From positions 400 through 64,399 of the forward strand of contig CAWDCQ010000019.1 in assembly GCA_963800775.1 (NCBI GenBank): DNA of 64,000 bases, read 5' to 3'. A program made the translations under genes and the position numbers. Each line of letters begins with the position of its first letter. The first letter of the stretch is position 1. This document shows, piece by piece, positions 1 to 64,000 of the stretch. The DNA comes from an uncultured Methanomassiliicoccales archaeon (GTDB lineage Archaea > Thermoplasmatota > Thermoplasmata > Methanomassiliicoccales > UBA472). The notes under the pieces are model-generated. The model was not told where the DNA came from, did no database searches, and worked only from the letters and a program-made list of their open reading frames with translations.

Positions 1-1126
1 TGACTGCAGTTTGTGCTAACAGTCTGGCATTTGTCGATGCTCCCGTCTTTATGGCGATCAGTGTTTTAGAAAGTATTACTCCCTCAGCGTGCGCAGTCGT
101 TCCGATGGAAACGGCGCCGGAAGTCTGCCAGAAAATGTTCTTAGGCAGCGCGCCGCCCGTCAGGATCATCTTCGTACCGCTGGCCTGTATAAGATTACCC
201 GCTATCTGGAATATCCAGACATCGCTTGCGCTACCCGAAAGCGTGACACTCGTTGATATCAGAACGCCGGTATCCATTTATAGAGGCCGGGGACAAGGGT
301 TAACCCGCCAATCTGTCCAGCTCCCAAATTTACGAAATTGGGCAGCTCCCCGTCCTGCGGCATTGGTGTATGCGGTTTGCATGTTGGCTACTGCCGTTGT
401 GAGTAAGGTGGGATCTGTGTCTCTGCGGGGAAGAGGACCCGCCGCATTTACGGAGTAAATTATCCCTGTCACCATTTCGGCACAGGTCACGTGGATGGCA
501 GCGCCCGTGATGGGGCTGGCTCCAATATCACCGCTGATCGCAGATGGAGGAACATCCGTGATTCCTGATTTGGTCAAGATCGAGAAAATGCCGGCTTCTC
601 CAAGGGGCACTGGCGTCTGTCCAGTAAACACGACTGGGGTTGTTGTGAAACTCCATACTACAGGGTTGGCCATCGGGACTCCGTTAGCGCTCTTGGCGGC
701 CGCCGTAACCGTGGCTGTATAGCTGGTATTAGGGTTGAGAGTGGAACTAGGGGTAAAGGTTGCCTCTGTATTTGCCCCATTCAGGGCGACCGTGCCGGGC
801 ACATTGTTTCCAGTCGTCTCCTTGACCGTGAACGTAAGCATGTCTCCCGGCGATAACGAGTTGACCGTTGTTGGGTCCATAGGCTCGCTGAAAATTGCCG
901 TTACCGGAGTGCCAATGATGACGTTCTCGCCATTGTTTATGCTGGTGGGTACGTTGGTGGACCAGTTACTCGGGCTTGAAGAAATCACCGAGGGTTCTGT
1001 GACAGAAACTCTATCGCGGGGTTTCGCCGCAGGCCAGGCGCTTCCGATTCCGCCGCCGGCAAGCATTAAGGCTAACAATAACGCCCTGAACACCCGTCGT
1101 TTGGATGAGCTATCGAATTGCGTCAT
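1..1126 (-). CDS. Secreted Ig-like + DUF3494 (ice-binding-like beta-solenoid) protein, bacterial type; C-terminus runs off the window; frameshifted at ~nt 350 and ~nt 268
   Basis: ORF 278..1126 has a signal-like N-terminus (RALLLALMLAGGG), an Ig-like region, then LGEAGIFSILTKSGITDVPPSAISGDIGASPITGAAI, the DUF3494 start signature. Hand translation of the other two minus frames below nt 350 gives NLGAGQIGGLTLVPGLYKW and DTGVLISTSVTLSGSASDVWIFQIAGNLIQASGTKMILTGGALPKNIFWQTSGAVSIG, the rest of the domain. Confidence 0.75.
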
Positions 1127-1499
1127 CGTTTTACTTCCTTCGGTTCCGCGAGTACCTCGCAGCGTTTAAGGCGATGCCTGAGTAGGTCTTCGTCCTCGAA
1201 ACTCACTTGAGCCACACCAGCTTACAAACAGGCCACAATAAGCCTCACGGACAGTTCCTTTGCCTTTGGACGCCTTCGCTGTTTATCTCACAACGAATGA
1301 CAAGCCGTCTGTGATTAATGAACATCTCTGGTCTGTGGAAAAAATTCGCCTGCGAGGCCTTCGCTAGACTTAGGGAGGATTGCCCAGACGAACGCTCTCC
1401 AATAGCGTGACGCCGGAGTTCGAGCGCAGCCCACAAGCGCCAAATTTGTGAAAGCCTTCCGAATTGGTCGCCAGCAAGCCGACGATTCCAAAGAGAGTC

Positions 1500-1990
1500 C
1501 TAGCGAGGTTCCGATTTCCTACACTTCCGCATGCGATGGTGCTGCTTCGGTCTCAACTCTGGTAGGCAGGACCACAACCCTAAACCAATACTCTGCGAGC
1601 ACCTGAACTTATGAAGAAACTGCTCGAAGTCGACAGGTTTAACGATGTACGAACTACAGCGCAGCTTGTACATCGTCAGGATCTCCCTCTTCATTCGCCG
1701 ACGTGGTCAGGACAACGACGGGTATCCCGTTCAGGTCTTTGTCTGCACCATCTCGGCAAACACTTCACGGCCGTCCATTCGGGGCATATTCAGGTCGAGG
1801 AGGACCAGGTCCGGGGTCGGGACATTCCCATACGTCCCTTGCTTGCGAAGGAAAGCCAGGCATTCTTCGCCGTCTTTAACGCGGTGCAGGTTGAAGAGTA
1901 ACTGGCACCTCTTGAAACCCTGACGGGTCAGCTCCACATCGTTTTCGTTGTCTTCTGCCAGCAGGATTTCCGCCGGTCTGGTGTAGGAAG
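1500..1990 (-). CDS. CheY-like response-regulator receiver directly downstream of the kinase; two frameshifts (~1735, ~1695)
   Basis: Three minus-frame pieces join to PAEILLAEDNENDVELTRQGFKR..DLVLLDLNMPRMDGREVFAEM / DKDLNGIPVVVLTTSANEE / ILTMYKLRCSSYIVKPVDFEQF, a complete REC domain. Confidence 0.75.
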
Positions 1991-4540
1991 TTGCTGGACA
2001 TTTGTTTGCGCCGTCCCTTCGGGCAGGGTGAAATGAAATACACTTCCGTGTCCGGTTCCGGACTCTACCCAGATCCTTCCGCCGTGGCGATTGACAACGC
2101 GACGGCAGACGGCCAGTCCAATGCCGGTGCCCGGATATTCGTTTTGACCGTGCAAGCGTTTGAATATTTCAAAGATCCGCTCGTAATACTTGGGCTCGAT
2201 TCCAATCCCGTTGTCGCGGACCGAAAAGGTCCATTCCTTCCCGTGGCGTTCGGCGGAAACGTGGACCTGCGGCGACTGGCCGCCATGGTACTTGAGCCCG
2301 TTGCCAATCAGGTTTTGCATCAATTGAACAAACTGTGACCGGTCGCCCATCACGACCGGCAGTTCACCACAGGTCACCTGGCCCCCGGCGTCGTGAATAG
2401 ACGAATCGAGCTGCGCCAAGACGTCATTGAAGACATCGAGGAAGGGCGTTGGCATGAAGGGACGGGAACGGGAATCGACTCGCGAATAGGCGAGCACACC
2501 GCTGATCAGACTCTGCATCTGTTCGGTGGCTTGAATGGTTCGGCGAATCCAGTCGATGGCTTGTTCGTCTAACTGGCTCGCATATTCCATCTTAAGCAAT
2601 TGCACAAACCCGCTAATGCTGCGCAGCGGAGATTGCAGGTCGTGGGAGGCAACATAGGCGAATTGTTGCAACTCCATATTGCTCCGTTCCAAGACTCGGT
2701 TGGCATTTGCGAGTTCTTTTGTGCGGTCGTCGACGCGCAGTTCAAGTTGCAGGTTGTCCTCCTCGGATTTCTTACGCGCGCTGACGTTGCGGATCGCCGC
2801 AGTCACCAGAATCCTTCTGCGCTTTCCAGCGGGCTGAGCATGATCTCAATTGGAAATTCACTGCCGTCTTTCCGCCGCCCGAAAGTTCAATCCCCATGCC
2901 TATCTGCTGTGCCAACGCTTCGACCGAGCTTCGGGTAGCGTCCGCGACCAGCCGTTCGGCGAAGCCCTCGGGAATAATGTTCTTCACTTTCTGAGCAATC
3001 AACTCGTCGCGCCGGTAGCCGAACTGTTTCTCCGCCTGAACGTTAACTAGCACGATCTCGCCGCGCTGGTTCACCACCACCATCGCATCTGGGGCTGCTT
3101 CCAATAGCCCTCGATACTTGCTCTCCATCAGCACTAGATGCAGTTCCGCAGCCCTGCGCGCGCTGATGTTCCGGATCGCCGCCGTCACCAGTATTCCATC
3201 CGCGCTGTCCAGCGGACTCAGCATGATCTCGATCGGAAATTCACTGCCGTCTTTCCGCCGCCCGGAGAGTTCAATCCCCATGCCGATCTGCTGCGCCACA
3301 GCCTCCGCCGCGCTGCGGGTGGCGTCGGCGATCAGACGTTCGGCAAAGCCCTCAGGAATGATGTTCTTCACCTTCTGCCCCAGGAGCTCGTCGCGGCGGT
3401 ATCCGAACTGCTTCTCCGCCTGAACGTTCAGTAGCACGATCTCCCCACCCTGGTTGACTACCACCATCGCATCCGGAGCGGCTTCCAACAGCCCACGGTA
3501 CCGGCTCTCCATCTGCACCAGATGCTTTTCTGCATCCTTGCGCATGCTGATATCACGGATCGCCGCCGTCACCAGGATTCCTTCTGCGCTTTCCAGCGGA
3601 CTCAGCATGATCTCGATCGGAAACTCGCTATCATCCTTCCGTCGCCCGGAGAGCTCGATCCCGGTGCCGATCTGCTGCGCTAGAGCCTCGGCCACGCTTC
3701 GCGTGGCGTCGGCGATCAGCCGTTCCGCGAAACCCTTGGGAATGATATTTTTCACTTTCTGTCCCACCAGTTCATCGCGAGGGTAGCCAAACTGTTTCTC
3801 CCCCTGCACATTCAGCAGCACAATTCCCCACCCTGGTTCACCACCACCATCGCATCCGGAGCGGCTTCCAACAGCCCGCGATACCGGCTCTCCGAGAGGT
3901 CGCGAGCGGCAACCTCCCGACGGGCCGTCCTACCCGCTTCCAATGTGATCAACACTCCCAGCAGCGTTCCGAGGAACAGAACAATCTTGGTCTGCCTCAG
4001 GTGCCGCTTCCCGTCCCCGATCCGCCGTCCCAGCAAGCGCCGCTCTTCATCCTCCATGTTCCGAATCGACGTCTGGAACTGATCCATAACCAGCTGGCCT
4101 TCTCCAGCTCGAATCGCGTCCGCTGCCGCATCGAAACCATGGACCCGGCGCAGATTGATGACCACCTCTCCAAACTGGGACTTCGCGACCACTAGTCGCT
4201 CGATATCCGGCATTCGGCTCTGCTGCACACGATTGTCCTGCGTGAGACTGCCAACCGTTGCCACGCTTTGCCTGGCACTCAACATGTCGGCGCGCCAAGA
4301 CTCGATATAAGATTCCTTGCCCGTCAGGACGTATCCCCGGTAATTCGATTCGATCCTGTTCATCGTGGAGCTCAGACTTTGCAGGTTCTCCGGAACTTCG
4401 TGGGTATGCCGCAACCAGCGTTCGCTTTCACCGGACTCGACCACGTCACGATAGGAGGTCACACCCAAACCGAGTAAAACTAAAATGGCGGCCCCGAACG
4501 CGAAATACGATCTACGATTTAATTGCCCCTTAGTTTTCAT
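1928..4540 (-). CDS. Sensor histidine kinase: TM + CHASE3-like sensor, 3 tandem PAS modules, HisKA, HATPase_c; frameshifted at ~3825 and twice at ~2815-2875
   Basis: ORFs 3812..4609 (WLRHTHEV..NYRGYVLTG, CHASE3-like), 2772..3821 (PAS units) and 1928..2806 (FAYVASHDLQSPLR; NLIGNGLKY..DNGIGI..GTGIGLA) read as one protein. GGEIV|LLNVQ and GRRKDGSEFPIEIMLSPLESAEG|ILVTAAIRNVSARKK continue across frames. Probable start is MKTKGQ at 4540. Confidence 0.85.
2735..3886 (-). repeat. Three head-to-tail 384-nt (128-aa) near-identical PAS-module repeats inside the kinase gene
   Basis: Each unit starts RYRGLLEAAPDAMVVVNQ(G/R)GEIVL(L/V)NVQ(G/A)EKQFGY. Unit starts on the minus strand are at ~3886, ~3503 and ~3119. 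The period was counted by hand from the ORF translation. Confidence 0.85.
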
Positions 4541-5216
4541 TCCCAACCGCTTTAGCAGGCGCACTGTTGCTGGCCTTGAAGAGCATCGGTGAGCATCGGG
4601 ATCGGGCATCGAACATGCCGGGCAATAAGGTTGAACGCGCCAAATGTGGCCTCCGGGTTCTCCAGCCGCAAGATTGGATTTTGAGACCTAGTTTACCCAG
4701 CAGCTAGCTAAGCTTCCGATCTCGCCCTGTGGTTTACCACCACCATCGCATCCGGAGCTTCTTCCAATAGCCATCGATATTTCGCGTCCGGTTTGCTACG
4801 CTCGGCCAAGTAGCGCTTCGCCTTCATCCTTACGAGATCTTCTTCTAACCTCTACTGTGAAGCACTCCACTTCATGGGTATCGACAAACCGGGTCGTCTG
4901 ACTTCAGTTGTGACTGGAACCGTAACTGAGGCAGAGTTTACCCGCCTGAGTTAGCGAGCGGCCAATGACCCATGGAAGCTCTTGGTGAACCAAGGCGGAA
5001 CGCATCGGCAATGTAGAGAAACAAGTCTGAGAGCAATAGGGGGAGGAACCCACCTGGCGCCTTATGCTGGCAGGAAAAGTACTTTCACGAGATAGGAAAT
5101 CTACGATTACAGAGGAAGGCTCGGTAGCCCACGCCAATGCATCCGAATATGTGACCTCGGGAATCTCAGTTTTAATTTTCCAAATGATCCAGAAGTACCG
5201 ACTACTATTGCCAAGG

Positions 5217-6076
5217 TCAATTGGTTTTCGTAGAAAGAGGAACGTTGGCCATTACTGCGGGAGCTAAAGCCTCGCCTATCCTTTGGGCAGCCAAGAAACT
5301 GCTTATGGCTTGTTTCAGATGCGAATCCACCTGGTCGGCGACAATCATCATATCGGCCAACACAGTAGTGAAATCCACGCTGGCCAAGTTACGCTGGATT
5401 GTCTCGAAGATGCTGACTTGCAGCAGTTGCGCCTCCTGCACGATCAAGGGCGCGGTATAGCCTTGGCGATAGCGATGCTGTCCGTGGGCTACAGCTGCGG
5501 GAATGGGCCCGTCAGTCGCTTGTATGGTGCGAGCACGACGAAGCCGCGCTGAAATGCTACTTATCATATCTGGGAGGTACTTCGTGCGCTCTTTCGCGGA
5601 AAGCGGAATGTCGGCCAATTCTTTTACCTGTTCCACAAGTTCCAGCCACCGCTGCATCAAGATGGCAACGTCGCGATCCAGAATGAAGCGACGCCTTCCT
5701 TCACTGGTTTTGAAAAAGGAAGAGCTGTAAGTCTATTCTTGTCCATGAGCCCAGCCAGTCGCTTGGCGTCGAAGGGCTTCATCAGAACTTCGTCCGCCTG
5801 CAAAATAATGGCGTTCATCGCTTTTTGCACGTCAGGATGGTCGCTTACTACGAGGGTCAGCGCGTCGGGCTGGCTGTGACGCATCGCGGTCACGATTGCA
5901 AAACCATCTCCTGGGGCCGGCATGTGAAGATCGGTGATAAGAACGTCGAAGCTCTGCGTAGCAATCTGTTTCAGTGCATCCGTCACGCTCTTTGCCGAAA
6001 TCACATCACAGTTTTGCGTTTCAAGCGACTTGCGCATCAGAAAAAGATCGTTGTCATTGTCATCGACCAGAAGCAC
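5217..6076 (-). CDS. REC-domain regulator with ~150-aa helical C-terminal domain (RsbRD_N-like from memory); frameshift at ~5665-5700
   Basis: VLLVDDNDND..DVLITDLHMPAPGDG..VLMKPFD, then MQRWLELVEQVKEL..LLQVSIFETIQRNLASVDFTTVL. Colinear with, and visibly similar to, the intact paralogue 6472..7452. The two ORF pieces (5657..6076, 5217..5660) abut. Confidence 0.75.
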
Positions 6077-6471
6077 TTTAGTCGCTTAATAGAAGAAGGC
6101 GAGTGGTTCGGCGAAAAGACGCGGCAACAACGACTCCATGATACGGGATACGGCTGACTGAGTGCTTGCCGTTCATCAGGAAGCGACATGGGTTCTCTCC
6201 TACGCAAAAGTTTAGAATCTCGGAAAACCCAAGGACTGTTCAAGAATGCTCATGTTGATAAGATCTAATACAGGTGGTCCATAGCGGAAAAGCTAGGGAC
6301 GCGGCGCGGCGATAATTTGTCTCGCAGCCAGAGTTCAACACAGCTGACATCGTTCCTACTTCTGTGGCTTTCCGCTTCCTGCACTCGATGTCCTTTAGGT
6401 CATCCGCCGCTTGCTTTTTTGCGTAGTCCTCCTGTTTTCGCTCCTCTAGAGTTTCCCCAAGGAGGTTCACC

Positions 6472-7452
6472 ATGCCGATGCCTCAAAAACCATATCCCGT
6501 GCTCGACGATCCTTATCCTGATCCTGCGCCCGCGACTGTGTCCGCTGAGCCTCAATCCCTTGGTCCTTCGCTGCTCAACGTCGTCCCGCCCCATCTGCTT
6601 ACTCCCGGTGCCCGGCCCAAAGTTCTACTGGTCGATGACAACCAGAATCATCTCTATCACATGCGCAGGTCGCTGGAAAAGCAAAACTTCGAGGTGGTTT
6701 CCGCCAACAGCGTCCTTACCGCGCTGGACCATATCGCGACCCAAAAGTTCGACGTGCTGCTTACCGACCTCCACATGCCGGAGGCGGGCGATGGTTTTGC
6801 CGTAGTCACCGTCATGCGTCACAGCCAGCCCGACGTGCTCACGGTTGTAGCCAGCGATTTTCCGGACGTGCAAAAAGCGATGGACACGATCCTTTTGCAG
6901 GCCGATGAAGTCGTCACCAAGCCTTTCGATGTTCTGCGCATCCCCGGGATGATGGCGAAAAAAATGCGGCCATCCGGTCCTCCCGCCAGGCCCGTGAAAG
7001 AAAACGTCGCCAGTATTCTGGACCGCGACGTCGCCATCCTCATGCAACGCTGGCTTACAAGGGTGGAACAGGTACGCGAACTGGCAGCCCTGGCGCTGGC
7101 CCCGCAAGAGCGCACCGCCAACCTTCCTGAAATCGTTAAAAGCATTCCCGTACGGCTGCGCGACGTCCGCGAGATCGAAGCCATTGACCGCAACTCTCCT
7201 GCGGCCGTGGCGCTTGGAAAATTGCGCTTCTGCCAAGGCTACAGCGCGCCTCTCATCCTGCAGGAGTCCCGCCTCTTGCAGGTCAGCATCTTCGAGACCA
7301 TCCAACGCAATCTGGCAACCGTGGACTTCAGCACCGTGTTGCCCGATGTCATGATCATTGCCGACGAAGTGGACTCCCAGTTCAAGCAAACCATCGCCAG
7401 CTTTCTGACCGTTAGGGGCAGCGCCAGCGCGGCTGGCGCGGTGTTCGCCTGA
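6472..7452 (+). CDS. REC-domain regulator with helical C-terminal domain (paralogue of 5217..6076), Pro-rich N-terminal extension
   Basis: Intact 326-aa ORF: KVLLVDDNQN..DVLLTDLHMPEAGDG..VVTKPFD, then ILMQRWLTRVEQVREL..LLQVSIFETIQRNLATVDFSTVL. Confidence 0.8.
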   Translation: MPMPQKPYPVLDDPYPDPAPATVSAEPQSLGPSLLNVVPPHLLTPGARPKVLLVDDNQNHLYHMRRSLEKQNFEVVSANSVLTALDHIATQKFDVLLTDLHMPEAGDGFAVVTVMRHSQPDVLTVVASDFPDVQKAMDTILLQADEVVTKPFDVLRIPGMMAKKMRPSGPPARPVKENVASILDRDVAILMQRWLTRVEQVRELAALALAPQERTANLPEIVKSIPVRLRDVREIEAIDRNSPAAVALGKLRFCQGYSAPLILQESRLLQVSIFETIQRNLATVDFSTVLPDVMIIADEVDSQFKQTIASFLTVRGSASAAGAVFA

Positions 7453-7689
7453 GACCGGCAACTTGGCGATTACCCTAGCTTGGATTTAGGCGGCGGAGCG
7501 GCTTCAACATCCGGCACGCTCTTGCATGTTCGGAATAGGGCCCGGACCCATCTGCCGAAACGGGAACTGCCGTTCACTTTCCAATCTGCCGTCCGAGAGG
7601 AGCAGTGGTGATTGGTTGTCAAATTGCGAGGACATCGCCCGAGGAGTCTATTCCTTGAGCCGCTCCTAATCCGGAGACTGTAAAACCCG

Positions 7690-8820
7690 ATGCCGTCCCT
7701 TGGTTTGGCCATGATCGTGAAGAACGGCGCGAAGACTTTGCGCAATTGCATTTCGAGCGTTGCGGGGATAACAGATCAGATTGTCATCGCGGATACGGGT
7801 TCTAGCGATGGAACGCCTCAGTTGGCGCGTAACCTGGGGGCGGAGGTATTCGACGTCCCCTGGCAAGACGATTTTGCCAAGGCCCGCAATGCGGCGGTTC
7901 AGGCCCCAACCACCGACTGGGTGCTGGTAATGGACGATGACGAAGAACTGGATCCACAGGCGCGCGATAAGATTCCAACTCTCCTGGATAATGCCAGGGT
8001 TAGTGGCTACTACGTTACGCTGAGGAACTACCTTGCCTTCGGGTTTGGATCCGGCGGACATGATCGTAGCGTGAAGCCGAACGACTCCACCATCTTACGA
8101 GCGGCACGGGCTCGGGCCTATATAGACTTTGCGATTTGCCGGCTGTTTCGACGCCATCCCGAAATATATTACGTCGGGAGAGTGCGTGAACTGGTGGAGC
8201 CACGAATCCATGCGATCGGTCAGGAGCCGGAGCACGCAGGTCTCGTGATCCATCATTTCGGCATTCTGTGCTCCGCTGAAGAGCGCCGGGCGAAGGACGG
8301 GCATTACCGGAAACTGGGCTGGCTCAAGATCAAAGATGCACCCAACGATCCGCAAGCCTGGATCGAGCTAGGCCAGGTGGAATATGAGCAGTTTAAGAAC
8401 TACTCGGTTGGTATCGAGTGTTTCCAGAAAGCCCTGGCTCTTAGCCCTGAGCGCTCCCCCGTCCCTTATCTTTCTCTGGCTAATCTTTACCTCGAGATCC
8501 ACGCCTATGATCGCGCTCTTAAACTTCTCTCCAGCGTCGCAATGTCGGGTCGGGCAGCGGCGGGCGAAAAAGAAAATATCTGCGGGGATGCCTTCTATAA
8601 CCTGGGACGGTTGAAAGAGGCTCGATCCGCCTACCTTCGTGCTCTGGCGTTTCTGGCTGAGGACACACGGGTACTGAGTCAAGTTGGGCTTGACCGAGGT
8701 GCGGGGATGGGATTGAAGAAGAATGGTCTCGCTCGGCTCACTCGCGATGAGGCGAACCCCGACGAATTCGAGGTGCATGATCGCATCATGAAAGCCTACC
8801 TGCTCATGAACCTGACGCAA
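7690..8820 (+). CDS. Family-2 glycosyltransferase fused to TPR-like repeats; 3' end cut off at the assembly/sequence joint
   Basis: GT-A signature LGLAMIVKNGAKTL..IVIADTGSSDGT..VLVMDDDEEL, then TPR-like helices (ANLYLEIHAYDRALKLL, AFYNLGRLKEARSAYLRAL). Sense ends after YLLMNLTQ (~8818). The ORF tail to 9012 is the next gene read out of frame. Confidence 0.75.
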
Positions 8821-9745
8821 GGCGGCCTTGGTCGGCCCCCGCAACAATCGGGTCCAGATATTGGAGAATCTGCCGGCGCGCGGTATCACCGGGACCGGCG
8901 TTGTGGCGGCGGTGGCGGTAGGCCTGGAGACCGGAATCATCAAGCTGCCCCGCATCGACACTCCAGATCATTTATTGCACCTGCTGAACGGCATATCCTT
9001 CGGGGAACATGACCTGAGGGAGGCGGGAAAGGCGATGGGCGCCATCCGGGCCGGGCACAGGACCCTGATAAATGATGTGGGGATCGACGACTCCGAGGTC
9101 AAGACGATGTACCTGGCCGGGGCTTCCGGCACCTACGTCGATCCGATCAAGGCACAGACCGTGGGGCTAGTTCCCAGGGTCCTAAAAAAGACCGTGCAGG
9201 CGGGCAACACATCCCTCATGATGGCCTACGACATCCTGGTGGACGACAACGGTCTGGACCATATGCAGGATGTGGCCAACTCCATCGCCTCCAAGCACAT
9301 CATGTTCGCCACCAGCAAGGTGTTCGAGGACCATTACGTCAACGAGCTGGCCTACTGGGACGAGGGGATGCCGTTCGAGCTCTTCAACCAAATGCTGGTA
9401 TCGGCGGGATACGCGCCCATGCCAGACATCGTCCGCCCCAAGGAAACCCTGCGCATCGTAAGCAGCGATATCCCGGTCATCGGGGACCGGGGCCTAAAGA
9501 CGCTGGAGGATGTCGGCGTATATCTCATCGGGTCCTTCGAAGGCTGCATCGGCTGCAAGAAGTGCGAGATGGAATGTCCGGAAAGGGCCCTCAAGATACT
9601 CCCGATGGGAAATGACCGGTTCAAGGTCCGGATCGCCACCGAGTTCTGCCTCGGCACCGCGTGCAAACACTGCGAGTCGGTGTGCCCGAAGAAAGTTTAC
9701 CAGTTCAGCAAACTAGCAGTAGTAAGAAGAGGAGATGACCAGTAA
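8816..9745 (+). CDS. ramA: RamA-like corrinoid reductive-activase, C-terminal fragment only (ASKHA/DUF4445 part + 2x[4Fe-4S] ferredoxin domain)
   Basis: RGITGTGVVAAVAVGLETGII and MYLAGASGTYVDPIKAQTVGLVP (ASKHA-type), then CIGCKKCEMECP and CLGTACKHCESVCP cluster motifs. The frame opens only at 8816 (TGA at 8813), so the N-terminal half is absent. Confidence 0.65.
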   Translation, partial: RKAALVGPRNNRVQILENLPARGITGTGVVAAVAVGLETGIIKLPRIDTPDHLLHLLNGISFGEHDLREAGKAMGAIRAGHRTLINDVGIDDSEVKTMYLAGASGTYVDPIKAQTVGLVPRVLKKTVQAGNTSLMMAYDILVDDNGLDHMQDVANSIASKHIMFATSKVFEDHYVNELAYWDEGMPFELFNQMLVSAGYAPMPDIVRPKETLRIVSSDIPVIGDRGLKTLEDVGVYLIGSFEGCIGCKKCEMECPERALKILPMGNDRFKVRIATEFCLGTACKHCESVCPKKVYQFSKLAVVRRGDDQ

Positions 9746-10609
9746 GTGCGTATCCTATCAGTCGTTGACAACACGTCGGGCACGTCATTCAACTATTCCA
9801 AACTGGTGAAGCGCCTGGACCGGCCGGACAGACATTTCCTTTCTGAGCACGGGCTTTCCATCCTGGTCGAGACGGACGAAGGCAAACGCGTGCTTGTCGA
9901 CACCGGGGCCAACCCGATGGTATTCTCACACAACCTAAATCTCCTGGGCTTCAAGCCCAGCGACATCGATGCTGTATTCATCTCCCACGGACACTACGAC
10001 CACATGGGCAGCCTGGTCTCGATGATCGATGCCGGGGTGCCGATCTACGGCGACCCGAACATTTTTTCGTCCAGGCGGTTCGCCGTCGCCGTCGACGGGA
10101 CCCAAAGGGACATCAGCGCCCCGAAGGAGCTCATCGAGGCCCTGTCCCGGGCCAAGCTCCACCTGTCCTCCGCGAGCATGGAGATAGTCCCCGGGGTAAA
10201 GACCTCCGGACGTATCGTGCGCGAATCGAAGTTCGAGGTGCAGGACCATTTCCTCAAGGAGGAGGAACCTGGTTGCCAGATCAATGACGAAGTGCTCGAG
10301 GAGCAGGCCCTGTTCGTCCAGACCAAGAAGGGCCTGGTCATCGTTTCCGGCTGCGGTCATCCGGGGATCGTCAATGTGGTCACCCAGGCCAAGAAGCTGT
10401 TCGACAAGCGCATCTACATGGTCATCGGGGGGTTCCATCTAAGTTCGGCGAACAAGGACCGCATCCTAAAGACCATGGACGGACTGAAGGCGCTGGGCGT
10501 GGACCGCATCGCACCGACCCACTGCACGGGCTTCGAGGCCCTGAAGATGATGTCCGACCGGTTCGTCGGTTTCGATATGCTGCCATCGGGCAGCGAGATA
10601 ACCATCTAA
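9746..10609 (+). CDS. MBL-fold metallo-hydrolase (COG1237-type)
   Basis: Intact 287-aa ORF with a GTG start abutting the previous stop. Motifs: EHGLSILVE, VFISHGHYDHMG (HxHxDH), SGCGHPG, PTHCTG. Confidence 0.8.
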   Translation: MRILSVVDNTSGTSFNYSKLVKRLDRPDRHFLSEHGLSILVETDEGKRVLVDTGANPMVFSHNLNLLGFKPSDIDAVFISHGHYDHMGSLVSMIDAGVPIYGDPNIFSSRRFAVAVDGTQRDISAPKELIEALSRAKLHLSSASMEIVPGVKTSGRIVRESKFEVQDHFLKEEEPGCQINDEVLEEQALFVQTKKGLVIVSGCGHPGIVNVVTQAKKLFDKRIYMVIGGFHLSSANKDRILKTMDGLKALGVDRIAPTHCTGFEALKMMSDRFVGFDMLPSGSEITI

Positions 10610-10667
10610 ACCCCTATCATATCGGGAACGAGCCTTTTTGTCCTCGTTCCGACCAATTTATTCCTGC

Positions 10668-11213
10668 ATGATCATTCAGAGGCCAGCCGATCCGGATTGG
10701 GACGATCTGGTCCGTGCTTTCGGCACTCCCGAGTTCTCCGAGCAGGTCAGGGACCTGCCGGGGACGGCCAGCGAGCTCGACGCCCTGGACTGCTCGCGGG
10801 GTTATCCTTCTGATATTCACCCTGGCGGGTTCGTGCATATTCGTGGGAAGGAGTGACCTGTCAGAGTGGTCCCTTCCGATGGGCCAGATCCGGACCGAGG
10901 AGGGCATCGTATATGCAGCGAGGAGGGTGGCCATGGAGCAGGTCGGGGCGAACATCGAACCGGTCGGTGTTCCCCTGTGCGAAGGGCCCTGCAGCGTATG
11001 GGTTCAGCGATCATCCTGAGATGGTACCTGGTGGTGGTGGCCGAAACTTCCTCGAGCGCATTGCACCCCATGAAAAGCGCCCAGGGCGGGGAGGCCCGCC
11101 CGTTCGACCTACCTCCAAAGGTCGAGGACGAGGCGATGATGGGATGGATGCGGGAATTGCATCTCGCGGGGATGAGGTTCATGCGCTCAATGGATGCATT
11201 GGACGGGATATGA
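10668..11213 (+). CDS. Nudix-like hydrolase, frameshifted (~10800, ~11000)
   Basis: Pieces from three plus frames join. GQIRTEEGIVYAARRVAMEQVGA fits the Nudix box GX5EX7REUXEEXGU loosely. The flanking sense is continuous (VILLIFTLAGSCIFVGR..; RWYLVVVAETSS..). Confidence 0.45.
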
Positions 11214-11298
11214 TCGGCCAGCGAACATTATTCTCCCGGCAAGGCCGAATAGATTCATATCATGGAAAGGAACTATTTCTAACGCATGAGGTGAAACG

Positions 11299-11583
11299 AT
11301 GGAGGAACACGAAAATAAACCGGAATGCGCGGTGTGCGGAGATTCCCGTATCGGCCTGGACACACCCTCCAAGCTGTGGGTAAAGGACCGATTCGTGGAC
11401 GCCCGGGGCATAGACGCCATCATGGAAGAGGTGTTCCGGATGCGGATCAAGGACCGGAACCGGATCATCGAGGAACTGATGTCCAGGTTCCTGGAGATGA
11501 ACGAGATGGACAAGTCCCTGGACCGGGAATACCGCCTCGCCCTGATCGACGAATACGAACGAAGGCAGCTGCCCTACCTGTGA
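11299..11583 (+). CDS. Small hypothetical protein (94 aa), N-terminal CxxC
   Basis: Intact ORF with non-repetitive, charged helical composition (ECAVCGD..RIKDRNRIIEELMSRFLEMNEMDK). No family recognised. Confidence 0.5.
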   Translation: MEEHENKPECAVCGDSRIGLDTPSKLWVKDRFVDARGIDAIMEEVFRMRIKDRNRIIEELMSRFLEMNEMDKSLDREYRLALIDEYERRQLPYL

Positions 11584-11640
11584 AGGGTTGGAACATTCGG
11601 AGGACTTATAGGGTCGCAGGCCTTCCCAGGCAGGAGCAAG

Positions 11641-12477
11641 ATGACCTGGGCAGCTGACCTTTTCGAGCTTTTCGAGGGCCTGGATTTCCTCGAGCAATCA
11701 TACGAGCAGATGCTTAATGACCGGTTCACCGAGGAGGTGCGGCTCATCGATGCTAACGAGAGCCGGATGCTGATCGACGAGGAGGAATGGCCCCTCTCCT
11801 TCGCGGTAAAAACCCCTAAGGGGTGGAAAGCGACCAGTTTTCTGCTGCGAAAGCCCAAGGTGGAGATCGTCGAACGCTATGAGGCGCTTGGCGGAGAGAT
11901 CTTCCAGACGGACAGGGCGGAGTTCGCCGCGGCGATGCGGGAGCACTTCTCTGAAAGGCTGCTGCAAATGGTCATCCCGGCGATAGAGGACTTTTCGTCC
12001 CCACGCTGTGCCGGCGTCCAGGAGCTTATTTGCGAGGTATGGGGCGAGCGCATAGGCCAGGGTTGCCTGGATGTGGCATGCGGCTCAGGTCTCGGATCCG
12101 CGGCCCTGAGACAGCTGGGCATGGTCCCAATAGCCTATGACAATGACCCCGGTCTTCTGGCCCTGGGGATGATCAAGGGGCGGCTAATGCCGGAGGGGAC
12201 GATGTGCATCGATGCCACAAGGGCTAGCCTGTTCGCTCCGAAGGCGCCATTGGGGCTCATCCTCATGGCCGGTTCCATGAACGATTTCAATGAGTACGTA
12301 TGGAAGCCGATAGTCGAGGAAACGCTCAGGCTGACCGGCGAGACCCTGGTAACTGTCGAAACGGAGAAGGAAGCGGAACGCGTCAAGCGGTGGTGTCTCG
12401 CCCAAGGGCGCGAGGTCAGGATGTACGAGAACAACCGCGACCCCTTCTACGACCGGTGGGTCTGCGTAATATCGTGA
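11641..12477 (+). CDS. Class I SAM-dependent methyltransferase-like protein
   Basis: Intact 278-aa ORF. Motif I LDVACGSGLGSAAL is followed by an acidic residue after beta-2 (IAYDND). Confidence 0.6.
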   Translation: MTWAADLFELFEGLDFLEQSYEQMLNDRFTEEVRLIDANESRMLIDEEEWPLSFAVKTPKGWKATSFLLRKPKVEIVERYEALGGEIFQTDRAEFAAAMREHFSERLLQMVIPAIEDFSSPRCAGVQELICEVWGERIGQGCLDVACGSGLGSAALRQLGMVPIAYDNDPGLLALGMIKGRLMPEGTMCIDATRASLFAPKAPLGLILMAGSMNDFNEYVWKPIVEETLRLTGETLVTVETEKEAERVKRWCLAQGREVRMYENNRDPFYDRWVCVIS

Positions 12478-12716
12478 GCCGTGAGCCTGGTCATCCCGGA
12501 ACAGTCGCAATATTTAGCACTGTCCGGACCGCCGATAACGCACAAGCGATTCCATAAGGAATTATGATTATCTCCTTTCAATTGTTAATTTATCAATTAG
12601 AGAACATTTTGTCATTTAAGTCATAAGAACGTAATAATTGCGAATTATATTGTTTATGTATGAATAACGATATGGTTAAGTAAATCAAGAATGCTTCGAA
12701 TGTGAAGAGGTTAAGA

Positions 12717-13426
12717 ATGACCGATTACGCTGAGCTTTCCGGTAAAATGGTTGATATCCTCGGTCTGCAGGACCGAGCCGGTGGCGGTGACCCTGATAAA
12801 AAAGGGCCAAGAAATCCCGGAGGGATACGTGGTGGTGGAGACGCCGCTCCGACATTGCCAAACGATCATGAGGGCAAGAAAGGGTGAAAAGCTGGCTGTC
12901 CCGGCCGGAAAACAGGCATGTCCGGTCGGTGCTTCGGCCCTGGGCATGGTCCCGTTGCCAGAAAAGGTCAGGTCGGGGGAGTTCCACCACAGCATGGGAA
13001 TGTATGAATCTGCCAACTCGGCGGCCAAGACGATCGCCTCCAGGCCCTCACTGGAGACCGGAAAGCGTCATCGCCACTGCGATCGCTCCGTTGAGCAGGG
13101 CGACTGTGGCGCCGGATGTGATCGTGGTCGTCGGTCTGCCCGAGCAGCTGTTCTGGATCGCACCAGCGGCCGCGACCTTCCAAGAAGGGGGTCGGGTGAC
13201 CATGGAAATGGCTGCTGTCCAAGCGTCCTGCGCGGATTCGACCGTGGTTCCCATCATCACCGGGAACATCAACATGTCCTTGGGCTGCTTCGGATGCCGG
13301 AAGACCACCGACATCGCCCCCGAAGAGATGCTGGTCGGAATACCGGCCTCCAAACTCGAGGAGCTCATGACCGCGATAGAGAAGATGGGCGCAGGCGCGA
13401 TTCCCAAGTCCAGGGTCAAGGCCTAG
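12717..13426 (+). CDS. DUF169-family protein, frameshifted (~12768, ~13066)
   Basis: MTDYAELSGKMVDILGLQ | TEPVAVTLIKKGQEIPEGY..CPVGASALGMVPLPEKV..SLETGK | VIATAIAPLSRATVAPDVIVVVGLPEQLFWIA..GCFGCRKTTDI read continuously across three frames. The layout matches DUF169/COG2043 as I remember it. Confidence 0.6.
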
Positions 13427-13564
13427 TGCGTTTCGGCCGCCGGCCACGGCCGCAACCTCTTTTTTCTGCACCGTCAACAATTTATATGTATCACGCTAAT
13501 TTGTGAAACATTGTAACAAGAATCGTGCTAAAAACGCTCGATTTTTGCAATAGTCGGTGGGGAA

Positions 13565-14035
13565 ATGGACGAAATAGACCTGAACATCCTGAAGATGTTG
13601 AAGCAAGATTCCCGGGTGAGCCTTGGCACGATCGCACAGAAGTTGGGAATATCCAAGGCGACCGTTTCTCGCCGCATATCAAAGATGGAAGATGACGACC
13701 TGATCTCAGGATACACGCTCATCACCAATTCCACCAAGCTGGGCCTGATGCGGGCCATCATAGGGGTGGAGGTGGCCGGTTCCTCCCTCACGGAGGTCAT
13801 CGAGGAGCTCAAGAAGTTCGAAGAGATACAGAACATATTCAAGGTGTTCGGCGACCACAGTCTGATCTGCGAGGTCTACACCAAGAGCGTCGATTCCCTC
13901 TATGACCTCATCCAGAGCCGCATACTCAAGGTGGCGAGCATCCAGAACGTGGAGGTCGACATCCTGATCGAGAAGATCTCCCTTAACCCCGATGCGGAGT
14001 TGGACATGCTCAGCAAGGTCTCCTCCACCGTCTAG
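13565..14035 (+). CDS. Lrp/AsnC-family transcriptional regulator
   Basis: Intact 156-aa ORF. HTH is DLNILKMLKQDSRVSLGTIAQKLGISKATVSRRISKME, followed by a C-terminal RAM-like domain. Confidence 0.85.
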   Translation: MDEIDLNILKMLKQDSRVSLGTIAQKLGISKATVSRRISKMEDDDLISGYTLITNSTKLGLMRAIIGVEVAGSSLTEVIEELKKFEEIQNIFKVFGDHSLICEVYTKSVDSLYDLIQSRILKVASIQNVEVDILIEKISLNPDAELDMLSKVSSTV

Positions 14036-14093
14036 CGAACTTGCTGGGACGGTCTGCATAACCGTTATAATCGGCGAGAGCATCCACCGTCAC

Positions 14094-15986
14094 ATGAGCC
14101 GCAGGGTGAAGGTGGCCGCGACCGGCCCGGAAGGCAACCGCTCCGAGGATCCTGAAGCGACCCTGGCCCGGATAGAGCCCCTGACCAAGAGGGCGGGCAT
14201 CACCCGCATCGCCGACATTACCGGGCTGGACCGGATCGGCATTCCCGTTTTCTCCACGATCCGCCCCACCGCCGAGAACGGCGCCATCTCCATCTACAAC
14301 GGCAAAGGGCTGACCCAGACCCAGGCCCGCATATCGGCCATCATGGAAGGGATCGAGAGGTACAGCGCGGAGCTGCACGGGGACGTGCTGGTCAGAGAGA
14401 GGATGGACGAGATGCTGGCCAAGGACAACGCGGTCGATCCGCGCGAGCTCATACTCCCGATCTACACCAAGATGAGGCTAAAGGACATGCCCATCGCCTG
14501 GGTGGAAGGAAAGGAAATAGGAGAAGGCAAACCGGTCATGGTCCCGGCCAGCGCCGTGTTCCATCCCTACACCTCTATGGCGGACCTGCAGCTGTTCCGC
14601 AGCAACACCAACGGACTGGCGTCCGGGAACACATTGCTCGAGGCCATCCTTCACGGGCTGTGCGAGGTCATCGAGAGGGACGCCTGGTCTCTGGCCGAGG
14701 TGAAGAGAAAGGTGGTCTCGGACGTGTCCGTGGCCCAGGACGATGGGCTGTTGAAGGCGACGATGGAGCGCTTCACCGCAAAAGGCGTCGAGGTCCACCT
14801 GAAGAATCTGACCAGCGATATTGGGATGCCGGTGATCGCGGCCGCGGCCGACGATGTCCAGCTGCAGGACGCCGGATTGCTGACACTGGGCATCGGTGCG
14901 CACCCGTCCCCGAAGGTCGCGGCATTGAAGGCGTTGACCGAGGTGGCCCAGAGCAGGCTGACCCAGATACACGGGGCCCGGGAGGACGCGGTCATGGCCG
15001 AAGGCAACCGGAAGCTGGGATACGAACGGATGAAACGCATGAACCAGCTGTGGTTCGGGAAAGCGGCCACGAGCATGAGCATCGAGGACATGGAGGGCAT
15101 AGACCGGGGCGATGTCGAGACCAACATAGAGGAGGCGGTGTCCCGGATACACAAGACCGGGCTCAGTTCGGTCATCGCCGTCGACCTCACCCGGAAGGAG
15201 CTGGGGATACCGGTGGTCCGGGTCGTCGTCCCCGGCCTGGAAGTGTTCTCCATCGATTCCGACCGGGTCGGCAGGAGGCTCGTGGAGGCCGGAAAGGAGC
15301 GCCCGGGGATGAGGCCGGTCGTCTTTTTGGGCATGAGCCTGAAGCTGTCCGAGGCCAGGGAGATATTGGATGCCGACTACCGGCCGCCCATCAAAAGGGG
15401 CGACCTTCCCCTGCTGGACGAGAAGGTGCGGTACGTCGGCATCATCGACGGCGTCTTCATGAACGACTGCTCGGTGGGGCACCGGGAGATAATGGCCCTG
15501 CTCAAGAGAGGGGTGACCGTGGTCGGCGGCGGCAGCATGGGCGCGCTGAGGGCCTTGGAGCTCAACGACATGGGAATGATCGGCGTCGGCAAGATCTTCG
15601 AGCTGTACAATAACGGCGAGATCGAGGGAGATGACGAGGTGGCCCTGATCTTCAACCCGGAGACTAACGATCCCCTCTCGGAGCCGCTGGTCAACATCCG
15701 GGCAACGTTGGCCTTGGCGGTGGAGAGAGGGCTTCTGGAGGCGGACCTATCGTCCTCGATCCTGGAAAAGGTGAGGGCGGAGTTCTACCCGAGACGGTCG
15801 ATGCCCCTGATGGTCGAGCTTGCCCGGGGCGTCATGGACCCGGCGGCCTTTCAGGATTTTGCTGATTTCGTAGAAAAATCATCATTTGACCTCAAAAAAA
15901 GGGATGCTATCGCGGTGCTGCAGGAGATCGCAAAAATCATGAAAAATGAAAATCGGGAAAATTCACGAAAAATGAAAATTCCTTAA
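14094..15986 (+). CDS. ycaO: YcaO domain fused in frame to a TfuA domain (McrA thioglycine-forming system)
   Basis: ATG at 14094 in the frame of ORF 13992..15986. YcaO motifs: GIPVFSTIRP, NGLASGNTLLEAILHGLCEVIERDAW, GIPVVRVVVPGLEV. From ~15309, TfuA motifs: MRPVVFLGMSL, YRPPIKRGDL, IIDGVF, GGGSMGALRALEL, GDDEVAL. Confidence 0.85.
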   Translation: MSRRVKVAATGPEGNRSEDPEATLARIEPLTKRAGITRIADITGLDRIGIPVFSTIRPTAENGAISIYNGKGLTQTQARISAIMEGIERYSAELHGDVLVRERMDEMLAKDNAVDPRELILPIYTKMRLKDMPIAWVEGKEIGEGKPVMVPASAVFHPYTSMADLQLFRSNTNGLASGNTLLEAILHGLCEVIERDAWSLAEVKRKVVSDVSVAQDDGLLKATMERFTAKGVEVHLKNLTSDIGMPVIAAAADDVQLQDAGLLTLGIGAHPSPKVAALKALTEVAQSRLTQIHGAREDAVMAEGNRKLGYERMKRMNQLWFGKAATSMSIEDMEGIDRGDVETNIEEAVSRIHKTGLSSVIAVDLTRKELGIPVVRVVVPGLEVFSIDSDRVGRRLVEAGKERPGMRPVVFLGMSLKLSEAREILDADYRPPIKRGDLPLLDEKVRYVGIIDGVFMNDCSVGHREIMALLKRGVTVVGGGSMGALRALELNDMGMIGVGKIFELYNNGEIEGDDEVALIFNPETNDPLSEPLVNIRATLALAVERGLLEADLSSSILEKVRAEFYPRRSMPLMVELARGVMDPAAFQDFADFVEKSSFDLKKRDAIAVLQEIAKIMKNENRENSRKMKIP

Positions 15987-16091
15987 AATCAGAAACGATT
16001 ATTAACGGCCTTAAATCGAAAAAAATTAACCCCGTTAAAACTTGGACCTGGTACGTCTGGTCGATGTTTTTCTCCTCACTATCGTTTAGGC

Positions 16092-16110
16092 TGGATGGAT
16101 AATCCATCCA
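16092..16110. promoter_or_regulatory. Perfect palindrome TGGATGGAT-A-ATCCATCCA, 114 nt upstream of the mcrB ATG, next to a TATA-like TTAAATCA
   Basis: Read directly from the sequence. Identical 9-nt arms recur at 23713..23735. Confidence 0.55.
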
Positions 16111-16212
16111 ACATCAAGCTTAAATCATGTTGCTGGATACTATACCCTCGCAAGGGGAGCCGATTTTCACTAGATTGATGCAAATCTCTAGTGAATGTTG
16201 AGTTATTAAAAA

Positions 16213-16218
16213 GGAGGT
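16213..16218 (+). promoter_or_regulatory. Shine-Dalgarno-like GGAGGT, 5 nt before the mcrB ATG
   Basis: aaaaGGAGGTaaaacATG read directly from the sequence. Confidence 0.6.
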
Positions 16219-16223
16219 AAAAC

Positions 16224-17557
16224 ATGGCAAAGTACAAGGACAAGGTGGACTTGTATGACGACAGGGGCAAAGTAATCGAGAAAGCAGTGCCCCTCGAGGC
16301 AATAAGTCCTCTATACAACCCAGCCATAAAGCGAACAGTTTCTCTAGCTAAGAGAACGATCGCAGTCGACCTCGCCGCAATTGAGAAAGGTCTCAAGAAC
16401 GGTGCAGTCGGCGGTGGAGTTCTGCGCGGAAGGGAAATGAACCTCGCTATTGTGGCAAACGCAGAGAAGATCGCAAAGAAGACCAAGGAAATCCTGAAGA
16501 CCACCAAGGACGATGACACAGAAGTCAGAACCTTGATGGACGGGAAGAAGATGATCGTCATCGTCCCGGAGGTCAGGTTGGACGCTGGTGTAGAGTACAC
16601 CACCGGATTCACCGCGGCCGCCGCAGCAGTGACGCAGGTCATTCTAGACGAGTTCGACGTTGACATGTTCCAGGCGAGCATGGTCAAGGCCGCCGTCTGG
16701 GGAAGGTACCCGCAGACCATCAACTTCCAGAACTCGAACCTGAAGTCTATCCTGGATGTTCCGCAGCTGAACGAGGGTGCAGGATACGCCCTCAGGAACA
16801 TCATGGCGAACCACATTGTTGCCCTAACCGGCAAGAGCGCCATGAACGCCGCAGCACTGTCCTCGATCTTCGAGCAGGCAGCATCGTTCGAGATGGGCGA
16901 CGCTATCGGCCCGTTCGAAAGGCAACAGCTGCTCGGTCTCGCATACCAGGGATTGAACGCGAACAACATCGTCTACGGCATAACCAAGGACAACGGCAAG
17001 ACCGGCACGGTCGGTACAGTCGTCGAGTCCATCGTCGGCCGTGCGATCGAAGACAAGGTCATAAAGGTCAAGGAGAAGTTGCCGTCTGGATTCAAGACGT
17101 ACACCACCAACGATTTCCCGTTGTGGAACGCGTACGCCGCCGCCGGACTGCTCGCAGCAATAATGGTCAACGTTGGAGCTGCCAGGGCATCCCAAGGTAT
17201 TCCGTCAACCATCCTATACTACAACGACCTGCTTGAGCATGAGACCAGCCTGCCCGGTGTGGACTATGGCCGATCGATGGGTACGTCCGTCGGTATGTCA
17301 TTCTTCTCGCACTCGATCTATGGTGGCGGCGGCCCGGGTCTGTTCCATGGTAACCACGTAGTTACCAGGCACTCGAAGGGATTCGTCAACCCGGTCATCG
17401 CAGCAGGATGCTGTACTTAGATGCTGGAACCCAGATGTTCTCTCCGGAACACACCTCATCACTGGTGAAGGATGTATTCGGCGACATACCTGAGTTCAAG
17501 ACACCGTTGAAAGTGGTCGGCAAGGAGGCCAAGAAGATCAAGGACCTGGTGGCCTGA
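16224..17557 (+). CDS. mcrB: Methyl-coenzyme M reductase beta subunit; frameshift at ~17410
   Basis: [50 protein letters not shown]. After the premature TAG (17418) the protein continues in the next frame as [45 protein letters not shown] to the TGA at 17555. Confidence 0.95.
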
Positions 17558-17559
17558 AA

Positions 17560-17977
17560 ATGAGTTCTGCTTCCGCTTCGGAACAGATGCCATTACCGGA
17601 GATACTGATTTTCCCGGCCCGGCTCCTGAGAGCTGAGACCACCGAGAAGATCCTCAACCGGATCATGCGATCTCGAACGTCAGGCACATCACCGTGAGCG
17701 GAGAAGTCTTCCAGCAGTCTTGAACGCGGGTCCGGGCAAGGGAAAGCCGGTCAACCATCCCGAACAACAGAAGATTACTGTCAAAGGTGATGTGGTTGAG
17801 CTGAGGCTGCTCGTCGGCCGGATATTTGTCGAGATCAACGATATCGACAACGTGCCCAAGGCTATGGAGGACATCGAAGAGGTGTGCAAGGAATTGCTGC
17901 CTTTTGGATTCAATCTCGAAGTGGGGCGGTACTCGAAATTCAGACCAACAGTCACCGACTACAAGAAGAACAGGTGA
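17560..17977 (+). CDS. mcrD: MCR operon protein D; two frameshifts (~17662, ~17703)
   Basis: [35 protein letters not shown] | [14 protein letters not shown] | [53 protein letters not shown]. Position between mcrB and mcrG supports the call. Confidence 0.8.
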
Positions 17978-17982
17978 TTCAC

Positions 17983-18758
17983 ATGGCAAAGTACGAAAGA
18001 CAATTCTATCCAGGTATGTCTGTGCCGGCGAAGAACAGGCGCAGGTTCATCGACCCCAGCAAGAAGCTCGAGAAGCTTCGAGAGGTCGCAATGGACGATG
18101 TCGTGAAGATCATGGGCCACAGGGCGCCAGGAACCGACTACAAGTCGATCCACCCGCCACTGGACGAGGGCACAGAGCCCGACTGCTCAGTAAGACAGGT
18201 CGTCACGCCGATCGAGGGTGCCAAGAAGGGAGACAGGATCAGGTACATTCAGTTCACCGACTCCGTCTACTTCGCTCCGGCGATCCCGTACATAAGGGCC
18301 CAGATGTACATGTCCAGGCTCCGTGGGATCGATACCGGTACCCTGTCCGGCAGACAATCATCGAAATGAGGGAAAGGGACCTCGAAAAGATCGCCAAGGA
18401 GTTCATCGAGAACGAGACCTTCGACCCGGCCAGGACTGGTATCCGTGGAGCAACAGTGCACGGACACGCATGCAGGCTGGACGAGAACGGGCTCATGTTC
18501 GATGCCTGGCAGAGATACCGGTTCAACGCCAAGACCGGCATGGTCGAGTACGTGAAGGACCAGGTCGCAATCCCGTTGGACAAGCCGATCGTCATCGGTA
18601 AGCCGATGGACGAGAAGTGGCTCAAGGCTCACACCACAATGTTCCGCGCGGACGATGTGGACATGAGGGCGGACCCAGAGGTCATGGCCCAGAACCTGAG
18701 GATCCACACACTGAGGACCCTATGCGGCTACAAGCCGTTCGACGTCAAGGGGGAGTAA
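17983..18758 (+). CDS. mcrG: Methyl-coenzyme M reductase gamma subunit; frameshift at ~18356
   Basis: [55 protein letters not shown] | [40 protein letters not shown] lies 6 nt upstream of the ATG. Confidence 0.95.
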
Positions 18759-18761
18759 ACA

Positions 18762-20426
18762 ATGGCAAAGGAAAAAGAAAAACTGTTCATGGCCGCCATG
18801 AAGAAGAAGTTCAAAGAGGACCCAACTGACGTCCACACGAACTACTACTCCTTCGGCGGCTGGAAGCAGTCCAAGAGGAAGAGGGAATGGGTCGAGCAGG
18901 CGAACAAGATCGCCAAAGAGCGCGGCATCCCGATGATGAACCCAGACATCGGTGTCCCGCTCGGACAGCGTGTCTTGATGCCCTACCAGCTCTCTCACAC
19001 CGACATATACGCTGAGGCCGATGACCTGCACTTCGTCAACAACTCTGCTATGCAGCAGGCGTGGGACGATATCAGGAGGACCGTAATATCCGGTCTGGAC
19101 ACCGCCCACAACGTCATCGAGAAGAGACTGCAGAAGGAAGTCACCCCGGAGACCATCAACCACTACCTGGAGACCGTCAACCACGCTATGCCTGGCGGCG
19201 CAGTCGTTCAGGAGCACATGGCTGAGTGTTCCCCGGCTCTGACCGCGGACTGCTACGTCAAGGTCTTCTCCGGCGACGACGAGCTCATGGACGAGATCGA
19301 CAAGCCGTACAGGATCGACATCAACAAGGAATTCCCGGCAGACCAGGCCAAACAGCTGAAGGACGCCGTCGGAAAGTCCCTGTGGCAGGTCATCCGTTGC
19401 CCGACCATCGTTGGAAGGGTATGCGACGGCGGTACGATGTCCAGATGGTCTGCGATGCAGATCTCTATGTCCTTCATCAGCAGCTACAAGCTGGCTGCCG
19501 GTGAGGCTGCGATCGCGGACTTCGCCTACGCAGCGAAGCACGCCTCGGTCATAGAAATGGGTACCATGATGCCAGCAAGGAGGGCCCGTGGCCCGAACGA
19601 ACCCGGCGGAATTCCGTTCGGATTCCTGGCTGATATGGTCCAGTCCCAGAGGAAATACCCGGACGACCCCTGCAGGCAGGCCCTCGAAGTAGTCGCACTC
19701 GGTGCGGTCATCTTCGATCAGATCTACCTCGGAGCGTACATGTCCGGCGGTGTCGGTTTCACCCAATACGCAACCGCAGCCTACACCGACAACATCCTCG
19801 AGGACTACGTCTACTGGGCAGCTGACCTGGTCAAGACCAAGTACGGCGGGCTCACCAAGAGCAAGCCGACGATGGACCTGGTCAACAAGCTCGGGTCCGA
19901 GATCAACTCCTACGCACTGGAGCAGTACGAGAAGTACCCGGCAGCAATGGAAACCCACTTCGGTGGATCGCAGAGAGCGACCGTTGCAGCCGCAGCAACT
20001 GGTATCGGTGTCGCAATGGCTACCGCCAACGCGAACGCCGGTGTCAACGCATGGTACCTATCCATGCTCCAGCACAGGGAGAGGCTCGGAAGACTCGGAT
20101 TCTACGGTTACGACCTGCAGGATATGTGCGGCGCGTCCAACTCGCTGTCGTACAGGTCCGACGAGGGTCTCCCGCACGAACTCCGTGGCCCGAACTACCC
20201 CAACTACGCCATGAACGTCGGTCACCTGCCAGGCTACGCCGGTATCGCTTCCGCCCCGCACGCTGCGAGGGGAGACGCTTTCGCCTGTAGCCCGCTGATC
20301 AAGATCGCGTTCGCTGACAAGAACCTCCCGTTCGACTTCGCCAACATAACGAAGGAGCTCGGCCGCGGCGCACTGCGCGAGTTCATGCCAGCCGGCGAGA
20401 GGACGACCATCATACCCCCGATGTGA
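18762..20426 (+). CDS. mcrA: Methyl-coenzyme M reductase alpha subunit (intact, 554 aa)
   Basis: [60 protein letters not shown]. Confidence 0.97.
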
Positions 20427-20432
20427 TCCTGA

Positions 20433-20708
20433 ATGAACGTCGGAGACTACGCCAGGTACAAGAACACCGGGACCGTTGGAAAGGTCTTGGAGATCAAACA
20501 GGAGGCAGGGGTCGAGTGGATTCTGCTCGACACCTTCAACCTCTACTACGACTCCATGACCCTCGAGCCTGGCTCGGCGCAGGAGTACAAGACGTTCTCC
20601 GTCAAAGAAAGGACAACCGGGCTGACGGTGGAAGACATCGAGGCCATGAAGGAAGAGATCGCCAAGGTTGAGCGGTATGGTTCGATAACCGCCTCCGGCG
20701 GCGGTTGA
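20433..20708 (+). CDS. Small conserved archaeal protein (DUF2098-like from memory) co-oriented 6 nt after mcrA
   Basis: Intact 91-aa ORF: VGDYARYKNTGTVGKVLEIK... Tight spacing to mcrA suggests the same transcript. Confidence 0.5.
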   Translation: MNVGDYARYKNTGTVGKVLEIKQEAGVEWILLDTFNLYYDSMTLEPGSAQEYKTFSVKERTTGLTVEDIEAMKEEIAKVERYGSITASGGG

Positions 20709-20738
20709 ATCCTTCAAAACAAACCCTTTAACTTTCCA

Positions 20739-20745
20739 TTTTTTT
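20739..20745 (+). terminator. Oligo-T tract (T7) 30 nt after the last gene of the mcr transcription unit
   Basis: ccaTTTTTTTgtatttctg. Archaeal terminators are typically oligo-T. Confidence 0.4.
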
Positions 20746-21015
20746 GTATTTCTGTCAACTGTCCATTCTGGTAGGTATTATCCAACGCCTCTAGTATGCT
20801 GGGATAGGTCCCTGGTCTTTGCCTCGGGCTGACCGGCTTTGCGGAACGATCAGTTCAGCCCAACCTCCGGCCAGGCCTAACGCTGCGCATTGCATCGCGA
20901 TGACCACATGCTGTCCAAAGCCATGATCAATGGTTCACTGGCGACACTGTCAGCCCACGGAACGATCTCATCGATAATGCATCTGTAGACGTTAAGTTCA
21001 GCCTGACGTCATCTG

Positions 21016-21267
21016 TCATTTCTTGTTCTTCTCGAACCATTTCTTGGCGTCGTCCATTTTCCAGCCCTTCTCCTTGGAGAACAGAAAGCTTAGGACCTGC
21101 GTCCCGACCTCGCATTTTTTGGAATCGTAGTTGCCTTTCGGGCATCCCACCAGCGCCTTGATCCCCTTGTCTTCGTCCAGGGTTATGGTGCGGATCGAAT
21201 CCTTGTCAAAATTGTCAGTGCTCTCGTGGCCGCTCCTGATGTAATCCTTTGTCTCTTCCCAGGGCAT
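21016..21267 (-). CDS. Small hypothetical protein (83 aa)
   Basis: Intact ORF with normal composition (MPWEETKDYIRSGHESTDNFDKDSIRTITL..KGWKMDDAKKWFEKNKK). No family assigned. Confidence 0.5.
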   Translation of the reverse strand: MPWEETKDYIRSGHESTDNFDKDSIRTITLDEDKGIKALVGCPKGNYDSKKCEVGTQVLSFLFSKEKGWKMDDAKKWFEKNKK

Positions 21268-21407
21268 CTAAAACACCGGTGGCTATCCGACAATCCACTG
21301 TACATCAATCTATTCCGCCCCGGCAGCGATAATGTGCTGAGTTGCCGTGCAGCTGATGCGTTGGCAAGATCTGCCCGAGATCTAGGGAGGATCCCGACTT
21401 TGAGGCC

Positions 21408-21949
21408 TTACTTGGAGTTGAACCCCACCAGGATCGAGGCCAGCTTGGGGTCGTCCTCCAGGTTGTAGTTCGTCTTGATGACTATGTCGCTCGGGGGCGA
21501 TGGGCTGCAGGAGACCACCTCGGTCACTCCTTTGATCGTCGTCAGATTCCGGGAAAGACACCGGAGGCATCATCCAGTGCTCTCTGGACACCTGCTTCTT
21601 GTCGGTAAATACCACGAAGTCCTGGCAGAGGAACATGACATTATCCATGTCCTTGTAGCGCTGGTGTTCTCCGGGAAGGACTTCGGTCCCTAGGATCATG
21701 CCGTCGTCGTCAAGCATGAAAACCGTCGGCTCCGGTGGCGGCCGGAACGTCACGTCCTTGATGATGCAATCACGTGGTCCTTCTTCATTGCTCCTCGAGG
21801 CCCACGTTGAACACCTTCGTCCCCATCTGGGACTTGACACCTCTTTCGGCCTCTAGTATCTCTTCGATGTCCTTCTTGGTCAAAGGGAAGACTATGCGGG
21901 TTCCTTTCATTCCCTTGATGATAATGAGTGCCTCATCAATCGCTGCCAT
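21408..21949 (-). CDS. Hypothetical ~180-aa protein, paralogue of 26203..26770; frameshifted (~21790, ~21520)
   Basis: MAAIDEALIIIKGMKG..KDIEEILEAERGV | CIIKDVTFRPPPEPTVFMLDDDGMILGTEVLPGEHQRYKDMDNVMFLCQDFVVFTDKK | NLTTIKGVTEVVSCSPSPPSDIVIKTNYNLEDDPKLASILVGFNSK. The last segment was translated by hand. Confidence 0.5.
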
Positions 21950-22034
21950 CACTACCCAGAATGGCCTATCGAATAATATATGCTTTCCCCGACGGACGGA
22001 CGTGGATCTGCTAGAGTGGCCGTTAACTGCAAAC

Positions 22035-22325
22035 ATGAGTCTGGAGCTCATCTCGAAGCAGCAGCCAGAGGTCGTTGCCGCGCTGTACAAGCTCAAAGGT
22101 ACGGTGTTCAAGGAGGGGGCGCTCAGCGTCAAGGAGAAGGAACTGATCGCCGTGGCGGTCACCGCGCTGCTCAAGTGTGACGAATGCATCGTTCTGCACG
22201 CCAAGAAGGCGATGGAGGCCGGGGCCACCAAGGACGAGCTCCGCGAGTCGCTCCTGGTGGCCATGTTCCTCGCCGGTCCGAGCGACCGTTATTTGGAGCG
22301 ACCAATCGACGAGATCATCGGCTGA
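22035..22325 (+). CDS. Carboxymuconolactone decarboxylase / AhpD-like small protein
   Basis: MSLELISKQQPEVVAALYKLKGTVFKEGALSVKEKELIAVAVTALLKCDECIVLHAKKAMEAGATKDEL. CxxC in the AhpD-like position. The ORF upstream of this Met looks non-coding. Confidence 0.7.
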   Translation: MSLELISKQQPEVVAALYKLKGTVFKEGALSVKEKELIAVAVTALLKCDECIVLHAKKAMEAGATKDELRESLLVAMFLAGPSDRYLERPIDEIIG

Positions 22326-22329
22326 TGTT

Positions 22330-22671
22330 CTAGCTTTCGAACGTAAGGGTACGCTTCTCTTCAGGCCCATCCCGGTGACCACTTCCCCGGCCTTGATCAT
22401 GGCCATGGGGACAGGGCAGGCGCTGTGCTTGAGGAACTTGCCCCATCTCGTAAATGGGGTTCTCCCCGAACGGCATCTTCATGATGTCGAACATGCGAAA
22501 AGAGGCATCTCCTCGTTCATCTTCTTGACATGCGGGCACGAGCTCTGGATGCTGTAAGACAGACGGTCTGTCTTGGTCCATGGTGACGCTCGATCTTGTC
22601 TGAACTGACAAACTCCCAGTTCGGAGCATTACCGCCACGACCGGACCCGCCTTTGCTAGGACTTCGTCCAT
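22330..22671 (-). CDS. Hypothetical protein, probably frameshifted
   Basis: Sense segments LQHPELVP / HVKKMNEEMPLF / RMFDIMKMPFGENPIYEMG are found by hand in adjacent frames. No family recognised. Confidence 0.3.
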   Translation of the reverse strand: MDEVLAKAGPVVAVMLRTGSLSVQTRSSVTMDQDRPSVLQHPELVPACQEDERGDASFRMFDIMKMPFGENPIYEMGQVPQAQRLPCPHGHDQGRGSGHRDGPEEKRTLTFES

Positions 22672-22744
22672 GCCCTACGCATGAATGAATGGAATAGAAA
22701 TGCCTTTGGCATCGTTGGCATTTTCTGTGGAAGCACCCCGGAGG

Positions 22745-23710
22745 TCAGAACCTGTCCTTTCGGGTCTTGTTGAGCATCTCGAAGACCGCGCCCTTGCCCA
22801 CATCGAGCGTTCCGATGACCGCTATCGCCTCTTTCTTGCGCATGATCGGGACGACCACCACGGGCAACCCGCGGAACGGACCGGTGGTTGCCGTCTTCCT
22901 GATGATGGTGTTCCGCTTGAGCGATTCCTCCAGCAAAGGACCGGTGAAGTTCGTGTCCACCACCTCTCCCTCGTCGCACCTTACGCCATAATGGTTCTTG
23001 CTCCGCATGGTGACCGGGAGCCGTCCCAGCAGTTCATGTATCGCCAGGGTGAGGCACTTGAGCTCGTCCGCCTCGGTGTCCTGTGAAAGCAGGTTGGTGC
23101 CCTCGTTCCAGCACCGCCGGGATTGGTTTCCCAGGGCAAGCGCCGAGGTCACCGCGCCTTTCTCTGCCGCCTCGTAGGAGAAAGCAGAGCCGATGATGAC
23201 GACGTCGCCGTCCTCTATCTTGAACTTGCTGCGCAGCGGGGAAACGGTCTCCTGGTCGGGGAAATCCTCGTCCCCCGGGAACACGATCTTGCCATCCTTG
23301 ACGATCAGCGTGGTCGCGCCGACCGCTCCGCCCGGACCGCCTCATCACGCTGCTCGCAACCCATCTTGATCCGGTGGGCCATGCCCTTCACCAGCACGGC
23401 GCAGTTATGCTTGCCGAGGGTAAGGTCGGACATGTCCACCGACGCCACTTCCACCCCGGACGTGTCCAGCTTCTTTCTTCCCCGGTCGGTGATGACCGTC
23501 CCCATTCTGGTGTTCTCCACTGACCCTTCCCGCACCATCTTGTCCAGTATGGTGCGGATGCTGCCCTTCCCCTATCTGGAGCGCATCCGCCAAGGCCTTT
23601 CGCCCTATCGGACCTTGGCTGTCAATGACCTGATAGGCCTTCCAGATGTGGAAAAGACTGAATTTGGGTGTAGGTCCACCGGCAAAATAGGAGTTGAACG
23701 CCAATGACAT
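22745..23710 (-). CDS. Archaeal wHTH protein with DUF4443-like N-terminal and DUF2111-like C-terminal halves (family names from memory); frameshifted (~23545, ~23310)
   Basis: MSLAFNSYFAGGPTPKFSLFHIWKAYQVIDSQGPIGRKALADALQIGEG | SIRTILDKMVREGSVENTRMGTVITDRGRKKL..RDEAVRA | GGAVGATTLIVKDGKIVFPGDEDF..LTLAIHELLGRLPVTMRSKNHYGVRCDEGEVVDTNFTGPLLEE..GLPVVVVPIMRKKEAIAVIGTLDV. Confidence 0.6.
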
Positions 23711-23712
23711 TG

Positions 23713-23735
23713 TGGATGGATATATAATCCATCCA
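23713..23735. promoter_or_regulatory. Inverted repeat TGGATGGAT-ATATA-ATCCATCCA, 3 nt upstream of the wHTH gene ATG and 228 nt upstream of atwA
   Basis: Read directly from the sequence. The arms are identical to the palindrome at 16092..16110. The spacer contains TATATAA. Confidence 0.55.
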
Positions 23736-23962
23736 TTTAAACCTTTTTTTGGTCGATTTTCCACCCTTAGGAACGTGTCGACCACTGGCCTGAGAAAGCG
23801 AACATTCTGGTTTTTAAAGAACCATCCCGCAAAGTTAAAAGAGGAAGGGCCTAGATACTAATCCATGGACCCAACATCAGGTTGCCGATAGTTAACAAAG
23901 TTAACGATAATTGACCATCTGGGAGTAAGTATATTAAGACTGTTTAATCATCCGGGAGTGAT

Positions 23963-25599
23963 ATGTCCGAGAATAGTGAGATTTTTGTCGTTGTGGACAA
24001 TATCAGCAAGATCTTCAGCGGCACCCAGGTGCTCAGGGACATCAGCACCACCATCAGCGTAGGCGAGGTCTGGGCCTGATAGGAAGGAGCGGCTCCGGCA
24101 AGTCCGTACTGATCCATGCGCTGAGGGGTAGCGAGGAATACCGGCCCACTTCCGGCAAGATAGTCTACCGCGTCAACCATTGCGAAAAATGCAATCGCGT
24201 GGACCTGCCCGAGCTGGGCAAGAACTGCACCCGGTGTGGCGGGCCGACCCACATCGAAGAGGTCGATTTCTGGGGGCTGGACGAAAGGGACCCGATGCGC
24301 ATGGCGGTCAAGGAGCGCATCGCGATCATGCTCCAGCGCTCCTTCGCACTGTACGGGGACATGTGGGTCATCGAGAACATCTTCGAGGCCTTCCCCTCTT
24401 TCATCGACGAGAAGGCCAAGATACAGCGGGCCATAGAACTGCTTCAAATGGTCAACATGACCCACCGCACCACTCACATGGCCCGGGACCTTTCCGGGGG
24501 CGAGAAACAGAGGTGCGTCCTGGCCCGTCAGCTTGCCCGCGAGCCGATACTGTTCCTGGCGGACGAGCCGACCGGGACCTTGGACCCGCAAACCGCGGAG
24601 ATCGTACACAAGGCCTTGATCGAGGCGGTCAAATGCCAGGGCATGACCATGGTGGTGACCTCGCACTGGCCCAAGGCCATTGCCAGGCTGTCCGACAAGG
24701 CGATCTGGCTGGAGTCTGGTGAAATGGTGAAGAGGGGCAGCCCGGAGGAAGTGGTCAAGGAGTTCGAGGTCGGGTTCGAGAAGACCACCGAGATGCTGGT
24801 ACCGGTGGGTCAGCCGATCATCAGGTGCACCGACTGCCAAGAAGTATTTTTACTCCATCGTTCGCGGCGTGGTAAAGGCGGTCGACGGGGTCTCGTTCGA
24901 TGTCAAGGAGAAGGAGATATTCGGACTGGTGGGCCTGAGCGGCGCCGGAAAGACCACCATGTCCAACATGATCTCTGGTCTCACTCCCGCCACCGGAGGC
25001 AAGGTGGAGGTCCGGATCGGCGATGACTGGATTAACATGGCGGAGCTGGGGGAGTTCGGCCGGGGCCGGGCGACGTCCTACATCGGCATGCTGCACCAGG
25101 AGTATAGCCTGTACCCGTTCAACACCATCCTGCAGAACCTGACCGTATGCATCGGCATGAAGATGCCCGCCGAACTGGCCAAGATGAAGGCCATCCAGGT
25201 CCTGAGCGGCGTGGGATTCCTGTCGAAGGACATAGACCGCATCCTCTACGCATTCCCGGAGACCCTTAGCGTCGGGGAGAAGCAGAGGGTGGCGATGGCC
25301 CGGGTGCTTATTGCCGAACCCGAGGTTCGTGATCCTGGACGAGCCGACCGGCACCATGGACCCGATAACCCGGGTCTCGGTGGCCAAGTCCATCCTGAAC
25401 GCACGTAAGGAGCTCAGGGGAGACCTTCATGATAGTCAGCCACGACATGGACTTCGTCACCGACTGCTGCGACCGGGTGGCGCTCATGAAGGGCGGCAAG
25501 GTCATCGCCCTCGGGGACCCGAAGGAAGTGGTCGCCAACCTGACCGAGGCCGACCTGGTCGGGGATCCCGGCCCAGTGACCTGCGGGGTAAACCCGTGA
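23963..25599 (+). CDS. atwA: MCR system component A2 (double ABC-ATPase); four frameshifts (~24070, ~24840, ~25318, ~25412)
   Basis: Two ABC cassettes: [10 protein letters not shown] (after frame repair)..[27 protein letters not shown], and [38 protein letters not shown] Cys-rich insert CEKCNRV..CTRCGG sits in cassette 1. Ends ..[12 protein letters not shown] with TGA at 25597. Confidence 0.85.
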
Positions 25600-26198
25600 A
25601 GGAGAGCATCGGTCGCAAGACCCGGTTCGTGGAGTGCCGGGAGGCGCGGGGTCTCGGTGTCGGGGGCAGTCTGGCCCAGAAGGCCACCATCTCCGAGAGC
25701 GGAAGGCAGGTGGTGGCGGTGGCCATGGGCCCGGGGAAGCGGCATATCACCAAGCCGGTGTGCGAGATCACCTACGAGCTCAGGGAAGAAGGGATCGACA
25801 CCAGTGTCATCGTCATCAACGCCGGCTCGGGCGTACCGGTCGATGCGCCGGACGCCTCGACCGGTTCCATCTTCGGCCTGGACGAGATCGAGATCAAGAG
25901 GATGCAGCAGTTCCGCATCGCCCTGATCCACCTAGGCAACGTGAAGGCGCACATCATCTACAAAGCCCGGCTCATCCTCAGGAACGTGGACATGCCGGCG
26001 GTTGTGGTGTGCCAGGCGCCGGTGGACTTTGAGGATTTCGCCCGCATCGGGGTCAAGACCCGGTACGTCATGCCCAAGCCCGAGAACATCGGGACCAAAG
26101 GGGAGATAGTGGAGATCGTGACCGGCGTCATACGCGGGTCGACCATATCCCAGTCCAAGCTGGACGAGATAGTCTCCAAGGTCAAGAAGCACATCTGA
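25596..26198 (+). CDS. mcrC: MCR operon protein C homologue, GTGA start/stop overlap with atwA
   Basis: [95 protein letters not shown]. Confidence 0.85.
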
Positions 26199-26202
26199 CG
26201 TT

Positions 26203-26770
26203 TCATTCTTTGACGTTGAAACCGATGATGTGGGTCCAGTGCTTCGTATGGGTATATCCCCGTTCGAACCTTACCCAATCGTCCCCGATGGTGGAGATGC
26301 TGCCGGACGTCACATCCTGCACTCCCTTGATCTTGTCCAGGAAATGGAACTCCAGCTCCGGTAGGACGAAATAAGGCTCGCCCACCATGGCCTTATCCCC
26401 GTAGATGATGAAATCATTGCTGATCCTGCATACGTCGTCACGGTCCTTGAACTGCTCCTGGCGGTCGGGGGTCAGATACTCTCCGATGACCTGCTTGTTC
26501 TGGTCCTCGATGTAGACGATGTTGAACTGGTCACCGATGAGCGGGATGGAGGAGCCGATCACTATGACGAGCACTACCTCTCTGCTCATCGTCGCCCAAA
26601 CCCCGCGGTTGATGAACGGCATCGGCCGCCGCACGCCCCATGGGACTCGGCCTCCCTTTCGATGGACTCCAGGCGGGACCTGTGGCCGGGTCCAATAACC
26701 AGACGTCCATCACGCCGGGGATGGCGCGGAGCGTTTCTTCGACCTGTCTCAGGATCGCCTCTTTGTCCAT
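26203..26770 (-). CDS. Hypothetical ~189-aa protein, paralogue of 21408..21949; frameshift at ~26640
   Basis: MDKEAILRQVEETLRAIPGVMDVWLL.. | ..IVYIEDQNKQVIGEYLTPDRQEQFKDRDDVCRISNDFIIYGDKA..LDKIKGVQDVTSGSISTIGDD..HIIGFNVKE. Shares the core and the GFN(S/V)K end with 21408..21949. Confidence 0.5.
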
Positions 26771-26939
26771 GGGTATCAAGAGCGGTGCATTGTCTATAAA
26801 ACAGTTGCAGGGTGTGCCCAACGCGAAGGCGGTAGCTCAGTCCTCCCACGGGTCTGACCTTCGATCACCTGGAACCCCATTTACGGTAGCCGGGTAGCAA
26901 GGATTATTAACGGTCTGAAGCATCACATGGAAGGACCAG

Positions 26940-28571
26940 ATGAGAATACTTGTCAATGGCAGGTCGGTGGAAGCACCGGAAGGGGCGGCGGTCGGCGACG
27001 TGATCGCGGGAGAGCCCTACACGCCTGGGACCATGGTGGCGGTCATCCGCCCTATGGACAAGGTCCGGAAAGAGACCGACGAGTACAAATTCACGACCAC
27101 AAAGGGGTCGTTCGTCCTCAAGCTGAACTCCTCGGATGCGGCCAACGCCTGGAGGGCAGTTTACGCGCAGACGGTCGACAAGTCGGTGCGCTGGGCCACC
27201 TCCAAGGTCCTGGCGGTCGGCTCGTTCCCGACCAAGCTCACCGCGGTCATGGGCAAGGCGAAGTATTCCAGATACGAAGCATTCCTTTCTCTGGGCGGTT
27301 TCGATCCCAATACCACTTACATCATGCTAGCCCGGTCCGACCATGAAGGAGAGTATGGCCTGGCGGGAGGGGTGATCGGACACATCACCAAGGGACGGCA
27401 TGTCCTCTCCGCACTGAAGGAGGCGGACAAGGTGCTGGAGGTCAGCCCCATCGTCCTCGAGCTGAGCTCCAAGGACGCCTTCGCCACCACCGACCTGGGG
27501 ACCAAGCTGGAGGACGGTATGAGCGTGGAGTCCTATGTCCGGGTAAAACTGGACAAGCGTTCGCCGGTCAGCTGCGAGCATTTCCTGGTCTCGGTCAGGT
27601 CCGGCACCCTGAAGCTCACCGAGCGCACCGCCTCCTACACCGCCAGCTCCAGCAGCATGGACGTTTCCCTGATCGCCGAGGCCAGCGATATCCGGCAGCC
27701 GGACATGGTGACGGTCAGGAACAGCGGCTCCGGGACCGGCCGCATATACATCTACAAGCTGCGCCGCCAGATCAACCCGAGCCACAGCACGGTAGGAATG
27801 GCGGTGGCCGGTGAACAGCTGATACACCTGGTGCCGGAACACGCCGAGGTCACCGTCGTCACCGACCCGGAACGGATCATGACCATAGGCCTGACCCAGG
27901 ACCAGGCCATGGCATTCCTGGAGTCCAAAGGTCTGATGCAGAAAAGGACCGGGGACGGCGCCGGCGACAGCATGGTGGTGGAGCAGGAGCCGGAACTGAC
28001 CATGGATGCGGCCATCTCTCCGGAGGTCGAGACCTTCGGCGTGCGGCCCGACCAGATAAGGGACGTGTTCCTGGCCGATGACGTCGCGCCCACCACGGCC
28101 CACTATATCCGCAAGATGACCGGGATGGACCACAAGCCCATAGGAACCATGAAAGTGCATTTCACGTTCGAAGGGATGCCGCTGGTGACGTTCGAGGGAA
28201 ACGCCTCGGTCGCCTCAGGCCTGATCCCGGAGAACACGTTCATCATCGAGAAGGGAGTGGCCCGGGGGGAGATCGGCGTGACCAACATGGCCCGGCCCAA
28301 CCGCGGCCTGATGGGCGTGCGTCTCGAGGCGAGCAATGAGTTCGGACCCACCGGAGAGGAGGACCACGGGACGAACATGGCGGGATATGTGGTCTCCGAC
28401 CTGAACGCCATGATGTCAGGCCTTAAGGACGGCGACATAGTCTATGTCCGCGAGGTCCCCCGGCCGGCGGCCCCCAAGGCCAAGAAGGCCCGGGCGAAGC
28501 CGGCGGAAAAAGCGGAAGGGACGAAGTCCAGCCCGAGGAAGAGGGTGAAGAAGAATGACCCAGCAAAGTGA
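26940..28571 (+). CDS. mmp3: Methanogenesis marker protein 3 (UPF0288), intact 543 aa with Lys/Pro-rich tail
   Basis: MRILVNGRSVEAPEGAAVGDVI.. The size and N-terminus are typical of Mmp3. It is the first gene of a tightly coupled marker block. Confidence 0.7.
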   Translation: MRILVNGRSVEAPEGAAVGDVIAGEPYTPGTMVAVIRPMDKVRKETDEYKFTTTKGSFVLKLNSSDAANAWRAVYAQTVDKSVRWATSKVLAVGSFPTKLTAVMGKAKYSRYEAFLSLGGFDPNTTYIMLARSDHEGEYGLAGGVIGHITKGRHVLSALKEADKVLEVSPIVLELSSKDAFATTDLGTKLEDGMSVESYVRVKLDKRSPVSCEHFLVSVRSGTLKLTERTASYTASSSSMDVSLIAEASDIRQPDMVTVRNSGSGTGRIYIYKLRRQINPSHSTVGMAVAGEQLIHLVPEHAEVTVVTDPERIMTIGLTQDQAMAFLESKGLMQKRTGDGAGDSMVVEQEPELTMDAAISPEVETFGVRPDQIRDVFLADDVAPTTAHYIRKMTGMDHKPIGTMKVHFTFEGMPLVTFEGNASVASGLIPENTFIIEKGVARGEIGVTNMARPNRGLMGVRLEASNEFGPTGEEDHGTNMAGYVVSDLNAMMSGLKDGDIVYVREVPRPAAPKAKKARAKPAEKAEGTKSSPRKRVKKNDPAK

Positions 28572-28986
28572 GACCAGGTACATCGTGATCGCGCCCAGCT
28601 CCTCCATCACACCGGACCAGATCACCCGCTTCATCCACACCATGGCGGTCGAGGTCCAGATCAAGGAGACCTGCTTCGGGGTCATCATCCAGGGCGAGCA
28701 GGAGGTGGTGGCCAAGGTGCTCGCCGAGGTCAGGAAGCTGGACCCTAACCGGCTTTTCTCCAAGGTGCGGGGCTACCCCATCGGTGACGCCCGCAGATGT
28801 CGGGCCGAGCACGGCTCCAGACCGGGCTTCACCCAGCTGGAGAAGGAATGGAGAGGCCACCTGCCGATTATCGAGGCCGGCCTGGAGTGCGCGGAGAAGA
28901 ACGGACCGGTGTGCGAGGTGCCGAAGCGGAAGAAGATCCCGGTCTCGGAGTTCAAGAAGATTTGCGACGAGGTGTGTCAACAATGA
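28555..28986 (+). CDS. mmp6: Methanogenesis marker protein 6
   Basis: 143 aa: ..[29 protein letters not shown].. Overlaps the mmp3 end by 17 nt and the next start by ATGA. Confidence 0.6.
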
Positions 28987-29419
28987 AGGTTTTCAAGTCC
29001 CCCCCAACAGCCTGATCCTTTTCGACCTCGTGGAACGTTTCGGGCACCAGCCCCTCAGCATAATGGGGGCGCTCAAGGAGAAGGTCACTTCCACGGAGAT
29101 AGAGTCGCCGCCCCTGAACGTCACCGTCGACGACGTCAAGAAAGGGCTGAAGTACGCCGGCATCGAGGTCCCGTCAGGCATACGCGGCCGGCTGGCGATC
29201 TACGGGCCGCTGATCGACGAGGCGGAGGCGGCGATTTTCATGGAGGACGCGCCTTATTCGTTCGGCTGCGTCGGGTGCGCCCGCACCAACGAGATGGTCA
29301 AGCTCCTGGTGCGGAAGAGGAAGATCCCGCTGCTGGAACTGGAATACCCCACCAACGACGAAGAGGCGAAGGTCGCGGTGAAGAAAGTGAAGGAGTTCCT
29401 GGAGGGATTGAAGAAATGA
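28983..29419 (+). CDS. mmp5: Methanogenesis marker protein 5; frameshift in or next to the C7 run 28999-29005
   Basis: MKVF.. then (next frame) [47 protein letters not shown]. Confidence 0.65.
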
Positions 29420-30647
29420 TCAAGATCGCACAGTTGTCCTGCGGGACGGAGTACTCCGGGGTCCAATCGGAGATAGAGCACGCCGCCGGGGCGGTGGGTG
29501 GGAAGATGGTCTATCCGGACGTCGATCTGGAGAACATCAAGTCCGCCATCGACAAGTTCGGGTTCAACCCGGTCTCCCCCCAGCTGAAACTGATGATCGC
29601 CCGGGGGATCAACCTGGCAGAGGGACATTACGACGCTGATGCGGTGTTCATCGCGTCCTGCTTTCGCTGTGCCGAGGCGGCGCTGGTACGTACGGAACTG
29701 AGGAAGTACATCCAGGAGCACACCCGAGCTGCCGGTGGTCACATACTCTTTCACAGAGAGGACCAAGTCCGCCCAGATGCTCACCCGGATGGAGGCCCTG
29801 GTCACCATCGTGGAACGGAAGGAGCTGCTGGCCCGGGAGCGCCAGGTGGGCCTTACCGCCGGCATAGACTCCGGGTCGTCCACCACCAAGGCCATGGTGA
29901 TGCGCGACAACGAGATCATCGGCAAGTTCTGGCTGCCGACCAACGACGTCTACGTATCGGCCGAGACCGCCCTGGAGAACGCGTTGAAGGAGGCCGGCGT
30001 CAAGCGGGAACAGCTCGGAGGCCATCGGCACCACCGGCTACGGCCGGTTCAGCCTGGGCAAGAAGTTCAACGCCAAGCTGGTGCAGGAGGAGCTGACCGT
30101 GAACTCGAAGGGCGCGGTGTGGTTGGCCGACCGGCAGAAGGGAGAGGCGACGATCATCGACATCGGCGGGATGGACAACAAGGCCATCACGGTCCGGGAC
30201 GGCATACCGGACAACTTCACCATGGGCGGCATCTGCGCCGGGGCGTCCGGGCGTTTCATGGAGATAGTGGCGAAACGTCTGCACGTGGAGATCACCGAAC
30301 TGGGGACGCTGGCGGACAAGGGCAACTACCGCAATGTCCCGATGAACTCGTACTGCTCGGTGTTCGGCACCCAGGACCTGGTGACCTCGCTGGCCGGCGG
30401 GGCGTCCATGGAGGACGTGGCCGCCGCCGCATGCCACTCGGTGGCGGAACAGATCTTCGAGCAGCAGCTGCAGGAGATCGATGTGCGCTACCCGGTCATC
30501 CAGGTGGGCGGGACATCCCTGATCAGCGGCATGGTCCGGGCCATGGAGGACACCCTCGGGCAGCGCCCCATCGTACCGCCGCACTCCCAGTACATCGGGG
30601 CCGCGGGAGCGGCCTTGCTGTGTTCAGGATTGATAGAGGGACATTGA
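29416..30647 (+). CDS. mmp15: Methanogenesis marker protein 15 (BadF/BcrAD-type ATPase fold); frameshifts at 29723-25 and 30017-18
   Basis: [26 protein letters not shown] | [39 protein letters not shown] | [50 protein letters not shown]. Confidence 0.8.
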
Positions 30648-30648
30648 G

Positions 30649-31206
30649 ATGGAGATCATCGTGGAGGGGCCGGAAAGCTTCGCGAACGACAGCTACACGC
30701 AGCTGCTGGAACGGACGCTGGTCGACATGGGCATCACGACCTCGATCGAGAAGGTGAAGATGATCATACGTCCGGCCGAGCCCCTCTTCATCATCTCCAT
30801 CCGCACCCGAAAGGCCGGCGGTTCCCGGATGGTGTCGGAGATATCCACGATCGAGGAGAAGGAGGGCGGGACGTTCATAGCCATCAACGACGAGAACTTC
30901 GCCCCCCGCCTGCTCTCGCTGCTGTGGAGGACGTTCGGCAGGGAGCGTATCGAGCAGGTGACCAGGCTGGAGATATTCGCCAAAGGGGCGACCGCCAAGG
31001 ACATCGAGTCGCTCAAGCTGGACCCCGAGGAGGAGCTGAAGAAGAAGCTGCTCGACGCCGTCTGGAGGATACTGCCGGAAGGGCTCAAGGTCCGGCACGA
31101 GGTGGCCTCCGAGACCTCGATGACCATCACCTCCACCGAAAGGACCCTCACGCCGGAACAGATCGCGCTCGGAGTGGCGACGGAGAAGGAAATGGAGGCC
31201 CCCTGA
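30649..31206 (+). CDS. mmp17: Methanogenesis marker protein 17
   Basis: Intact 185 aa. Positioned between mmp15 (1-nt gap) and mmp7 (TGATG overlap). Number assigned from size and order. Confidence 0.6.
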   Translation: MEIIVEGPESFANDSYTQLLERTLVDMGITTSIEKVKMIIRPAEPLFIISIRTRKAGGSRMVSEISTIEEKEGGTFIAINDENFAPRLLSLLWRTFGRERIEQVTRLEIFAKGATAKDIESLKLDPEEELKKKLLDAVWRILPEGLKVRHEVASETSMTITSTERTLTPEQIALGVATEKEMEAP

Positions 31207-41033: not shown

Positions 41034-41147
41034 AACGGACTGATCTCAAAACCATTTCTTTCCTCCGTAAGGAGGAACCTTCATTGCGCCCAAGCGCCGT
41101 TCACTGAACTGCGCACATCTTTTCTATGTTCATATGCGCGTCCTTCA

Positions 41148-43800
41148 TCAGTTGCTCATTACCGACGCTCTCGGCCACTTGATAAGCTTCCTGAAGGAAC
41201 TGAGCGCCTGCTCCTTGTCATCGTTCTCGATATATGACTGGGCGACCTGTTCAGCCATTCGCTGAGCCGCACAGGCATATTGACGGAACGTATGATGTCG
41301 ATGCTCTCCTTGTATTCGACCTTGGCCCACTCCCATTCCCCTTTCTTGGCGTAGATGACTCCCCGGTAGAGATGCAGAGTGGACAGCATGAGGAGGTCGT
41401 TCAGCTTCTTGAAGATCGGCGTCGCCGAGGCGACCATTTCCTCGCCCCGGAGCCAGTCGCCCTCATCGATAAGGATCGCGGCAGAATTGGCCAGGGCGAA
41501 ACCGAGCGATTAAGGTCCCCGGCCATGCGGGCCAGCCTGATCGCGGTCTCCTGGTACTTGTTCGCGTCGTCATACTGTTTGACCTGCCTCAGGTCGTTCC
41601 CAGGCTGGTGCTCACCTTCGAGATCATGCTGATGTCGCCGAAGCGCTCTAGTATGCGGAGACTTCCTTCTTCTTGGCGATTGAAAGTTCCCACAGGTGCT
41701 GAGATCAAGCGACCTGGGCGAGCCCGTACATCGATTTCCCATTCCGGTCTCGTCCCCGGGGTCTCCGATAGTGACAGTGATTCAGAGAAGCTCTTGCTGG
41801 CGCTGCCGCCAATCGCCCCGTCCGCTCCCATCACCCAGCTTGAGGCCGTAATAAACGTCCGCCAGCGTTTGCTTCTCGTCCGCCTCTAGCGCCAGGTCCA
41901 GCGCCTAATTCAAGCGAATCGTATGAATCGTCAAGCCTGGACCGCCTCAGGTCTATGGCACCGATCCTCCGGTTCATTTCCGCCATTGAGACGGAGCATC
42001 AACTGGGAACGAGGCCATGCCGATGATCTGGGAGAACCTCTGTATGGCCGCGTCCCAGTCACCCTGTATCTCCATGATCTCGCCCTGGAGGCTGCAGTAT
42101 CTCCATTCGGTCCCTTTCCTCGATTTTCGGGGCGTTGGACAGGCAGCGTCTTCAGCAGAGGACTGAACTGGACCGAGTAGCCGCGGTTGATGATGTCCCT
42201 GCCATTGCCCGCGGCGATATCGATCGCGATGGGATACTCCTTCGCCATAAGGCAATGGTAGAGGGCCTCCACCGACGACGGGGCGGAATTGTCCTAAAGA
42301 TAGAAACGGGCCGCAGCCTTATGGTAGATGTTGCGCTGCCGAGGGGTGAGGTCGGGAATAGACGAACTCCCGCATCAGGTCGTGCATGCCAATCATCCGT
42401 CCCACAGATTCATGAAGGATCGATTTGGCGATCAGGGAGTCGACGGTCTCATAAGAGATCGTGTAGTCGGTGGACTCGAGCTCCACCGCCATCCCGCGGC
42501 TCTCGTTCTGGATCTCCTCTTCCATGCTGAAGAACGCGTCGATCATCACCGGGTAGCGGAAGATGGCGGCTATGCCCATGATCCTCTTCTCGGAGATGTC
42601 CAGCCTGGAGAAGACCTCCTGCTCGATGAACATCCTGATGTTCTTTCCCAGGGCCAGTTTCGGGTCCTCGATGAATTCCAGGAACAGGGGGTGGCCATTG
42701 GTGATGGTGAAGAGCGATTCCAGGTCGGTCTCTGGAAGGGAACGGGTGCGCATCATGCGGAAGCTGCTGTCCCGGTCCAGGCCTTCCATCTGCATTTCTA
42801 GCACGAACCCCCGGTGCACCGCCCCCCGGTCGTAGAATGACTGCATCTCCCTGGCGGAACCGATCATCCAGGTCCCGGGGATGCCTTCTATGGTGGTGAG
42901 CATCGCCCCGAGAAGCTCTTTCACCCCCTTGTCCGCCTTGTGGATGTCATCGAAGATCATGAGGGAGTTCGACCCCCGCATGTCCATCTCTATGATGTGG
43001 CATACCTCCCCCAGCACCGGGTTGTCCGTCTGGGTCAGGTAGTACTCCAGGTTCTTCTTGCCGATCTGGGACAGGAACTCCGAGAGCGGTTTCAGCACAC
43101 CCTTGTAATCCACCCACTCGTGCACCTTGAACCAGAAGACGTTGATCTTGTCCCGGATGTCCTGGGTGAACTTGGCCAGCAGGGTGGTCTTCCCGATCCC
43201 CGGGATCCCGTAGATCATAACCGCTTTGAGCGTCTGCGAGGTCAGGAGGCCCTGCAGCTTCTCCATCTCCTCCTCTCTTCCGAAGAATGTGCGGATCGCC
43301 GGTTTCTTGTCCGAATAGTCGACGAACCTCCGTTCCTCCTTGACCTTTCCCTCATGGAACGAGGCGCAGTCGAACTTGCCCCTGGACACGCCCATGGCCA
43401 GTTCCAAGAGCGAGTAGCGGTTCGGAAGGTACACGCCTATTCGGGCCACCTCTTCGTCGTGGCCCTCCCCGTTAAGGTCGATCACCTCTACAGGTGTGGA
43501 CTCGATCGCGGTCTTGAGCTTCTTGCCTTCCTCGAACCCTTTGAACGATAGGAAATAGACCAGGCGGATCGAGGGAAGGCCCTTGACATGCTTGCTCTGG
43601 GAGTCGACCGTGCCCTCTTTCGTCATCACGGTCATGATCTTGGCCACATTGTTCCGTCCCACCTCGATGCTGGAGGCGATTCCGTCCTGGGTGACCACTT
43701 TAGGTGCGTCGGCGTCCTGACTGAACTTGTGTTGGGCAAGTAGGTGAAGTATCACCCTTTCCCTCACGGTGAGCAATGATTTTCGGGAACCGCGATGCAC
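41148..43800 (-). CDS. STAND-type P-loop NTPase: N-terminal wHTH, central ATPase, C-terminal TPR repeats; the TPR part is heavily frameshifted
   Basis: ORF 42319..43800: LTVRERVILHLL..QDGIASSIEVGRNNVAKIMTVM (wHTH), IYGIPGIGKTTLL (Walker A), SLMIFDDIHKAD (Walker B). Downstream minus-frame pieces (EALYHCLMAKEYPIAIDIAA.., LHLYRGVIYAKKGEWEWAKVEYKESIDI..) are TPR-like. Confidence 0.7.
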
Positions 43801-43937
43801 GGGGGCATCACTCGTTATATAACAATAATAGTTTGCCCTAAATTTGGGCCCCTAGGCAGGGGGAGAAAGGCAATTCAAAAAAAGAGCATGCTCAAATCGG
43901 ATTTATATACGCTCGGAAAGGGTAGCTAGTCAGAATA

Positions 43938-44495
43938 ATGAAGGAGAGTGCACAATTGGCAGTAAATCACGAGACATCACGAATATCACTGCTTGTTGAA
44001 GGTTACCCGAGGTCAGGGTTCAAGGTCTTCTCGAGCTTGTCCAAGGGAAACGCGAACAGCATCTGCATCACCAGGCTTCACCCCGATTACGTGGCCGAGA
44101 AGTTCAACGTCAGGAGCCGCAAGTGCTACTGGCTGAGCGGCTGCAAGGGCAAGGACATCATTTCCCCCAAATCACTCGGTCAGATCGTGAAGATGGTCAA
44201 GACGGACGCCAAGGAAGGCAAGCCGGTCGTGTTCCTGGACGGTCTGGAATACCTCCTGCTGTGGAACGAGATGAACAAGGTCATCTCCACCCTGGACGAG
44301 ATACAGAACATCCTGGCGGCGAACAACGGCACCATGGTCATATGCTTTGACCCGCTGACCCTGGAGCAGAACGACCTCAAGAAGCTTTGGGCGCTGTACC
44401 CGAAGATGGAACCGATCCCCGAGACCGAGCCGGTGGACGCGCATGGCGCAATAAATATAAAGGAACCCGCGTCCGGGACCGGCGCGATCGCCTAG
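43938..44495 (+). CDS. DUF835-family protein (stand-alone)
   Basis: SICITRLHPDYVAEKF..CYWLSG..DIISPKSLGQIVKMVKT..VVFLDGLEYLLLWNEMNKVISTLDEIQNIL..MVICFDPLTLEQNDLKKL. Confidence 0.7.
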   Translation: MKESAQLAVNHETSRISLLVEGYPRSGFKVFSSLSKGNANSICITRLHPDYVAEKFNVRSRKCYWLSGCKGKDIISPKSLGQIVKMVKTDAKEGKPVVFLDGLEYLLLWNEMNKVISTLDEIQNILAANNGTMVICFDPLTLEQNDLKKLWALYPKMEPIPETEPVDAHGAINIKEPASGTGAIA

Positions 44496-44521
44496 GGCGA
44501 TCGTTTCCAGAAATCATCCCA

Positions 44522-45046
44522 TCAGATGATCTCTGCAAACCTTTTCAACCGGGCTATGTCCGAAGGTTCGATGAGGCGTTCATCGATGGGGATGAAAAGG
44601 ACCGTCCTGGTCTCCATCACGATGTCGTTCAATTCCTCGTAGAACACATTCAGCCGGTGGAAGTCGTTGAACAGCGCCAAATATTCCAGTCCGTCGACGA
44701 CCACCACCCCGTTCTTGTGCTCTCTGGCGAACACGGCGATGACGTGCTTCAGCTTGTTCAGGTTGTCGGGCGATATCCTGTCCTCGCCCGCCCTTTCGCC
44801 CAGCCAAATGAACTGCATGTTTCTCAGGGGAAGCCTTCCCGCCATGATGGCCGGATGGTAGCGGGATATGCAGAGAACATCCTTGCCAGCATCCGCCAGC
44901 GACCTGACGATGCTCACTGTCTTTTCCAGACGATCGTCCTTGAGCAGATAGATGCGACCAAAATCAATAACGTGCTCAACGATGCCAGAGCGAACGCTGA
45001 TTGAAGGGAATGCCAGAATTTCCAATTCGGGCCGATACGTTTGCAC
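44522..45046 (-). CDS. DUF835-family protein (stand-alone), convergent with the previous one
   Basis: VLCISRYHPAIMAGRL..FIWLGE..DRISPDNLNKLKHVI..VVVVDGLEYLALFNDFHRLNVFYEELNDIV..LFIPIDERLIEPSDIARL. GTG start at 45046 sits after an AT-rich TTTATTAT element. Confidence 0.7.
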   Translation of the reverse strand: MQTYRPELEILAFPSISVRSGIVEHVIDFGRIYLLKDDRLEKTVSIVRSLADAGKDVLCISRYHPAIMAGRLPLRNMQFIWLGERAGEDRISPDNLNKLKHVIAVFAREHKNGVVVVDGLEYLALFNDFHRLNVFYEELNDIVMETRTVLFIPIDERLIEPSDIARLKRFAEII

Positions 45047-45117
45047 TAGAAGGCACCTTCGGACGACTACGACGATTCTATAATCAAATGTGAGATAATA
45101 AAGCTTCGCCAAAACTC

Positions 45118-46023
45118 CTAGATGCTGAGTGTCTTCTTTCCTTCTGAATCGATGCAGGCTACAGCCATATGGGGCGTGTTGAAAGAGTACGTCCACTCTC
45201 CGTGGCGGTCGATGGCGATGAGGCCTCCCAGGCCGCTGACCCGCTTTTCAAGGTAATCGATCGCCTCCCGGCCGCCCGGTTCATACCGAGCCCCTTTTCC
45301 AGGTTGCTGCATACCCTCCGGGCCAAGCGTGACCTTCATGATCGATTCGCCATAGCCGGTGACGGAAACGCCCGCCGTTTCGTTGTCGGCATAGGTCCCG
45401 CAGCCCACCAGCGGGCTGTCCCCCACCCGGCCCGGTATCTTGCCTGGCGTACCGCCCGTGGAGGTAGCGGCCGCTATGTTGCCCTCTTCGTCCATGGCCA
45501 CCGCTCCGACCGTGCCCATCGGCCTCTTCTGGTCCGGGGGCGCGAACACCGACCTCTGATCGTAGCCTCCTTTCTTCAGCTCGTCCCACCTTTCGATCTC
45601 CCTCTCGGTGAGCAGGTCGGAGGTGGGGACCAGCTCCATGCCGATGGACCGGGCGAAGCCAATCGCCCCCTCTCCGGCCAGCATGCAGTAGCCAGTGTCC
45701 TGCATCACATGGCGGGCCAGTGTTACTGGATGCCGGATGTTCCTCACTGCCGCGACCGACCCGAAACGGAGGTCCTGCCCTTGCATGATCATGGCGTCCA
45801 TCTCCACCTCTCCCACGGCATTGAGGAACGATCCCCTTCCGGCATCGAAAGTGGGATCATCCTCTAGGCTGCGGACCGCGGTCTCGACCGCATCAAGGGA
45901 ACTTCCCCCTGCGGCCAGGACCTGGTGGCCTGCGATCGCCGCCCGGTCGCAGCCCCTGAGGTGGGCGGAATGTTCCTGGTCCGGGATGTCCCATGCCCCT
46001 CCGTGGACGATTATCGCTGCCAT
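45118..46023 (-). CDS. Isoaspartyl peptidase / plant-type L-asparaginase (Ntn hydrolase); local compensating indel pair at ~45265-45335
   Basis: IIVHGGAW, DAGRGS, autoprocessing site MGTVGAVA, GGTPGKIPGRVGDSPLVGCGTYA. Confidence 0.85.
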   Translation of the reverse strand: MAAIIVHGGAWDIPDQEHSAHLRGCDRAAIAGHQVLAAGGSSLDAVETAVRSLEDDPTFDAGRGSFLNAVGEVEMDAMIMQGQDLRFGSVAAVRNIRHPVTLARHVMQDTGYCMLAGEGAIGFARSIGMELVPTSDLLTEREIERWDELKKGGYDQRSVFAPPDQKRPMGTVGAVAMDEEGNIAAATSTGGTPGKIPGRVGDSPLVGCGTYADNETAGVSVTGYGESIMKVTLGPEGMQQPGKGARYEPGGREAIDYLEKRVSGLGGLIAIDRHGEWTYSFNTPHMAVACIDSEGKKTLSI

Positions 46024-46116
46024 TTTCGATCTCTTCCAGATTAGTCAAGCGCAGATATCATTCTTGCCGAAAAAATGGGATTAAGGGGTTTGTAGGGTTT
46101 CCGGTATGCCAACGGA

Positions 46117-47442
46117 TCAGCCGTTGTTGGTCATCTTTCCGCTGTTGTAGTTGGCGTACCCGTTCATGTCCATCAGCCCGTGCCCGGACAGATTGAAGAC
46201 GATGACCTTCTCCTCGTTGTTCTTCTTGGCCTCGAGGGCCAGGTCGATGGCGCACTTCACGGCGTGGTTCGATTCCGGCGCCGGTATTATGCCCTCGGCC
46301 CGGGCGAAGGTGACCCCCGCCTCGAACGTCTCCAGCTGGTCATATGCCCTGGCATCTACCAGTCCGAGATTGGTCATCAGGCTTACGGTGGGCGCCATCC
46401 CATGGTAGCGGAGCCCGCCGGCATGGATCGGGGAAGGCATGAAGTCATGTCCCAGGGTGTACATCTTGAACATCGGGGTCATACCGGCTGTGTCCCCGAA
46501 ATCGTATCGGTATTCGCCACCGGTGAGCGATGGGACCGATTTCGGTTCGCAGGCGATGAACTCGGTCTCGCACTTCTTCTGGATCTTCTGGCCGAGCATC
46601 GGGAAGGCGAACCCGGCGAAGTTGCTTCCACCGCCGACGCATCCGACCATGTAGTCCGGCACGGTGTCGATCTTCTTCAGCTGGGCCATGACCTCTTCGC
46701 CGATCACAGTCTGATGCAGCATGACGTGGTTGGCGACACTTCCCAGGGAGTACTTGGTGTTCTTCGAGGTGACCGCCATCTCGATAGCTTCGGATATGGC
46801 GATGCCCAGCGATCCCTTGTTGTCCGGGTTCGCCTTGAGGCATTCCCGGCCGTAATTGGTCATCGGGCTGGGGGACGCATGCACGGTAGAACCGTAGGTT
46901 TCCATGACATAGCGCCGGTACGGCTTCTGGTCAAAGCTAACCCTGACCATAAAGACCGTGCACTTGAAGTTGAAGAGAGCGCAGGAAAGTGCGAGCGAAG
47001 ATCCCCATTGTCCGGCACCGGTCTCGGTGGTAAGATTCTCGGTGCCCGGCCTTCATGTTGTAGTAGGCCTGAGGGATGGCGGAGTTCGGCTTGTGGCTCC
47101 CGGTGGGGCTGAGGTCCTCGCGCTTGAAATAGATCTTTGCTGGGGTGTTCAGCACGGCCTCCAAGGCGAACAGCCCTTTGTAACGGGCTCGGCCGGCCAA
47201 GCCTGGCGTAGCCAGTCTGACCTCCTCCGGTATGGTGATGTACTTTTCCGTGGAGAGTTCCTGTTCTATTGATGTTCTTGGGGAATATTGCTTCAAGCGC
47301 TCCGGCGGTACTCGGCTTGCCTAGTTTTCGGGTCAGCGGGTGGTGGTATCGGTTCGGGCGAGTCGGCGGCGATGTTATACCATTTCTTGGGGAGTTCTTC
47401 CATTCCCAGATTGATCCTGATATCTTCTGGTTTGAGCGTCAT
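46117..47442 (-). CDS. TrpB2-type tryptophan synthase beta-like PLP enzyme; several frameshifts (~46945, ~47040, ~47296)
   Basis: [27 protein letters not shown].., ..[26 protein letters not shown].., ..[41 protein letters not shown]. Confidence 0.8.
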
Positions 47443-47732
47443 GATCCGGATAATGAAAATGAGGAATATATAACAATGTTGAGTAATAATGTACCAATAT
47501 GTGCATTTATAATACTTGGCGGGACCATATTTCCGCAAGTGGCGATTAAGTTTGACTTCGACAATTGCCATGTCGATTGACTGTAATTCAGGTCAAAATG
47601 AATCGATGCAGATCTGGAAGATTTCGAGATGTTCTAGTGACGATCGACGAGCATAACCAAGTACCGATAGTGTAAATGGCAAGATGTTATATAGCTAAGG
47701 TCAAATGCAACCTGGCCCAAAGGTGGTCATCA

Positions 47733-48452
47733 ATGCCAATCATTCATACCGAGGAAGTCAAAAAGACATATGTCACCGGGAATGTCACGGTGCAAGCGCT
47801 AAAAGGGCTGAGTATTGACATCGAGAAAGGCGAGATGGTCGCGATAATGGGACCATCTGGATGCGGAAAGACGACGCTGCTCAATTGTTTGTCCGGCATT
47901 GACGAAGTGACTGACGGAAAGATCATGATCGATGACAGCGAACTAACATCGATGAATGACGATGAGAAGACCAACTTCCGGGCGAAGAAGATGGGATTCG
48001 TCTTCCAATTCTACAATCTGCTCCCGGTCCTGACCGCCTGCGAGAACGTGGAGCTTCCGCTGCTGATCTGCGGCGAGGACCCGTCATTGGCGAAGAAGAG
48101 GGCCATGGACCTGCTCGAGCTGGTCGGACTGAAGGAGAGGGCCGTCCTAAGGCCTGCGTCCCTGTCCGGCGGAGAGCGACAGCGGGTGACCATCGCCCGG
48201 GCCCTGGCCAACAAGCCGGCCTTGGTGTGGGCCGATGAGCCGACCGGGGACCTGGACAAGAAGACCGCGGACGACATCGTGGCATTGATGCGCCGCTTGA
48301 ACAAGGACATAGGCGAGACGTTCGTCATCGTCACGCATGATCCAGAGGTGGGCGCCAAGTGCGACCGGATCATCCACATGCGCGACGGCCAGGTGATATC
48401 CACGAACGGTCGTGTCGACAGCATCGCGAAAGAGATCAAAGAGATGGGGTGA
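47733..48452 (+). CDS. ABC transporter ATP-binding protein (MacB/LolD-like)
   Basis: [42 protein letters not shown]. Start is MPIIHTEE at 47733. Confidence 0.9.
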
Positions 48453-48612
48453 ACGTTTTGAAGGTCCGCTCCATCTGGTAGCACTGGCATCGGTGATAGT
48501 GCTGATGCTTCCGTTCTTACATACTTCCCACAGCCTATGCGCTGATAATACGGTGGCCCTGATGATCGTCCTGATCCTCATCGACGCCAACGGGAACAGG
48601 ATACTGTTCCGT

Positions 48613-51440
48613 ATGTCCGTCAGTAACATAATACGACGTCCGGGACGACCGCGCTGGTCATCGGCGGACTGATGATCGGGACCGCCATCATCTCGGCCTC
48701 GTTCGTGGTCGGGGACACCATGGACAACATGATCACCGACCAGGTCACCAAGGGTATGGGACAGGTCGATTTCGAACTGCAATCGGTGAACACCGGGACC
48801 ACCTCGTACTACAACGGCTCGGCCCTTTCACCGATGGTCACGAACATCAGCTCCACCCAGCACGTGAGGGCGGTGGACACGCTGATAATTTCTACTGTCT
48901 CTATACGAGATAATCGTACCCAGCTCTTCACGCCGCAGGTCGCGCTCCTCGGCATAGACAGCAAGGGCATCACGGACTTCGGGGGCTTGGTCGATCAGAC
49001 CGGCGCACCGATCAGCGACGCCCCGGCACCCGGGACGATAATAATCAACCAGAAGGCGGCGACGGACCTTGACGCCCGAGAAGGCGACCAGGTCCTGCTG
49101 TTCACCAATGGCCAGCCCATGCCGGTCACGGTGAGCGCCATAGTGACCGCGGACAACTTCGGCGGATTCAACTCCGGATCCAACGTGTTCATGGACCTTG
49201 GGTCCTCTCAGCTCCTGACCGGCCATGTCGGCCAGGTGAACTCGGTCTTCGTCTCCATCGATTCGAAGGGATCCGACGCCTTCGCATATTCCGACCAGGT
49301 CCGCGGCGACATCAAGGGAAGCATAGCCGACCTCATGCCCGGAAGTGGGATGGGCATCCAGCTGGACAAGAAGCAGATGCTTGACGATGGCCGGACCAGC
49401 CTGAGCCAGTTCACGGACATGTTCTTTGTGCTGGGCTCGTTCTCGGTCATTGCCGGATTGCTGCTGATCGTCAACATATTCACGATGCTGGGCGAGGAAG
49501 AGGAAGAGCGAGATGGGGATGTCCCGTGCCATCGGCATGAAGAAGACCCACCTCAGGAAGCTCTTCGTCTACGAAGGCCTGGTGTATGCGTGCGTGGCGG
49601 CCGGGATTGGAATGATCGTCGGCGTGATAATGGCGGACGTCATAATAATCGGGATCTCCGGCATGCCGATGTTCGGGGACGTGAACCTGAGCAATTACTT
49701 CACGTTCTCCTTCTTCTCCCTGGCGATCTCGTTCGCGGCCGGTTTCATGATAACCATCGTGACCGTCTACTTCGTTACCCGCCGGATATCCAACCTGAAC
49801 ATAGTGCGGGCCATCCGGAACATCCCCGAGCCTGCGGTCAAGAAGGAGGACAAGAAGGCCTTCAGAATGGGCTTGGCAACGTTCGGCATCGGCCTGGTCC
49901 TGATGCTGCTGGGCATGAGAGGCAGCAGCTTGGCACTGGCCCTGGGAGGGCTGTCGATCATCGGCATATCCTCCGGACTGCTGCTCCGCCGCTTCATCGG
50001 GGACCGGCCCGCCTGGGTCATCGCCGGTGCGTTCGTCCTGTTCGTCTGGGTGCCGAAGGGGGATTTCAAGATCTTCAACTACCCTTCCGGGATCGAGATG
50101 CTGATCGTATCTGGCATGTTCATGATCGTGGCATGCCTGCTGATCGTGATGTTCAACTCGAAGTTGTTCGTATCCTTCTTCACCACGATCTTCCGTTTCA
50201 AGAACGGATACCGGGCGGTCATCAAGACCTCGATCTCCTATCCGCTGAAGGCCCATTTCCGGACCGGCATCAGCATCTTCATCTTCGCCATAGTGATCTT
50301 CACGATCACCGCCCTGTCGATGATGACCGGCATGCTCGGCATCGGAATAACCAAGATGGTCGACGAGACCTCGGGCGGGTTCGACGTGATCGGCTACAGC
50401 ATGTCGCCGATACCGTACGACCCGTGGCAGCACGTGAACGATACCGCCGGCCCGCTGGCCGCGGAGAACATCTCCGTGATGGAAGCGATGCCGACCACGA
50501 ACGTGAACGTGCACTACATGCGGACGTACGGGAACGGTACCGTGTCCGAGAATTCGTTCACTTATACCGTGATCGGGGTGGGTGCGAACTTCAACCAGCT
50601 GGGGAACTATCCCCTGACCGCTTCAACAATACCGTTTATCCCAACGAGGAGGCGGTGTGGGCGGCGGTCCAGCAGAACAGTTCCCTGGTGATAATGGACG
50701 GTTCGAAGTATCCGTCCACGAGCGGCTTCGGCTTCGGGAACGGGGACAACTACCCGATGGTGATCGGTCAGCAGATCAGCATGGTGTCCTCGGACGGCGG
50801 CGTGAAGAACGCGACGGTGATCGGGTTCATGAAGCAGAGCAACCTCAACGGGGTGTTCATGTCGACATCGTCGTTCGATGACACCTACCACCCGGTCGGC
50901 GTAAGCATGTTCCTGATTACGTTCGCGCCCGGACTGGATGTGGACCATCAGGCGGCACTGTTCAAGCAGGAGTTCGTGGCGTTCGGCGCACAGACCATCG
51001 CCATCAAGACCCTCGCCAAGCAGATAACCGGCACCATCGACAGCTTCATGACGCTGTTCCAGGCGTTCCTCAGCATGGGCCTGGTGATCGGCGTGTCTGG
51101 ACTCGGCATCATCACCATCAGGTCCATGCACGAACGGCGCCTGGAGATTGGTATGATGCGCGCCATGGGCTACACCCGGCGCATGGTCGTGATGAACTTC
51201 GCGATAGAGTCGGCGTTCATCTCTGCCCTTGGGATAGCCATCGGTTCCGGGCTCGGCATCATCGTCGGGTACGACATTTGGGACCTGTTCCTGAGCGGCA
51301 TGGGGATAGATTTCTCCATCGCCTGGGTCCCGATCATCGGGCTCGGCCTGGCAGCGTTCCTGGCCACCGTCCTGTGCGTCATACCGGCGGCCCGCGGGGC
51401 CTCGAAGGTTGCACCAGCCGAGGTGCTCCGTTTCGAGTGA
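48613..51440 (+). CDS. MacB/FtsX-type ABC permease with two FtsX modules; frameshifts at ~48650, ~49500 and ~50615
   Basis: MSVSNIIRRPGR | TALVIGGLMIGTAIISASFV..IVNIFTMLGEE | RKSEMGMSRAIGMKKTHLRKLFVYEGL.. (ORF 49513..50691 frame) ..NFNQLGNYPLT | RFNNTVYPNEE..RRLEIGMMRAMGYTRRMVVMNFAIES.. Confidence 0.8.
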
Positions 51441-51738
51441 CCCGGACAAACCCCTTAATAATCTTTATTTTTTTTAGATAGAGACCGTTCCTTGGAATGG
51501 CTGTTTTTTAGAAAAACTTGTGCCGGCCTCGTCTTTCCTGGGGGAAAGGTGATAATTGGGGGGAGGAGTCGCAATCGACGAAGTCGGCTAGGCAAGAAAG
51601 TTCTTGGCCCTTGATTGGACTTCCTTTCTGATTCATTATCGTTTTACATGGAATATATAACCCGGCCACTGGTTATCACTATTGATTCTGGTAGGGGAGG
51701 GCCGCCCTCATTTCAGGGAAATCGTCATGGAACAAGTA

Positions 51739-53486
51739 TCACACCAATTGACCGCAGGAGGCGCACTCCACGCCCCTTCCGGAGGATGTGTACACCTGCC
51801 CCGGCTTGGTCCCCTCCCGATACACCGTGATACCTTTGCAATGGAGCTGGTACGCCAACAAGTAGATCGAACGGATATCTTCCACGGAACTCGACTCCGG
51901 CAGATTGATGGTCTTCGAGACCGCGTTGTCGACGTACTTCTGGAATATGGATTGCATCCGCACCTGGCGGGATGGTTTGATGTCGTGCGCGGTGACGAAC
52001 ACCTGCCTCAGCTCAGCGGGAATGGCGTCCAAGTCCTGGATGGACCATCTGTCCGCCATCTGCGCCAGGATACTGTCTGCGTCGAGACCGCTTTTCCTGA
52101 TCCGATCGAAAAAGAACTGGTTGGTTTCGTGCAGGGACTCACCGTCAAGCACGTGCTTGTCGTAGGCGAGGGCAAAGAACGGTTCTATGCCCGAGGAGCA
52201 GTTAGCTATCATCGAGATAGTTCCGGTGGGGGCGATGCTGAGCACAGTGGCATTGCGCCGCGGCGAGGCAAAATCGCTGGCCTCGATGTTCGGGAAATCG
52301 CCCCTCTGTTCCCCGATGGACTTCGTCGATTCCTCGGCCTGCTCCCTTATCGTCCTGATGATCGACTCCGCCCATTCCTCTGCGCCCTTCGATCCGTACT
52401 GCAGACCGAGCTTGACCAGCGCATCGGCGAAGCCCATGACCCCGAGGCCGACCTTGCGGTTACCTTTTACGATCAGGTCGATCTGTTTCAGCGGGTACCT
52501 GCTCGCATCTATGACATTGTCCAGGAAACGTATGCCTCCGTCCACGGTGTCCCTGAGCTTGTCCAGGTCCATCTCATACTCTCCCCGCCTCTCCACCAGC
52601 ATCTGGTCGAGATTAACCGAGCCCAGATTGCAGGCCTCGAACGGCAACAGGGGGACCTCCCCGCACGGGTTGGTGGCCTCGATCTCCCCCATCCTGGGCG
52701 TGGGGTTGTTACGGTTGATCTCGTCCAGGAAGATGATGCCCGGGTCGCCTGTGCTCCATGCCAGCGAACATATCTCGTCCATCAGTGAGCCGGCATGGAC
52801 CGTTCCGGAGGCGAGCGAGGTCCTTGGGTTGACAAGTTCCATCTGGCTGCCCTGGGTCGCCCGCTCCATGAAATCGTCGGTCACCCCGACGGAGATGTTG
52901 AAATTGGACAGCGTCTTCAGGTCTGACTTTACCCGCACGAACTCCATTATATCAGGATGGTCCACCCGGAGGATCCCCATGTTGGCTCCGCGTCTGCGCC
53001 CCCCCTGCTTGACCGCGTCGGTGGCGACGTCGAACACCTTCATGAACGAGATCGGTCCCGAGGCGGTGCCGCCGGTCGAGGCCACCCTATCCCCGGCCGG
53101 CCTCAGCCGGGAGAAGGAGAAGCCGGTCCCGCCCCCGGTCTGGTGGATGATGGCGGCGAACTTGACCGCATCGAATATCTGCTCGATGGAATCACCGACC
53201 GGAATGACGAAGCAGGCCGCCAGCTGCTGCATCCTGGTCCCGGCGTTCATGATGGTCGGGGAATTCGGCAGGAACTCCAGGGACCGCATCATCCGGTGGA
53301 ACTCCCTCGCCTCCGTATCCGCGTCACGGTCCCTTTGGAAATGGTCGACCGAGGCGACATTGCGGGCGATACGCTGGAACATCGCATCCGGGCTCTCGAC
53401 GACCTCTCCCAACTCGTTCTTCAGCAGGTATCGCTGGCCAGGACCTTCAGCGCGTTCTCGCTGAGCTTGGGGAACTCCTCGGACAT
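51739..53486 (-). CDS. nrdJ: Class II (adenosylcobalamin-dependent) ribonucleotide reductase; frameshift at ~53432
   Basis: FLPNSPTIMNAG, QTGGGTGFSFSRLRP, ATNPCGEVPL, IAPTGTIS, SKTINLP. The N-terminus MSEEFPKLSENALKVLAS | RYLLKNELGEVVESP is recovered by hand. Confidence 0.9.
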
Positions 53487-53589
53487 CGGAGGTTAACGTT
53501 GTCGCTCAAAGGGCATAAACCTATGGAGAATGCCACCCCGGCGGGAGGATTAAGTACTCTCGCGGCCACTATGGCCATGGGTACCTGGT

Positions 53590-53823
53590 ATGCGATACGG
53601 CGCAAGCAGCAATCTCCCGCCTGAAAAAGTGATCGAGAAGGCCAAGACGTACTTTGAAAAGCTGGGTCTCAAGGTCGTCAGCCAGGAGCCCGGGAAGCGT
53701 GTTGCCTGGAAGGGGCAGGCGGCCGAGTAACGGTCACCGCCTGCGGAGAGCATGAAACCGACGTAGAGGTCCTCACCGAAGCGGGAATTCCAGGTCAGGC
53801 AGTTCATCCAGATGATAGGCTGA
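53590..53823 (+). CDS. Small hypothetical protein, apparently with two compensating frameshifts
   Basis: MRYGASSNLPPEKVIEKAKTYFEKLGLKVVSQEPGKRVAWKGQ | GGRVTVTACGEHETDVEVLT | EFQVRQFIQMIG by hand translation. Weak call. Confidence 0.35.
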
Positions 53824-53827
53824 GGGA

Positions 53828-54638
53828 TCAGAACAGCCGGCCCCCTCTCGAAGGGCCCTTCTCGGTGATGGCCTCGAGAGATCAGCTCCAACGGCGTCGG
53901 TTCGAATATCTGGCTCCTTACCTTGTATTTGCCGTCCGTTCTTTGCTGGATGTTCCACCCCGGCCTTAGTTCGGATGTGATCTTCAGCGTGCTCGAGACC
54001 ACATACACCGGAATGCCCGCCTGCATCGATGCGAGAGCGATCCCGTACGTGCCCACCTTGTTGATCAGGGCCGGGGGAGTTATCGCGTCCGCTCCTAACA
54101 GGCACAGGTCAGAATCCCTTGCCTCGGCGTAGACCATCGAATCGGAGATCATGGTCACGTCGATGTCCGATCCGGACAGCAGCTCTGCGGTTCGCTTGCC
54201 CTCGCCCAGCGGCAAGGATTCGGCCACAACTACCTTTAGATCCTTCTTCTTCGCGAGCATTTCCAGGACCCTGACCACAGTCCCCGAGTAGGATAGGGTG
54301 AGGACCGTTCCCCCGACCTTTTCCATCGCGTTCTCAGAGATCCGGTCAACAGCAGACCGCTCGTTGGCGATGACCCGTTCCACCCAGAGCAGCGCCGCCC
54401 GGTCCGGCCCAGGCGATCTGGCCGCTGTTTCTATCATCCGGGCAATATTGCTTAATGGCGCCATCGCCGGTTTGGCTTTCCTCAGAGCGCCAGCGAATTC
54501 CAGAAGCCGCTCCTGGCTTGCTTCGTTGTCGGTCAAGATCCTGTGAAGCCCGTCGAGAACATACGCGGCGGTCTCAGACGAACCGGAGACGTAATCCTCT
54601 CTCACCTTGTCCGCGAGGGCCGCTAGATCGTTCGGCAT
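53828..54638 (-). CDS. eIF-2B alpha/beta/delta-family protein (initiation factor 2B-related / sugar-phosphate isomerase family); frameshift at ~53875
   Basis: ..TVLTLSYSGTVVRVL..VVVAESLPLGEGKRTAELL..LLGADAITPPALINKVGTYGIALASMQAGIPVYVV..FEPTPLELIS | EAITEKG. The long tail of ORF 53550..54638 is out of frame. Confidence 0.7.
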
Positions 54639-54717
54639 GCGATTAGAATAGCTAGCGCCAATATCAATTGTGACCTTGGCTCAAGAAATAGGAAAATCCG
54701 GTGTTAGGGTGGGGGCC

Positions 54718-55257
54718 CTACACCGTCGGGTAAACGACCTCGTCCGAAGCCTTCTCCAGCGCATTTAGGCTGGTCTGATAGTGGTTCTTCGGGTCAAGAC
54801 TGATGATGAAATTACCCTCCCCGGTCTTCATCTCTGTCTGGACCTTCTTGATGACGTCGAGGACCGGCCGGCTGCCGTTCCACATTTCCAGGACATCCAC
54901 TCCGTTCAGTACGACGATCCCGTCATGGTTGACCTTAAGGAACTCCTTGACCTGTTCCTCGAACATCTGCAGGTTCATCGGTGGGATGCAGTTGCTCTCC
55001 GGCCTGGGCGTAAGCCACTTTGTCTGTAACGGATCCGAATTAAGGCTGAACTGGGTTCCTAGCTGGCTGGGGGAGTGTTTTGATATGTACAATGCCGCCC
55101 TCCCTCGTGCAAGTTCCTTCCTTAACAGTTGATGTGTTCGCAATGGCACTCTCTCCTCGATCAAATACAGCTTTCCAGACGAGATCCTCATAAACACCCT
55201 TCCTCGCACCCTTATGCTGTACGCTCTTTCGTTAGTGCATTGATGATAGTTGCCCAT
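54718..55257 (-). CDS. DUF835-family protein (third copy)
   Basis: ALYISKHSPSQL..KWLTPRPESNCIPPMNLQMFEEQVKEFL..IVVLNGVDVLEMWNGSRPVLDVIKKVQ..FIISLDPKNHYQTSLNAL. Confidence 0.65.
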   Translation of the reverse strand: MGNYHQCTNERAYSIRVRGRVFMRISSGKLYLIEERVPLRTHQLLRKELARGRAALYISKHSPSQLGTQFSLNSDPLQTKWLTPRPESNCIPPMNLQMFEEQVKEFLKVNHDGIVVLNGVDVLEMWNGSRPVLDVIKKVQTEMKTGEGNFIISLDPKNHYQTSLNALEKASDEVVYPTV

Positions 55258-56475
55258 GTTCTTATCGGGAAAACCGTCATTTTCCGCAATAAAGGCGATA
55301 ATTCCATGGTCTACAGCGGAACCTTCTAAACTCCCGAAGCATTATTCCCCCGCCCGAGGTCGGTCCGGGATCGATACCAGGCACCATGGAACGAGGGTCA
55401 AATATACACATGTTCAAAAAGCGCATCTTCCGCTGATTCCGCGAAAATGGCGAAGTTACGTCCCCGAAGGGTCGATTGTGCCAGGTGAGGGTAGTAGTCC
55501 CTTTCTGTTTCAGGCAGCATTCAACTTAGCGCCCTACCTGCCAGTCCTGAGCTGTCATCCCGGCTGTTTGGGCTTGCTCCTGTGAGGTGTCGCCGTTTCA
55601 CCAAATCCCCGAGAACGTCACCGTCGAACGGATCATCCTATTGATCGGGGCTGTGTCGTTTCTGCGCCCTTGCCCAGGCTCTCGCCCGGCCGCTTGTGCA
55701 GTCCACATTTCTCTTGGAGTGGGGAACTTCCTCAGCTGGACCGAAGTCCTACCGTCAGCCGCCCTCCCTCTCCTGGCAAGTCTTCCTAAGCAAAGGAGCT
55801 ATTAATAATTCACCTTCTGGGTGGTCCAGATTGCCCGGGACTTCCGATCGAGTCGGACCAAAGCCGTTGAGATGCACAGTTTCAGGTGGTCATGTTCGCC
55901 CGAGGGCGATAAGAGAAGCGTCAATGGGATGGCTTTCTCGTACCGATCAGGTCTGAGCTCGTTCACTTTCCTCGTAATCGAACGCATTCGTCCCTCATCA
56001 GTGAATTCAGGGATGTTCGAGTCGAGAAAGAACCCGAGGCTCACAGACTTGACCGTATCGCTGTTCATCCGACAGGGCGTGAATATTCCAACCCCTGTAG
56101 CCTTTGCCAGATGCCGGCAATTGTCGGAATCAATAATGATAATAGCCTGACGAGGTTTATATGCTCAAAATGCGGGTCCATGCTCAAGGAAGTCCAATCA
56201 AAGGGTAAAACACACCTTACCGGCTTCGTCGATTGTGACTCCCCTCTCCTCCTCCATTATTGTAAGGGCGAAGTCGGTACAACTTTTCTTACAACTCTGT
56301 TAGTTCAAAGATCCCTTCATTCTTGTCCTCATATTTCGTGCCTATATCGGATGATTCGCAACACAAGCCATTCAACTGGATGGTCTAATCGTGATCCCCC
56401 CGATCGCATTGTTCGATCGATTACCGGATCGGTTGCCCTGATGGAATGAAGCGGGGTTTGCCATCCCGGAGGAAT

Positions 56476-56905
56476 TCATTCCCAAGCGTATGCCACGTCG
56501 CTGAACTCCATCGGTCCTCCCTTGGCATCCACGACCGCTATGATCGAGTTCATCCAGGCATACTTCTCCGATCTGGTCATGAATGAGACTACAATGATGC
56601 CCGTTTGCTTGGCTCCCATCTGTTTGCCATGTGATGTGCCGTTCCAGACGATCATCTCTTTGTCCTGGGCCATCATCATTCCGGCCCATTTGCCGAAGGC
56701 CTTACCGTCTGATTTTATCCAGACAGTTCAGAGCCCATATTCGTTCCGCTAGGGAACCGTCCAAAACCTTTCAGGTCCGCACTGAACGATTGCTTCATCT
56801 TTATCCCATCAGCGTCGACCGATTCGACGAACATCGTCGTGTACTTGGCCTTTTCTCGAACAGTTTCTCTCCCATTGGCATAGGATACCTCAATTATGAG
56901 TCCTA
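56476..56905 (-). CDS. Hypothetical protein, frameshifted; weak call
   Basis: ..VSYANGRETVREKAKYTTMFVESVDADGIKMKQSF.. and ..KAFGKWAGMMMAQDKEMIVWNGTSHGKQMGAKQTGIIVVSFMTRSEKYAWMNSIIAVVDAKGGPMEF in adjacent minus frames. Confidence 0.3.
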
Positions 56906-57465
56906 ACGACCGATATTACTATCTTTTACGCTGCAAGACCGGATTATTTGCTATTCGCAACATCTTATCACTATTATTTTTCGCCATGCCGTATCGATCC
57001 ATCCACTATGGTCCTCAAATCCATTGATCCAAATTGACACTTTTATTGACGAAACCAGCATTCCCTGATGCAACCAAGATAGGCAAACGAAGGCTGACGG
57101 TGTTGGATCGAAGATCTTCTATTGCCGCTGAATATTCAATCGATTGTGCGGATAGGCATCAGATTCCAATCAAATCGACCGATACTAAAGTTTGGAAATC
57201 CTGTCTGTTCCCGCCGACCCGATCGAGATTATTGGTCCTTGCGAGTTGTTTTGTCAAGCACGGAAATGCGATTGCGAACATTGGCACAAATTCATTAAGA
57301 ACGGCAAGGACATTGCCTTTGCCCAATGGATAACGACCTCCATAAGGACAGGCTCAATGGAACGACCAACAAAGGTCCAGATTGTAGAGCCACGGTCCCG
57401 GAGGTTTCGTCGAGCGATGATATGAAACCGTATAAGAGTTCGAGACATGTCCAGAAGATCTAGGG

Positions 57466-59404
57466 GTGCAGAACAAAGAGCTCAAGAGACTGCGATCTGA
57501 GTTGGAAGCGACCAAGGCCAAATATTTCGATCTCTATGAACTTGCTCCGGTCGGCTACATAACGCTTGATGACGAATTGAGCATCAAAGAATCGAACCTG
57601 GCCGCTTCGTTATTGTTGGGGGTAGAAGGAAGAGACCCTTCATAGACACCGGTTTTTCGAGGTTTGTCCTGCCAAAATCCCACGAATCGTTCATACTGCA
57701 TTATCGCGGAGTGCAGCAAAATCGGGAAAAACAAGTGGGCACGTTCTCAGTTCAAGGCAAGGATGGAAACGAAATTCGTGTCCGAGTTGAAAGCACCCTC
57801 ATTGAAAACGGTCCTGAAAAGGGGTACAGATCCGTACTGGTCGATGTTACCAGCATATGATCGAGGTAGAGGCACTCAAACGGGCCAACGACGACATAGA
57901 ATGGAATGCAAAAGAAAAACATCAGGGGACTGATTAATAGCGAGGAGAGGTATCGCAGGTTATTCAATGGCATTCAATCTCCGATATCAATATACAAATT
58001 CATCTACAACAACGAAGGGGACATAGTTCATTGGATCCTTGAAGACACCAACCTGGCAGGACTGAATATTCTGGGGAAGAAATCATTGGAAGATGTTCTG
58101 GGTAAAGATGAAACGGAACTCTTCGAGTCCCAATAATCGGAGTGATCGGCTTCCTTTGTTGAAACAGCTTAAAGCCAATGGCCAACAGATTGTTAAAGAA
58201 TTATATTTTGATTGGTCAAAAAGATATTTCCTTTCGTCGCTGGTCTTGTTGGATGCAGACCACTTCATTACATCAGTAACCGATATCACAGAGATTAAGC
58301 GAGCCCAGTCGGAAATAGAAGAAAGCGAAGCCCGCTACCGTAGCCTTTTCGAGAACAATCAGGCTCCCATGCTGATCATCGATCCATCGACTGGCGAGAT
58401 CCTCGATGCCAACCAGATCGCCTCTGGATACTATGGATATTCGCATGAAATGTTAACAAAGATGCAAAATACAGGAGATCAACACGCTCGATCCAGATGG
58501 GGTAAAGGCGGAGATGGCCCAATCACTTGATGGATCGAAGAGGAAATTCGATTTCCGTCACCGTTTGGCCAACGGGGAAGTACGTGATGTGGAGGTACAT
58601 TCGGGGGTAATTCATATTCAAGGCAGGCCCCTGCTTTACTCGATAATTCATGACGTTTCCGAACGAAAGATGATCGAAAAGGAGATCATAGAGAGAACCG
58701 AAGATCTGGCCAGATCCAACGCAGAGCTGCAACAGTTTGCCTATATCTCCTCGCACGATCTCCAAGAACCGCTCCGAATGGTGGTCAGCTACTTGACGTT
58801 GCTCGATAAGAGGTTCGACCACCAACTCGATCCGCAGGCTAGGGAATACATCAATAATGCCGTCGAGGGCGGGTCAATAATGCGGCAGCTCATCGATGAC
58901 CTGCTGGAGTACTCGCGATTGGACGTCGCGGGCAAAGAGTTCGTTCCCGTTAAAATGAACGAGGTCCTAGAATACACGATTAGAGTGCTGAAGATCCCAA
59001 TTGAAGAAAACAATGCACAAATCGTAGTTGGACCTCTTCCGGTGGTCAATGCAGATGAGATGCAAATGATCCTGTTGATGCAAAACCTTGTGGGAAACGC
59101 GATCAAATTCCATGGATCGGAGAGGCCGGTGGTTCAAATTACCGCTGAGCCAGGACCAAGGGACTGGGTATTCACGGTGAAGGACAACGGCATCGGGCTG
59201 AACACAGAATATTCCGACAAGATATTCCAGATGTTCCAACGATTGCATACCAAGGATCGATATCCAGGCACTGGAATCGGTTTGGCGATTGCGAAAAAGA
59301 TCGTGGAACGACATGGTGGACGGATATGGGTCGAATCGGAAGAAGGGAAGGGAGCGACATTCCACTTCACTATTCCCAAAGAGGAAGGGAAAGTGAAAGA
59401 ATGA
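57466..59404 (+). CDS. Multi-PAS sensor histidine kinase (3 PAS + HisKA + HATPase_c); at least 5 frameshifts; true start may be as far up as 57325
   Basis: KAKYFDLYELAPVGYITLD.., SEERYRRLFNGIQSPISIY.., SEARYRSLFENNQAPMLIIDPSTGEILDAN.., then the intact ORF 58514..59404 with FAYISSHDLQEPLR, NLVGNAIKF, DNGIGL, GTGIGLA. Confidence 0.8.
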
Positions 59405-59787
59405 ACAGGGCCAATTTTCCTTGATTATAGCCAATCATGGCACTAATATCCAGTCCATGTTATTCTCCAATTGATGCAACCAAAAAGTAGTGTTTGTAAA
59501 TGTGCTCCAGTCAAAGGCGCAGCTCAGAAATCTACTTCTCTTGCATGTCCCGGTTCTTCCATGGTTGCGCCGACGACCCTGGTGGTTTGGCGATTATTAC
59601 GATGTGATCCACTTTGTGGGGCGAACATCACAACCGAATTTAATATTCCGACGTGAGCATTTTTATCTTCTGAGCCTGGAACATAACCAAAGGCGACATT
59701 CGTCTTTCTGAAAATCAATTATGATAATCAGACATTTCGCTTTAAATGTCTTAAAATCCGTTATTATCATATTCGTCAGGTAATGAA

Positions 59788-60216
59788 ATGCCAAGAGTAC
59801 TTTGTGTTGATGATGATCCGGCTTTGTTGAGGTTGACATCAATCTATTTCAGGGAGGATGACCAGATCAAGATTGTCGGGGTTACATCTCCCAAAAAAGC
59901 TTCGGAACTCCTCCAGACGGACGATTTCGATGTGATAGTCTCAGACTATCAGATGCCCGGCATGGATGGTATTTCGTTTCTGAAGGAATTGAGGAGTTCT
60001 GGAAATTCCATCCCGTTCATCCTCTTATCCTGGCGAGTGGATGAAAAACTTGCTATCGAAGCTATCAACCGAGGGGCGGATATCTGTCTTCAAAAGAGTA
60101 TGGACTTTGAAGATCAGTTCTTGGGCCTTAGAAAGGCAATGATTCTGCTAAGCAAGAAAAGGGGATTCGAGAACGGGATGTTAAAGTCTGAACCGGTCTC
60201 AGTACAGTGCAGATGA
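59788..60216 (+). CDS. Single-domain response regulator (REC)
   Basis: RVLCVDDDPALL..DVIVSDYQMPGMDG..PFILLS..CLQKS. Intact 142 aa. Confidence 0.8.
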   Translation: MPRVLCVDDDPALLRLTSIYFREDDQIKIVGVTSPKKASELLQTDDFDVIVSDYQMPGMDGISFLKELRSSGNSIPFILLSWRVDEKLAIEAINRGADICLQKSMDFEDQFLGLRKAMILLSKKRGFENGMLKSEPVSVQCR

Positions 60217-60379
60217 GCTGAACGACTCCCAGCCATTATCCAAGAATCGCTTTGAGCCGCTTCGGAAGATAGCCCCTCCAATAAGCCAGGTTCCGGGGAT
60301 GGTCTCACTTGTTGGGTGACGTTTTGTCAGTAACCAGACTATGAATTTCTCCCGATTTATTCCCGTTTCCTTTATACCC

Positions 60380-62040
60380 TGAGATTGACAGTTGAAACAC
60401 CGAATTTCAACTGGTTTTAGAATTTGACAGGAGATTTTGAGGTGTCTCGACCTCGTCGAAATCGCCCGTTTTCGGGCGATTTTGTTAGGTCGGATCGAGG
60501 TATTCTGCCAAAATGGCTTTGTTGATTGCGTTGAAGTTCGAGTAGAACTTCTTCTTCAATCCGTTTCCTGCCGAAACCAGCGTAAGTGTCAATTTTTTCA
60601 GAGCGGCAATGATGAATTTCGTTGACATGCGTTTTACTGGCTCAACGAAATGTCGTGTCAAACTGATCATGACCTGAGCGATGAAACCGATCAAAAGGAC
60701 GCCGTGCACGGCGTCCTCCGACCATACTCGGACCGGTTTGATCTCGATCTCGCTCTTCAACGAATGGAAGAGCTTTTCTATCGCATCCTTGGCCCGGTAG
60801 ATCCTCAGCGCCTCGGAAGATGGCATATCCCGGTTGGAGGTGAGGCAGAAGCAACCTTCGCGTCCGTCGATGACCTCTCCGAGGAGGAGGCGGAGCGCCT
60901 CCGCTTCCGGCAGGTCAGTGAGCCTGGTCTGGTAGTCATACTTGACGTCGACCAGTGGATTGTTGATCCGGAAACGTTTCGGCAATTTCTTTCCCTTGTC
61001 CAGGCTGTCCTGGATCAATCGCGCCTCGGCCAGCAGGCGTTCCGCCTGCCTGAGGCGCGATCTCATCTGCTCTTTCTTCAGCTTCTGGGAGAAAAAGTAG
61101 TAGTTGATACGGCTGGGGAAAACCTTCTTCAAAGCACAGATGCCAGCCTCGGCATCCGTGCACTCCCAATCCTTCTTCGAGAATCTTTCGAAGTACTGGT
61201 CATCACTTTTATTCAATTTCTTGGCGGTCAGATAGTCATTTCCGTCCAGCTCGATCCGCTCCAAATTCTCCCTGTCGTTCGCTCCCCGGTCGAACACGAT
61301 CAGGGAACCCGGAACGAGCAGTCGCCGGACCTGGCCATATGTGGACTTCATGTGAACTTGGTCGTTGATATTACCGGCCTCGACGGTAAGACCGATTGGA
61401 ACGCCGTAGGGCGGCGCCAGCATGGCCGCCCCGAGCGTCAGCTGACGCTCGTCCGGCTGGTGGTCTCGCGAATATCCGAACTCGGCCAGGTCGGACCGGT
61501 CGCCATACATGGCGATCGATGTCCAGTCCAGCAGGATATCGGTCGGTGGATGGCCTAATAGCTCCAGGACGCGGTCCTGGAGCTTATGGATGATCCTTTC
61601 CCGGTTGTGGCCCAGAGTTTCCACCGCCCTATAGAGCGTCTTTTCATCAAATGACTTCAATTCGTACTGTTCCAGCATCTCCGGCTGGTTCAGCCACTGG
61701 CTTGCCTGCAGCACACTGAAGTTATCACCCAGCTTGTATGCCAGCAAACCACGCGTGAGGGCATCCAGCGGGATGCCCTTGGTCTTGAGCGGTCCGATGA
61801 ACTCGCTCAAGCCCAGTCGTTCGTAGAGATTGTCCACCATCAGACTCGGTCCGATGGGAAAAGATTTATTTCCGTTAGGCGTAAGCTGAGCTGTCCTCAG
61901 TCTGGACTGTCTTTGCACAATTACAGCAGGGCTGAGGGCACTTCATATCTTTTTCGAATCGGTCTGTTATTAGGATGATCCAGTCATCGATGTTCGACGA
62001 AAAACATCAAAAATTGACCAGGTCAAGTGTCAAGGTCAGG
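60380..62040 (-). mobile_element. IS1634-family (IS4 superfamily) insertion sequence; ends approximate
   Basis: Contains the intact transposase. Imperfect terminal inverted repeat candidates are ATTGACAGTTGA (60384-) and TCAAGTGTCAAG (-62033). Boundaries are not verified. Confidence 0.55.
60485..61918 (-). CDS. IS1634-family DDE transposase (intact, 477 aa)
   Basis: DILLDWTSIAMYG (D), LIVFDRGANDRENL (D), YRAKDAIEKLFHSLKSEIEIKPVRVWSEDAVHG (E/K region). The length and layout are typical of IS1634. Confidence 0.8.
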   Translation of the reverse strand: MQRQSRLRTAQLTPNGNKSFPIGPSLMVDNLYERLGLSEFIGPLKTKGIPLDALTRGLLAYKLGDNFSVLQASQWLNQPEMLEQYELKSFDEKTLYRAVETLGHNRERIIHKLQDRVLELLGHPPTDILLDWTSIAMYGDRSDLAEFGYSRDHQPDERQLTLGAAMLAPPYGVPIGLTVEAGNINDQVHMKSTYGQVRRLLVPGSLIVFDRGANDRENLERIELDGNDYLTAKKLNKSDDQYFERFSKKDWECTDAEAGICALKKVFPSRINYYFFSQKLKKEQMRSRLRQAERLLAEARLIQDSLDKGKKLPKRFRINNPLVDVKYDYQTRLTDLPEAEALRLLLGEVIDGREGCFCLTSNRDMPSSEALRIYRAKDAIEKLFHSLKSEIEIKPVRVWSEDAVHGVLLIGFIAQVMISLTRHFVEPVKRMSTKFIIAALKKLTLTLVSAGNGLKKKFYSNFNAINKAILAEYLDPT

Positions 62041-62212
62041 TTATACTGACATTTTCGCAGTCAAGTCCCTGGCACGTCCGAACCAACTTTCTCCGCATAT
62101 CCAGACCTCTCCTTCCATGCGCCGACGACTCTGGCGATCTAGCGACGTTTTCCAGCGTGCTCCACTCCGTTGGGCAAACATTAATAACCGAAGCCAACAT
62201 TCCGAGGTTCAA

Positions 62213-62299
62213 GCGGGGATAGCCAAGCATGGCCAACGGCGCTAGATCGAGGGTCTAGTCCCTAGCGGTCCAAGGGTTCAAATCCCTTTCCCCGCACCA
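62213..62299 (+). tRNA. Class II tRNA, most likely tRNA-Leu (anticodon read as GAG), CCA encoded
   Basis: Acceptor GCGGGGA/TCCCCGC + A + CCA. 3-bp D stem GCC/GGC with a long D loop. Anticodon stem CTAGA/TCTAG with loop TCGAGGG. 13-nt variable arm TCCCTAGCGGTCC. T arm AAGGG-TTCAAAT-CCCTT. A TTTTT tract follows. Confidence 0.8.
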
Positions 62300-62552
62300 T
62301 TTTTTATTGGGCCGGTCCTGTTTTGCTTCCGTGCATCGATCTGAGAACTTCGTGAATAGAGTTTGCAGCTTAACCTTGGTTACTGCACATCTAAGCATGC
62401 CATTCCAGATTTATTTCGGTCGATCATCCATTGGAATTGTGGAAGGGCTCAATATGTGGTCTGGTCCATGGATAGAACTTTTGTTGTGGCCGGCCTGCAT
62501 ATTCAATCAGAGGCACATGACCTTGCTGAGCTCATTGGCCTATCCGAACAGA

Positions 62553-63020
62553 TCACACTCCTGGACCCGTATCAATGAACTCGTAGATGGTCCCCAGGAG
62601 CGGCTCTGAGTCCATGTAGTAAAATGTGTTAGGGCCGATCTTGCCGCTCATGAGCACTTCGATTCCCATTTCCTTGAAAGCCGCCAATATCTTGTCCGGG
62701 TCGTGGACCGTCGACTGGACATGGTGAAGGCCGCCTCCTCTCTCCTCCAGGAACTCCTTCCAGATGCTAGGGCCCTCAAGGGGTTGTATGAGCTCTAATT
62801 GAATACTTCCGTTCTGTGCAACTGCGGCCATCATTGTGGCATCGACCGGTTTCCCGCGCAAGGTAACGCCCGTCAGAATCGGAGGTTCCATTTTGACGGT
62901 ATACCAAGGGCCAATTCCCAACAGTGTCCAATTGTCCACCTCCATCTGCAGGTCCCTGACCACCATGCCGATCTGGGATATCTCGCCTATTTTGATGCCA
63001 GGTAAATCCATTTTGCCCAT
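62553..63020 (-). CDS. VOC-family (glyoxalase / methylmalonyl-CoA epimerase-like) protein
   Basis: MGKMDLPGIKIGEISQIGMVVRDLQMEVDNW..IQLELIQPLEGPSIWKEFLEERGGGLHHV..YYMDSEP. Start is taken at the internal Met 63020. Confidence 0.65.
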   Translation of the reverse strand: MGKMDLPGIKIGEISQIGMVVRDLQMEVDNWTLLGIGPWYTVKMEPPILTGVTLRGKPVDATMMAAVAQNGSIQLELIQPLEGPSIWKEFLEERGGGLHHVQSTVHDPDKILAAFKEMGIEVLMSGKIGPNTFYYMDSEPLLGTIYEFIDTGPGV

Positions 63021-63493
63021 CTTTCGACCTCTTAACTCATTTGGTCCTCGCCATATAATAAACCCTTGAAACGTAGGATTTTCCAAGGTCAAGCGTCGTT
63101 GTTGCAAATCAAGCAATTGATCGAACGGAATATCTGGGATATCGGGCGACTTTACCAGGATTCAGGTCCCGTAGGCATAGTCCTACGGAGTGTCCAGAAC
63201 GGGCATGTTCGATATCAATGGACCTTTCCCTTGGTCTGTCCCTATGCGCTCCGAGGAATTGCCCAGAATGCCAGGCCTCCAGATCACCATTCTGCATTAA
63301 TCCGACAATACTGATCTCCGCCGGTCTCGATGTTCGAATAGCCACCATAATAGAAAGAATTCATCGGCGCGCTCGAATAATATAGATGATCCGATGTTTC
63401 GTTACATTTTTTATAGATAAATGACTAAAATTATAATGCTGGCGATAAAACTAAATAAACTCGGCAGGCAAGAACGGTCCGTGGCCGATAATT

Positions 63494-64000: not shown

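Follow-up and report, generated by a model that had tools for sequence, protein, structure and literature searches.

The window, by which we mean the whole 64,000-nucleotide stretch analyzed here, comes from an uncultured member of the Methanomassiliicoccales, methyl-reducing methanogens of guts, rumen, and wetlands, and carries the structural genes of MCR, the enzyme that catalyzes the methane-forming step. The genes concerned are the following.

13565-14035: Lrp/AsnC gene, recognized by Pfam scan
13992-15986: YcaO-TfuA reading frame, recognized by Pfam scan
16224-20426, plus strand: mcrB-mcrD-mcrG-mcrA operon, lacking mcrC (Pfam MCR_beta, MCR_gamma, and MCR_alpha)
22745-23710, minus strand: regulator gene coding for about 321 amino acids with wHTH, DUF4443, and DUF2111 domains, assembled from open reading frame fragments and Pfam matches
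23964-25400 (end approximate, the gene being frameshifted), plus strand: divergently oriented gene, atwA/component-A2-like, for an ABC ATPase with a pair of ABC domains

This gene order (Lrp, YcaO, TfuA, mcrBDGA, DUF2098, small genes including CMD and DUF6951, and the regulator) is conserved among relatives. In the clade of the window, atwA, mcrC, and a cluster of marker genes point away from the regulator, with mcrC and the marker genes coming after atwA in relatives. No exact match to the McrA protein of the window was on record, and relatives were reached by way of homologues. The McrA protein is 85 to 87% identical to cluster representatives from Methanomassiliicoccales metagenome-assembled genomes (MAGs), and the nearest loci (L006, L007/L030, L022, L023, L028, and L029, from Microflora Danica “MFD” and other uncultured MAGs) have McrB N-termini that are 94 to 96% identical. 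In this assembly, frameshifts interrupt three of the mcr genes (mcrB, mcrD, and mcrG) as well as atwA and the regulator gene, so that the assembly of the window is rich in indel errors; intact orthologous mcr operons are found in the gene tables of relatives.

Two palindromes built from the same pair of 9-nt arms were located by pattern search, exactly at the coordinates given in the preliminary description of this DNA.

16092-16110, no strand: site 1 (O_mcr), perfect 19-bp palindrome TGGATGGAT-A-ATCCATCCA
23713-23735, no strand: site 2 (O_TF), 23-bp palindrome TGGATGGAT-ATATA-ATCCATCCA

The arms are perfect at both sites, as the dyad symmetry of a palindromic operator demands, and the pair is far from random. 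The pattern TGGATGGAT-N(0-12)-ATCCATCCA has two matches in the window, as against none in each of 100 dinucleotide-preserving shuffles, and the core TGGATGG-N5-CCATCCA, with two mismatches or fewer allowed, matches the window at sites 1 and 2 only, where 0.49 matches are expected. Since both sites also recur at orthologous positions across the order, the earlier judgment that such a pair is improbable by chance holds, and we assign a negligible probability to a coincidence or a remnant of a mobile element, a reading that can point to a lone half-site as the only further copy. That copy, ATCCATCCA at 56997-57005, is present as previously described; neither a partner arm nor a gene start was found in its surroundings, and since a given 9-mer should occur exactly about 0.5 times over the 128 kb of both strands, it is best ascribed to chance. 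Lacking both a partner arm and a promoter context, it was rejected as an operator.

Site 1 ends 114 nt upstream of the mcrB start codon (ATG at 16224), the distance originally noted, and is embedded in a series of conserved elements.

16081-16088, plus strand: ATCGTTTA element, consensus aTtGTTTA, a few nucleotides upstream of the palindrome, recognized in the information-content profile
16113-16119, plus strand: TCAAGC-type block (consensus tcA.CAagc) in the interval between palindrome and TATA box, at the presumptive BRE position
16120-16127, plus strand: TATA box of the mcrB promoter, TTAAATCA here and TTATAT in most relatives
16150-16223, plus strand: predicted mcrB 5' untranslated region (UTR), opening with the conserved block GCAAGGGGAGCCGATTTTCA (16150-16169)

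The TATA-like element had been described at 16119-16126; the element is there, with its position shifted by one base. Phylogenetic footprinting of the mcrB upstream regions, which the preliminary description had proposed as a check, was carried out with 44 fetched loci of relatives in which the mcrB start could be located, in addition to the window. Far from being absent upstream of mcrB in all close relatives, the palindrome is retained in 40 of the 44, always with the 1-nt spacer, among organisms whose McrB N-termini are only about 60 to 95% identical. It is absent from L005 and from the gut Methanomethylophilaceae loci L065 and L070, though these keep the regulator. When the 36 distinct upstream sequences are anchored on the palindrome, they yield the consensus aTtGTTTA.ga-TGGATGGat.aTCCATCCA-tcA.CAagc-TTATAT-(~26 nt)-gcAaGGGgA.ccgaTTTtc, in which the gap between palindrome and TATA box is 9 nt in 34 of the 36; the placement of site 1 at the upstream edge of BRE and TATA box is thus borne out. 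The GCAAGGGG block starts about 26 to 30 nt past the TATA box, which is where a transcript would be expected to begin; we therefore infer an mcrB transcription start site (TSS) near 16150, which would put the center of the palindrome at about -49. The UTR so delimited would contain a hairpin (approximately 16158-16204; the 5' UTR fold has -17.3 kcal/mol and z = -2.1) and the Shine-Dalgarno sequence AGGAGGT, and no Rfam family matched in a scan of 15900-16300.

The ATCGTTTA element could be the site of a second factor, an extended contact, or a weak upstream TATA box. The last of these options leads to a different reading of the promoter, in which site 1 is the repressor site of a second, upstream promoter with GTTTA at 16084-16088 as its TATA box, and not an activating site of the TTAAATCA promoter. 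The ATYGTTTA block, 2 to 4 nt upstream of the palindrome, is conserved to the same degree as the palindrome itself, and the arrangement mimics the module of TATA box followed by palindrome that is seen at the regulator gene and at all of the cobalamin genes discussed below. However, GTTTA flanked by variable bases makes a poor TATA box, and the strict 9-nt distance to a strong TTATAT, with a conserved block about 26 to 30 nt later, marks the downstream promoter as the main one. We consider the second promoter quite unlikely and retain TTAAATCA as the TATA box to which site 1 relates.

Site 2 occupies a different place relative to the transcription machinery, as is apparent from one further element.

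23736-23741, minus strand: TATA box of the regulator gene, TTTAAA, abutting the palindrome, in a layout repeated in relatives

Read on the minus strand, the order is GG-TTTAAA-TGGATGGATTATATATCCATCCA-CA-ATG, that is, TATA box, palindrome, 2 nt, and start codon (ATG at 23710). There is no space for a leader or a Shine-Dalgarno sequence, and hence the regulator mRNA is probably leaderless. We lined up the regions before the start codons in 80 loci encoding relatives of the regulator, drawn from species-representative genomes. With a threshold of 14 of the 18 arm bases, 61 of the 71 distinct upstream regions contain the palindrome, directly after the TATA box and ending 1 to 9 nt before the ATG. 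Random 60-nt windows of the same loci reach that palindrome score in 0.5% of cases, true sites included. The 5-nt-spacer form accounts for 41 cases, and the Methanomassiliicoccus clade has the 1-nt form. The identical 23-mer occurs in several independent relatives, so that the 5-nt spacer of site 2 is genuine, and an assembly error, which the frameshifts elsewhere might bring to mind, was rejected because the same 23-mer is found in independent MAGs. The 23-mer can also be seen as a pair of 19-mers that overlap with a 4-bp shift; each has two core mismatches and is composed of one perfect and one weaker half.

Both palindromes are therefore one shared cis-element, conserved at a fixed position in orthologous mcrB and regulator promoters alike, and in this respect the earlier proposal of a shared operator stands. 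Its extension to neighboring MCR activation genes finds no support: site 2 is some 229 nt away from where atwA begins in the window and belongs to the promoter of the regulator itself, and in the locus L001 the gene on the upstream side of the regulator is an ammonium transporter and not atwA. A motif copy in the promoter of the gene for a DNA-binding protein is what autoregulation would require, and the same arrangement is found beside short members of the family in other phyla. With the motif in its own promoter in those 61 of 71 distinct relatives, the adjacent winged-helix protein, already named as a candidate in the preliminary description, becomes by far the best candidate binder.

As perfect inverted repeats, both palindromes could also act as hairpins in RNA or DNA, for instance by terminating tfuA, serving as a processing site, or forming a cruciform, and both indeed fold stably (z = -4.0 and -3.2 versus shuffles). 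Yet no run of T residues follows either palindrome, the Rfam scan of 15900-16300 gave no match, and both sites keep their positions relative to the TATA boxes and start codons of the genes downstream and not to the stop codon upstream. The sites would moreover lie outside the predicted transcripts, one upstream of the presumptive TSS and the other in the interval between TATA box and start. Many orthologous sites also carry a single uncompensated arm change (e.g., TGGtTGGAT..ATCCATCCA), which would break a stem and is tolerable for a protein dimer. A hairpin function is thus very improbable, and the terminator reading was rejected for want of a T-run and because of the link to TATA boxes. Changes that do affect both arms are symmetric between lineages, as in TGGATGaAT-G-ATtCATCCA at the regulator promoter of gut Methanomethylophilaceae and TGGgTGGAT-A-ATCCAgCCA in a Thaumarchaeota MAG, which is how the site of a dimer would be expected to evolve.

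Within the order the motif is closely confined to promoters. About 1.36 Mb, made up of the window and all Methanomassiliicoccales loci, was scanned for sites with a spacer of 1 or 5 nt and 16 or more of the 18 arm bases matched, and L076:11158 apart, every such strong match precedes either mcrB or the regulator gene. At L076:11158 the palindrome is double, and after it come a TATA box and an operon whose genes specify a corrinoid protein that binds B12, a methyltransferase of the URO-D family, and a CobW GTPase. The genes of this operon supply methyl groups to MCR. Neither the window nor the locus of any relative has a copy upstream of its Lrp/AsnC gene, so that the Lrp/AsnC protein encoded at 13565, also put forward as a binder in the preliminary description, lacks the operator expected in its own promoter and is an unlikely reader of the motif.

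The regulator gene of the window has at least two frameshifts and is represented there by three HMM fragments, which on inspection of the alignment are near-identical to the intact orthologue P0176; over the C-terminal 126 amino acids the identity is 98%. P0176 combines a PH0730-like_N/CggR_N winged helix and DUF4443 (Pfam codes PF22167, PF21715, and PF14544) with DUF2111. The succession of the winged helix and DUF4443 places it in the family of PH0730 (PDB code 2P8T), which the family profile matches with E = 9e-21, more strongly than it does the SorC/CggR DNA-binding domains, and a helix with the motif “GEGSxRT” is common to the regulator family and PH0730. An AlphaFold model of the regulator (pLDDT 84) has 2P8T as its best structural match (Foldseek E = 2e-11, TM 0.76 on the target), and the winged helix of the model superposes on the DNA-bound domain of CggR with an rmsd of 0.9 Å. 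Foldseek searches with the whole protein returned PH0730 and wHTH matches only; when DUF2111 was modeled alone (pLDDT 86), it was seen to resemble, at modest scores (best E = 7e-4, TM about 0.55), ligand-binding domains of the Cache, PAS, and GAF types. As modeled, the protein has the architecture of a one-component regulator equipped with one or two modules for sensing small molecules. The search for homologues recovered more than 450, and the 120 listed all have the three-domain architecture or most of it. A stand-alone DUF2111 in Methanosuratincola adjoins a gene for an ECF S-component and not mcr, a context that is uninformative as to a link with MCR. In the literature searched, we found nothing on DUF2111 or DUF4443.

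Beyond the order, the contexts of the motif are of another kind. An exact-pattern scan of metagenome contigs gave at least 123 matches in at least 120 contigs, and 70 of the 123 matches listed have a 1-nt spacer, as against 8 to 16 for each of the spacers of 2 to 5 nt, a strong enrichment of the 1-nt form. Just one of the matches listed lies in an mcrB promoter. Among these listed matches, the contigs range in GC content from 0.37 to 0.62, and the layout is TATA box, palindrome, 0 to 8 nt, and ATG. The genes downstream, again among the matches listed, code for ECF S-component membrane proteins (at least 18), Peripla_BP_2/BtuF-like binding proteins (at least 9), ECF-type ABC ATPases (at least 4), and the class III ribonucleotide reductase NrdD (at least 5), as well as CobN chelatase, a FecCD/BtuC permease, a tetrapyrrole methylase (TP_methylase), and a CobD-like aminotransferase. 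Judged by gene content, this is the gene set of a cobalamin regulon, so that in other archaeal contigs genes for the transport and biosynthesis of cobalamin are preceded by a palindromic box.

At least 10 of the contigs with the motif also encode a short protein of about 206 amino acids consisting of wHTH and DUF4443, the relatives of which bear the names Nitrososphaerales/Thaumarchaeota at NCBI. The identical 19-mer is found in the TATA-to-start interval of these short genes too, in archaeal contigs outside the order. In L208, an assembly named Thaumarchaeota, the symmetrically altered palindrome given above lies between the short regulator and a divergently oriented operon that includes genes for an ECF S-component and a Peripla_BP_2 protein along with two others; in L209, a Nitrososphaerales locus with a short regulator, no palindrome was found within 10 kb. 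A motif reserved for MCR genes, as the two copies in the window had suggested, can accordingly no longer be maintained, given that in other archaea the identical 19-mer precedes genes for the uptake and biosynthesis of cobalamin as well as those for short DUF4443 regulators. The two copies in the window precede mcrB and the regulator gene and not cobalamin genes.

That the motif accompanies the DUF4443 family across phyla is the strongest argument for a DUF4443 protein as its reader, and the best reading of this distribution is that the palindrome is the family operator of DUF4443 regulators, which would be ancestral for the wHTH-DUF4443 combination. On comparative grounds, we consider it probable that both palindromes in the window are operators of one factor, the wHTH-DUF4443-DUF2111 protein encoded at 22745-23710; its binding to both, whether it activates or represses mcrB, the TSSs, and the ligand are likewise deduced from sequence.

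The spacers bear directly on this proposal: the site at the regulator gene usually has 5 nt and that at mcrB always 1 nt, and one rigid dimer cannot read the two forms identically. Two related proteins would explain the difference more easily, and hence it is conceivable that the operators are real and that the mcrB site is bound by a different protein, either the Lrp/AsnC protein (13565-14035), whose gene is syntenic just upstream of ycaO-tfuA-mcrBDGA in all relatives examined, or a short wHTH-DUF4443 paralogue encoded elsewhere in the genome, of the kind that uses the exact 19-mer in other phyla. However, the motif tracks the DUF4443 family across phyla and not Lrp, and it is not found upstream of the Lrp gene in any locus, for which reason Lrp/AsnC was rejected as the main candidate; further, no second member of the family is encoded within the 64-kb window. 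The Methanomassiliicoccus clade and the Methanomethylophilaceae, moreover, have the 1-nt form at the promoter of the regulator itself, from which it follows that one protein can serve the 1-nt geometry. A different binder is therefore unlikely in our estimate. For a single wHTH-DUF4443-DUF2111 regulator reading both sites, one speculative solution is that the overlapping 19-mers within the 23-bp site give an autoregulatory site of lower affinity.

The positions of the two sites suggest how such a factor might act. The interval between TATA box and start is a classical spot where archaeal repressors block the recruitment of polymerase, and a regulator dimer on the 23-bp site would thus be expected to block RNA polymerase recruitment and repress its own gene. 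A dimer on the 19-bp mcrB site would sit directly 5' of the BRE position, where it might either touch TFB/TBP or compete with them. Activation of mcrBDGA through recruitment at site 1 is the more likely outcome and one toward which we lean, by analogy, since a site upstream of BRE and TATA box at a rigid distance fits the position rule of SurR, TrmBL1, and Ptr2-type activators. Repression by occlusion of the BRE is a lesser possibility, which arises because only about 3 nt separate the palindrome from the BRE position.

As to the ligand, the motif at the cobalamin genes and NrdD of other archaea stands in what would be a repressor position, and these targets make a corrinoid plausible as the family ligand, judging from regulon content in other phyla. 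Obligate methyl-reducing methanogens require corrinoid proteins for the formation of methyl-CoM, and a corrinoid ligand would suit their physiology; the DUF2111 sensor fused to the protein in Methanomassiliicoccales may add a signal or replace one. We tentatively suggest, as an idea that may well prove wrong, that wHTH-DUF4443 proteins are an archaeal protein counterpart of the bacterial B12 riboswitch, responding to corrinoids and reading a 19-bp operator that is conserved across phyla, and that the member with DUF2111 was rewired to couple MCR synthesis to corrinoid or methyl-transfer status. If this were true, the DUF2111-fused member would also control an operon for a corrinoid protein and methyltransferase in at least one lineage, and it would be the first dedicated mcr regulator in Methanomassiliicoccales. 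To our knowledge, almost nothing is known of the control of MCR genes, and nothing for this order, and archaea largely lack B12 riboswitches. The proposal assigns a probable function, operator, and regulon to DUF4443, DUF2111, and the orphan structure 2P8T, and suggests a route by which archaea sense corrinoids; were the ligand indeed a corrinoid, methane output would be tied transcriptionally to the cobamide supply of the community.

Several known systems offer parallels. SurR and TrmBL1 of Thermococcales are dual-mode factors in which a winged-helix dimer recognizes a palindrome, repressing from sites downstream of the TATA box and activating from sites upstream of BRE and TATA box. The layout described here follows the same position rule, including the site for the predicted repression of the regulator's own gene, and differs in the protein (a PH0730-like wHTH with DUF4443 and DUF2111), in the motif, and in the putative target mcrBDGA. 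PH0730 of Pyrococcus horikoshii, a structural-genomics protein, has the wHTH and DUF4443 in common with the regulator but lacks DUF2111. With the CggR/SorC-family repressors of Bacillus (PDB codes 7OYK and 8R3G), the likeness is confined to the N-terminal domain, which superposes on DNA-bound CggR at 0.7 to 0.9 Å and is matched by Pfam CggR_N; the C-terminal SorC-type sugar-phosphate-binding domain that defines that family is missing, DUF4443 and DUF2111 take the place of effector domains, and the operator is an inverted repeat at archaeal promoters.

The cobalamin targets outside the order (BtuF/BtuC, ECF transporters, CobN, corrin methylases, and the B12-independent NrdD) recall the bacterial cobalamin riboswitch regulon and the CBL-box; here, in contrast, the element is a predicted protein operator and not RNA, and in the window it serves mcrBDGA and the regulator gene as predicted targets. 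Such an archaeal “CBL-box” for a hypothetical B12 regulator was reportedly predicted by Rodionov et al. (2003, J Biol Chem). The general motif may therefore have been seen before under that name, a likeness drawn from the target genes. As for direct transcriptional control of the mcr operon, the IMPDH-related protein VII of Methanothermobacter is said to bind the mcr promoter and is a candidate for the same role, although it is an unrelated protein from an unrelated group of organisms, and we know of no comparable conserved palindrome or autoregulatory loop for it. In the literature searched, we found no description of the regulator family, the motif, or their link to mcr, and, in agreement with the preliminary description, no described regulator of mcr transcription in this lineage. 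A palindromic operator with an autoregulatory loop is a familiar kind of element; even if the motif itself had been seen earlier, it would still be new which factor this is and that it is employed at the mcr promoter.

Upstream of the mcrB palindrome, a 19-bp predicted operator (16092-16110), lies a further block, ATYGTTTA (16081-16088), which ends 2-4 nt 5' of the palindrome, occupies the same position in 36 relatives, and across these is as well conserved as the palindrome itself. The block is present neither at the palindrome in the regulator's own promoter (23713-23735) nor at the site in L076, a locus from a Methanomassiliicoccaceae MAG. A second factor may bind there; alternatively, the block may serve as an extended contact or act as a weak upstream TATA element. 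Downstream of the palindrome, the inferred mcrB 5' UTR (16150-16223) opens with an order-wide conserved block, GCAAGGGGAnCCGATTTTC, and contains a hairpin with perfect 9-nt arms (TTCACTAGA/TCTAGTGAA); an Rfam search of this region matched no family.

The candidate regulator of these sites is a wHTH protein with DUF4443 and DUF2111 domains. In L076 (11158-13821; one MAG), a doubled palindrome with a TATA box precedes genes for a corrinoid protein that binds B12, a methyltransferase of the URO-D family and a CobW GTPase; the regulator gene of this MAG has no clear palindrome site of its own. The gut Methanomethylophilaceae (L063-L072) retain the regulator, and its own promoter carries the symmetric operator variant TGGATGaAT-G-ATtCATCCA, while no palindrome site was found upstream of mcrB in L065 and L070, the two of these loci that cover it. 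Rewiring of the regulon appears to have taken place in this group. One MAG (SPRUCE 117) encodes a second full-length regulator paralogue, 46% identical (L061 versus L037), in front of which the palindrome is absent. A stand-alone DUF2111 protein of 117 aa is found in Candidatus Methanosuratincola verstraetei (L087, 9995-10976), where its gene adjoins one for an ECF-transporter S component and is not near mcr.

In the window, frameshifts split five genes that are unbroken in relatives, as follows.

Frameshifts in the window (16224-18758, 22745-23710 and 23964-24100)
About 17410: mcrB
Within 16224-18758: mcrD
About 18350: mcrG
Within 22745-23710, minus strand: regulator gene, at least two places
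About 24040: atwA, the ABC ATPase gene divergent from the regulator gene

The assembly, probably a long-read one, thus looks indel-rich, and the gene calls need caution. YcaO and TfuA form a single 664-aa ORF in the window (13992-15986); in all relatives they are encoded separately, either side by side or with an overlap of a few bases. The single ORF may be a further indel artefact rather than a true fusion. Elsewhere in the window, GC falls from about 0.57 to 0.46-0.52 over 56000-64000, with few clear ORFs at 56-58 kb and, at 58093-59404, ORFs whose translations resemble, by eye, a PAS sensor and histidine kinase. This segment may be foreign or degraded.

Beyond the methanogens, the exact 19-mer TGGATGGAT-W-ATCCATCCA was found, among the matches listed, in other contigs (the metagenome contigs L088-L207, of which those of low GC are presumably archaeal; a symmetric variant occurs in L208, a named Thaumarchaeota assembly), where it marks an apparent cobalamin regulon: ECF-S, BtuF-like, BtuC, CobN, corrin methylase, CobD-like aminotransferase and NrdD. 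Among these same matches, the marked genes are accompanied by genes for short regulators, which combine the wHTH and DUF4443 domains.
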